Origin: Ptychomitrium polyphyllum
Lineage: Eukaryota
Reading direction: 5' to 3'
DNA length: 64,000 nt
NCBI GenBank assembly: GCA_973851085.1
Contig: OZ316775.1
Location: 13,702,001 to 13,766,000 of the forward strand
The notes under the pieces: generated by a model
What the model saw: only the letters and a program-made list of their open reading frames with translations
What the model was told of the DNA's origin: nothing
Databases searched by the model: none
Part shown: positions 1-64,000 of the stretch, one piece after another
How the letters are laid out: each line of letters opens with the position of its first letter
How positions within the stretch are numbered: position 1 is the stretch's first letter
Translations under genes and position numbers: made by a program

Positions 1-1539
1 TAACGAAATATATGTTCAATGTCTCCAAGAGTGCTATAGCTATCAAACTGATCAATCTCGAAAGCATCACTGGAAGCTCACCAAGGCAGTGCAATCATCA
101 GGGATGCTTGGATGTGGTATAGCAACATTGATGTCGATGGCGTTTGCAATACCCGGCGGTACCACTGCATCATGGAGTCGACGACATCAAGTTGAACATG
201 GAAAGACAAATGGCGCAACGCTGTCCGTACTTAAGGATTAGGAACGTTTAACGAGGAAGTCTTAGCTCTATCTCTGCAGCTTCTGAATTATTAGATTACC
301 TACTTTAACAGACAAAATAACATGGAGCCATCTGCACTTGCAGCATGTTTGCGAAACGTCGGAAATATCAAAAGCTCCTGAATCTCGAAAATGTATGGTG
401 TAGTATCTGACTCAGGAATCAAATAAAGTTCCCACCCTTGAAGGACTATGAAGAGAATGAGTGAGTTGCAGGAGAAATCCTTTGCAATTTCAGAACAGAC
501 TAGAGCGGTTAAAAACATACCTCTCAAAAAGTATGATCTCCATGAGATGCTAGCTATGCGAGAGGGCTTTTTCCCCCACTTTGTAAGGCGAAATAAAAGT
601 GATATGATTGCTTGCGTGATGAAGAAGAGAGCTTGCAGCAACCTTGGTGCTGGAAAGTTCGCCAGCCTGTCTCCTAGTTTTGAGGTTTTGTATCTGCACT
701 TCCCAGAAACAGCATTTCGCTGTAGAACAATGAATCACCTAAAAGTCTAATAAAAAGTGAACAATTACATTCTGAACAATGAAGCCCATGCCTAAAGAGG
801 ATTGTCCAAAGCTACTTGAAAGATGAAGAAGTAAACTATGATTATCTTCCTGCCAGGATAGATTGTCCAAGCCTCATATTGTAAACAGTAAGACTAGAGT
901 ATATGCACTTTTACAAAACAATCTACATAGGGGTTGCGATGTTTTTCGCACTTCGTACAAGATCAGGAAGGAAAAAGGTTCGACTTACCCTTCTTGTAGA
1001 GCAAAGGCTAGGTACCAGAAGGCAACATATATAACTGTCTTGCCAACAGTTTCCTTGGCGAAACATGATTTGCACAAAGCGCCTGGACGCGCGTCCTCTT
1101 TCAGCGATCCATAGTGAAAACCAACATGAGGCATTTCTTTAGCTGCATCATAAACTTCATGTGAGAACGCAAAGACTATTGTCAACTGCCAGCTTTTATC
1201 GAGAGATTGGAAAACATTACTGGTTTTCAGACTTGAAAAAGACAGGATCAACAGATACATATGGCATATACTTAGTATTTAGGGTTTCATTTATAGGTTT
1301 TGATGCTTACTTGGTCTGCCCGGAGGTGGAGGCGGCTCTTCCTCTTGGGGGGGCGCCTCCGGAGACTGTAGTAGCCATGTCAATATCTTCTTCCTTCTTT
1401 CCGATGCTATCAACTGCAGACCCTCGTCGCAACGCACACATTTCTGGACGAGAAGAGTATGGAGCTTACGACGCTGCGAGCTTGACGCTGTTGGTCCACC
1501 ATCGCGAGATTCCTCCGACAGTACCTCGTTCTCTGCCAT
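1..1539 (-). CDS. Diverged tandem paralog of the sugar-phosphate/phosphate translocator (TPT/SLC35C2-like); 5' part only, runs off the left edge
   Basis: Exons 989..~1230 (…VGKTVIYVAFWYLAFALQEG), 521..693 (YKTSKLGDRLANFPAPRLLQALFFITQAIISLL…ISWRSYFLR) and 82..164 (VVPPGIANAIDINVAIPHPSIPDDCTAL) align, with the same intron phases and GT-AG borders, to exons 1-3 of the gene at 3783..8661. The N-terminal exons and start codon (ATG at 1539, or the MATTVS ATG near 1379) are uncertain. Confidence 0.75.
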
Positions 1540-3782
1540 GCAACATTACCACCGCACATATGAGAATACTTCTTCCATTAAGATCTTGCAAAATCATTTC
1601 GTTATTAGCAGCTTGGTATACTAAGTCTAAAAGTTAGCGGCAGAAGCAAGAGCCTCAAATTTAAAAACCGCAACGTCGTGTGCCACTGCAGGCACCGAAC
1701 TATACAACTTCACATTTAGCCCTAACAGAATACGAGAATCACATTGCAGCAAAATGATTGCATCACAAAGCTATGGTTCCCTCGTAGAGCTCTGTGAGGT
1801 CCGTGACCTTCCTTGCACAATCTTCTGACGACATGACCACATAATTTAGCATGTAAAGAAACAGTGGGGAATTTCCCTCAACTTGCATTCATGCTCGTCG
1901 GACTGCCGTGCAACTTCCTCGTAGAATGCTACGGCATCGTTGTCTGCTTCATGCGATACTTGCAGAAGACTTCTCTAATCCCAGTGCGGTGAAGATGCTC
2001 TGGTGACAAATTTCACCAAATTTCAGCAACATCCAGAAGCTGCCCGCCATGCTGAAAAGCAGAGAAGATTTTAAATCTCGCTGACTGACCAACATAAATG
2101 CTAATGGCGGCCCTTCCTTTCAACGAGCTGACACCAGAATAAACAACATCTTAAGGTGTTTTCAATATGTCATCGTGACCTAATTGACAGTTCAGAAAAC
2201 TGAAATGTTACATACACCTACAAGTTGCACACAGAGTCGATCACGTATGCACTTCAACGTCTAACATAAGCCGCCATTCAGCAAACTAGATAATACTGCA
2301 AAAGCAGCTTCAACGGACAGGAATAACCGGCAGCTACTTATACAATAGACGCACAATGAGGATTCAAGGTCAAAATTCGACAACTCCGCACGTGCAACCA
2401 TAGACTCATGAATCACCTCAAGATAGCCAAAACATCAATGCACGAGTGTAAGACCACTTGCTCACTACAGAAGTGCCACAGTATCCATCAGCGCTTCGTG
2501 CAAACCTATGTGAAGAAATTATGTCGTGAGTCGCAAACGTAGTATTGCCCGCTGCTGTTCTCTCCACCGCATCTTACTTTGGCAACGTCCAACCTGCATT
2601 GATCAGACGTCCGCATTGCCGGTTCCACAACTATCACTTAAGAAACTGAAACATGTAAGAATACTAGCAATCGACACTCTGTGATCGAGTGTGCAGGCTC
2701 TTCAACCATACCATGTGAACTACAATAGAATGAACTTAAAGATTGATATCGCAATTGACAAGAAAGAAAAAGAATGTAATTAGGGCTAATGCCGGCGCTC
2801 CTCACAAACCACTTGGGCAGTGTGAACCTGCCCTTGACTTACATAATATTAGGCACTGACTGACGATCGATTTAGCACACCACAGCGGCACAAACGAATC
2901 GCAAAGCCGAACCATGCCGAACTACGTCACCATACTTCTCCGTCTCCATTACAGCTTTGGATGTTCTCAGTTCACCCGACGCTTTGTTGCGTTTTTGTAA
3001 GTTCGTTCGTCTCTAAGTACAGCAGTGGTGGATTAGGGCACTGCGTACTGAATGAAATCTAAGTCACTTCAACACGGGCGAAAAGATTCCTCCTCAAGCA
3101 CTTTAAAAACAATTGTATTCAACTTGACCCCAGAAAGCCCAGTTGGAAAGGGGGTTTCTAGAAATCGCTAAGTTTTTCAGAGCTCCACTAAAGGGATCTG
3201 CTGTAACTTGTAAGGCATCAACAGGTCAGTTCCATCATGAAGTCGGCTTCTGATGGTCAAATTGTGAAGCAACTAAAATACAAGTAGAACGTGCCTTTGA
3301 AGACATGTAACGTAGTACCGATAAATCATTATAAGAAACCAATACACTCTCAGATGCCAGGAGAATATCATCAACTTGATGATACCAAGAAAAAATTCAT
3401 GTACAATTGTGGTTACAAGCTGCTGCTGATAAACAATAGGCCTCATCATAACTGGACTCTACGTGGCTTTGGCCAAGCTGCCGATTGTGAGCTATTGAAC
3501 ATCGATACCATAACTACGAATCTGCATAACTGAGACTCCTACCAACTCGGCTAACGGATCATATTGAAGTGCTTCTGTGATCAATATTGGCATTCTACCT
3601 CAAGTTCTAACCCTAACTCTACCCTCGTGCCCTTCAGCTCACCTTCGTGCAATTCAGAAATTATTAACAAAACTGACCAAGAAAGAATGTCTTGCAAAAT
3701 AATCTCTTGGACAAACCAAGATGCTTAACTAAAGATGTACCTGCCCCACAATGCTGAGATATCTGTGAGCATTGGTCAGATG

Positions 3783-6700
3783 TTACAACACATGATCAAT
3801 GTCGTCTTCAAGTTCGAAGGTTCCAACAGTTTCGTCGTTGATGATCACATACTTGAGAGGACTTCGACTGCCTTCTTGCTGAGGTGCATGATTACCTAGA
3901 CCCCCTTCAACCAGCTTCTGATACCTGCACAAAATGAAAATTCCATCCTGAGGAATGTATACGTAGAAACCTATCTACAACAAAGCTATCCAAATTCTAA
4001 ACAACGATGAATCCTTTGCCGGTGTTCATCTACAAAAATGATTAATTCCTGACAATAAATATGTGCTACGTCCATGTTTTCGCGCAAAAGGGAGAAGACT
4101 TACTTGAACCAATTAAATAAGCTAACACCAATGATGATGACTACCAAGCCCATGCCCTTTAGCCACGTGAACTCATCATGGAAAAAGAAGACAGCAACCT
4201 GTGCATTGGACACACAATTCATACACCTCGTTACTAACCCTACAAGTGGGGCATTACCCAGCAAACAAATGGTCCCATATTCATGCATTGAACAGTAAGA
4301 ATTAACTGTAGGAAAATTAGTAAAAAACTGTGCTATGTTCATTTTTCTCCACAAGGTTCTCAGTAAGAATATCGTAATTACAGGTATATAATTTGAAGCC
4401 GGCAGGGTGCCTTGATTATTGACCACAGCAATGTAGATAACAGGCACTTTCTGACTTAATCAACTACTGCATTAATAGAAATGTGAAACTGCAGTATTAT
4501 ATCACACAGCACTTTGAAGCTGGAGGCGTCGTCTTACGACACAGTTAGTGACATAATTCCCATGTATTCCATGATGAACTTAAGTGTGATACTACACATT
4601 TGGCACACTTTCCCAAGCAGTAGTATACTTACCACAATGGTAACCACTTCCTTAACAACACCTGCAATGGTCAAAGTCACTGCACTTGTCTCAGCAATCA
4701 GAAAGTACTCGGCCATCACCTGCAAGAAATCAAAAACAACTAATCGTTAACATTGCAAACTGAGGCTAGTGACAACACAGACGAGCCTAAATGTGTGGTA
4801 TAAATTTAGACGGAATTCTGCGCGATCAAACAAGGACACTAAATGCATATCACATTTTGAACACTTTCTGGAATTAAAGATAATCAATGGGGCCATTTTT
4901 TTGAGTGGAAACAGTCTTATTCAGAGATTCTGAAAACATAATCACATGAATTGACGATGCGTTTGATATAAGTAGCCCATTGTTCCATTGATACCCATTA
5001 AGAAAATGTTCCGTGCATCCACTATGTCAAATCATATCTAGTCAAAGAAAAACCTGAAACATGATAAATGTACCATGAAAAAAGCAAGAGCGCCACCAAG
5101 CAGCATCAACACACAGCTTTCAAATATATGACGCGGGGTATCAAAGTAAGCCGTCGTACTCAGCTCATGCCAGGGCTCTATGGCTAATGAGAATATGAGA
5201 GTAATAAAGGCCATAACGGGAGTAAGATAACTCATTGCTGCGAACGGATTGCTCAAACCTGATTCAATCCAAGCAACAGCCACTTAATCAAAGCAGTCAT
5301 GTTACCCTTTTCGGTCACAACTAGCCTGCTCACAAATGAATCAGTTGCGTAGCGACCAAATTCGAGAACTTCAACCACAATGCTTACACAAGAAAATTCT
5401 AGCGAACCTTTACGAATCCCTTCTCAAAAGTAGCCAATACAACAAAACTAAAAGTAAAATTTATCAACCAACACAATAAGTACATGGCAGTAAACACATA
5501 CCATATTCTTCTTTCTGAATATGTTGGATGGTGATTTCCAATATCCAGATGCAGAAAGCAATGGGAAAACAGACCACTACACTGGTCAGAAAACTGAAAT
5601 CAGAGCCTTGACCTCACCAATTACTAAGTACAGTCTTGAAGAATTATTAGATATGTAGAAAACCTGTTCAATTCATAAAGTTACAAAAGAAGTTCAATTC
5701 TGCGGCTATGCAACTATAAGTGGCTGAGTACCTGCAAAAGAAGCTGCGTCACGGTCCATCGAAAACCCGACATAACAGTTGCCAACATCACAAGAATGAA
5801 ACCACGAACTTCAAATTCTGTCTCCTTTGCAACTGCACAGGTCAGGCATAAAAGATATGCACAGCATATGAAGTCGCTTGTAGTTACCAACAAAAGAATC
5901 GCAAAAATGGCCTACCAAAACTGGCGATTTAAAATCCTTTAGGACAACGTTTAGGACAATGTAATAATAAACAGGAGGTAGAACGTTCTACAAATTGAGG
6001 TATTAAAATGTTCACATCAAGCCCGGCATTCAAGATAAAGCAACACAACATACAAGAAACACCATTTGGTAGGTGCCAAAGACTTCATAATTTCAAGCCT
6101 ACTTGAATCCATTACTTATGGAAATAGAAATTGCAACAAAAGATGTTTATGTAGTTGAGCCTTCACAAGGCAACGCTATCCCTGCAGTAGAAACATATAC
6201 AATTCATAAGTTGAAACAATGTCGACTGATTCAAAAGAATAGAGCGAAGGCGGTCAGAATACCAGTGAGCATGACCCCCAAGGAGATTACTACAATGATG
6301 CCCATCAGCTTAAAACTTGGCACTTCCAATCTGCCAAAGTACAGTAATGCACTAGTAAGTAAGAAAAACGTTCTAGTATTTATTATCTGCTACGCAACAA
6401 GCAGAGAAGAATGATCAGAAAAATTTGAATGAACATGTTGCGCTCGCAAATATCAAGCTTACAAAGCAGATCTTTGACTAACCATAACGAGCAGTGGAAA
6501 TAGAGTAGTGGATCAAAAAGAGTTGACAAATCTACACTTGCTAAAGATCCTACTCCTGCTAACAAGATAAAAGACAACTGTTTCCTTACTTGAAAGCGAA
6601 TGCAAAGAGAAGAAGGAATACTGGAGCTCCAGATTTGACCTGTAGAATCGATCATGATGAGTGGTCACAAAACAGTCCAAGTTTACGACAATTTGCGGAC

Positions 6701-8661
6701 CTAAACTTCATGCTATGCACACCCTTTATGTCCGACCCAAACTTCATGCTTTACTGTGACATACTTGATACATGGCATTGAAAACAATTTGCCAAACGTT
6801 TCCCGAAGCTTACACCATTGGACTTAAAGAAACATCAACAAACAGAAACGAAATTCAGTGTGAAATAGAGAACCTTACCATAGTAGCAAAAGAAACAGAA
6901 ATAAATACAATTGAGATATTACTAAGGTCAATATCCAATGCTGTTGCAGCAGCCGTTGGAACCACTGTCGCCCCAAACAACACAAAAAATGTCATGTCAT
7001 GAACAAAATCACCGAAATTTCGCAGTAAAATCTACTGGATCCAGGTAAGATATGCAAATAGATGAAGGCAAAATTGTTCAAAGTTTTTTTTTTAAATATG
7101 TATCAGAAACTGCCTGTCCCGTATATATGACTCAAATAAAATTACAGACCACTAAACAGATGGAAATTTCGGCGGGACAATGTTAACCACATTCAAAAGA
7201 ACAACATAGGGCCATATGAATAAGCTAATTCAACATTGGAATAAAGTCTTCCGATATACTACAACCACTAAACACATGCGGTGGATCCCACTCAAATTGA
7301 TTGAAAGAAGGGAGAAAACCGATTTTTCTTGATATCACCTGGTCACCAGGTCCAAAAGGAGCAGGGTAAAGTAACTTGGAATTTAAAATTATAAATCCAC
7401 ACGGTTCGGACATGTAATAGGATCTGAGAATCATGGGGAAGGCAAAAGTATGTACCTCGAGTCAAATAATCTTTCCAAGTCATTCGAATGTGACTTTGAG
7501 TTTTCCCACACCAAAAATGTACAAGGAGTGATGATATAATGGCTTGCATGGAGAAGTGGATGGTGTTCATCAATAGAGGAGCTGGGAATTTACCAAGAGT
7601 CTCCCCCAGCAACAACTTGTTGTACCTAACAACAAACAAGATTATATTTCAACTCTTCATAGTGCACAGAAGGAAATTCTAGTACAGCAAATGACAAGAA
7701 AGCAATATTGAACAGTTACAGAGCTACTGCAAAAAACAATATTAGAAGGAAGAAGCATGTAAGACCTGGAATGGAGCAACAGCACTAAGACTGCGAAGAG
7801 AATCAAGGGGGGGATGGAAGGTTTAGAGGTAAGGACGGAAACTTACAGCGTAAGACAAGTGCTGAAGGTATACCAAATCAAGATGAAAAAGAGAGTCTTT
7901 ACGATAGTCACAATTAAAGGATTGCGCGATGGAGGGCGCAAATCCGAAACTACCTCGTCATTAAGAAAAGTGGTGTCATGGTCTCTGCCGCCACCACTAT
8001 TTCTACTCCTGGGAGACAATTCTACAGCATTCGCCTTTAGAGCATCGATAAGACTACCTTTCAAAACAGTTTCTTTGAAAGATTCGCCTCCTGCACCATT
8101 TTCCATTCGAGATGCTCCAGTGGACCTACCCCGGGACCCGTTCCTTCTCTTCGGCGTGGACTGTCCAGAGCCTCCTGAAGCGGAGGCCCCAAATTCTCGC
8201 TCAAAATCTTCATCTGATACTAATCCAACACCCCTTCCAACCAATTCATTCTGTATGAAAGGTGCTCGAGCTTCCGATAAAAACGCTTCTCGTGAAATTA
8301 GGTCATTTGCCTCTGTCCTCTGTACCCTTACTAGATTACGAGATACAAGCTCTTTCATAGCCTCCTTTAAATTGCCTTCTCGTCCACCCACATTGTCCAG
8401 TTTCTCTACAGGTCTTCGATCAGCAGCAACAGATGTCAAACCCGTGAATTCTGTTTCAAATGATAACCCTTCCACGTCCCCAATTGCAGGGCCAATTCCA
8501 CGCTCTACGCTATCTAGTTCATCTCGTTCGGCAAGCGCCACAGATGTCCTCGAAGTCCCAAAGTCCACAAGATACGTCTCTGGTGTGTCCGCTCCCGAAA
8601 GAAGGAAATCTTCCGTTCCAAGGGGAACCATTTCTAACCGCGTATCTTCCTTTTCTTCCAT
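3783..8661 (-). CDS. Probable sugar phosphate/phosphate (nucleotide-sugar) translocator, At1g06470/SLC35C2-like, 11 coding exons
   Basis: Exons 7847..8661, 7456..7625, 6879..6964, 6590..6639, 6263..6330, 5732..5832, 5502..5514, 5074..5258, 4633..4719, 4104..4198, 3783..3924 join in frame. Family motifs: WYTFSTCLTLYNK, FPAPLLMNTIHF, ATALDIDLSN, KSGAPVFLLLFAF, SGFRWTVTQLLLQ, TSAVTLTIAGVVKE. Stop TAA at 3783-3785. Confidence 0.92.
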
Positions 8662-11164
8662 TCTTGCCCTCCTCTAAGCCCCCTTCACAGCACGCTGGTG
8701 AATAGCACACCTGAAGTTCACTGAAACGCTTCCTGAAGAGGACACACAACACTATCTGTAAGGAATCCACCGACAAGTAAACACTCTAACTCCTAGCATA
8801 CGACCTCCCAGGTAACCTTATGAGAAAGACACTCCGGTGATCAAGCTCATTGCATTCGTTCAAATATTCTCCCCCTTCGCAAACCAGATATTAAAATCTT
8901 GAATGTTTCTTGAACATTCGAAGCTCGTCAGGTAAAGCACGCCATTTGAGGATACACAACCACAAGTTACACTCTACACCCTGTACACTATACAATCACC
9001 GTAGCCTCGATAGTCAACTGTTTAAAAATAACCGAGCCCGGCTTCCTTATATGGAACACTTACCCATAACTAAAACAAACTCTCAAAAGCCTGCACCGTA
9101 TTTACACCATTTTCTACCATTCAAGGAGAAGCTAATCGGCAACAAGCAGCGAAGTACGGGAAATGCAGTTCGGGACGAAACAACCATACTCAGAAACTTC
9201 AGCACCAAATTACAATGTGTATATCTACGAGAGCCCTAATTTCAAGCAGCAACAAGCCGCATTCGGAGCTGCTCTCAAATTTGACAGCAATGTCCCTGGA
9301 CGACTGCCAAACAGGAATGAGGATGCTATTGAATACCGGAGTGTATGACTATTTAGACTACTGCTTCGAAAACAACGATTGAAGTTCAAATTGCCTCCGA
9401 ATGTCCCAGACTTCGCGGGAAAGAACCACTCTCAATCCCAATTAAGCTGATAAATGCGCTATGTCAATCGTAGAAATCTCGTCGACACGGATCTAGAACA
9501 ATTGCCACTCATCACCATTAAAAATGACGGCATCGGAATCAGATTTAGGTCTCCCTATATCGTTAGAAACTTAGATCAAACCTGCACCACCAAATCCAAC
9601 ACAAAACACGAGGACTCCTTAAGCGCGGTTATCGTTCAACGACCATTCCCCAATTGACCAACGCAAAGCTCAAAAACCTCCCCCGCGCGACACACTGCTC
9701 TCTTCTACACTCCCGAAACTCCCAGAACACGAGCACCGCGACACCAAAACCTCCTACTTCTCTCACCACCACCGCGCCTGCTGCCTGCCCGTCTGCCTGC
9801 ATTAAGCCTATTAGGGTTTTGGAAACACCGCATAAACCTCTAGCAAAGTGACTCCCCCCCTCGAGATCCCCACACCTCATGGAATCAACCTCCTGCGCCC
9901 GAAGATGCACACGAACACTTAGCACTACCTGAGCATGCCGCGACGAGAACCAAACCCCGACCTCCCTTCATGGACACACTCCACAACCATCCCTACTCTG
10001 CTGTACTGCAGCCATTATGACACGCTCATCACCTGAGACGACCCAATCCATCACAACGCAGTGCACGCTCGTCACTGGTCCCCTAACCTCTCATCTCTGA
10101 GCCGCCCTCTGGCAAGCCGGCGCTAGCTGGATCGCAGCAAAAGCGGCAGCCATATCACTTCGTTGAGTTCCTTGGAGCGAGTGGGGAACTTATGCAACAA
10201 GTGAGACAGGCATGTGATAAGAGAGAGGAGAGTAGCGGAAAAGGAGCGGCAGCGCCCACCATAGCCCCGATGAATGCGAGCCCTAGCAACGCATCGGGGG
10301 AGTGGCGATAGGATCGATCGCCAGAGCTGCAACAAGACACGCGCTTCCAACGCAGGATTCTGTGCTGCAAGACTCCATAAAGCAAGTTCTGGTTGCCAGC
10401 AGCAAAGCAAACCAAAGCAAACCAAAGCACGCACGCACGCACGCAGCCCACTGCCCGTCATGCCCATCCGCAGGCTCCCCCCACACTGCCCTGCATTCAT
10501 CGAGGTTCATCCAAAAGGACGCCTCGCCCGATGACTTCCTTCCATTGAGTTGCTCTTTTCGTTCGCCTGGCCTGGTAATATTTGAATTATTGCGACGCTT
10601 TACTGAATTTCCCTCCCTGGATCCACAACTTGAAGTTTTGGCCCGTCAGACTCAGGGTGACTGGTACTGTGTCATTTCTGGTGGGGGTTATTTAACGTAA
10701 GTGCGACTAAATTATATGCACTGGCCTTGGGGCTGCAAGTCCAGATTGTACTGTACTGTCCTACTGTAGTGTCATTGGCACTGTAATTGACTCTTTTCTT
10801 TCAGTCAAGAATGGATGCTTGTGCTGCATGGTGCTGGGGTGGCCATGTCACTGCTGATACATGATACAATGTTTGTGTTTGAGAGCATGATGCCATACAT
10901 AGGAGCTTCAAAGGACTCTGATTGTGCCATGTGTCAGATTTTGGTGGCATGCATTGGGTACAGAGTTTGTGTCACTTGGTCTGAAACAAAGGAGTGTTCT
11001 TTCTAAAGCAATGGAGTTATTTGAGAGTTTGTGGGATGTCGAATAAATAGATTCCTTGTGTATGGTGAAACTAAAGGTGACAATTGGACCCAGTCTTTGG
11101 AAGGTTACATTCCACATAACATTACCTAAGAACCAAAAGTGGAGTTGGGTGGAGTACAAAGTCA

Positions 11165-12945
11165 CATCTATTTTTTATTTTAAAAATAAAATAAAAATTC
11201 CATTATTTTGAATATATTTAGGGTCATATTTAGAATCTTATTATTATGTATTTTAATAATTTGCTAAAACTCACATTGAATGTGAAAATAATTTTATATT
11301 TAAGTATAAAATCTTCATAAATGAAAATTTCATATAAATTGTTCCATTTGTTCCAAATTGCTTAAAGCCATGGTTTGGAAGAATCTATCTTAAGTAGAAT
11401 TATTTGTACACTTATCCATTTTTTCAATCAAAATTCTATCAAAGATCTCACTTTCTACTTTACATCATTAGTATTTATAATAGGAACACATACTTTAGTA
11501 TCATAGTTTTACTAACTTCATTACCATAGATATTTTAAAGCATGCATCTTAAAATCACCCTTCCATTTTTTGAAGTAAAAGTTGTAAGTTTGCAAACAAC
11601 TTTAATACATTCTTTCAATTTCTAAAATTAAAGTGAATTAGTTCAAACTTTTCAAATTAAAACTTTTCCAATTATATAGGTGGAACACTCTCTTATAACA
11701 AAGTTATCGGATTTGTTTAAAAGAACAACCTTCCGTTTTTTTAATGTATTATCACTAGAGGCACAAGTTTTGAAAGAAATTAAGAAGATGATGCATTTAA
11801 TTACCATATTATAAATTGAGTGTTGATTTACAACCATGCATATTGATGGTTATGAAATAAAATCATAATAAAAGAAGTGAAATCATGTGGAAAATATTCT
11901 ATTTAAAAAATAAAATAGAACTTTTAAGTATTAACTCTAATACCTTAATTTCTTATATTAGAATATTAATAGTGATTTTTGTATTTGGAAGATGGCATTT
12001 TTTTCTTACAAATTTTTTATTTACAAAAAAATATTTCCAAATCTTAATTATTGTATTATTTTTGTTAAATGGAATGATCAAATTTTTAATTCAACTATTC
12101 AACATGCATTAACGTAGATACATCTCTAATTGTAAGAAAAAATAAGAATAATGGTATTTATGGACATCTTTTTTTTGGTTATTTGATGTAAAATCTACTA
12201 GATAAAACCTTCATTTTTTTGGACTTAGTGCCTAAGAGTGGTTTATTTATTGAATTGAAGGAATCAACATAGAAAAAAAGAATATAAAATTGCAATTCAA
12301 GTGAATCAGTTTTTTTTTAATGTAATGAATATTTCTTTTGTAGTGGATATGCGTTTAAAATGAATTCATTAAATTTTGGATTTATCTTTTGAAGGGCCTA
12401 AAGCATATTACAAAATTTACATGTAGTATAATATGTAACATCTACAACTCAAAAAGAGGTCGTTGTAAAAGAAAAAATGTTAAGTATAATAAGGAGGAAT
12501 TATTTACAAGATTAAAAGTTTTGAAAACACATGAAATCTATGCTAAACTAATCTAAACCAACATTAATTCTTTGAAGATTTATCATAATTAAAAATTATA
12601 TTTTGAAATTTTGATTTTTCAAAAGTTATATTAGATATTTTGGATGTGTCAATCAAAACATGTGAAATAAAGTATTAAGAACATCTATAGTTTCTTCAAA
12701 TTATATAATTTCATATAATACAAAAGAATCTACTATTTTTATTATTTTATTACTTTTTAAATTTGATTATATATTGACAACCTTGATGTAATTGTGAAGA
12801 ATTCAATTTGAAGATGATTAGAGTTATAAGCCAAGGAAAAAATAAATTTCAAACAAACATATTTTTTGAATATCAAAAAGCCAAAATAAAAAACAATATT
12901 AATAAAAAAAAAGGTTTAATTGTTGGCCCTTCATAATAACAAGTT
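11165..12945. repeat. AT-rich island, probable degenerate transposon-derived sequence
   Basis: Abrupt switch to very AT-rich, CpG-depleted sequence between two divergent genes. No credible ORF, and no termini or TSD identified. Confidence 0.4.
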
Positions 12946-13874
12946 ACAATACCTTTAAGTGTGAAATTTTGAATAGGTTGCCAATACCGAAAACCGGCAC
13001 GGCACCCAAGACCAACCTACCTTTGGATGACATACACTTCGCCGTCAAAGTACGTAATTCCGCCAGGGACTGCATACAGCGAAATGTACGCGGATGCTCA
13101 ATAATTGGTCGGTTGTAGGGTAGATTGACGGGTTTGGGTAGTGCCGTCCCTTCGGTTCCCAGGTTCCCGGTTTTCATGATGTGGTGGAAAGGCTCCCCCA
13201 TTAAGGGGTTCAATCATGTGCTTGAACATCATGCGTGACTTTAGTTGCAATGTACCCGTCTAATAGATAAAGCGCTGGTGTTGGATGCAGTGACGGCTTT
13301 AAGTACTGGCCCCCCTTCAGGTTGGCAGTGGGAAGTTGGGAACAAGCATGGGAACATCGTCTCGCTCAGTCATGAAGCGGAGGCGTTGACACCCTGGGGA
13401 CGCTATCACCAGTCCTCGGCCGACATCACCGTTGATGCTCCGTTGCCGAGATACTGCACGTGCACGCGATTCCACTGCGCTGTAATGGAGCTCCAGCATT
13501 TACTCATCCGTGCGCTTCGTTTGAGCTTAGTCGGGCGTCATTTGATGCTGTATGGCGTTTTTGCAGCTGGGGCTTGACAACCAACTCGCCTCCTTCTTCT
13601 TTCGTGCGAATACCGCGCATTAAGGTCTGGACGCACGCGAGCGGGAGTGTCGTAGATGCATTCGGACGATTCGGTGACGTCTCTTGCGTTGAGCTGAATG
13701 GGAGCTGTGGAAACGAGCTTAGATTAGCCAGGTGATTGTGGCGGCAATGCATCTGTGATTGTACGACGATTGATGCTTGTGACAGGAGGCGCTAGTGGCG
13801 CGCATTCAATGGGATAGGAAGCGCCGCGTAGAGGTTCTGGTGGAGCCAGGGTTGAGGCGCAGAGGTTGGGTACA

Positions 13875-16800
13875 ATGTGGTCGTCCAGGGTGAAGCGAGC
13901 TTTGAAGGATCGATGGTTAGGGTTGTGTCTCGGCATGTGGATGCAAGCTTGCGGTGGGATTTCGTATGCATTCTCCTTGTACTCTGGAGATTTGAAGCAC
14001 ACGCTGGGATACAATCAGGAGATGATCGATGGCCTGGGCACTGCGAAAGACATTGGTGGTAATGTAGGGATCATTTCGGGTCTGTTGATAGATCTGACAT
14101 CGGCTTGGTTCGTGCTCCTTGTTGGGGGACTTCTGCATTTCTGCTTCTATTTTTTGGTAAGTTTGAATCGGTATGTGTGTCTGTTACTCGAGGAGGGCTT
14201 AGCAGAGTTTATTGTCTAGGGATGATTGAGCCGGTCGTGCCTTAGGAGAATGTTTTGTTTGTCAGAGGACTTGCATCTGTGAATTTGGACCTTGCATGTC
14301 TTGAAATGAAATCAGACAGTTACTCTTGTGATTTGAAACAAGTCATTGCTTCCTTGTGCAGCTTTTTCTTTCAGCTACTGGCAAGATCACTCCTTCCTAC
14401 TGGCAGGTTTGGTCACCTTCAAACCCCGTTTTCTTGAAGAAGCTCAAGATCTAACCCGTTCTAGCGGACTGTGAAATTGCTCTAGGGCTCTTTTTGAGCG
14501 TTTCAACCTTCACTGGCTCAAAATTGCGATTCTTCTGTTGAGCCTGATAGTTTCGGCTGTAATGGCAGATGTGCGGCATCATCATGCTAGGTACAAATGG
14601 CGCAACATGGTTCAACACTGCCGTTCTTGTGACTTGGTAATTTTCAAGATGCATACTGTTTTCAAAATCAATTCGTTTCTACTTTGGCTTCTATTCCTTT
14701 TTTAGAATTTTGAGCTTCCATTCGGTCAGATTACAGAGGCTTGTTTGCTTTGAGATTTCTTAGAATCAATGTCGCTGGGTGGATGCAGTATGCGAAACTT
14801 TCCATCAGACAGAGGAGTAGTAGTTGGGCTTCTGAAAGGTTTCATTGGACTTAGCGGAGCCATTTTTACGCAGGTATAAAGCATTGTGTTAGTATTCTTT
14901 GGAGGTCAGAAGGATTGTGCAATTTGCAAAATGAGTTCAGTCTTTCATGGTTTAAAGCAGAACACCTTCTGCAGAAACAATCAATTTTATCAGCTAGGTC
15001 GGCTAAATTAGTTGACGAATTCCATACTTGGAGTTGTTTACAGTCCAACAACATGAATACTTTCTGAGCTAAAAGAAACCTTTTTGCAGGTTTATACAGC
15101 TGTGTATGCGCCATATACAGGTCCGTTCCTTTTTTTATGTGCTACGGTTCCGCCACTGGTGGCGATATTGTCAATGGTTGTGATTCGTCCAGTGGAGGCT
15201 CCACGACGCAAAGATGAATCTGATAAATCCAAGTTTTCCTTCCTATACGTAAGTGAAAGCACCTTGAACGAGCACTTATTTCTATGAGTTGTGTAAAGTC
15301 TTTTCCGTTAGTCAATTAGTCTGGTGCAACTAATCTTTCAAACTGTTAGAAGCCTTATCATGTCGAGAAAGATACACAGGTGACAGTCAGCTCAGTCGTG
15401 CATATATGTCGAGCTATTAATTGCTTAAGCATTTGGTTGCTAAAATTCATTTCTTTTTATGCTGACAAATTCATACGTGAATCTTTAATTTTATATGGTT
15501 CAAACTAAGTGATCTGCTGTCAAGCCTGCTTATTTTTGTCTACTACGGTGTTTGGTGAACACAAGTAGATTTTTTAATGGTTCATTAATGAATCTTACAA
15601 ATTATTGGGCGTTTAGGGGGCAAAATTAACTTATAGAATTATTCATAATGGGAGTAACTGTATCCTGGGTTGAAAGATGTGAAAAAGGTATAAAACGACA
15701 AATCGCGTTACAGTATTTCGTGAATAAACGGTGTGCAGATTGTAGGGGTTGTGTTGGCATTTTACCTCATGGCAGTGATTCTTATTCAGGTAAGTGTGTA
15801 GGAAGGGCGTTCTTTACGACCATGTTTGTTTGAAGTTTCATTCTTTGTCTGTTCATCTTTGAGATTAATAGGTGCAAGATTTTCTCTTTAAATTTTATTG
15901 TCTGCTCGCTGCTTTAATTATTCTTTGCTCCTTTGATGACTCCTTCCTTGCTGATTCAAGCATATTTTTTGTCTTCTATATGTTCGTTATCAAAACATTT
16001 TTTAGTGGTGGTTAGATTTCATGCTAGTTGCATTGCTCTGAGAGGATTCCAGAAATTTGAAAATACATATCTGATCATATTTTCATAATGTTCCTTTTGG
16101 ATTTGCAGGATTCATTCCTGATCAGCAAGACCCTAAGTCGTTTTTTCATGACGATCATGCTGATAATTTTATTTTTACCCATCCTCATACCTGTAAGTTT
16201 GGCGGACATATCTTCCGGAATGATTGTACTTGCTATCTGGTTCACCCTTTCCATTTCTCCTGACTTCTGTATTTCGGTTGATATTTTCTTTTTCTTTCTG
16301 TCTGCCATTTCTATTATGCGTGTTCTTCCGAATGAGATATTAGCTATAGCAATACCCTTGTTAGTTTTATTTTTGTCACATCCCTTTCTAATTTCAGAGT
16401 TTCAGATTTTGCCGGCGTATTGATTGACTCTGGTCAGTGTTTTATTTGCATTTTACTGATAGCTAATTTCTGGATTAAAATTGATTAACCATGTTATATA
16501 TTGTTGGTGTTGGTGTAACTGGGCACTGGCAGCTGAGTGCAGGGGCACAGTACAATGGATACTCTGCACTTCCCACAAAAGCGACAACTACCAACCCTCC
16601 AGTTGCAGATCAAGTGGTGCCCAAACAACAGTTTTCTGAACGAAAGTCTCAGTACAAAGGAACTTCCAGCATTGATGTGCCTGGCAGAACAATCGATCGT
16701 TTTTTGGACGCGTCCAAGTCTCGTAGTTTAGACACCCCGTCAAAGACAACTGTGAAGTTAGGGCACGACCATACTTTGTGGCAAGCAGCAAGTACTCAGG

Positions 16801-19077
16801 ATTATTGGTGAGCTTATTGGTTTTGTACTCAAGTTTTGTTACTAATTTATCAATAATGTACTAGCAGTGGTCTCTAGTCATCACTTAATGAATGTAGAGA
16901 TTTCAAAAACACAAGGACTGTAGAAATTTAGTCATTTAGTTTATACTATTTTGTAGGTTCCTATGCTACTCATGTGTGTTTGTAGAACTATTACTCTATT
17001 AATTTTTTGGGAGAAAGTTTACGGGGATGTTTAGGAGTTAGTGTATGCTGACATGGACACTTGGACTATCCTTTGTGCAGGTTGCTCTTTTTTGCAATGG
17101 GTTGTGGTACAGGGAGTGGATTAACAGCAATTAACAATCTTGCACAGGTGGTATATTAGATACACAGTGAATTTGATCTTAGATTGTCTTATGAGTACAG
17201 CGCCTGTCGTGGTTTCAATATACTTTCGATTGAGCTTAGTATATTTCCAATCTCCTTGATTCGACGGGGCAACGGTTTTGAGCTGACGATGGTTGTGGCT
17301 ACTCTTCAGATGGCAGAATCTCTTGGTTCCAGGAGTATTGGAGCATTTGTTGCTCTAGTCAGCATCTGGAATTTCTTGGGCAGGATGGGGTCTGGGTATG
17401 ACGTGAAGATCTTTTTTATTTGCTAATCTTGAAAGAAATGAGTTTAAGGCTTGAAAGAAATTTGTTGGCTTTTGCGGAGTCTTCATATCTTCATGTGTTT
17501 TTTGGACCTAGCCGTGTAATTCCTTCGCCCGAAATCGATTTTATTCTTAATGAATTCTCTTCTGGACTTGCAGATATGTTTCAGAGTATTATATGAAACA
17601 ATACGCCACTCCAAGGCCCTTTTTTCTCTTCTGTGTACAAGCAGTTATGGCTTGTGGACACCTTCTATTTGCATCTTCAGGTATGCTTTTGTTGTGTAGC
17701 TGCTGTTATCTTCTCTGATGAAGTTAAGCTCCTCATGCTTGCCTCCTTTTAACACATTGTTCTAATTTGATCATAGGTTCCTCAGAAATGCAATCAAAAG
17801 TATTGGAATTATGGTGTCGAAGTTCTTAAATCCTTAACTTCTGCTAAGGCGTGGTGTATCAGAAGATTATCAGTCTCATTAATATGGAGGTCTCATCTTT
17901 TTTCTAATTGACAACCAGTCTTTCGGAAATGTATGATGAGCTTGTCTACACGTTATTATATCTCATAGTTTCTTTTGTTACTTGGGCTTTCCTTATCAAT
18001 GTTTGACAAATGTGGCTGGGACGTGTAATCAGTGCCAACAATGTTATATCTGGCGTCCATTTTGGTTGGGTTGGCTCATGGAGCTCACTGGACACTGATG
18101 GTAGCTACGTCCTCCGAGTTGTTTGGTTTGAAGAATTTTGGAGCTCTTTACAACACGCTTAGGTTTGGAACCTTTTGCCTTCTTGCAGGAATGTTTTGCA
18201 GATTTTGATCGAATCCACACTTAAACGCTTAGTACAGTTTTTGCTTAGGATATTTCTGTACACTCGAGTTTCTATTAAGTCGCAAAATATGCGTGTTCAA
18301 AGAACTTCTCTAGTTGGTCGTTCTGCAAGTTCGAAATCCCGGTAAGCGGGGTTTTGTAGATTTTAAGTTCAGGCACGCCTAGGGCAAATTCTGTATATTG
18401 AACTAGCTTAGTTTGTTTCGACTTATAATTTTCCTATTGCTGTTTGTTGTCGAAGCAAGCTGGTTTTAAATATCTTTACAGACGACTAACACCTTGCATT
18501 CTTCCGAGGCTTGAATTGCAGCATCTCTGCTACTGTCGGTTCCTACCTCTTCTCTGTAAAGCTCGCTGGATATATTTATGATCAGCAAGTTGCATCTCTT
18601 CAAGCTGCGGCTGTAGCGGCGGGTCAGGCATTGACAGGGCCTCAAAAGTGTGTTGGTCCTCAATGTTTCAGGTTAGTATTACTCTCAAGGGCTCATCCTT
18701 ATCTTCATTCTTTAACTCTTTTGTTCTAATGCTGTGTTACTTGATGCTTTATATACGTTAGGCTGTGCAGCTGATTCTCGTGGTATCTGCTGTCTAGGTC
18801 GACGTTCTTGGTGATGGCATGTGTATGTGGATTAGGGTGCCTGGCTCTCACCCGTTTGATTGCTCGCACCCGGAAGGTCTATAGGGACATGTACAAAGTG
18901 CAGCAAGCCAAAGACATAATAGCGAAGGGAAATTCAAATGAGCATTCGCCCTTACTATCCCCTCATGAATCACAAGAGGATGATGCCCCAATTGAGTCCC
19001 CAATATTGAAGCCTAGTGGCCTTTCAGATGCCCAACGGCACCGTTACGCTGTGCCAAGTCGTATGGATAGCGATTAG
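13875..19077 (+). CDS. Nodulin-like / NUCLEAR FUSION DEFECTIVE 4-like MFS transporter (multi-exon)
   Basis: Exon 1 (MWSS…RWLGLCLGMWMQACGGISYAFSLYSGDLK…AKDIGGNVG) is a typical nodulin-like N-terminus. Later exons give GTNGATWFNTAVLVTC, MRNFPSDRGVVVGLLKGFIGLSGAIF, GCGTGSGLTAINNLAQ, SIWNFLGRMGSG, SELFGLKNFGALYN and CVGPQCFR. Stop TAG at 19075-19077. Confidence 0.92.
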
Positions 19078-20926
19078 TAAGTGCCACTGTGCTACCTGGT
19101 TCTCTCATACTAGGGGCATCATTCCAATGAATTGGACTGTCAAGTCCCAGAGTGGAGGGTTACTTAGTCTTATGGTCTAACCTCTGGTTGGATGAACTGA
19201 CTCGGTGAACTGTATAGCTTTTCGTAACATTGGTCACTTGGTGTACCTACTCATTTTTCTGTGGTCCATGGGAGACCACACAGCTAGAATTTATTCCTTT
19301 ATATTCTGACTCAGATGTGTAAAGTGCTTACTTATTCATTGTTTTAATTCAGTCTAATCGAAACTTTCTTTTCTACTGAGATATTGGTTACACTGTGTCT
19401 CACGTCCAGTTAAATCAGTGTTCAGAGGTTTGAAATTTAATATTAGATGTGAGGATTACCCCCGTATTCTATGAACATACTTGAATTCCATTGCAAGAAT
19501 TTGTAGGAGGATACTACTACAGAAGGATCTGTTGTAGGTGCACTCACCACTTCGTTCCCCCGAAGTTCATCATGAGTAACCAAATTACCCTCTGGCAGTC
19601 AAGTTTCTAGAAGAGTCAATACTAGTCTTGATTTTGCAAGTTTCAGTTTGAGTCAGTCAGCTGCCAGTTCTGGTACAGGAGTTCTGGTACAGTTGTTGTA
19701 CAGGAGTTTGACGTTCAAATTTCAGCGCTTTAATACAGATGTCATATACGAATTTCCTTACAGTGGCGAGGAGTCACGAGCTGCATGATATCGCGGCTCA
19801 AATCTTATTGACTTAGTCATTGGAAACTGAATCCCCATAACTTTCCCAAGCCGACCACTTCTGGACCAATGATGCACTAATATTTGAAGAATCTTGCTGG
19901 ATGTCATCACATCAGAACCGTGTTGCCCAACTTGTACATGTTTAACAATGTGCAGTTCAAAAATAGCCCAACGCCTCAATAATTCACGAACTCAACTTCG
20001 CAAACTGAATTTCCTTCACGGCCTTGCTGGTTACAACTCATCCTGCCAGGGCCTGCTCTAAACACCGGCGAAGCATGCCTGTATGAAGTTAATGTTTCAA
20101 TCATACCGAAATGCAGAGCGAGGCGTCACATCGCATCAAAACTTGGTCCAATAACAACTCCACTGTTTCAAATATTCAAACTCGGCAGTAAACATGTTTC
20201 TCAGCGCACGTGCAACGAATTCGAAATTACGCCACGATGACACAAACCGACCGAATCTCTTGACGGAGTGCAACTGCGTGTTCGACGGACTTTCAACTTC
20301 AGTCGACTCACGCCGCCCATGCGTCCAAAGGACCACACCGCCCAACGAACTCCGTCCCATAACGATTTTCCCAGAATTTCCAGGAACTTCTGGCCCGGGC
20401 TGAGTACAGATCCGAAAGCGGAGGGATCGCACCATCCGTACTGTCGTCCGTAGTGAGAAGGGACCATTTGCCGCGCCAATCCGTTGTCCCAGGTCCAGTG
20501 TGGCGCCGCGCAACGACGATATTTTTAGCTTCACGACGAGAAATTTGACACTAAATCGAACCTGGCAGCTTTGACGTCTCTCTGAAGCCGCCGTAACGTC
20601 GGCGAAACTCATGTCTCGTGAACCTTCCGTTGTGCTTCGCCCCCGCTCTCGTCGATACGCTCGACGGAACCTTCGACGAAGAACGTAGACTTCGGAGCTC
20701 AAGCAAGCACACATAAAGAGCTTCATGGGATCGGGAGCCTTCAGTGGTGAAACTGCGCATTTCGTTCCTTCGGGTGTTTTCTGCGAGGGTCGAAGTTGAA
20801 GGAGGCTGCGAGGCTGCGGCAACTCTGCAGTGTGACAGGGAGTGAGTAATTCTTTGATGAGAGGTAGTATCATTCTCTTGTGCTGAGGAGCGATTTGGAC
20901 GAGAGTTGTGGTGAGGTTGCAACAAG

Positions 20927-21511
20927 ATGGCAGCTCCGGTACAGACTGAGCGCAGGTCAGCGATTGCGGAAGTTAGCGACGTGAGGAGGTCGAAGGGTCT
21001 GATCGATATGGCGGACGGTGCCGTGAGGGATTTAGTGGAGGCGTTCAAGATGTTCGACCGCAATGGCGACGGTAAGATTTCGAGTGCGGAGTTAGGAACC
21101 GTGCTGCGCTCGCTCGGGGAGAAACCGACGGATGCGGAGTTGGCGCAGATGATAAAGGACGTGGATGCTGACGGCGATGGCGAGATTGATCTGCAGGAGT
21201 TTATTAATTTGCATTCTGATTCGATGAGAGGCGGCGCTGCGAGTGAGAGTGTTGCTGGCGAAGGAGTGGACGCGTCTTCCGCCACGGAGGCTCTTCAGTC
21301 GGCGTTTGAGGTCTTTGATTCGGACAAAGACGGTTTCATCTCGGCTCCGGAGCTGCACAGGGTGTTGTCGGGCCTCGGTGATGATCATGTTTCTATGGAC
21401 GATTGCCGGTACATGATCAGTTGCGTGGATAAAGACGGCGACGAATTGGTCGATTTTACAGAGTTTCAGAAGTTGATGACTGGCCCTCTGACTGGCCACC
21501 TTTCGCACTGA
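20927..21511 (+). CDS. Calmodulin-like protein (CML), four EF-hands, intronless (copy 1)
   Basis: EF loops DRNGDGKISSAE, DADGDGEIDLQE, DSDKDGFISAPE, DKDGDELVDFTE in one 194-aa ORF. Confidence 0.93.
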   Translation: MAAPVQTERRSAIAEVSDVRRSKGLIDMADGAVRDLVEAFKMFDRNGDGKISSAELGTVLRSLGEKPTDAELAQMIKDVDADGDGEIDLQEFINLHSDSMRGGAASESVAGEGVDASSATEALQSAFEVFDSDKDGFISAPELHRVLSGLGDDHVSMDDCRYMISCVDKDGDELVDFTEFQKLMTGPLTGHLSH

Positions 21512-21875
21512 TGGTCGTAGTTAGAATTGACAATCACGTTAGGTACTTAACGCGATTTCCAGTGTAGATTAGTTGCTAAGGTAGGATAAATAGGCGAGAA
21601 CCTCTTCAAGAAGGGCACTATGCGGCTGGATGCAGCGCAGAGACAAGACCCCGCCACAAGAGCGAGAAAGCCGGAGTTTACGTTAGCAAATCAGACTCCA
21701 CAATAGAGATCACGACAATCTTAGAATCGTAAACTGTAACATGTTTTTGCAAAAATAATAAATGTGTACTCCAGGTACAAAATTGTGCACGTCTGTAGCT
21801 AGAGTAGTTTTAATCAGTTTCCACCCGATGACTATCGATGGTAGAAGCTGGTTCTTGTTTTTAAGAACTGCAAAA

Positions 21876-21985
21876 CGCCATATTCGTTAAATTGGCCAAT
21901 CCCTGTTGTTTTTACTACTCAAAATAGTGCGAATTTTTTAACATTGTGAAAACAACGGGGATTGGCCAATTTAACGATTATGGCG
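21876..21985 (+). repeat. 40-bp inverted repeat / pre-miRNA-like hairpin
   Basis: Arms 21876-21915 and 21946-21985 pair over 40 bp with one U-U mismatch and two G:U wobbles on the + strand; 30-nt loop. Confidence 0.85.
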
Positions 21986-24428
21986 ACATTACGTAATGCA
22001 CCAGATGATTGTTCTGGATGCCGGTGCGAAATGACAAGGAAGCGCAGCTACACGAGCGAATCTTCGAAAGAACGTGAGACCTTGACAACCTAAGGGAGAT
22101 TCGCCTTAAGCAGGAACAATTGGAGAGACGTCATAAGATGTGGATAGAGGTAATTCCAAGCGCCAGTTATTAGATTCTGCTCTTGACAATTTCTCGTAGA
22201 AACTAATTTGCCTAATTTCTTTTATTGTATTAAGAACTTCCTCTTTTCTTATCTGCACAGTGTCTAGAATATTTGCTTCGCTTTTGGATGTTGCAAACTA
22301 GCGAAAGTGCAGAAGGCAGCCAAACTTCCGGCGTTTCTTGGAATTTGACGCCTACTGAGAATGATCCCTGAATATCCCTCCTCTATCCTTTAATTGTTAT
22401 ATTAGGGTTGTCCCTTGGGATGTTATCAATGGCCAAGGGTCCCTATGATTGCTCAAGCTTAATTGATCTAAGCTAGACTCTCCCGTTCGAGCCTGCGGTT
22501 TGTGTTCCAATAGCTTCTTCACAGACTCTGAAAGAAAACCTAATATCAACAGTCTATGATAGAATGAAGCGATCTGATTTCGTGTTATTCAGTTCCTTGA
22601 ACGGCGGTGGAATTGAATCCAAGATCAGACTTCAGGACCCACCTCCAAGACTCAATAGAACATTCCAATAATGTATATTTCTGTGGTCCTCAATACTCTG
22701 AGATCGAGCACTAGAGAAGTTCATCCTCGATCCTCAGTCTGATTCGAGATGTTATTATTTTTGAAAGAGAATCAGATCGATTCCTCCAATATAGAAAGCA
22801 AGCAGTTGGAAAGGTTGCACGGGAAGCTGCCGGCCTGACTGCCGTTGTTGACGCGTTTTTGAAACAAACTTGGGGTGCACCTTGAGTGAATTGCCCAACA
22901 CCCGAAACCGCTACAGTGGTACTACTCTTACACATGACACGCAATATGTCTGTGATATGTGCAAGCATCAACGACCCCAGCGAGATTCACCGGAAAGATG
23001 ATACTACCGGTATATAATATTACTACTACACTGTTCACTGTGTAATTCTAAACAAGCTGAGTCAACTTGGAGAAATTCTAGAACACTGCTATGTCGTCAG
23101 TACCTTCCTCGGCCCATTCAGATTAGTGGGCCTTAATTCTACGGGAGGCTACTTTTTCTTCATCGATAGAGGGGTAATCTATAATGAAACTTTATCGTCA
23201 AATGAAGTCACCCTGTCGGCATTGAACATCGGGGGTTTCTGAAGAATTCCATGGGCAGTGCACGAGTTTCTGAGACTCATGCGACTGTGAGTCTGTGACT
23301 TATGCAACTGTGAGTCTGTGACTTGGTAACACGGTGCTAAAATCCTTCACAGAGAAATACATTCTTGACAATGGAAGCTCTAGGTGATTTCAGCATCCTA
23401 CAAAGTCAGTATTTCTGAAATTTGAAACAAAGCTTCAAACTTGACAAATGGAAGGTTGTCAACTTAGATTCCTTCACGGAGGTGAATTGCAACTTTTCTA
23501 TGATTGCTGCAGCGGATTTCCTTGAGAGCAGACACTCTATGAAGCCCTCGTTTAAGGTGCCAAGCTCTAAATTTAAAGGATAGGGACGGACAATCTCGTA
23601 TTTAAAGGATTGAGACGTTTTACCTCTTCAGATACGAGATTCACTAGGGGATTCTATATAGGTAGACATCCATCAACTTAGCACGCGGCATTTTCTGCAA
23701 AATTTAAGTTTTTGACAGGCACTGAGTACTACCGGGGAGTTTACAGAAGTTTATCGCTAACAATTAGAGAACCACTTTGAGATTCCCTTCTGGAGAAAAT
23801 GTAATCCATTTAAACAAAACTGCAAGCAGCAACAAGTTTCACTCTTGGAACAGATTCCACCTATTCCTGCCCAAGGATTTCCAGAAAGGAGTTTGTCTAA
23901 CGTACTCCGGATTATGGCGGCACAAGAATGCAGCGAGAGTATATTCCACTTTTGGCTGTTGTCAGGATTGGCCGTACAGTGGTCAAAGTGAATGGACATG
24001 TGAGTATAAAATCTGGTCTGCAAGTGACTCTTCGAAAATTCTAGTTCAAACAGACACATAGACTCTCGTACAGTTGGAACTTCACAGGGTCTAAACGACA
24101 GAGATTCTGAAAAGCGGTCGCCATTCGACTCCTGAGAGCCTTAAAAGAACATGAAAGTGCGCTTGACAAATGCAAATCTCCTATATCTTGACATTCTCAT
24201 ATGACAAGTTTATTCAAGCTAAGCTCGATAACAAATTTTGAGAAATGGTCGCAACATTGTGGGGTGATAGTAAAGGTGGCAAAGCCTAATTCACAGCTTT
24301 ATATTACATGAGTATCTGCTTTCAGATCTCAGCGATGAAAAGCACAGTAATGTCTTGAGGAAAGACACGCAACAAACTACGTTTAGGTTCCTACTGAAAA
24401 ATTGTTCTGAAATCAACCCTCCATCTAC

Positions 24429-24998
24429 TTAACACAAAACAGCTCCAGACATCAAGAATTGGAATTCGTTGAAATCAACCATGTGATCACCGTCCTTGTC
24501 CACGCAGTTGATCATGTGCCGGCATTCAGCCAACGAGGTCTTCTTGTCACCGAGACTCCACATCACTCTCTGAAGCTCCTCAGCAGAGATAAAGCCGTTC
24601 TTGTCAACATCAAACACATCAAAGGCGGCCTGCAACGCATACTTCTCTCCGCTGCTCGTAACTCTGTCCCCGCCCGTGCTCGACCTCGGGGAAACATCAC
24701 TCGCTCTAGCGCTTTTCTCAGTGTGAAAGCTGATAAAATCGTGCAGGTCGATAAAGCCGTCGCCATCGCCGTCCACTCTCGCCATCAGCTCATCAAGCTC
24801 TAACGCATTCAGATCGTCCCCGAGGGAACTAAGCACAGTCCCCAGCTCAGACCTCGAGATTCTTCCATCCGCATCTCGATCAAATACCTCAAACGTAGCA
24901 GCAAGCTCCTTCACAAGAAGACTCGACTCAGGAGAAGTAACCACCTCTGAGCGACTACAGCTCCCCTTGCTTCGGTTTTTCGTTCTAGTAAGCTTCAT
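24429..24998 (-). CDS. Calmodulin-like protein (CML), four EF-hands, intronless (copy 2)
   Basis: ATG at 24998 (MKLTRTKNRSK…). EF loops DRDADGRISRSE, DGDGDGFIDLHD, DVDKNGFISAEE, DKDGDHMVDFNE. Confidence 0.92.
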   Translation of the reverse strand: MKLTRTKNRSKGSCSRSEVVTSPESSLLVKELAATFEVFDRDADGRISRSELGTVLSSLGDDLNALELDELMARVDGDGDGFIDLHDFISFHTEKSARASDVSPRSSTGGDRVTSSGEKYALQAAFDVFDVDKNGFISAEELQRVMWSLGDKKTSLAECRHMINCVDKDGDHMVDFNEFQFLMSGAVLC

Positions 24999-26499
24999 TC
25001 TGAACAGTTGGGTAAAATTGTTCTCCTCAACCAACAACGAATGCAAGCTTTGAAACAACAACTAGATAATATAACTGTCTAAACTCAATTGAACTCTCAG
25101 ACCGTTGCCTTGAATCTGCTTGATTACTAACTGCAAACACATAGAAATGCTCAGAACCAGAAAGTGTTTGGAATTTATAGCTCAGGCTGAGAGTGCAGTA
25201 CCATTAACATTGTGGAGTCATCACGGTGTTCAGGGGAAGTGCCAGGAAAGACTTACTGCAAGTGGCTGATAAGTTAAGCTAGAACTCGGTCTACTGGCAA
25301 GGAAATCGAGGGACTGGATTCCTTGACGTCTTGCTCTTTCCTGACCAGTTGCGTTGGGACCTGAGTCGGTCCTACTGTGAGCAGCGCTGTTCATGCTAGG
25401 CGTACGGACTATTGTAAGGTTGCCGACGTGTGCCATGTGTGACCTGATTCCTGACCAGCTTGGAGCCAGTTCCGGAGGCCTTGTCAGCTTGTTCCACAGT
25501 AATTCCCTGCGGATGAGATCAGAAACTAGGGTTCCCCTAAAGTAAAACTCTGTAGACTGTTGAGTAGTGTGATGGTTTCACTTTGGTAAAAGAACTTGGT
25601 ATCAGACTGGAGAACATGAACAAAAAGAGGACTTCTGCACAAATGGTCTTTGAAATATGAGGTTTGGTTCTTCCTTTTCATCTTGATGTGCATTTGATGC
25701 AAAATGTCACATCAAGTTTGGAATTTCCTAGTGTCCATAGTATGTGTAAGTAAAGAGTTGTTTTATATATATATATGTGACTTTTAATCTTCATGTTTAT
25801 TATTATGTGTCGTGATTGAATTTAATGATGCAGAAGTATTATAGGATAGAGCTTCCCAGTCTCAATATCTTGTCTCATGAAAATTTTCGTTTGGCCAGTG
25901 TGTCGAACAGTGCCTTACATTCTCAGCGTTCTAATTTACTAAAGCCTCTGCAAACCCTACGGTGTAAAGCAGTATAGCCGGACCTGATTCAAATAAAGGT
26001 TTCATTTTTTTCCAAGTCTGCACTACTGGCACAACTTATGCCATAAATAGCTTAGCATAGTCCAACTCTATTAGCACACTACGCAGAATAAAAGTCAACT
26101 TAGTTACCCCAACTTAAATGAGAGACATTTGGGTTCAAGCCTTAAATTGGCTAAATAACAAGTGCAGAAAAGTGCAAAGCAGTAAGTCTGGATTCACAAC
26201 TGGCGTACTCTTGCAAGACCGCATGTCACAGATTGGACACGCACAACAAATATGCAAAAACTTCACTTCTGAATCGTGATATATTGATCTAGCTCAACGG
26301 GGCTGCGAGAGCTCTATCTGGTTGTCATGAAGCGGCGTATGTTTTATCAATGAATTTCTCTTGACTCTGGAAGTTTTGAAATATAAAGCTGGAGTTGTAA
26401 GCTGCACAACCAGAGGCATTCCGTCCATATATCCTGAGAAGTACGGGGTGACCGATAGTATAACCTGAGAATTACGCTGCAGACATGTCACGAAGATTG

Positions 26500-26785
26500 G
26501 CCGACGCTGACCATGGTCGGTATGAGTACCCATATAGTCATTCAGCGCAAATTCACATTGTTTCAGAAAAGAAACAAAAGAAAAAACAACAACAACGCGA
26601 CTTGAGTTACCGTGGTTCGAAACGTGTATATGTAAAAATGTACTTTATATCGAAGCATACAAAGAAAGTACAGTATAAGTTGTTGTAGCCTGTACCCTTC
26701 TGCCGACTCAGGATTGCCGACGCAGTCCTGCGGTCGGCGTGCTGCGTCGGCGTGACCTGACCTGGCCAGGTAGTTTCTAACCGAC
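26500..26785. promoter_or_regulatory. Cluster of DRE/CRT core motifs (RCCGAC) between the divergent CML genes
   Basis: RCCGAC or its reverse complement GTCGGY at 26500, 26516, 26702, 26716, 26733, 26746 and 26780: seven sites in about 290 bp. Confidence 0.45.
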
Positions 26786-28700
26786 TTTCGCCTAGAATGT
26801 ACATAATGCATGTATAGATCGCGGTAAGTTCTACAAACCATAACCAAGAGTGCACAGTAGGGGGGACCACAATGGAATCGGTTCACATGTACATGACATA
26901 AATCTGACTGCATGATGCATCCCATCGTTCGAGATGACCATTTGGCAAGTGGGTCGTTGATTTAGGGCAGAGAGTGGGCACAGTGCAAATGATTGGCTTC
27001 GTGAGTGGAGAAATCATCTCAAATTGAGAATGGATATTCGGATATGATGAAATGCTATAATATTGATTCCAATCCTCGTTGGCAGCTCTTCATGGACGTA
27101 AAGGTTGTGACTGGATTTGCTCGAGAACCCAGTAGTGGTTCGCAGGTTGGATTGATAACCGACCATGCTCATGCTACCCTATGCAATGGTATCGAAAATC
27201 TGTGAAAGGAAATTATCCCTCCAGTTGTGTCCGTCGTCAGTGTTCACATTCAAAGCTTCAGTGCCCTTCAAATGGTATTTTTACTTTCCGAATACCACTC
27301 CAAATATGCCCTACACAATAATATGATGAAGTGGAGATGAAAATTTCATAAGAAGCGCTGAGTTGAAAGTCCCTCTTACATGTTAATGATTTGGTCATAT
27401 ATTCATCTCCCCTTCATCTGATATATTCATGCTTAGATCCAAAGCCTACTAGAATAAATATTAACATGTGTTCCAAAACTATCCAAATTATATTAGCCAT
27501 GCCTTGAATACAAACATAACTACATCATTTATGCTAGAGTAATATGTCTAAAGTTATAGCCTTAGAACTAATCCCTCACAACAACTTTAGAGAGGTTATG
27601 ATTTTAAATAGGAGTCAAATTAGGAATGAGTAACAACCACGTGAATATCCCAAGAATGTTGGGACCAAAATATCTTAGAACTTTATTGAGGATATAACTT
27701 TATATGATATTACTTTAAACAGGGTATACTATAGTAGGAAGTCTGCAATATTGCTCTGATGATTTTGGCTTCCATATTTATTTAAGCTAAGACTAATGAT
27801 ATCATATTTGCTCACAAGTTATAAACAACTTGGATGCAAGTTTTCTCCTAACAACTTTATTTGAACAACAAAGAAGATTCTATTTGTATCAAATATGAAA
27901 AAAGAAATGAACTAATATAAGATGTTAAACATCCTTTGTCCTACCCTAATGCAAAACAGAATAAGACAGCTGCCACTTCAGTTGGCAAAATGTAATCCAT
28001 TTAATTTAACTCAAAACCACTGGACACTCGGTCCACTAAAAGCGTGGTACAAATGTGCAACAAAACCAAGGGCATAAACGAGAATGTGAACATTCAAACT
28101 GACGCAGTGATGCGAAGCATAAGAACTCAGTTGCCAACTTTTGCTTCTCAATGCGTTTTTTTAAGGAAGCCTTCTATTCTGAATAGTGTCCATCGTGGAT
28201 GATTGGACTCCTTGATTCAGGTCAACTTGCATGTGCTTCGTGTGGTATTTCGCTTGAAATGCCAAACAGTGTCAAACGTGAGTCGGCACTGCCATCGATC
28301 CCCCTAATTTTATACGGTCAAATCCAACACTGTACGTTCCAATCCAGTTTTCAGAAAAGGAAGTGTGAAACTGGCAAGGACCGTGACCATGATGCGATGC
28401 GATGCGATGCGGTGACAGAGGACGTCCACTTGCAAGCGTCGGATCCTTCCTTGCAATTCAGAGCTCACCACGGATGGAGGGCGTTCAGTTCTCTTTCGAT
28501 TCGGAGGGAGTATATGATCAAGGACTTGACGAGGTTGGAATAAGCTAGTGTGTGTGCATCGAATCAGCTTGTGAGTGCCTGCATAAGATTCGAGGTTGAA
28601 TTGAGGTTGTTCGAGGAGTGCGTGAACTTTGTTCTCTAGCCAGTTCGTGCACTTCGAATATTTAGAAGGGAGAGTCCTTAGGAACGTCAAGCATTCGAAA

Positions 28701-29270
28701 ATGAAGCTGAGATTGAGGAAGCTCGGTTCTAGGAGCTCTAGCCGTCGTATGGAGGCAGTCGAGGTTGACCCCATCGTTCCTCTTGTGAAAGAGCTGACCG
28801 CCACTTTTAAGGTGTTCGACAAGGATGGTGATGGCAGAATCTCGAAATCCGAGCTTTGAGTTGTGCTGCGTTCGCTTGGTGACGACATGAGCGACGATGA
28901 GCTCGATGAGGTGATTGTGAAGGTGGACGGTGATGGCGATGGCTTCATCGACCTTCATGAATTCATTAGCTTCCATAGTGGCAGGACTGGATCGGGATTC
29001 GACTCTGTTTCCCGGACATCGAGCAAGGGTAGAGATGGAGCGAGCAGCGACGAGAAGTACGAGTTGCAGGCCGCGTTTGATGTGTTTGATGTTGACAAGA
29101 ACGGCTTTATCTCTGCTGAGGAGCTTCAGAGAGTGATGTGGAGTCTCGGTGACAAGAAGACCTCGTTGGCGGAATGCCGGCACATGATCAACTGCGTGGA
29201 CAAGGACGGTGATCACATGGTTGATTTCAACGAATTCCAATGCTTGATGTCTGGTACATTTGTTTGCTGA
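28701..29270 (+). pseudogene. Calmodulin-like gene (copy 3) with in-frame premature TGA at codon 53
   Basis: ATG at 28701 (MKLRLRKLGSR…). The frame reads DKDGDGRISKSEL*VVLRSLGDD with TGA at 28857-28859, where the paralogs have Gly (SELGTVL/AELGTVL). The rest of the frame is intact to TGA at 29268-29270. Confidence 0.85.
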
Positions 29271-30479
29271 CAGAAACAAAGAAGGTGGACAAGTTGTGGA
29301 TGACTGGAATCATTAAATGCTTCATAGCGATTAGAGGTGTTCACTCCTCTATATTAGGGTTCCCGTAAGCATTCGAGCTAGAAAAGCTGTTGGTGAACAC
29401 GCACTCGGAGGAAGCCATGAATGTTCGAAGCGAACAGCGCTGTTGCGATGTCACAGCTTGTAGGACATTTCAAAGCCTGGTGCGGAGAAAATTCTTCTAA
29501 AAACAAAGGCACAGTACAACTGGATAATGTGCAGAACTCGTTGGACTAATTGTTACTTAGATATAGCTGTTTTGAGCTACTCATTTATAAAACCAGAAAT
29601 TTCGTAGAACATCCAAGTATTTGGCTCCTGATTATCCAGAATGGCGATGTCTTCTCAATTTTGATCTGACTTGCCTGTGATAAATGAAATGGCACTCAAG
29701 CAGAACCACAGGTGTTCAACATCCCATTCGAAAAACTAGCAGTCACTTACAAGTCTGCTGATGTTTTCTTATTGCCGTACCATAAACTAGATTCTTAATT
29801 TGTGCACTCTCTTTAAGTCCTTGCCAATTTCAATCCTCCCAAGCCTCGACTTCCATTCATTCTACTGACTGGCCAAGTTAATTCTACCCTAAGTCAGCAT
29901 CTAATGAAATCAACAGGAACAAGCTGCTCTTGCAAATCGAGCAACATATGGCAGTCCGAAGTGAACAAAAGTTTCTGTTTCCTCCCTTGAATTTGGCGGC
30001 ATTATCTTTGAACAACCACTCCATCTCTAACAGATGCTTATGGGCGCAACTAAGTAACTGATGGACGAGGAATCTTATCAGTCACTGAAAGTCGAATTCA
30101 AACACTCGTACTGTCTCATAATCAAAGAACCTATAACCTAGAGCCTCTGCGCGCAGCCTTGATCAAAACAGATTTTGAATGATACTATGTACAGCCTCAA
30201 AAGCTATATATTCCCATGCATACTAAACATTAAAAGTTCTGTTAGGTTCTGATACAAAGCATTAAGACAATATTTACTGGAACGGCCTGTGTCAGTTTGA
30301 TCTGGCTAAACTAAAAGAGAGAAAGCATGAGGAGGGCTAAACATATATTCCTCAGACTTGAGGGTGGATAATTTCTTCAGTGAACAATTGTTCGAAAGTT
30401 CATAAGTTGACTTTGTGAACATCTTAATTGTGGACAATAGTTCAGTTTTTCAGAGAGTTGTGTTCCGCAGGAAGGACAA

Positions 30480-32800
30480 TGGCTCAAACAGTAACAGCAC
30501 AACAAATGCACACACCTCCATGATTACGTGACCTTAACTATGCTTGTTGGTTGCCATCAATTTTCTTTCCTTTATTCTAGGCAGAGCTCCTACTTTCAAT
30601 TCCCTCAAAACATATCTAACGCTCTCACTTCTGAGCTGGTGCAGATTTGTCACGTTTATTGGCTAGTGAAATGCGCTCTTTTTTGAGAGCATGCAACTGC
30701 TGTTTCATGACCTATCTGTCCTTCAACGCAGACTTATATTTAATTCCTAGCTCGTCCACAACTTGCAAAAGACGAAGCTAGCAATGTTGAATAACTAATA
30801 GCATCCTCTGTCTGACTTCAAATCTTCTGAAATTCAGCATTAGGTAGAGGAGAAAAACAATGGTTATAAGAGTTCCTAGAGAAAAATGTTACATATCGTA
30901 CCTTGAGAGCATGAAAAAGTTCTGCATCTAGCTCGTCATTTATTTACTAACGCTTCAGCAACTGACTCCGCAACTCTTGCTTTTCTCTAAGTAATTTGTC
31001 CTCGGCCTGCAACAAGTACCATTTTGCAAGTTGACAACATAAGAAAAAGCAATTAGAACAAGATCTCAATGATTGTAATATTCCATCTGAATTGAAAACT
31101 GCAAATCTAATGTAAGATTACTACTAGGAATATTTCTACTACAACCATCACATACGAGAAGAAATTACATGTGCGGCGTGCACAAGACTTTCCAGCAACT
31201 CCGTCTGTCCATCCATGGACTCCATGGACCTCGCCGAGCTCCTCCCAGAGGACTCCTCTCAATATGCAGACTTCCTTGAATATGTAGACCTTGAATCATC
31301 GGGCCTTGTTTCCACGGACCTTGATCGATCTCCTTGTTTTAAGCTGTATTTCGAGCTTTGTTTCAATATAGAAATTGTCAATTATTTCGAAGCATTCGGG
31401 ACTGTCAGTTCGTCGAGTACTTTCATTAGTAACGCGTCATAGGATTCATCTGCAACTAATCCTTTCAAAATTTTCTTGGCTCTCTTCCTTTCCTTTCGGG
31501 GTTGGGGATGTCAGGTTGAAATCTGAGTAAGTCAAAAGTCATGCAAAGATATAAACTATGAAACTGAACTCACTGGCATTGAATCCATATGGAGAGGTGA
31601 CAGAAATGTAACCAAGAACGAGTATATTCTCCACCACAGATGTAAGAGTAAGCTATGCATAAGAAAGGACAATTGGAAAAAAGAACGTGAATAGCACAAT
31701 GACAGTACAAAATCATGTACCAAGGTATTAGATACATGATGTTTCTTGGAGATCTCGTTCCCTTTCTCTCGTGTTACTTCACTTAAATTCCGGGCCTGCG
31801 CAAAACGTGCAGTACATTTTGAGTCAGAAGAAGGTGTAGCTTGAAGACACTGTCACTCCCTAATAAGTTTCTACGCAAAGTGTGGGAAGTTAATCCGGAA
31901 TTTCAAGTGGACGTTCTCTGACAAGAAGAGGGCAGATCAGGGTAATAGGTAGTACTCGTTAAGGTAGGCTACAACATGGCACCTACTATAGAGGGGTATC
32001 TTTCCATTTTGTTTCTCAAGATGCCTGAATAGCGATCAGGTCCACTTTTGCTCTTGCCACATTTACATGGAGACGATATCGTTTTGAGATCAGCCTCAGT
32101 CTCAGCCTTCCTTTCGCTGCATGACGCAGGCCATCCTAGGGACTAATAGTTTCATTACGTAAATCATTACTTCCATATGAATACCAGTACTTCACCCACA
32201 CAAGATGCTTTATTGAAATGGAGCAACCGAATGAACAATGAGAATCGCTCCAGGTGCTGAAACCATAATTCAGACATTTTGCCTATATGTGCCTCAAAGA
32301 GTCCAAACATGGGTCCCTGATCCATAAGGGTCATCGAAACTGTTGAACAGGATACCCCAAGCCTGAACCACTACAAATTTACCAAGATTACTCTGATTTT
32401 CTTGTGAAGGATTTATGATATAAGGACATACGATATTGCACTGACTAAGATTGCATTCCATTTCTGACGAATAACCTCAATATTGCCATAGAAGACGTTT
32501 CAACAGAGTTTCTGATTATCACGTGACTTATTTACAAAAATGAGTGTTTCTCAATTAGCACAAGCCATCATGTTACCTGCTTCAGACCTTGTCCTGGCGA
32601 TATCGTCCCCTGAAGCTGCTACTGCAGCTTTTGTTGTGCCCAGCCGGCTGCAAAGCTTGTCCTCAATCACATCTTTGATCCCACTATCATCAGACTTATT
32701 ATCGCTGCTCGAATACTGCAGTCTCCTGTTCTGTCGTCTCTTCTGGTGTTTGTATATTCTTGTGGATGTCACTGATTTCTTCGTCAGGCATAACAGCAAT
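30480..32800 (-). pseudogene. Candidate decayed multi-exon gene for a coiled-coil / low-complexity protein
   Basis: Exon-like blocks with splice-like borders give coiled-coil-like peptides broken by stops and frameshifts: AEDKLLREKQELRS / VAEALVNNDELDAELFHALK (about 30902-31008), VDELGIKYKSALKDR*VMKQQLHALKKERISLANKRDK (about 30640-30760), RSSARSMESMDGQTELLESLVHAAH (about 31170-31250). No family recognised. Confidence 0.35.
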
Positions 32801-34134
32801 CTCTGCAAACGCGATTAAGATAGCGGTTGATCACTTGAGTTTAAAACCAATAATCGTATGCTGTTGTGAAATTCGAAAAGAACCACCTCTTCGGTAAAGG
32901 AAAACAAAAAAGAAACTTCTGGCGAGTCACTCCGATTGTTGTAACTTTGTGATTGAGTCAACTGATCAATGAAACGTTGCAACTTCTTAGGTGAAAATCT
33001 GAACACCAGCAAAATCATGCCCTAAATCAGTTCTCCACAGCACATCAAAGATGCACCATGTCTATACCTCCACCTCAATCTGCCTGAAACCGAAGTGTGA
33101 TCGGGATAAAATGCAAGATGTGGAAATTTAGACAGGTTCACATGCGTAATCGGGAAGAATAGCTCTCTATTTCTCATCAGAAGCTTGTGACCCTGCCATA
33201 TCCAACCAGAGGAATATGATGTGAAATTGAGTTTGGATATTTCAACCAGAGGACATATGAAGAAAGCTGGAGATTTCCGTTCTACGACAATTTCAATGGC
33301 ATCTGAATCTTCATTTAACAACTTCATGTCTGAGAGCACATCATAGTACTGTGTTTGATTTTAAGTAAATTAAAGTTTGATGGGTGATGACGGTTGCATG
33401 TGCACAGTTCGTAACTTAACGTAAACGCTTTGTAGCGATAATAACGAATTGGACAACGATAACTCTCTTAATTTGATAGAGAAACTCACTGCACAAGTCC
33501 ATATTTACATCAGACTAGAGTTTATCAACATTCCCAAAAACATTTACAGCAGTGCATAGCAGTGTTAACGACAACCTGTAAGAAAATCGGAATGGGGGAG
33601 ACATTCAGTGAGATACTCCTCATTGACGTTTTCAGGAAGTCTTGATTCAAAATCATATGTATCTGACCAGGGTTTGACCGCAAATTCTAACTACAGAAGA
33701 TTCGTCACTCCAGGACAGAAGTAAACAAACAACAAACGCCTCCCCTCCTCCGCAATGTTGACAGTGTGTTTGCATACCCATGCCTAAAAGGAGGTGCTCC
33801 TGAAAAATATAATAACGCGCATGATATGATTCATTTTCCCAGTGAAGCAGGAGGGGTGAAGCCATGAAATAAAAAGGATTAGTACCAGGTAGTGAGCGTT
33901 ATCAATGTTCAGTCATCAATTTCCCGCCCTAAGATAAACAAAGCTCAAAGAAAATTAAGAAAACCTTCTCCACATCTCATTCATGTCTCGTCCAAGGAGG
34001 AATATGATGTGTGCTCATAAGCACACAACAATATGCATCTATAAACATGATAGATTCCGCGACTCAAACACAGAATCTGTGTCAAGTCGAATACTCACTT
34101 AAGACTACATCCTTCACTCCAGCCCTTGCCCAGC

Positions 34135-34921
34135 CTACAGACCAAGCTTGGTTCTACGCCAGTGCCTGCGCTTAGCATTATACCTGCAAATACGCAAAGT
34201 TCGGATGAGTATTTAGGACAGAAGTATAGGGATTCCGTCTAAATACTTCGCAAATTCAGTGACATTCCTCTGCGTCGGGCTCTTAACCCTTTCGATCCTT
34301 GCCCTAATTCAACAAAGTTTTAAACAACACCAAATAAATTTTAACCACAGATTCCACAAACCTGATAGTGTTATCAGTACGCATGCGGATCCAGTGAGGA
34401 ATAGGGCGATTCTGCCGCAGCTTCTTCGCCAACTTTTTCTTAATCCTGAAAGTCTTCTGGGACGGCTGAAACCCACAACTCACGAAGAGGCGAAATCCCA
34501 TCGACGTCACATTCTCGTACAGAAACCCAAAAAAACACAAAGACTCACCTCTACAATCCTACTTCGATTCCAAAAACCCTCTCATTCAAAACCTAAAACT
34601 GCCAAAACGGATAACTGCAGGACGCGTCCAAAACCCTAGAAACCTCATGCCCAGCACCATCTCTAAACCATAAACCTATATAAAATTCATGATATAAAAT
34701 GTACCCGTGATGCCACGAAAGCCTTCCAAAACCCATAGAAAGCAATACACAAAGCAAGAGAGCAGACCCTATACAAAACTATTGTCAAGATCGAAAGAGA
34801 AAACCCTAAATGACCACAGATGCTATCTCGCACTCATATGCGTCTATCATCGAAACTAGGTAGAGCAAAATTATGAAAACCAAGAGAAAAGGGTGAGAAA
34901 GAAGGGTGCGGACTGTACCAT
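34135..34921 (-). CDS. RPL39: 60S ribosomal protein L39 (eL39), 51 aa
   Basis: Exon 1 is ATG only (34919-34921), exon 2 34362..34465 ([35 protein letters not shown]), exon 3 34135..34183 ([15 protein letters not shown]). Total 156 nt. Confidence 0.97.
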
Positions 34922-35029
34922 GGTGGCAGCCGACGCTGAGGTCAGCGACGAAGGGCGATGCGAGCGAGCGGGCGAGCGCAACAAATACACAAACGCTGGA
35001 AAAGAGAGCCAATGGAGGTGCAAGACGAC

Positions 35030-35075
35030 CAGTTTAGGGTTCTCTCCTTCGCCTTCAGCCGTTCGATGGGCTGCA
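35030..35075 (-). promoter_or_regulatory. Telo-box-like and site II-like motifs in the RPL39 promoter
   Basis: TTTAGGGTT (AACCCTAAA on the minus strand) at about 35032-35040 and TGGGCT at about 35067. This pairing is established for plant ribosomal-protein promoters. Confidence 0.5.
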
Positions 35076-35096
35076 TCCGACGGTCTTTGTTTCCTC

Positions 35097-35250
35097 GTCC
35101 CTTTCCCCTCCGAGTTCCCTTTCCGGTTCCCCTTCGAGTTTCCCTTCAAGTTCCCCCTTGGAGTTCCCTTCCTGTTCCCTGCGTACTTCTTGTTCGTGGA
35201 ACGCATTGGGAACAACGTCCTTTTCAGCATTGGGAACAACGTCCTTTTCA
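35097..35250. repeat. GTTCCC-rich degenerate tandem repeat plus a ~24-bp direct duplication
   Basis: Repeated (g)ttccc(c)tt units at 35097-35180, followed by gcattgggaacaacgtccttttca twice at about 35203-35250. Confidence 0.7.
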
Positions 35251-35803
35251 TGTTTTGTAAATGGAGATGCTTGCATTTGTAAAGATTTGCTTTGTTTCTA
35301 TAGTAATCTAGGATGCATATGATATAGCAAATTCAATTATTTCAGTGAAATAAAAAAATAATGATAATTAATTCTATTACAAAAAAATTAAAAAATTGTA
35401 TTGTTAAATAAATTGTTCTTTTATAATAACATTGTTTTATTGTTATTTAGACAAGCCATGGCTTATCAATCACAATATGATTTTGTTATGATAAAAAATT
35501 TGGAAAGAAAATTTAAGATTTTATTTTAGACACCAATTAACAAGTGCATGGCCAAAAGTCTTTTCATGTAAACATGAATTTGTTTAATATTAGACATACA
35601 ACAAGAATTTTTTTTTGCTATTGATTAAATTCTGTGCAATTAGTAATTAGGCATTTCAACTGTACTTAAGCAAACATTAATTTTAGTCAAGTTTAGATTT
35701 TCTTTATTTCCACAAATTATTTATTTTAGTTATTATAATTGTAATATTGTATACATAATAAAACTTTATAAGAAGTGCAAATATATTATTTTGTACATAT
35801 ATG

Positions 35804-36343
35804 TGTCATAGATATAGATCATGCAATATAGTCCTTAGAACAGTCTAGAACCTTTTAGTATACTATAATAACTTCTTAGAATACTTTTAAATGTCTCCAT
35901 AGTCTTTCCATATTTTTAGGAGCTTCCTAGGAAAGTTCCTCCACCTTAGGTAATTTCCTAGGAACGTTTCATCATCTTAGAAAACTTCCTATGAAGGTTC
36001 TATCTCTTTAGGAAACTTCCTAAGAAGATTCCACTACTTTAGGAAATTTCCAAGGAAGGTTCCAACATCTTAGAAAACTTCTTGGGAAGGTTCCCTAGAC
36101 TTCTAGAATATTCTTAAGCCTTGTAGGAAGCTTCTTTAAAAGTATCCTAAGAGATACAAACGTCATAGTATAAATAGGAAGCAAGACAAGGTATTCCTTA
36201 GTCTTGCCAATACAAGTTGTGGATTATCTTGAATCCTGCTTTATTCTAGTCTTAGTATCAAGTTCTTGTTAATCATTAGCTCCTTGGAAGCTAATTCTTG
36301 GAAAACACTTCGTTTTTGCTTCTTATTTCTTGTGTTCCTAACA
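35804..36343 (+). mobile_element. Solo LTR (540 bp) of an LTR retrotransposon
   Basis: Begins TGTCA and ends TAACA, flanked by an identical 5-bp TSD ATATG (35799-35803 and 36344-36348). Contains about six ~31-bp tandem repeats (35916-36100) and TATAAATA at 36169. Nested in an AT-rich island (about 35290-36990). Confidence 0.85.
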
Positions 36344-37591
36344 ATATGCATATATAAGTAAATTTTTTAATCAAATTTATATGAATACATAAGTATATAA
36401 ATAAATTTAATTTTATAGATCATTAATCATTTAAATCATTGAAAAAAAAAACTTCTTTAAAGATTATAGTTTTGCATAATTCAAAGTTATACAAATTATG
36501 ATATATAAATATTATAAGGTTTTATTGTTTTATTTTATATCACTTTTAACTTAAAGTTATATAATGAACAATTTTACAAAGATATATGTAGAGAAGTTGG
36601 ATCTTAAGCATATAAACTTATCATATTATAGATAAAAACATTATACAAAATATTGCAAAAAACTTAAATTCTTATTTGTATTTAATTTTAAGTATTAACT
36701 TCATACAATTTAATTAAGAAAAAAACACAAGATTCAATTCTAGAACGTGAAAAGATTCTTTTATGTGCCACACATGCTAGTAACATTTTCATAAAAAAAT
36801 TGTTTAAAAATTAGAATTTTTATAGTCCATAACAAATATTAGAATTTTTTTATTAATTTAAGAGTTTTTATTTAAGATGATATTATTAGTTTCCATTACT
36901 AAAGTTCAAACGATTACAAGAACCAATATTACTCACAAAATCAATGAAATAGTAGATTGAAAAATTTCCTAACATGTGACGCCTCAAGTATTTTTTTGAA
37001 CACTAATCTTGACTTCATTATAATTGCTTTCAAACCTGGTCCGTTGAGAACAACCATTTGATCGTTGAGAACAATGAAGAAAGTGTTCATCAATCTAAAT
37101 ATTAAGGCATCAACACTCAAGTTTCTCTATTATCTCACTCTATCTATTCGCAAACCGTGCAAAATGAGTAGATTTTAATTTCAAGATGTACGTGCTCTGA
37201 ACATGTGCTTTCTAAGGTTAGTTTCAGGCTCATCTCCAGTTAGAACTTTCAAAACTAAGAATCGATTATTCGGTATCCAATTGGCACAGTCTAGAAGATC
37301 TTCTCTCACTCAGCTAATGGTGAAAATGTGCCGCTTGCATTATTCAATCAGCACTTTGGCATGACCGCAGCCCTCATTCCGACAGAGTTGGGGTCAGGTA
37401 CCTGAAGAGGAAAGTGGATTTGAGTGGTGTAGAGTACCAACATCCAGCATAAAACTTGAAAATGAATTGAACAACATCTGAAACATCCTTTCACTGCACA
37501 GTTGTGCACCTTGACATGGATTTCATACAGCATTCAAGGAAGCCACAAAGAGTTCCTTCTCTAGGACGAGCTCTACAAACCGGCTCCTGCA

Positions 37592-39200
37592 TTACCAGAC
37601 GCTCTCCTGCTGCTGGACAAAAAACTTGGCATGAGGAAAAGCCTCTGTGGGAAGAAGGGCCATCCACACTGGTGCAAGTGCTGCCTCTGATGGAGGATGC
37701 ATTCCATACATAGCAGTTGTCTGTTTCGCAATGGCAGGCTCCAGTTTGGCTAGAGCCTCCTTGGCCATGTCAGTCAACACAGCTCCAGGGCACATGGCAT
37801 TCACCAGTGCCCTCTCTCCTGCAGGCCTTGCCAACTGCTCTCCTGCCAGGATGCGCGTGTAGGTGTTCAGGAACAGCTTTGATTCCTTGTAATGGGGACG
37901 ATGAGTTCCCCAGCGCTGCTCTACTGATCGCCCGCCTTGCACGTCTTCCAAGTACTCGGCTGCAAGTGCATCAACCATGGTTTTGTCCAGATGGTCGACT
38001 GCCTCTTGCACCTTCCCTTTGGCATACTCATTGCCTGCAAAATTCTGTCCACGAACCGAACTCAGAGTGTCATACAGACCGCACTACAGTGAAGAGAAAC
38101 TTTTTTCTGTTTGGTAGTCAGACTGGGCCGTATTCGTTATATTGACAAAGTTCAGTGACTTTTGCACAAATGCGTAAGACTTTCACAGTGCAAATTTTAG
38201 GTCCGATTCAATCATTTTGAGATTTTAGATGCCGTTTATACATTCTAAGCTATTTTAATTGTCAACAGTACTTTAATATGGTAGATTTAGTTGCAGGCAT
38301 AGACTAAAAACGTATTTTGGTCACTACCAAACAAGACAACTGGCAATGTGAGAACTGCCAATATAACGAATACTAGACAATATGTCTCAAACCAGGGGAG
38401 AGAACTCCAAGACTTGATTTGAGTCGATGGCTGCAGAACTGGATGTGCATTAAGACCAGCGAATAGGAAGGAGGATAACCATGAGGAGATTGAGTCCTAC
38501 CTCAAGTTTACCTCTACTAGAAGAGATCATTATAATCCGTCCTCTATTAGATGAAGCTCTTAACAATGGCAGCAGCTTTTCTGTGACCCGTTTCGTGCCG
38601 AAGTAATTTGTGTCAATTGTCTCGACTGCATCTTCGTACACCTCCAGCCTGTGTTTTGAGATTCCTGCATTGTTTATCTGAAAACGTTTCCATAAGAGGA
38701 AGATTCACAAAAGAAAGAAGTAAAACATCATTCTAGAACTTCAGACCAAGATACAGTATAGTTGCTCTGAACCTTAATCATCTGTACAAGCCACCAAGCC
38801 CCGATGTATGAATCATGTCAATAGAGCTCTTGACACTCCAAAGAATCTCGGAGTCATACATTCATATTGTGGAGCTCAACAATGTCCATCTTGACAAAAT
38901 GCTCACCAGGATGTCAATGCCGCCAAATGTATTTTGCAACCACGCAGCTAATTCTTCGATAGACTGCTCATTGGTGATGTCGAGTTGGTGGAAATGAATG
39001 ACTCCCGCAAGCTCAGGCTCCGCTTTCACCACCCGATCTACGGCTGCGAGTCCTAACTGCGAATCCCTGGCCGTGGAGACAACAGCGATGCCGTGCCTGG
39101 CAAGGTGAAGCACGATCCCCTGCCCAAGCCCCTTGTTGCTTCCCGTCACCACAGCCACTGTGTCTTTCGACCACCACCAGCTAAACGGAGATTCCGCCAT
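37592..39200 (-). CDS. Short-chain dehydrogenase/reductase, carbonyl reductase / (+)-neomenthol dehydrogenase-like
   Basis: Exons 38907..39200 (WWSKDTVAVVTGSNKGLG…FHQLDIT…GGIDIL), 38501..38677 (INNAG…TNYFGTKRVTEKLLPLL…ISSSRG) and 37592..38044 (YKESK = YxxxK, VNAMCPGAVLTDM). Confidence 0.92.
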
Positions 39201-40654
39201 AAATCACACTTTCGGACGGGAAGGAGACCAAAATATCGCCTAAACCACAATGATCAACTGCAACCATTGCAACTCTTTATTCAAAAACGGTGATAGGAGA
39301 GTGCTGCCAATATCAAGCTTGCTTCATACGTCGGACTAAATCTTCTCATTGAAGGAAAAAACGAATTGGCCAAGAAGTTTGAGGTTTAGAAGATAAATTC
39401 AGAACACGGTAGTATCGGATCATACTATATCATGTGCACTAACTGCAAATACCATTATCTAGACAAGCTTCTTCTGGAAATGCAATGATACTCTATCAAT
39501 CAGATTCTTACATAAAGGAGGACTTGGTGAGCTTACGTCTGTGGCTGATGATTCAGTGCTGCCGCGAGTGCCATGGACTCTGATCCTTGAGAGAATTGTA
39601 CTCCAGTATGTGGCAGAAACTGCGCTCAGCAGCTACAAAGTTTGTGAACGACCTCCTCTCGAACGAGTTGGTCCAGCAGCCAACTTGCCTAAGAAGCATG
39701 AGCAAAGTTTACTGCACCTGTGATCCTGTGCACAAATAAGCACCCAAAAAACCGTCACTTCACGTAAATCCACGACTATGCACCGAAGGCATACACTATG
39801 GGTTTCTGGAGTCTACATATTTCAGAGATGATTCTGGTTTTCGCTCTAGTGACGGCTTTGAATCTGGATTCCTTTATACGTCATCGTTCAGCCCACCTGG
39901 ATTATAACGAACTGTAGCAGCCAGTGAACCTTCTCAAGAACTGTCCTGAGATGAACCTTCTAGGGTACCAGTTACAGCGTCCGAAGGACCAACTTCAAGG
40001 CGACTGTACCCTTCTGTAACACTGTTCCTACACTTTCAACTTGGGATGTCGTGGAGGTAAACTGCCAGGCTGTTAGGCTGGACGTTTCAATGAGAAGTTG
40101 CTTCTTAGCCCTTTGGAGCGCAGACCACTCTCTGAAGACAGCTTAGTGTTCATTGACTTTTTTGATGTTGATGAATGCTGCCACGTAAACGACCTCTGAA
40201 TGTAGGATCAATATAGTAGTCAATACATGGGAAAAGTTGGGAATATGATATAGTGCTATTGAAACCTTTTAATGCGTAATTGGATTGTATTTTGTGGATC
40301 TCAAATGTGATATGAAATGGGTGTTAAATTGGTAATATAGGAAAGTTTAAATATGATATATCTTGTAGATACTTTAATGACATATGATACTTGTGAAATA
40401 CATTTATATAAATTTTCTTAGGACTTTTTTATTGTTAAGTATGTTGAATCTAATTGCTTGTGTAAAATTGTATATATGAAAATGGGAATAAATATCATAG
40501 ATCTATTCCAATAAATATTTACAACATAGTAGACTTCAAAACAAAAAACATCTCAAATTATTTTTTTTTTTAAAATCAATTCTAAATTTGAGATATGCAA
40601 TGACGTATAATTTATGTATTTGAAGGTGTTATTTGTATAAATTAATATTTGGCT

Positions 40655-40756
40655 AAAAACCATTGTACATGTAATATCAAGAATAATTTGAACAAACCAT
40701 TGTACATGTAATATCAAGAATAATTTGAACAATATCAAGAATAATTTGAACAATAT
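40655..40756. repeat. Tandem duplication of a ~37-bp unit in an AT-rich island
   Basis: aaaccattgtacatgtaatatcaagaataatttgaac occurs twice, followed by a partial aatatcaagaataatttgaac. Confidence 0.75.
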
Positions 40757-41571
40757 TTCATTAGAGATATAATTTAAGATTTTTGGAGATAGTTATAATG
40801 AATGTTGCTACATTAGCAAAGGTGCGGCATTTTACATTTTATATGGAGATATGATGGATATTGCATTGAGGTTGAGGTTGTGCAGTAGGACATGGGTGTT
40901 TGTTTAATCAAGGTGAGGTACTTACTACTTCCATCCATCCAAGGAGGTACTAGTATACGGGTTAATACTCCCTCACCCTCTCCGATTAAGAGGGGAAAAG
41001 CAACCAAGAGAGAAGAGTAATTAGAAAACATAGCATTGCTGATGTTTCGCTGATGTAATAAGCACATGCCTTGAAATCTAATTATACAATAATTAAAATA
41101 CTCTTATCACATGAATAATAATTTCATTTACTCATTCATATAGAAAATGTAGAACGTTTAATGTCCTCGTTTACAGAAAACATTCATGCATGGCTGTACG
41201 TGGGAAGTTAAACAGTAAGAAGACACTCCCATCTACACGAAGTTATTACACTATTGTAACCGGATACTCTCATATCACCATTCTATCTGAGAATAAAGAG
41301 TACATTCGAAAAGGGATAGCTTCATCCACTTTCGGATATTGGACAGATGGTTTGGCATGACCTATCAAAAATTGAGGGTAAGGATGTTACATACAGCAGT
41401 ATCTTCCTGGTTATGTTTACAGCCAACCTCTATAATCAACAACTGTAGCATCTGTGAACTATTCTGCTTGGTCTGTGATGTACAAACCGATTCAGTTTCT
41501 CGTTTATTATCGATGCCTTGTAACTTGGTTGAATCCTCTTCACGGTATCCTGCATGGATTGGTGAAGCGTC

Positions 41572-43552
<1,981 letters not shown>

Positions 43553-44652
43553 CTATCTCCCCCAACCGAAACCTCTGACAACAAAGTCTCCACCTACATC
43601 CAAAACCCGAAGCCCTGCCTGAAACCGCTCCCAACAATCACACTGATCATCTCCACAACGCAGAGTCACTCCGCAATTGCTGAACCGACTGCATACCAAG
43701 CCTTCTCCAGCACCTACTTGATCCAAAACTCAGCCATCATTCCCTCTCCAACCTGTCCACACCCAATTCCACCCAGAGACCTCCCTCAATCACCACTACT
43801 AAAATCCGATTCTCGCACCAGCACTCGCCCGACCAAACGGACAACTTTGCACACAAATTGTTGTCTTTCCAACAACGTCCTGGTAGCTCAACAAACTAAC
43901 TGAAAATCTCTACTGAGATGTAGTATCAGTAGAAGATACAAGCACGAGACCCTGAATTGCGAAATAACACTCTTTCTATTGCAGGCCCTCGGAAGGGGGA
44001 TCTCTACACAAGCGAACATAATACTGTAAAACGGGTAACCTTGACCTAGGTTTCAATTATAAGGAAGTTGTTGTAGCTATCGAAAGGGTTTGGGTACACC
44101 GACGGTTTTAGGTACAGAGACGGTTTTGGGAATGCATCCCGACCATTGTGGGGCAAAGCTCTAGAATCTGGGCAACGAAGAGAGACCGAGGAGAAGGTTT
44201 AGGGTTTCCGGAATCACAATCGACTTCTCAACATTAGCACGTCACAAGCTCACTTTCTTGCAATGACGATCATCGCTGCCACACTCTTGGTCAAGGTTCC
44301 GATGTCTCCGTACCTCTGTATTGCGAGTTCTCTCATGGTGCGATTCGGGAGAGAACTTTCCCCCTTTCTATGAGATTGCAGGGTTGTGAGTGCCGTGCTT
44401 TCAATTGCAGGCTCCATTGTGCTTCGCTGGAGGTTTGGGGTGTAAAGTAAGGCGATTGAATTGAGTGACCAAACCCTTGTGTTGATTAGAGAATCAATGG
44501 TGACCTGGATCGCAATTCGGTGGTAGCATTTGAAAGGATATATGACAAGCTCCCCTTGGGTTTTCTGAATCTTTTTCTTGGTAGCGGGTGTAGTTCTTCT
44601 GAACTGTGAATTGTAGCTGGGTTTGATGTCTGTGTGAGGGTTGCGGTTCGCT

Positions 44653-47600
44653 ATGGATTCTCTTGCAGCGCCTATAGCGAATGGCGGTGCTGGTGCCGTT
44701 GTTGAAAGGAGTGAGATAGAGAGACAGCTTTGTGAGGCGAATGATAGCGACGACAGGAATGAAGCTGGAGGTGGGGCTTTGAACCTTATTGAAAAGCGAG
44801 CGGCTGTGCCTGCGAGTGGTGTTTCTGCCGAAGGTGGAGCAGGTCTGCCGAAGGTGCCGCTGTTTAAAGAGCCGAAAGCAATGGGACCTCCGTCTTCGAT
44901 GCCTCCTCCGATGTCTTCAGCTGCAATGCTTTCTCCGAAGGTAAGCAAAGCCAATTTGCCGGGTCCAATGGGACCTCCACCAATGCGGGTGAAACAGAGT
45001 AAAGAGGAAGTGAAAGAGCCGGTTCAACTTACAGCTGCAGAAGGTATGCTACTGTCCTGGTTGCATAGATTTCGTAAGAAAATCATGAAGCTAGGTGTAG
45101 TCGGTGGGCATGTTCGGAAAATTCCAGCCTCAGTGTGTGAGGATTAGACAATTATAGCAAAATGTTAGAGTTAGAAAGAGAGTCTACAGAATTTGAAAGC
45201 CCCCTGCGTTACCTAAGTGTGATTCGTGTGCTCCTGGCTTTTAGCTAAGGTTGAGGTATATGTTGTATGTGCAGCAAATACAAAAAGCTCCTCAGATGTG
45301 AAGACTCCAGATGGAGAAGATAATGGTTCGGTGATGGCCGTGCGAGCATCCATGAGTAAGGTGGCACTAGATCCAACTTCTTTCGGCCCGCCTTATGTGA
45401 AACCTGCATGGAGCGCAGCACCTAGTCACCCTTTCAAGCTCGAAGTTCTTAAGGAAGGGGTTGTTGTGAGCAACTTTGACGTGTATGTTCTTCTTGCTTA
45501 TACTCTGCAGTTGCAGGAGCCTTATTAATACACTGCTTTGAAGCAGTGTGTATATTCGTGTTATGCATCAGGTGTTTTGCTCTTCCATGTGGAAGTTTTT
45601 ACTGGAGGTATTCTTGTGATGCCGAACATTTTTGTAGCAATATATTTACTCAGAATGAGAGAGGATGTAGAAACTTGTGTATACATTTCTGAAGAATTTG
45701 GGATTTGAAACTTCCTCTTAGTTACTCTTCTGAGACTAAATATCTCTTCACTTGTTCAGATCGAGCAAGGGAGCTTACATGTTTGGTCGCAGCGACCGAT
45801 GTGATTTTATGTTGGAGCATCCCACGGTGTCCCGCTACCATGCAGGTATTATACTTTAGGACAATATGTCATTTTACACTTCTTGGGTCTGAAGGCTGGG
45901 CCATAGTTTTTTACTCCTGAGTTCTGCTTCTTTTGAAAGCTTCTGGAAATGGATGTGCCACGTACTCTCTTCTTTAGGGTAATCTTAGAAAATCAGCATA
46001 TGGGATGTTTATTGTACATTAAGATTTTAGGAGATTGTTTAGTCTTGTACACTAGGCGCTTTGTACTGGCATTGCATCTAGCTGAAATAGTTTTTTCAGA
46101 CTAGTTCTCAGAGCTGTTTATTCAGATCTTGCATGTATTTTCTCCTGGTTGAGCAGTGTTGCAATATAACGATAAAGGAGAAGCCTTTATTTATGACCTT
46201 GGGAGTACGCATGGCACCTTCGTCAATAAGCGTCAGGTTGGGCATCCCTATTTGTATTGTCTTATTGGCACTTGAAGCATAGGATGATTCATCTTGTTCA
46301 CTGTAGATTTGTTCATATTTCCATTCATTTTGTTGGTTCTTGTTGTTGGCTCTCTCTACATATTTAGTTGGAGAAATTACTTGTCACAAAACCATGATGA
46401 TGGTGGAATCCGCAGGTAAAAGCCAAAGACTATACTCCAGTACATGTCGGTGCCGTTGTGCGCTTTGGCCTGTAAGACATCAATCCCTCTATATTCTCTG
46501 AAGATTGCATTTTTACGTTCAACGTCTTTTCGTTCCTTGGTATAATAGGTTTTGAGGATATCATTTAACCTTACAATTCAGTACATGCTGCTCTTGCTTG
46601 TTTGTCTTTTTTCAGCTCAACTCGTTTGTACGTGCTTCAAGGTCCAAGCGAACTTATGCCTGAGGTAGATTTCCTGTTTTCCCTTTGTGAATGATTTAGT
46701 GTTATATTTGCCTTAGCAAATTGGCAACAAAAGGATTGGTTGGTGCTATTTTTCTCTAACTATGTGTGTTTTTCTGATCAATATCGTCTCTTTATCGTGT
46801 TTTGTTTTTCTATTTTGATCCAGATACTTTGTGATTTCTGAAGCTGTGTGATGGAATGCCATACAGGAAGGACTATCACTGAAAGATCGTTTAGTATCAG
46901 GAGGAGCAGTAGGGGCAACTGAAGCAGCACACATGCGAGAAATGTCACTTCGGCGAGCAAAGGCAGAGGCGGCAGCTTTGGAAGGTGCCAGCTGGGGAAT
47001 GCAGGAGGATGCTGAAGTTGAAGAGGAAGAGGTATACCGACTGTATCCTCACGATTGTTGTGGTCCATAACCAATTGTTTACACGTATCACTTTGACTGA
47101 ATATGCTACTCAATATTATAGTGGTGTCGAATTCATAAATACCATAGTTTTTGTATTCTTTTCCATGTTAGCATTCTTATCTAATTATGTTGATGTTGTA
47201 CTGGGTGTCACGCAGGAGGACTTGGACGAAGTGACTTGGCAAACACACAAAGGACCGCTGACAGAGAAACAGCAAAAGACGCTTGAAAAAGTCCACAAAC
47301 GACATGAGAAGGTATCTTCTTTATGTTACCTGTCTGATCCATTGAATATCGGACTCTAACCATTTTGAAGGCACAAGTTGTTTTTCGCTCAGGACTAGTT
47401 TGTTTGTTCAGTTTCCAATTTAATATTCTTAATTTTTCACACCACTGCCTTGTATGATGTGTGATATGTCTCCATATTTGACTGTTCTTGATTTGTGCGG
47501 TTTGGTCAGATGGCAAATCTGAATAAAGAAATTGATGCTATCAGAGCCAAAGAAGGTAGCCAAGGGGGTCTTACACAGGGTCAGCAGACACAAATTGCAC

Positions 47601-49597
47601 GCAATGAGCAACGTATTGAAGCGGTACTTTCCTGTTATTATTCCGGCATAGTTCTTTCTATGCTTTAGCAGTTATTCTATTTGATTCTCTGGGCCGCCTG
47701 TTTGTTAGTATTCTTGAGTTTCCTAGCCTTCAAATACGATATTGGCAGCACGTCTGTTCCAAGTGTTGTGTGGTGCACTTATATTATATGACTAAGTTAA
47801 GTGAGAATTTCCTTAGTTATGGTGGTATTGTGGATGCGAATAGCCCAGTCAGTAATGTCTTTAAATTTTTCAGCTCATGGAGGAGTTGGAAAGCATGGAG
47901 GAGACGCTCAATGAGAGTATTCGAGAGAGTTTAGGTGCACGCACAGGGAAATCTATCTCAAAAAAGAAACCTGTCTTTGAAGATGAGGAGGATGAAGATG
48001 ACAGGTGCCAAATTTCGCCTTTTAAGACATTCAATAAACTATCTATCTCTTACAGAGCGCAGTATGTTTCGGTTGTGAGGTTTGCTTAATAATAAGCGTT
48101 GGCTGATGTCTATCTCAGTGACGATGAGTTCTATGACCGAACAAACAAACGAAAACAGAAGGCCAAAAAAGGAGAAGTTGCTCAGGTGGTAGAGACAGCT
48201 GAAACTCTTCTGGAGAAAAGAGATGTGATTGCTAAGGAAATGGATGTGGTCTCGGCTGAGTTGAAAGCTGAGGAAGCCAAGTCAGTTTCAGACAAAGGAA
48301 GCAGCATTATCTCGGAATCTATAGATCCTCTGGACGTATTTATGTCAAGCGTATCTACAAATATTGGTATGTCAGTTGTCTACGGACGAGCGTCCTTGAA
48401 CGTTAGCAAATTTTTGTCTGCCTTTGAGATGTACGGTATTGGAACAAAATTTCAATAGTAGAATCATGAGTATGCAACAGGACTAACAGGTATTACTGTG
48501 ATGCGCAGTTAAAGACAAGGCATCCCGCCTCTCAAAGGAGCTATTAAAGCTTCAAGCAGAAGCTGATAGAATAGCCCGCCTCCTGAAAATTGCAGACCCA
48601 TCGGGAGATGCTGCTCGGAAGTGGGATGATAAACCTGAAGACTCAAGTCAGTCGCAAAAGGTGGAAACCATTGTAGAGATTCGGTTACGGTTACGTGCCA
48701 ATAAAGAAGCTGCACGGGAGCTTGCATCTCAAACAAAGGAGCTTCTTGATTCTGCCCCTGAAGTAATTGCTGCTCCATCTACTGCAGATGTCAGTATGGA
48801 TCCCACCGACAAAAAGGTTGACTCTAAGGAGATGCCAATCCTTGCTCCTACTCTTCTTCTTGGTGCACCGCGACCTGCACCACAGCTGGAGGCAGCACAG
48901 AGTGAAGCCACCAAGAGTTCTGTCTCCATAGAACAAGACACAGAAACTGGCGATGAATTCGTAGGTTATAAAGATAGGAAACGGCCAGGCTCTGAGAAGG
49001 AGGATCTTATGCATGTAGAGGAAGTTACAGGTGGTAAGTTGGGTAGCGAGGATAGAGATGTTGCGAGTAATGCAGCCATGGAAGCTGTTGCTCTTTTAAT
49101 GAGACATAAATCAGGTCTTGTAGCTCAAGAGGAGTTACAGGAACAAGAATCTCGGTTAAGCAACAGTACGCAGCATCCAAGTGCAACTAAAACACGAGGC
49201 AAGAAAAAACGGAAGCTGGGACCTGAAAGGTCGCCCATGTTAGTGAAGGAGTTGGATGAACTCGAAGAAACTTGGGTTCCTCCTCAAGGTAGTTATACTT
49301 CCTCGTTGTAGTGTTTTATGATGAGGTTTACCATCCCATTTGACTTCAGCATTTCATTTCTTTTGTGATTATCTTTATAGTTAGGCCTAAATCCTTGTTT
49401 AGGAATGACAAGGCTATTCGCATCCACATTGACGCACTTTCTTGAAGATTTTCAGCGTTTTGTGCTATCAAAGTTCAAGATAATTATGCTTAATTCGTAA
49501 TTACCTTCCATCGCACGCACCTGATAAGTTGATGTTTTTCTTTGCAGGGCAAAGTGGCGATGGGCGAACAGCACTTAATGACAAGTTAGGGTATTGA
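44653..49597 (+). CDS. Kanadaptin (SLC4A1AP)-like FHA-domain nuclear protein
   Basis: FHA motifs YMFGRSDRCDFMLEHPTVSRYHA, YDLGSTHGTFVNK and RFGLSTRLYVLQGP; also SWGMQEDA, SDDEFYDRT, DPLDVFMS and a basic KKKRK NLS. Characteristic C-terminus WVPPQGQSGDGRTALNDKLGY* (TGA 49595-49597). Confidence 0.92.
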
Positions 49598-50568
49598 AGA
49601 TATGCGTCCTCCTCAAGCTTTACAAGATTTTGCATGATCTTAGAAGTACCACCATTTGCTTGTTAGTTGGAAAAGGGAGAAGAGTGGTTTGTATTCTATA
49701 TGAATATTTCTATTGACACATTATTAAAAGCTCACGGCTGAGAATTGAAAGTTGCCCTTGGTACTTTTGTCATCAAATTCGGTTGTGCAATCAGGTTTGC
49801 ATACAGTAGCTTGTTTGGGATCTACGATTTCGTAGCTAGTGAGTACCACCAGCTACGAAATAATGTGGCGAAGTGATCACCCTAGGTGAAGTAGTAAGTT
49901 TTACAAGCGCCAGTAACTTCCAAAGCTTCGGCCTACTGAGCATGAGGTGAATAATTCGGTTCAGCTGTATTTTCTTTTCACTCGACTGTAGCCATTGGCG
50001 ATATCGCTCTAACGAAGGCTCGTGTCAGGGCTCAGACCTCATTGTATCCTACTAATTTATTTCTTTCCTGCAGTTTTCTGGTTTCGTCCTACAGTTGCCC
50101 AAGATCCGAGACCTTAAGCGGATCTCAACACTCCTTAAGACTAAATTTGTGTGTCATATACAAGTCCGGTTTCAGACCTTCCAAAGACGAGATTATACAC
50201 GTCGAAGCCCTCCAGAAATCAACTGAAAGAAGAAACTCAAAGAGGCCTCAACTTTTGTCGAAAATGAGAAGTTGAATAATGCAACATCAACAACGGTAGG
50301 CTGAGAAGAACTGCAAGACAGAAGTCTATCCGGATGAACTTGGCGCTCCTTTATGAATGGACGAGATTCAATTCATTCCAAGTCAGCAGCTCCAGACACA
50401 GTCTTTCTTGTTCTCTGCTCGATTCCTGTCGTTGTGGTTGCAGTTCCTCGGCATTGGCTTCCTCCATTCGCCAAATTATCTCAAACTCTACTTGGGTCTC
50501 GTACCTCTCACCTTCTTCTATTCCCACTCAGCTGTGTGAAGCTTCATTCCGCAGAGCTGCGACTGACC

Positions 50569-53496
50569 ATGGCGATGGCGCAAAGCATCGCAAGTCTGAC
50601 TCTGGGCGCGACAGCCCAATTACAGGGACCCTTGACCTCAGGATCTTCCGCCTTGGGGTCGGCGAGACCGTCTTTGTCTCTTCGCTCCAACGCTTCTGGG
50701 TTCTCCTCCAAGATACATTTCGCCGGGTCCTTTGGCCTGTCGTGGAGCGTACAAGGGAACGGTCTTAGTAGGTGCAAGCGCAGGCACGGAGCGGTGCTAG
50801 CCGTGCGAGCAGCAGCTGGGGAGAAGAAGAATGTATTGATTGTGAACACCAACAGCGGAGGCCACGCCGTCATTGGGTTCTGGACTGCTAAGGACTTGAC
50901 TGCTGCTGGCCACAGCGTGACCATCTTGACGGTGGGCGAGGAATCGTCTGATAAGATGAAGAAGCAGCCATTCTCTCGCTTCAACGTAAGCACCTTTCTT
51001 CGGAATGTTTTCAGCTCTTTGTCCTGCTATGGGTGCCATCTTGTTCAGAGGCTTTCTCTTGGGATGTCATCTTCACAGGGCGCCCTGGGGAAAAAGGGGC
51101 ACTTTGTAAGTGAGACAATTTCCTGTGTGAATGACCGATTTTACACTATGTGCAGGGAAAAATCTCACACGGGAATGTGTCAAGAGCTCCCTGTGCTTCT
51201 AGTTCTTGGGCACAACTGATAGTTGGATTCTTGATAATTTTATTAAGTTAGGATTGGTAATAGAAAGAATGCCAATTTTGCACGTACTTCCGAGACAGAT
51301 ATGTTAGATTGCGCACTCGATTGATTGTATTGCTTAGTTTTCTCCATCTTCCTATATCCCAACTGAGACCAGAATCGGAGTTGCTAGGAAGAACATGGAA
51401 TTGTCAAACAAGACCTACTTGTCATGTGGTGACACAATGTGGCAGTATAGCATTGCTGCCTACTCTTCGATGTCATTAAATTCCTGCAGCTTAGTGCTGT
51501 GATACAACGCACTGCGGTAACTTGTAGAGTATCAGAAACTGATTGCATTAGGTTTTTTAAATATTCAAATTGGACTATCATTTGGCAAGCGATTCACCTC
51601 CTGATGAAAATATATCCAAGAGATTTTGAAAGTAATGTATTTATTCTGTTTGGGGGACTTTTGTTATTGTAGGAGCTGCGCGACATTGGAGTGCAGACCG
51701 TGTGGGGTGAGCCTTCCAACATTGGAGCTGCTCTTGGAAGCAATACCCAAGCTCCATTTGATGTTGTCTTGGACAATAACGGAAAGACCTTGGACGTTGT
51801 TCAGTACGTTTCTTACGTTCTACTCCTTTCATTATTTCATTCTGTTCTTTATAACATTCTAGAGTAGTGTACAAGGATACCCTTTCAGAACAGCATATTT
51901 GCGGAATATACTGCACAAATTCACTTTCAAACTCACCAAATTTGTGATGTACTCAGTTACAGTATGGAAAGAATATGGCTGCTTCCTGGTCTATAATGTT
52001 GTCATTGTCCTTCAGGACAAGTTTTAAGATTTGGACTGGCTTAGTTGTCTCCTACTTTTAATGTATGTCAGCTCATATGTTACTCGGTTTGCAGGCCCGT
52101 GGCGGACTGGGCTAAGGCTAATGGTGCCAAACAATTCTTGTTTATCAGCAGTGCGGGTATTTACAAAAGCTCCTTTGAGCAACCCCATGTTGAAGGGGTA
52201 CGCTTTCCTTCATTCAATTTAACCAATTCTGCTCGACTGGATTTATTCTGTTTGAATTCGTTTTATAGCGGAGTTTCATAATATTCATCCAGTTTGCTGT
52301 GATGCAGTGAGATTGTTAAGCCGTTTCAGGACGAAATATAGAAACTATCAATCTATCAATGATTGCTTGGTTTTGTATCACCAAAGTTTCATAATTCACA
52401 TAATTTGGATAAATGGAACAGGATGCAGTGAAGGAGGATGCTGGTCATAAGCAAGTAGAGAACTATTTGGCAGACTTGGGACTGGAGAGCTGGGCTTCCT
52501 TCCGGCCACAATATATGACTGGAGATGGAAACAACAAGGATTGTGAAGAATGGTTTTTCGATAGTAAGTGTTTAAGCCATTATCTGGATGTCTGTTTTGA
52601 TAATCTGGCTGCAAAATGTTTGTTTCCTCGTGCTCTATGGTAATCTTTAAGTTCCAATTTTTGCATGGCCGATGAGTTGGTTCGATTGGGCGTCTGAAGG
52701 GTCTTACAACATTGGGTCTGACGTTGCAGGAATTGCCAGGGGAAGGCCAGTGTGCATTCCTGCACCAGGCATTCAAGTGACAAACATCTCCCATGTGCGT
52801 GACTTATCAAGCATGCTGACACTCGCTGTGGAGAAGCCTGAAGCTGCGAATGGCTCCATTTTCAACGCCGTCTCCGACCGGGGCACGACATTCGATGGCT
52901 TAGTGAAAATGTGCGCCAAAGCAGCCGGAAAGGAAGTCAAAACCGTGCACTATGACCCTAAGGCTGTTGGAGTCGATGTCAAGAAAGCATTTCCCTTCCG
53001 CAACATGGTATGTTATCTCCACCTGAGAACCTGAGTAGCTTGTGTTTAAGAAAACGTTCGTCCAGTTGATATGCACAACTGGAGATAGTCTTTGATTTTG
53101 ATAAAGCATAGTGAGTCACATGCTTAATTGAATCATCAGATACACTCATTTCCAATACTGCCCCAAAACAAGCATACGCCAGTTAGACAATTAGGCTACT
53201 ACCTGTCTTTATGAGCTAGGAGGTTGTCCTTCTGCTTAAATATCTGTAGGTCTTGATGTGCGCATTCTTGCTAGAAGTCTTGGACTTATGAAGTGCTACT
53301 TGTGGCTGTGCAGCACTTTTACGCAGAGCCCCGAGCAGCGAAAACAAAACTGGGGTGGGAGAGCAAGACTAATCTGGCTGAGGACTTGAAAGAACGATAT
53401 GAGGAATATATTAAGATTGGCAGAGACAAGAAGGACATCAAGTTTGAACTCGACGACAAAATCTTAGAAGCTGTGTCAGAATCTGTTGCAGCTTAG
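50569..53496 (+). CDS. CSP41A: Chloroplast stem-loop binding protein of 41 kDa a
   Basis: Ser/Arg-rich transit peptide, then [70 protein letters not shown] and [10 protein letters not shown] across about six exons. Confidence 0.95.
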
Positions 53497-54029
53497 ATCA
53501 TTAGAGATCCTTGTATTAGATGCACTCATAAACCACAAGACCAGTAACTTGTGATTGTTTGTACGACTTTGTTGTTTATGATTGAATCATTCTCCGTGAA
53601 GAGTTGGAACTGGTTGGGGTGAATAGGTTGATATTGCCATGCCACGGGGTCCTAACATAATTTATTGCTACACAAACTTGAAATTGAAAATGTCCAGTTG
53701 GCCTCTGTTCAGCAAGCCCAGAATCAAGTATACCCTTCAGGAACACTTCTGACAGAGTACTAAGGTTTGATTTAGTCGAGAGAGTCCGCCCTCCATAGAT
53801 TTTCTGTAGTTTTCCAAACGAGATTAAATATTCGACCAAAAGATTAGCTACACAACGTAGATAGAAGCGACCAAAGCATAATCGACCAAAAGAACACTAG
53901 TTGACCCTTGGGAACATTGCAATCGACTCATGAAGCCGGGACTCCTTCAGAATCAAATGTAACTCACGAACTGCGAGATTCTCTTGGAGGTAGCCAGTGT
54001 ACTAAAGCTAAGTCGTCCGAAATTAAGAA

Positions 54030-55245
54030 CTTTAGGTCGAAGTATTCTCTTTTAACGCAGCGATCCATGAATTACTCCATGTACAGCTCAAGAGTACCCA
54101 AATCCATGGAGGCGGTGGGGCGGTATCGGCAGGCGATGCCGCAGATGGCCATAGCGTGGACATAATTCGCAGCGCTGCGCACCGTTGACCAAAATTATGG
54201 CAACGCAGGCGTTCCCCAAGTTCAATGTTTATTTTGATTATTTGCTGTGAAGCCATATTGACGTCGACAGATCCGTTCTAGTTAGCACATGGAGTGAACA
54301 TTTTCGAGTACATGGCCAAGCATGCGGACGTGCTGGCGGTGTTCAGAAACGCCGTGAGCCAGTGGTCACAGACTGTGCAGGTGCCCCTCTTTCTGGTGCG
54401 CTACAAAGAGTTTTAACAACACAATGGGCTCGCTCATGGACATGAGAGGCTGTACCGGGACCAATATCTTGCAAATCGTGCGCCATCACATTACCCGTGC
54501 TATTAACTTCGACCTGCCCTAAGTGTCTCCTTTTCCCCTGCTGCCCCCGGTGAGCTGAGACATGCTATTACAGCTCATAACGAGTCTCCACTAATTTCGA
54601 GCTGGTACTGATCATCGTCTATGAGCTAGTGGCCTTACGCTGTTTCGAACCGACCAACGTGACATACCGGGAGTGTTGTTCGCCCTGTGCAGGAATCGAG
54701 CATGGCGAAGGTGATACTTTTGAAAGCTTACTGACAGGATGCAATGCAATTTCCTTGAAGGTAAGTATAGTACTGCAGCTGTTATTGAATGTACTTTGGG
54801 ACCAATGGTTTTTGGCAACACAGTTATCAAATTGACTCTGAGAGTCAATTTGCTCACTACGTCTGCTTATGATGATTTCAATTAATTGATTTGGTGACTT
54901 AGTGATTGGACATTGTTCATTTTCAGAAATTGTTGCACGATTGGGACAACGACTCCTGCATAAAAATTCTGAAGAAATCCCACGAAGTGCTGCTAGAGAT
55001 GGGAGGAAGAGTGATCATAGTTGAGGCCATGGTGCCGCCTCAGGAGACGCCACGGAGAACCCATGCGGTGGAGCAAGAGTTTGGGTTGAAGTCCAGTGTG
55101 ATCGTGTCCGTGCATTGCATCTGAGGCAAGGATCGATCCGAGCATAATTTTCATCGCTTGGTGTTGGCGGCCCGGTTTCGTAACTTCCAAGTTGTGGTCA
55201 AGTTTGATGTATCATATGTCGTAGAAGCATTCAATTGGTTACATG
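54030..55245 (+). pseudogene. COMT-like (class II) O-methyltransferase pseudogene, 5'-truncated
   Basis: DPF*LAHGVNIFEYMAKH…, a frameshift near 54415, LMDMRGCTG (degenerate DxGGGxG) and AINFDLP*V. Next exon GIEHGEGDTFESL…AISLK; last exon KLLHDWDNDSCIKILKK…GGRVIIVEA…GKDRSE. Multiple stops; introns retained. Confidence 0.85.
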
Positions 55246-56122
55246 ACACATCAATGATTTCTAGAGCTAGATTATGGATCAAGAGTTAGGGTAGGTTTTC
55301 GTGTGATCAAGGCGTATCCATTGCACGTTCAAACAGCAGGTGCTTACACTGTTTTGAATACTTCATGGACATTAATAGGCCTCTTCAATTTTTCCTTGTT
55401 AAGAAGAATAGTGCACATACTTTAGCAATACAGTAGCAGATGTTTGTAATCAACCCCTTCCAAACACCAAGCTGTTTGGCCAAGCTCCACATTTTTGTGC
55501 AGCTAGTCCATAAATTACAACAATTCAAAATAAAAGAACAAAGAATTAGTCAATACAGACAGACTGTTACAAGCTACATCTACTCAGTGCACAAGTAGCA
55601 CTACCGAGTGCCAACTGCAAAGGCCCTGCAAATCCTCGCTGAATGGCTCACTCAAATCTTTGCTGAGTTGTCATCGAGAAACCATTTTTTTTGAGGTGGT
55701 TTAGTTCCAGAGACTTTAATATCACGAGGTTCGAATGATTTCCTCTGCCAGTTCAAACTCACTTGCAGCAAGCAGCAGCAGATGTGATAATTATGTTTTT
55801 ACACTGGTTTTTATTCAGTTGTGCTATATATTAGTTCTGATGATGGCAATGGATGAGGGACAGCAATATATGCTGATGAGATGGTTATGCAACAATGTTT
55901 ACTTTGAATTCCATTAAACATAATGATTTCACAACATTTCTCATGAAACATTTCGTCACAAGTTTCACGCAAAGAATCTCTGCTTTATACAAAAATCAAG
56001 TTTCCATCGTTTGTGCCAAATTGATGACGTCATGAACTTTGTGTCCATGTTCCATATCCCCAACTAGAGTGTTCTTATCACTTGCAAACAGAGAGAACTA
56101 CTGCTCAAGTTCATGACGATAG

Positions 56123-59100
56123 CTATAGTTTGAAAACTGCAGCACCCGCAGATGGCTTTGAGGCAAATACGTAAAGATCTAAATCTTTCTCTTTGATTTT
56201 CCCCTTCTTCACCAAAGGTTGAAAGTAGGACTCCTGCACAAAGACGATCATCAACAATCATTCTGAAGTCTGATTACCCCAAATCTGGAAACACACACTT
56301 CCAATAAATTCATATACTCCACCTTTTCAGCATGTTAGCAGCATAAAATATACCAATGATAATTGACTAAAGCTTTGCTGAGTTTCTAGAGATGTTCTAG
56401 ATAATGCCAACACTAGGGCAGGAAAGCTGAAATTAAATACCTTGAGAATAGAAATAAAAGAATCCACTTCCTCTTCCTTGACAAGGGCTACAACGCAACC
56501 GCCCCAACCAGCTCCTGTTAACCTGGCTCCAATTGCACCATTGGCTCGGCATAGTCCAACCAAGCTCTCCAGCTCAGGACAACTAAAACAACTCAAACGA
56601 GGCCCTTCACCCATTAGACAGCACTTTACAAGTAGGTGCATTACTGAATAATCAAACAGCAGATAATTTTAATAATGCCAAAGGAGGACCACAAACCTGC
56701 ATTCATATAGAAGGCTGCAGCTGGCATGGCTCTCATTCATGAGCTCTCCTAACCTCTTCAACACCAACTCCTCGCTGCGTCATATCCAATCTCAAAATAG
56801 AAAAGGTCAGAATTATAAAACCAAAGATAAGGAAATACTATACATGGAAAACGGTATCCGTTCTGCTTTAATCGACCCTCGCATTCATCACAAAAAGTAT
56901 TACCAATACTTATGAAAAGTCACATTTCATCTACAGAGGACAACAATACCGTTTTACTAATATGAATTTACATACAGAAGTGACATTCGTTGATATTGAA
57001 AAATACCTCTCTGATTGCACTGTTGCTCCTCGAAAATCATGTACCCGCTTGGCTTCAGTATACACGTGCTTGGCCCTCTGCACGACATCCACTCACACTC
57101 TTACCCAGTCAAGAAAAAGGTATTAATGCACAGCGGAATTCGGCATCTCTATTAGAAGCAAAATGTTGCTATTAATAGATGCTAATAATTCTAGGCAACA
57201 CTAGACAAGACTTAATATAATATTCACAAGGTTGAGTAATGAAGGAACCAACTTGATGGAGCTTAAAGTGGTTGGCAGCAGCCAACACAGCTAGAGTAGT
57301 AGCCGACTTTTTCATGATGGTTGTTAATTTCGCTTGCAGAATGTCTTCGATTTCTTTAGTGTTGTAAGACGCTTCATGCAAAAACTTCTGCAGGAGTTTT
57401 AGAAATAAAATAGTGAGGAATAAGCTTGTTGGGTAGAGAAAGAGCTACTAGCTTATCATAATCCACTTGAAGAAAGCCTTGAGTACCTCAACAGCGATGA
57501 CAGGGCTGGAAGAGCCAGAGGCAGAAGCATATTTAACACATAGACCCTCCACGTCTGAGAGCGTGTTCACTGACGTCCTGGCCTCCTCCAGTGACATCCC
57601 AAGTTTCACAGCTAGGACCATCTGCCATTTCAACAACATTGTTAAAATCTATGCAGGGAATTATGCACTACTTGCTAATGAGTATTTCATATAGGTTCAA
57701 CAATTGGACATACGGCTACTCCTATAGCAGGAGTTGTATCTTCGTTCAAGTCAATTTAAGAACACATGTCCAATTAAGATTTAAAGATTCTAAATCTTAC
57801 GGCAGCCAAGCGACACTCCACAACGCGATTGTTGTAGTTTGTGGAAGCAGTCTCTGCTTTCTTCGACTCTGTGAGAGAGTTTGCAACCACAAATGACCCA
57901 GCCTTGGGCAGCAAAACATCACTTGCCCGAATGGGACTAAAATCTATCAGTTTAGCTACTCCAGGCGCTGCCATGATTGAGATAGCCTGGTCCATACCGC
58001 CTGACTGCGTACCAATGTGACGCTCGCATGTGCAGCTGAACTCCGCGACCTCTTGCTACACACCATACAAACATAACCAAATATCATTCTTCCATATCAA
58101 CGGGATGATAACCAAGGGCATACAAGGCTGATTGAAAATGCCCTGGACAAGTATCCACTTTCTATGAAGTTACCACCAAATTTATCCGCGGGTTTATAAG
58201 AAAATTCTACCAAGTATCACTGAAACGGACAAGCCTCTAGTTAGTGCAAGATCCAGTTCATTATAAGTAACATATTCATCTGAGAATCTCTGAGCAATCA
58301 AAATTTTCACTTGAGCTGAGCTGATATACCTTGGAAAACCTTAGATTGAATAGAGATGAGAGAGAAACAACACTAACACAGACGAGTGCAGAGGAGCTGG
58401 AAAGTCCCGCGCCTGTAAACACATTAAAAACATCAAGAGAAAAGAAATAGAAGAATGACCTTAGAACTTGGTTTATCTAGAGATGCCAGGATCGCAATGG
58501 CAGAAGAGCAGACAATAGCTGCCGAACTTGATAACCCGGCCCCTGCACCCTCCATATGATTTACAATTATGGTTTATTCACCACTTTAGCATATAACCTT
58601 ATGAAATATTGTGATTCATAATGCTGAGCATTTGATAAAGGAAATAAATGCTTCATTAACCAGATTAAGAGGATGCGAATGAATAATTCGGCCATCAAGA
58701 CATTTGGACGGAAAAATCTAACCAATTGGAACTGTGCCATCAACTAAAGCATTAAGTCCAACTGAAGCTCCAAGAGCCTCGCTTTTGGACGCAAGATGCT
58801 CAAAGACTCCTTTGTATCTGCAGGAAGAAAAGTGGCACATATTTCTTGGCTCCGTATAAACGAACTTGCAGGATCCAAAGTCAAATAGTATTCAGCAAAA
58901 TCAAGTGGTTCTCGTGGTCATGGATAAGGAATCAAGACGCAATCAAAACGATAAAGCAGTTTCGTAAACTAAACCACTTCATATGAGATGGCAGTGAACC
59001 CACAGATGACCTGAGAGTAAACTCCAATTTTCCGTGGCTGTATTTACAAACATTGATAACAGAAATCAAACAGAAGCAGAGTACAAGAATTCATGCCACC

Positions 59101-59967
59101 ACGGTGGCAATCATACCCGCAAATAAAATAGTTTGCCCACACATGATTCTCTCTATCCACTTCCTGTTAAAATACAACACATAATTTAGAAACCACTATG
59201 TCTTCAAGAAGGTCCGGCTTAAGGTCACCGTTCCCCTGTTCGTATCCATTGAATTATCTCTAACAAGCAAACCAAAAAAACTACCCACACTGTTCAAACA
59301 TCGAAGCACTAACTTGCCCCCACATTATGCAAGCTTCATATAGTGAAAGCACCCAAAAGAAACTGGAATTGTGACGAGGCAATAAACACGGTAGAGTGAC
59401 CTGGGACGGGTCGGCCGAAAACTCGCAAGCTTGGAATTCTGATGAATCGACGTTGGCAATGTGCAACAGCGGGGGTCCCTGCTCGCGCTTACCAATAGCA
59501 ACGACTGTATCCTGACGAATTGCCATCGGAAGTACAGAATAACCTTCGTAATCAATGTGCTCGCCTATTAGGTTCACCCTGCCTGCAAGAATCACATGTG
59601 AACACAAATATCATTGCAAAATTTTCTTTAAATATTTCCAAACGAAGCATTTTTGACGCAAACTCACTCCGTCGAGCGATTTAGCCTAGGTAAAAATTTA
59701 GGCTGCTTCAATAAGGGACATTACAATGTGAAGCAATCCGATTTGTGGCCAAACCCCCTGTAAGCAAAAGCATCAACAAAGCGAAGGGATTGCGTTTGAC
59801 GAACCTGGAGCACGGGCATACAGCTCAGGCTCACAACCATACAGTCGCTTAAATTGCTGCTTCAAATTTTCATATCGGAGGGATGCTTCCTCTCGTAAAG
59901 GACCTTCGCCGTAAATCTCACCCAAAGATGTGAAGACAGGAATCGGCTCCTCCATGCTGTCCGCCAT
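56123..59967 (-). CDS. GALK: Galactokinase (GHMP kinase, plant GAL1/GalK)
   Basis: Exons include 59805..59967 (…ARAPG), 59401..59582 ([21 protein letters not shown]), 59117..59163, 58723..58817, motif-II exon 58460..58542 or 58330..58412, 57801..58055 ([14 protein letters not shown]), [12 protein letters not shown], and last exon 56123..56233 (…[16 protein letters not shown]). Confidence 0.96.
58330..58542 (-). other. Tandemly duplicated 83-nt exon pair in galactokinase (candidate mutually exclusive exons)
   Basis: 58460..58542 encodes [28 protein letters not shown]; 58330..58412 encodes [28 protein letters not shown]. Both are CAG|…|GT, phase 1 to 0, with a 47-nt spacer. Confidence 0.85.
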
Positions 59968-61599
59968 AGTGTGTCGCTGTTGATTAGCGGCAGAAAAATT
60001 GAAATCGAAGTGAACGACGGTTTAGGACTAGAGATCTTTTACAAATTACAAACCGAGAGCTCCTTGCACTGGCTACCAAAGACCGTTGCCAAATCCTAGA
60101 TTCTGCCAGAAAGAACAGCAGAAGCCGCAACGGTGTAAGTGACGATTCACTTCATTTCGGTTCAATTCCTTCAATCAGAGCAGCTCAACGAATTCGACGC
60201 CAATCAACACGATGAGCAACTCTCACTCCACGCTCTCTCACACACGTTGGTACAGAAAATATACGAATTGAATCAGAATATTCAAAACAGAGCAGAGACA
60301 AAGAGGGCTTAGCATCATCCTACTCATCTAGGGCCACAACTCGGACGCAGACTAGAAAAGCACAAGCAGCGTAAGATGCACCTCGACACCCAACCGTTGA
60401 AATATTTTTCCTTAGCTATTCATGAACCTTGACAGGAATCATCACAACCATAGTCGCTATCACAACAACTCTACAATTACAAGAACAAGAAATCAAAAAC
60501 CCACATAGTAAAACGCTCTACTGATCGTTTTCCTCAGTCACATAGAACAAACTGCCCCAAGAGAGAATACACCATCCAACGCTTCCGCACAAAAGTACTG
60601 ATCTTCGTCACAGCTACCCAATCCTCAAACTCCGTGCAGCCGTCAACCACAACATTCCGTGTCGATAATCTCCACACGACCTCCTGGAGTTCACCATGAA
60701 GAGCTCAAGAATCTCACAACCCAATCCTGCAACCCTAGCCTCAAGATCAAAACCTCACCTCGTCAGCACCAATCCGGAGTAGAAATGGCACGTCAGACAC
60801 CATCCTCCACATCACCGACACAGCCAATTCCATCACAAACTTCGTGAACTACAAAGCTACAGCACCGCAGAAACCGAGGACTAACTGTGGGCGCCAATTG
60901 TGCATCAAAATGTGCAAGAAGCGTGTGATGCGCGTGATCCGCTGGTTGTGGGTGAGCTGCCTGGCCCCCGGCGCCACCCTGGTGCTGCCTCCATGCTCCT
61001 GCCGCTCTCACCCTCCATATCCAACCCTTGTTCAAGCTCCCTCTCGCCCCGTCGCTAACCCCTCTCCCGGGTGTTGTTTGCCTTCCCCATCGCCATGCCC
61101 TGCTGCTGCCCGGGTGATGACAGGGTGATGACGCGATCATGACATGGTGATAACGTGGTGATGACATGGGGATGGCATGGCGATAGACATAGGGATGGCA
61201 TGGAGGATGCTATGGTGGTGTTCGACGATGGTTGGACACCACTTGAGGGCGAGTGCAGATTACACTCTAATATTTCGGAAAAGCAAGAGCTCGGAGAATA
61301 CTCCAATGCACTGGACAATTCAAGGACACGTGGAAGCCGGACAAGAGAGCGGCGATGAACAGAAAACAGGGGGAGAGGAGAGGAGATTTTGGGTCGAGCG
61401 TTCATGCGTTTGTTGGGCACGGTTTTGGAAGGGACAGTTTTGGAGCAGTCTGAGTCGACCTGGTTGGTTGGCTGGTGGGTTGTCCAGGAGCACACGAGGA
61501 GGAAACGAGGTTGTGGTGAGTCTTTTGGGGCCTATTTCCACGGCTTTTATGTGAAAATTGTTGTGGCGAATGAAATTTTTATGTGGAAGGTGATTGCTT

Positions 61600-62640
61600 T
61601 TTGAGATTTTTATAAAAGAATATGAAATGAAGATAGTTTTGTATTATCTTTATGATTTTTTATGATTTTATAGGACATTTTTAGATCACAAGATTAGATA
61701 GTTCTATCACTTGCTTTTGCTTTTATAATGCTTTGTTGCACTGAAACCTTAATGGATCTATAGAGTAATTTTTTTATAGAACATTTGTATATATATAAAA
61801 GTGGATTTATTTCAATGAAAAAAAAAATGGAACTCAGCATTGTATGGTACATAATGGAGTGACAATTCATTTTAAATGTGATGCTATGCACGAATTGTCA
61901 TAAAGTGCTTCATTGATTCAATTGAAATTTTGTTGATACTAAAAAACTTGTCCATATATAATTGTTTGGATTGGTTGCAAAATTATTCTATAGATCCATT
62001 GAGGTTAATTTAAAAGGATTTCAATTGGTATGATCTTTTATGTTTGTCAAAGTTTCACATAATGGTGGTGAAATAAAATTTGAGAAAAGCAAAAAGTATA
62101 CTAAAAAATCAATTGCAAGCTAAGTTAATTAGAATAGTGCTATTTACAAAAAATTCAATACAAAAGTTACAAAATTTTATTTTTTTAGTAAATCAAAGTA
62201 AATAGATAGTGAAGAAGCTCTTTGGCCATTTGAGTTAAGTATTAATTATAAATCATTCTTATTAAATTTTTATTGAATGATATATTCTTTTCAAGGTAGA
62301 ATCAATGTAACCCTTAATAATTACAATTTTTGATGTGATGATGATAGTTCATTTTTTCCTCTTAAACTTTTACAAGTTTGAAGAAAATATTTGCCTTGTA
62401 TCATTCTAGATCTATATTTTTTTGGTGGTGATATGTGATGATACATGTGGTGACTTTGAAGTACAAATTAATTTTGGAGAAGTGTGTTTTAAAATTAATC
62501 AACAAGTTTTTGAATCCAGGAAAATTCTCATTTGTGAAAGGAAATGTTCATAATATTAGAGAATAAAAAGAAAACTTGTGCTTGTTGCATTTTAACAATT
62601 TAAGAAGTAGAGTTTTGCAATATATTTTGCAAATATGCCA
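61600..62640. repeat. AT-rich island, probable degenerate repeat
   Basis: Sharp compositional shift, CpG depletion and no coding signal; no termini identified. Confidence 0.35.
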
Positions 62641-64000
62641 CCAGAAAACAGTATCTTAATACACCGCTGAAAATGTCGTGCACTTAAACGCTATAAAGAT
62701 TGTCACTGAAGAAAATGATTAGGGCAGCCTGGCTGGGTGACAGGCTAGGAGTGCTCCATTCATATTTTCTGGAATGCTCACAATTTTAATGAGGCCTTTG
62801 CAACACCAGAACTCTACAGTGTTTTGTGGCATCTTAGCACGTTGCTCAGGTCAACTACTGGTCAGTTAGTACACTGTTTTCAGATATAATACTTGCGTAT
62901 CAAGCAGTGTGATCTTCACTGATTAACCTAAATATATACAGTATTTGCCGATATATACTTTTTGCTTTCATTTTGAAAATGACTAATCGAACTGTATCAA
63001 CAATAATACGGGAATTACTGTAGCAACCAAAGTCACATGACAAATGCAATACAATTATGTGAGTCCGGGAGCAGCCGGCTTCAGTTTCAACAGAAGACGG
63101 AGAAATCGCTCCGGAATCCCTCTCGGAGTACTTATCATTTCCGGCGGTAATAGGTCATCTAATCCATACCATGGACTCGGATCAGATTGTCTCATGAATA
63201 TCACGAACCAAACGACCTGGACATGTCAAATTTAGAGCATCTGCAAAGAGAATATATCCATTAAAAGTCCCCCAAGAACCTCAAAATCTGCTCACAGAAT
63301 CAAATTGGCACAACCAAAGATTCTGGTCTCATCCACGGACACATCATGAGCTCCGACAACTTGGAAGACACAACTGTAAACTCGATTTTCACAAGTGCTT
63401 TAAAATGCATCCAATAATAACTTCACAGATATGTTCATAAGCAAAACTGAGGTTGTGAGCACACACGATGGAAAACTGTGTGGTATCGGCAAATGCTATT
63501 CTCTTTAGTCACATTGAAATATGCCAAGTGATTTGAGATTCACCAAGAAATGCTACACTAGGTACTGAACTGTGCTCTTTCCGCACTATAACAGTGAAAA
63601 CTTCCCACAATAATCTCGAATGATACACACTAACGGCTGAGGAGAACAGATATATGTAATAGACATCATTAGTTGACCGCCCTTCCCGAAACCGGAGGGC
63701 CAACTTCCAGAAAACCTGGTCGGAACAGAGGCGCAAATTGAGAACAATATAGAGCTGATAGGGTAAGGACTCGAGCACTTTCCAATCAAGGAATCAGAGA
63801 AACTATCTTCCGAGATATTTATTCGTTTCAAGAATCTAATTAGCTGCAGCTTTCATGCTGTTGGATACAAAAGTAGACGTGCTAAAAAATGTGCATTCAA
63901 AGTTCGTCGATAATGGCCAATCTTATATTCATAAATAGATGACCCACTCCGAGTTTCCGATTTTTGAGCGCTCAAATTGAAATCTAAACTTGTCCACTGG

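Follow-up and report, generated by a model that had tools for sequence, protein, structure and literature searches.

The window, that is, the whole stretch of 64,000 nucleotides (64 kb) that we analysed, contains one moss galactokinase gene, whose best named match was KC19_10G123600 of Ceratodon purpureus (93% identity); no second galactokinase was found within the 64-kb window. The gene model that we built from the coordinates has 12 coding exons and gives a protein of 498 aa with either of two alternative exons, 5A or 5B (Table 1). Of the 498 residues, the window A protein shares 464 with the A isoform of Ceratodon and the window B protein 465 with the B isoform, and the window protein and KC19_10G123600 were grouped in the exon-free tree (96/91, three-row set). 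According to Pfam and NCBIfam the product is a predicted GHMP kinase of the galactokinase family. When the isoforms of the Ceratodon orthologue were searched, the PF10509 galactose-binding signature and the GHMP N and C domains were above the cut-off, and six out of six proteins scored 295-306 bits against TIGR00131 (gal_kin), whose curated cut-off is 226.65 bits, so that both Ceratodon isoforms pass.

Table 1. Exons and spacer of the galactokinase gene, with positions counted from the first letter of the window.
Feature	Position	Strand	Evidence
Coding exon 1, ATG at 59967	59805..59967	-	gene model; tblastn with Ceratodon protein
Exon 2, galactose-binding signature (GHMP motif I)	59401..59582	-	gene model, domain search, tblastn
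Exon 3	59117..59163	-	gene model, tblastn
Exon 4, phase-1 end right before the phosphate-binding loop	58723..58817	-	gene model
Alternative exon 5A, 83 nt: Ala170 loop and following helix	58460..58542	-	gene model, isoform comparison
Spacer intron, 47 nt	58413..58459	-	gene model
Alternative exon 5B, 83 nt: Ser170 loop, Val177	58330..58412	-	gene model, isoform comparison
Exon 6, constitutive, catalytic GGMDQ stretch	57801..58055	-	gene model, tblastn
Exon 7	57487..57621	-	gene model
Exon 8	57253..57387	-	gene model
Exon 9	57007..57077	-	gene model
Exon 10	56697..56774	-	gene model
Exon 11, GHMP motif III glycine loop	56441..56582	-	gene model, tblastn
Exon 12, ends at TAG stop	56123..56233	-	gene model

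Regarding the rest of the window, the galactokinase is neighboured by an O-methyltransferase gene on the forward strand (54050-55300; PF00891, E 3.3e-8 for 54927-55121). Its reading frame is interrupted by a TGA at about 55122, beyond which the sequence is still protein-like, and the gene is possibly a pseudogene or a truncated allele. There is also an inverted repeat pair (24445-24921 and 28778-29254) whose two arms of about 480 nt are 82% identical; a third copy, at 21296-21483, is partial (about 70%). At 35906-36093 a unit of about 95 nt is repeated directly in tandem with 80% identity.

The two alternative exons are adjacent and, as the earlier note had described, each of them has 83 nt, a CAG acceptor and a GT donor, runs from phase 1 to phase 0 and is stop-free in the coding frame. 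The codons of the loop motif have diverged as was claimed, since all seven codons of the shared motif differ between 5A and 5B. Over 27 codons, 39 of the 81 nt are identical (pS 0.85, pN 0.39), and the peptides, which occupy the same region of the protein, share 12 of 27 aa. Exon 5A is identical to the Ceratodon A isoform at 24 of 27 aa and 5B to the Ceratodon B isoform at 25 of 27. The loop motif occurs exactly twice in the six frames of the window. Furthermore, the prediction that including both exons or neither shifts the frame was borne out by the gene models: joining 5A and 5B gives a stop at codon 214, skipping both gives a stop at codon 197 and retaining the spacer gives one at codon 199, while the models with a single exon yield 498 aa. 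A duplication created by the assembly was considered and is ruled out. In each of two DNA-like runs, both from one sample that may be the window's own source, one contig spans 56711-60400 without differences or joints; because these contigs cross both exons unchanged, the tandem pair is not an assembly duplication, and orthologues exist in other species.

The earlier note had predicted two isoforms that differ in the loop exon. This is supported by annotated pairs from the same locus in at least five other species, together with the frame logic and the conserved tandem copies. We surveyed the members of 30 protein clusters, where the pairs are public gene models, and among the members listed we found pairs differing solely within the loop exon in Ceratodon, Selaginella, Diphasiastrum, Coccomyxa and Myrmecia. 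The isoforms show 15 differences at residues 170-188 in two strains of Ceratodon (KC19_10G123600 and M758_10G119200), 12 differences at residues 176-195 between X1 and X2 in both haplotypes of Selaginella moellendorffii, 10 in Diphasiastrum complanatum (O6H91_18G056800), 15 in Coccomyxa subellipsoidea (WJX75_004129) and 12 in Myrmecia bisecta (WJX72_004871). Sphagnum fallax and S. compactum have orthologues of the A form, and S. jensenii, S. troendelagicum, S. magellanicum and S. balticum have orthologues of the B form. In Elliptochloris bilobata there is one A model and one 532-aa model with both exons joined in frame (KAK9845403.1); the latter counts against strict exclusivity, although it may be a prediction artefact. 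Ten of the 30 clusters gave no further isoform pairs among the members listed, and when the B loop was the query of a homologue search limited by region, 3 proteins from 19 candidates were returned and nothing was added. On short contigs we also found intronless products that are A-only or B-only (P0001, P0130, P0004 and P0146), and these are probably spliced transcripts.

In other lineages the models seen have one form, or the two forms seem to lie in different genes. Among the gene models seen, the proteins of ferns and liverworts are single A-like forms, and the streptophyte algal proteins seen (Spirogloea, Closterium and Klebsormidium) are of A type only. Within the liverworts, Riccia (P0085, P0092) has a single A-like loop with Ser at the diagnostic site, residue 170, where Marchantia has Ala; therefore, this site can toggle by itself on an A-like background. 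In Physcomitrium patens, all three loop-covering members of a first cluster (9 of 9 members listed) are B (P0129), and the sole loop-covering member of a second cluster (2 of 2 listed) is A (P0152), which suggests that the two forms were partitioned between paralogues after gene duplication. The second gene of Ceratodon, KC19_7G173000, is A only.

The doubled exon, for which the earlier note suggested a search in relatives, is indeed present at the DNA level in a Sphagnum-type locus and in three green algae. Among the 79 metagenome loci listed, 7 have two copies, 46 a single Ser copy, 20 a single Ala copy and 6 none. The seven two-copy loci represent four organisms. In the Sphagnum-type locus (L032) the peptides are those of the Sphagnum A and B proteins and the layout is 83 nt, a spacer of 76 nt and 83 nt; the corresponding lengths are 86/67/92 in a green alga (L070-72), 86/297/86 in an Elliptochloris-like alga (L075-76) and 86/65/89 in a Coccomyxa-like one (L077). 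Every copy in these four organisms has a phase-1 AG acceptor and an in-frame GT donor, the exon lengths in two-copy loci leave a remainder of 2 on division by three, and the Ala copy precedes the Ser copy in all five distinct genomic loci, the window included. Regarding seed-plant-type loci, all 15 among the loci listed, which come to about 7 distinct sequences, carry a single Ala exon of 83 nt, and our sliding-score scan detected no second copy in them, the second-best window scoring at most 27.7 versus 59-68 in the two-copy loci. Copy B was probably lost in seed plants.

Three further features of these loci were observed. Four loci (L028, L033, L041 and L068) are intronless with an Ala-type loop, in the same listing as the 46 single-copy loci with Ser. 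In an algal locus (L071:3536-4069) the end of a later exon, the VVECRLAA stretch, recurs in tandem as several degenerate copies. The Sphagnum-type locus (L032:962-1484) has an intron within the GGMDQ region, which is a single exon (exon 6) in the window, so that this intron has probably disappeared in the window moss or its lineage. A control comparison of exon 6 gave 52/62 aa.

Against a decay of the second copy in relatives, the frame, the splice sites and the copy-specific residues of both copies are intact across mosses and lycophytes. The comparison of the window with the Sphagnum-type locus, which is rough because it covers 27 codons, gave pS 0.61 and pN 0.08 for copy A, pS 0.67 and pN 0.24 for copy B, and a cross-copy pN of 0.34. 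These values, with synonymous sites near saturation, agree with the proposal of an old duplication with both copies under purifying selection. In land plants, six of six B copies have Ser170, Val177 and Leu186, and six of six A copies have Ala170, Ser175, Ala177 and Ile180. The exon trees have 24-27 columns. In a tree of 28 rows and 27 columns the six land-plant B copies formed one clade (97/86); a lycophyte A+B clade was rejected (p=0.0275), and for a moss-only A+B clade the test fell just short of the 0.05 level (p=0.069). All eight moss-lycophyte quartets favoured copy orthology, even without residue 170. With algal rows added, Selaginella B was drawn off from the remaining B copies of land plants. 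The land-plant B clade therefore indicates, on the evidence of these short trees, that the duplication is older than the moss-lycophyte split. In the full-length tree the lycophytes were placed with the bryophytes (support unstarred). The origin of lycophytes is dated to about 400 million years ago in the accessible part of one source (PMC1184070).

Whether the algal pairs go back to the same event is a matter of weighing, and we lean towards a single green-plant origin of the exon pair. The exon, its flanking intron positions and phases, the order of the copies and the diagnostic residue are all shared with the algae. The alternative is that the algal pairs are separate duplications that converged on Ala and Ser, in which case the land-plant switch would be only as old as the ancestor of mosses and lycophytes. 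This is quite possible, even if we incline against it. Residue 170 aside, the land and algal copies carry no copy-wise signal (12 of 36 quartets for copy-wise grouping, 6 ties and 18 against), the AU tests rejected neither grouping (p 0.594 and 0.536), and both the A-type streptophyte algal proteins and the independent toggling in Riccia fit separate events. Nevertheless, saturation of a helix of 24 residues would wipe out any other signal, and gene models often give one isoform only. Separate duplications, if true, would alter the age of the switch and leave its mechanism unchanged. A different reading would make copy B (or A) a relic or a decay-shunting exon, a single protein being made. The 5A acceptor is weak, being the most pyrimidine-poor of the gene (5 of 17 positions, versus 6-14 for the others), and copy B evolves faster than copy A. 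However, mosses and lycophytes have kept both copies in good order despite near-saturated synonymous sites, and full-length A-only and B-only proteins are annotated, so we hold the relic to be very improbable.

We consider it highly probable that this moss galactokinase, with its two tandem intact loop exons, is alternatively spliced to give two 498-residue kinases with a predicted kinetic difference. Mutually exclusive use of the old duplicated exon is thus supported by the comparisons of genes and gene models. Exons 5A and 5B would compete for the same upstream donor and the same downstream acceptor. Joining both or neither would shift the frame, and nonsense-mediated decay would then enforce exclusivity. 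In the window species the spacer would be too short for 5A to be joined to 5B, which would add a second layer. Among the 12 introns of the gene the spacer (GT..AG) is the shortest, the remaining ones having 99-299 nt, and branch-point-like motifs, identified by motif match, lie 24-33 nt from the 5A donor; therefore, both the frame rule and the distance rule may apply in the window. The earlier note had held that, besides the frame, the 47-nt spacer is probably too short to splice efficiently. This fits the window species, but it is not general, because the spacers elsewhere have 65, 67, 76 and 297 nt, and frame incompatibility is thus the feature common to all. With 297 nt, the spacer of L075 lies outside the steric range and the frame rule alone can apply there. 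As expected of homologous mutually exclusive exons, the window pair has homologous tandem exons, each compatible by itself with the splice sites and the frame, and, by the criteria in the available text of PMC5740500, a candidate exclusion mechanism in its 47-nt spacer and an exon length not divisible by three. The same text gives the frame shift as the commonest mechanism in human exclusive-exon clusters (60%), with a donor-branch point distance below 50 bp in 9% (PMC5740500).

In order to judge what the swap may do, the position of the exon in the protein has to be considered. In the AlphaFold models of the Ceratodon isoforms it covers the phosphate-binding loop and the helix 168-183, and the A and B models have the same secondary structure except for the first residues (pLDDT about 91). 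The first copy has Ala and the second Ser at residue 170 in 12 of the 12 tabulated pairs, which are not independent of each other. This residue is equivalent to Ala172 of yeast Gal1p, by a numbering inferred after subtracting a presumed 20-residue tag of 2AJ4. The best 150 family representatives have Ser (116), Ala (28), Thr (1) or a gap (5) at this site; B thus carries the family-wide residue and A the residue of seed plants and yeast. A search for covariation with residue 170 in these 150 gave mostly gappy columns and nothing interpretable, and exon B alone had zero matches to PDB chains at E up to 10. In land plants, a change at residue 170 goes with one at residue 177, seven positions further along the helix, which is consistent with an altered packing behind the loop. 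As the serine and the loop length are kept and B equals human GALK2 at the site, A and B are likely both active kinases with the same fold. Since both forms are probably active and B has the family-wide residue, we favour kinetic tuning, in which the swap would tune ATP/Mg handling or turnover and possibly the preference for Gal or GalNAc, by analogy with KHK-A/KHK-C; a Gal/GalNAc shift would be a less likely special case.

Two other functions have to be weighed against kinetic tuning. If the swap were a switch of sugar specificity, as the earlier note had allowed, the Ala form would be a kinase of galactose and the Ser form would prefer GalNAc. The aligned solved structures point that way, with Ala in the galactokinases of yeast (2AJ4) and Bifidobacterium (6TEP) and Ser in the human GalNAc kinase (2A2C), which is also the best sequence and fold match of the B isoform. 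However, this comparison consists of three structures, the constitutive exon 6 is likewise closest to 2A2C, and Ser is the family majority, being found also in many single-copy algal genes for which galactose is the presumed substrate. In addition, the sugar-binding signature (residues 55-66) and GGMDQ (209-213) lie in constitutive exons, so a change of specificity could only be indirect; this indirect form is what is left of the claim, and the switch as such is unlikely. Slightly less likely still is its extension to the whole history, in which one ancestral chlorophyte/land-plant switch would give a galactose kinase and a GalNAc-kinase-like enzyme, one copy being kept later (Ala in seed plants, Ser in many prasinophyte-like genes) or the two being split between paralogues (Physcomitrium). 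The sensor-like role suggested before fares worst. One isoform would be a catalytically dead galactose sensor of the Gal3p kind, and the diagnostic residue does correspond to Gal1p Ala172, which comes second in the Ser-Ala dipeptide that Gal3p has characteristically lost according to the accessible literature. Nevertheless, the two-residue deletion of Gal3p is absent: both copies have the full loop length and the serine that corresponds to Gal1p Ser171, copy B matches human GALK2, an active kinase, in its loop, and Ser is the commonest state of the family. We therefore give the dead sensor hardly any credence.

The event alters an active-site loop of a core enzyme of sugar salvage, and the switch would have been kept since before the moss-lycophyte split, perhaps since the origin of green plants. 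Deeply conserved splicing that changes the protein is considered rare in plants. Full-text literature searches, which leave subscription journals mostly outside, found no description of alternative exons in a plant or algal galactokinase. In a splicing survey of Selaginella, where mutually exclusive exons are the least frequent class (about 6%) according to the accessible text, the ten supplementary files contain neither the two locus numbers nor the word 'galactokinase', although other identifiers are possible there (PMC5310277). The exon switch is apparently undescribed, though public annotations contain its isoforms. A GHMP kinase with two natural variants, in tractable model mosses, offers a ready experimental system, for which Physcomitrium, with the forms seemingly split between paralogues, and the seed plants, with one form kept, are natural comparisons. 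The pair could also show the role of the residue beside the Gal1p/Gal3p switch site.

Among known systems, the moss exon pair is by analogy most like the A and C forms of human ketohexokinase. KHK-A and KHK-C derive from the duplicated exons 3a/3c, in an enzyme whose fold is unrelated to that of galactokinase. Likewise a sugar kinase with two spliced isozymes, it is described, in the part of the source available, as exclusive in most cells, with isozymes of different kinetics (PMC11332825). It is an animal gene with a measured functional difference, whereas the moss difference is predicted from sequence; unlike in ketohexokinase, the moss swap covers the phosphate-binding loop and its helix. 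In vertebrates, homologous mutually exclusive exons are of ancient origin, and at the protein level they are over-represented, as far as the accessible text goes (PMC4465641). They are likewise tandem duplicates of equal frame that are swapped without breaking the domain (PMC4465641; PMC5740500), and exclusivity is likewise achieved by a frame shift or a donor-branch point distance below 50 bp (PMC5740500). That set belongs to animals, whereas the galactokinase pair belongs to green plants, at least to mosses and lycophytes and possibly to chlorophytes, and was apparently lost in seed plants. Regarding the protein itself, human GALK2 (PDB 2A2C/2A2D) is the best sequence match (E 5.9e-105, 41% identity) and, as 2A2C, the nearest solved fold to the B model (TM 0.82/0.91), and like copy B it has Ser at the diagnostic site of the loop. 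Finally, yeast Gal1p and Gal3p (2AJ4, 3V2U) differ in function at the same loop residues, Ser171-Ala172: in the available portions of the reports, Gal3p is without this dipeptide and its insertion restores kinase activity (PMC4238866, PMC5089864, bioRxiv 10.1101/2022.03.07.483271). In yeast, however, these are paralogous genes and activity was lost by a deletion of two residues, whereas the moss has one gene, in which a substitution and a new helix are exchanged and the length of the loop is retained.
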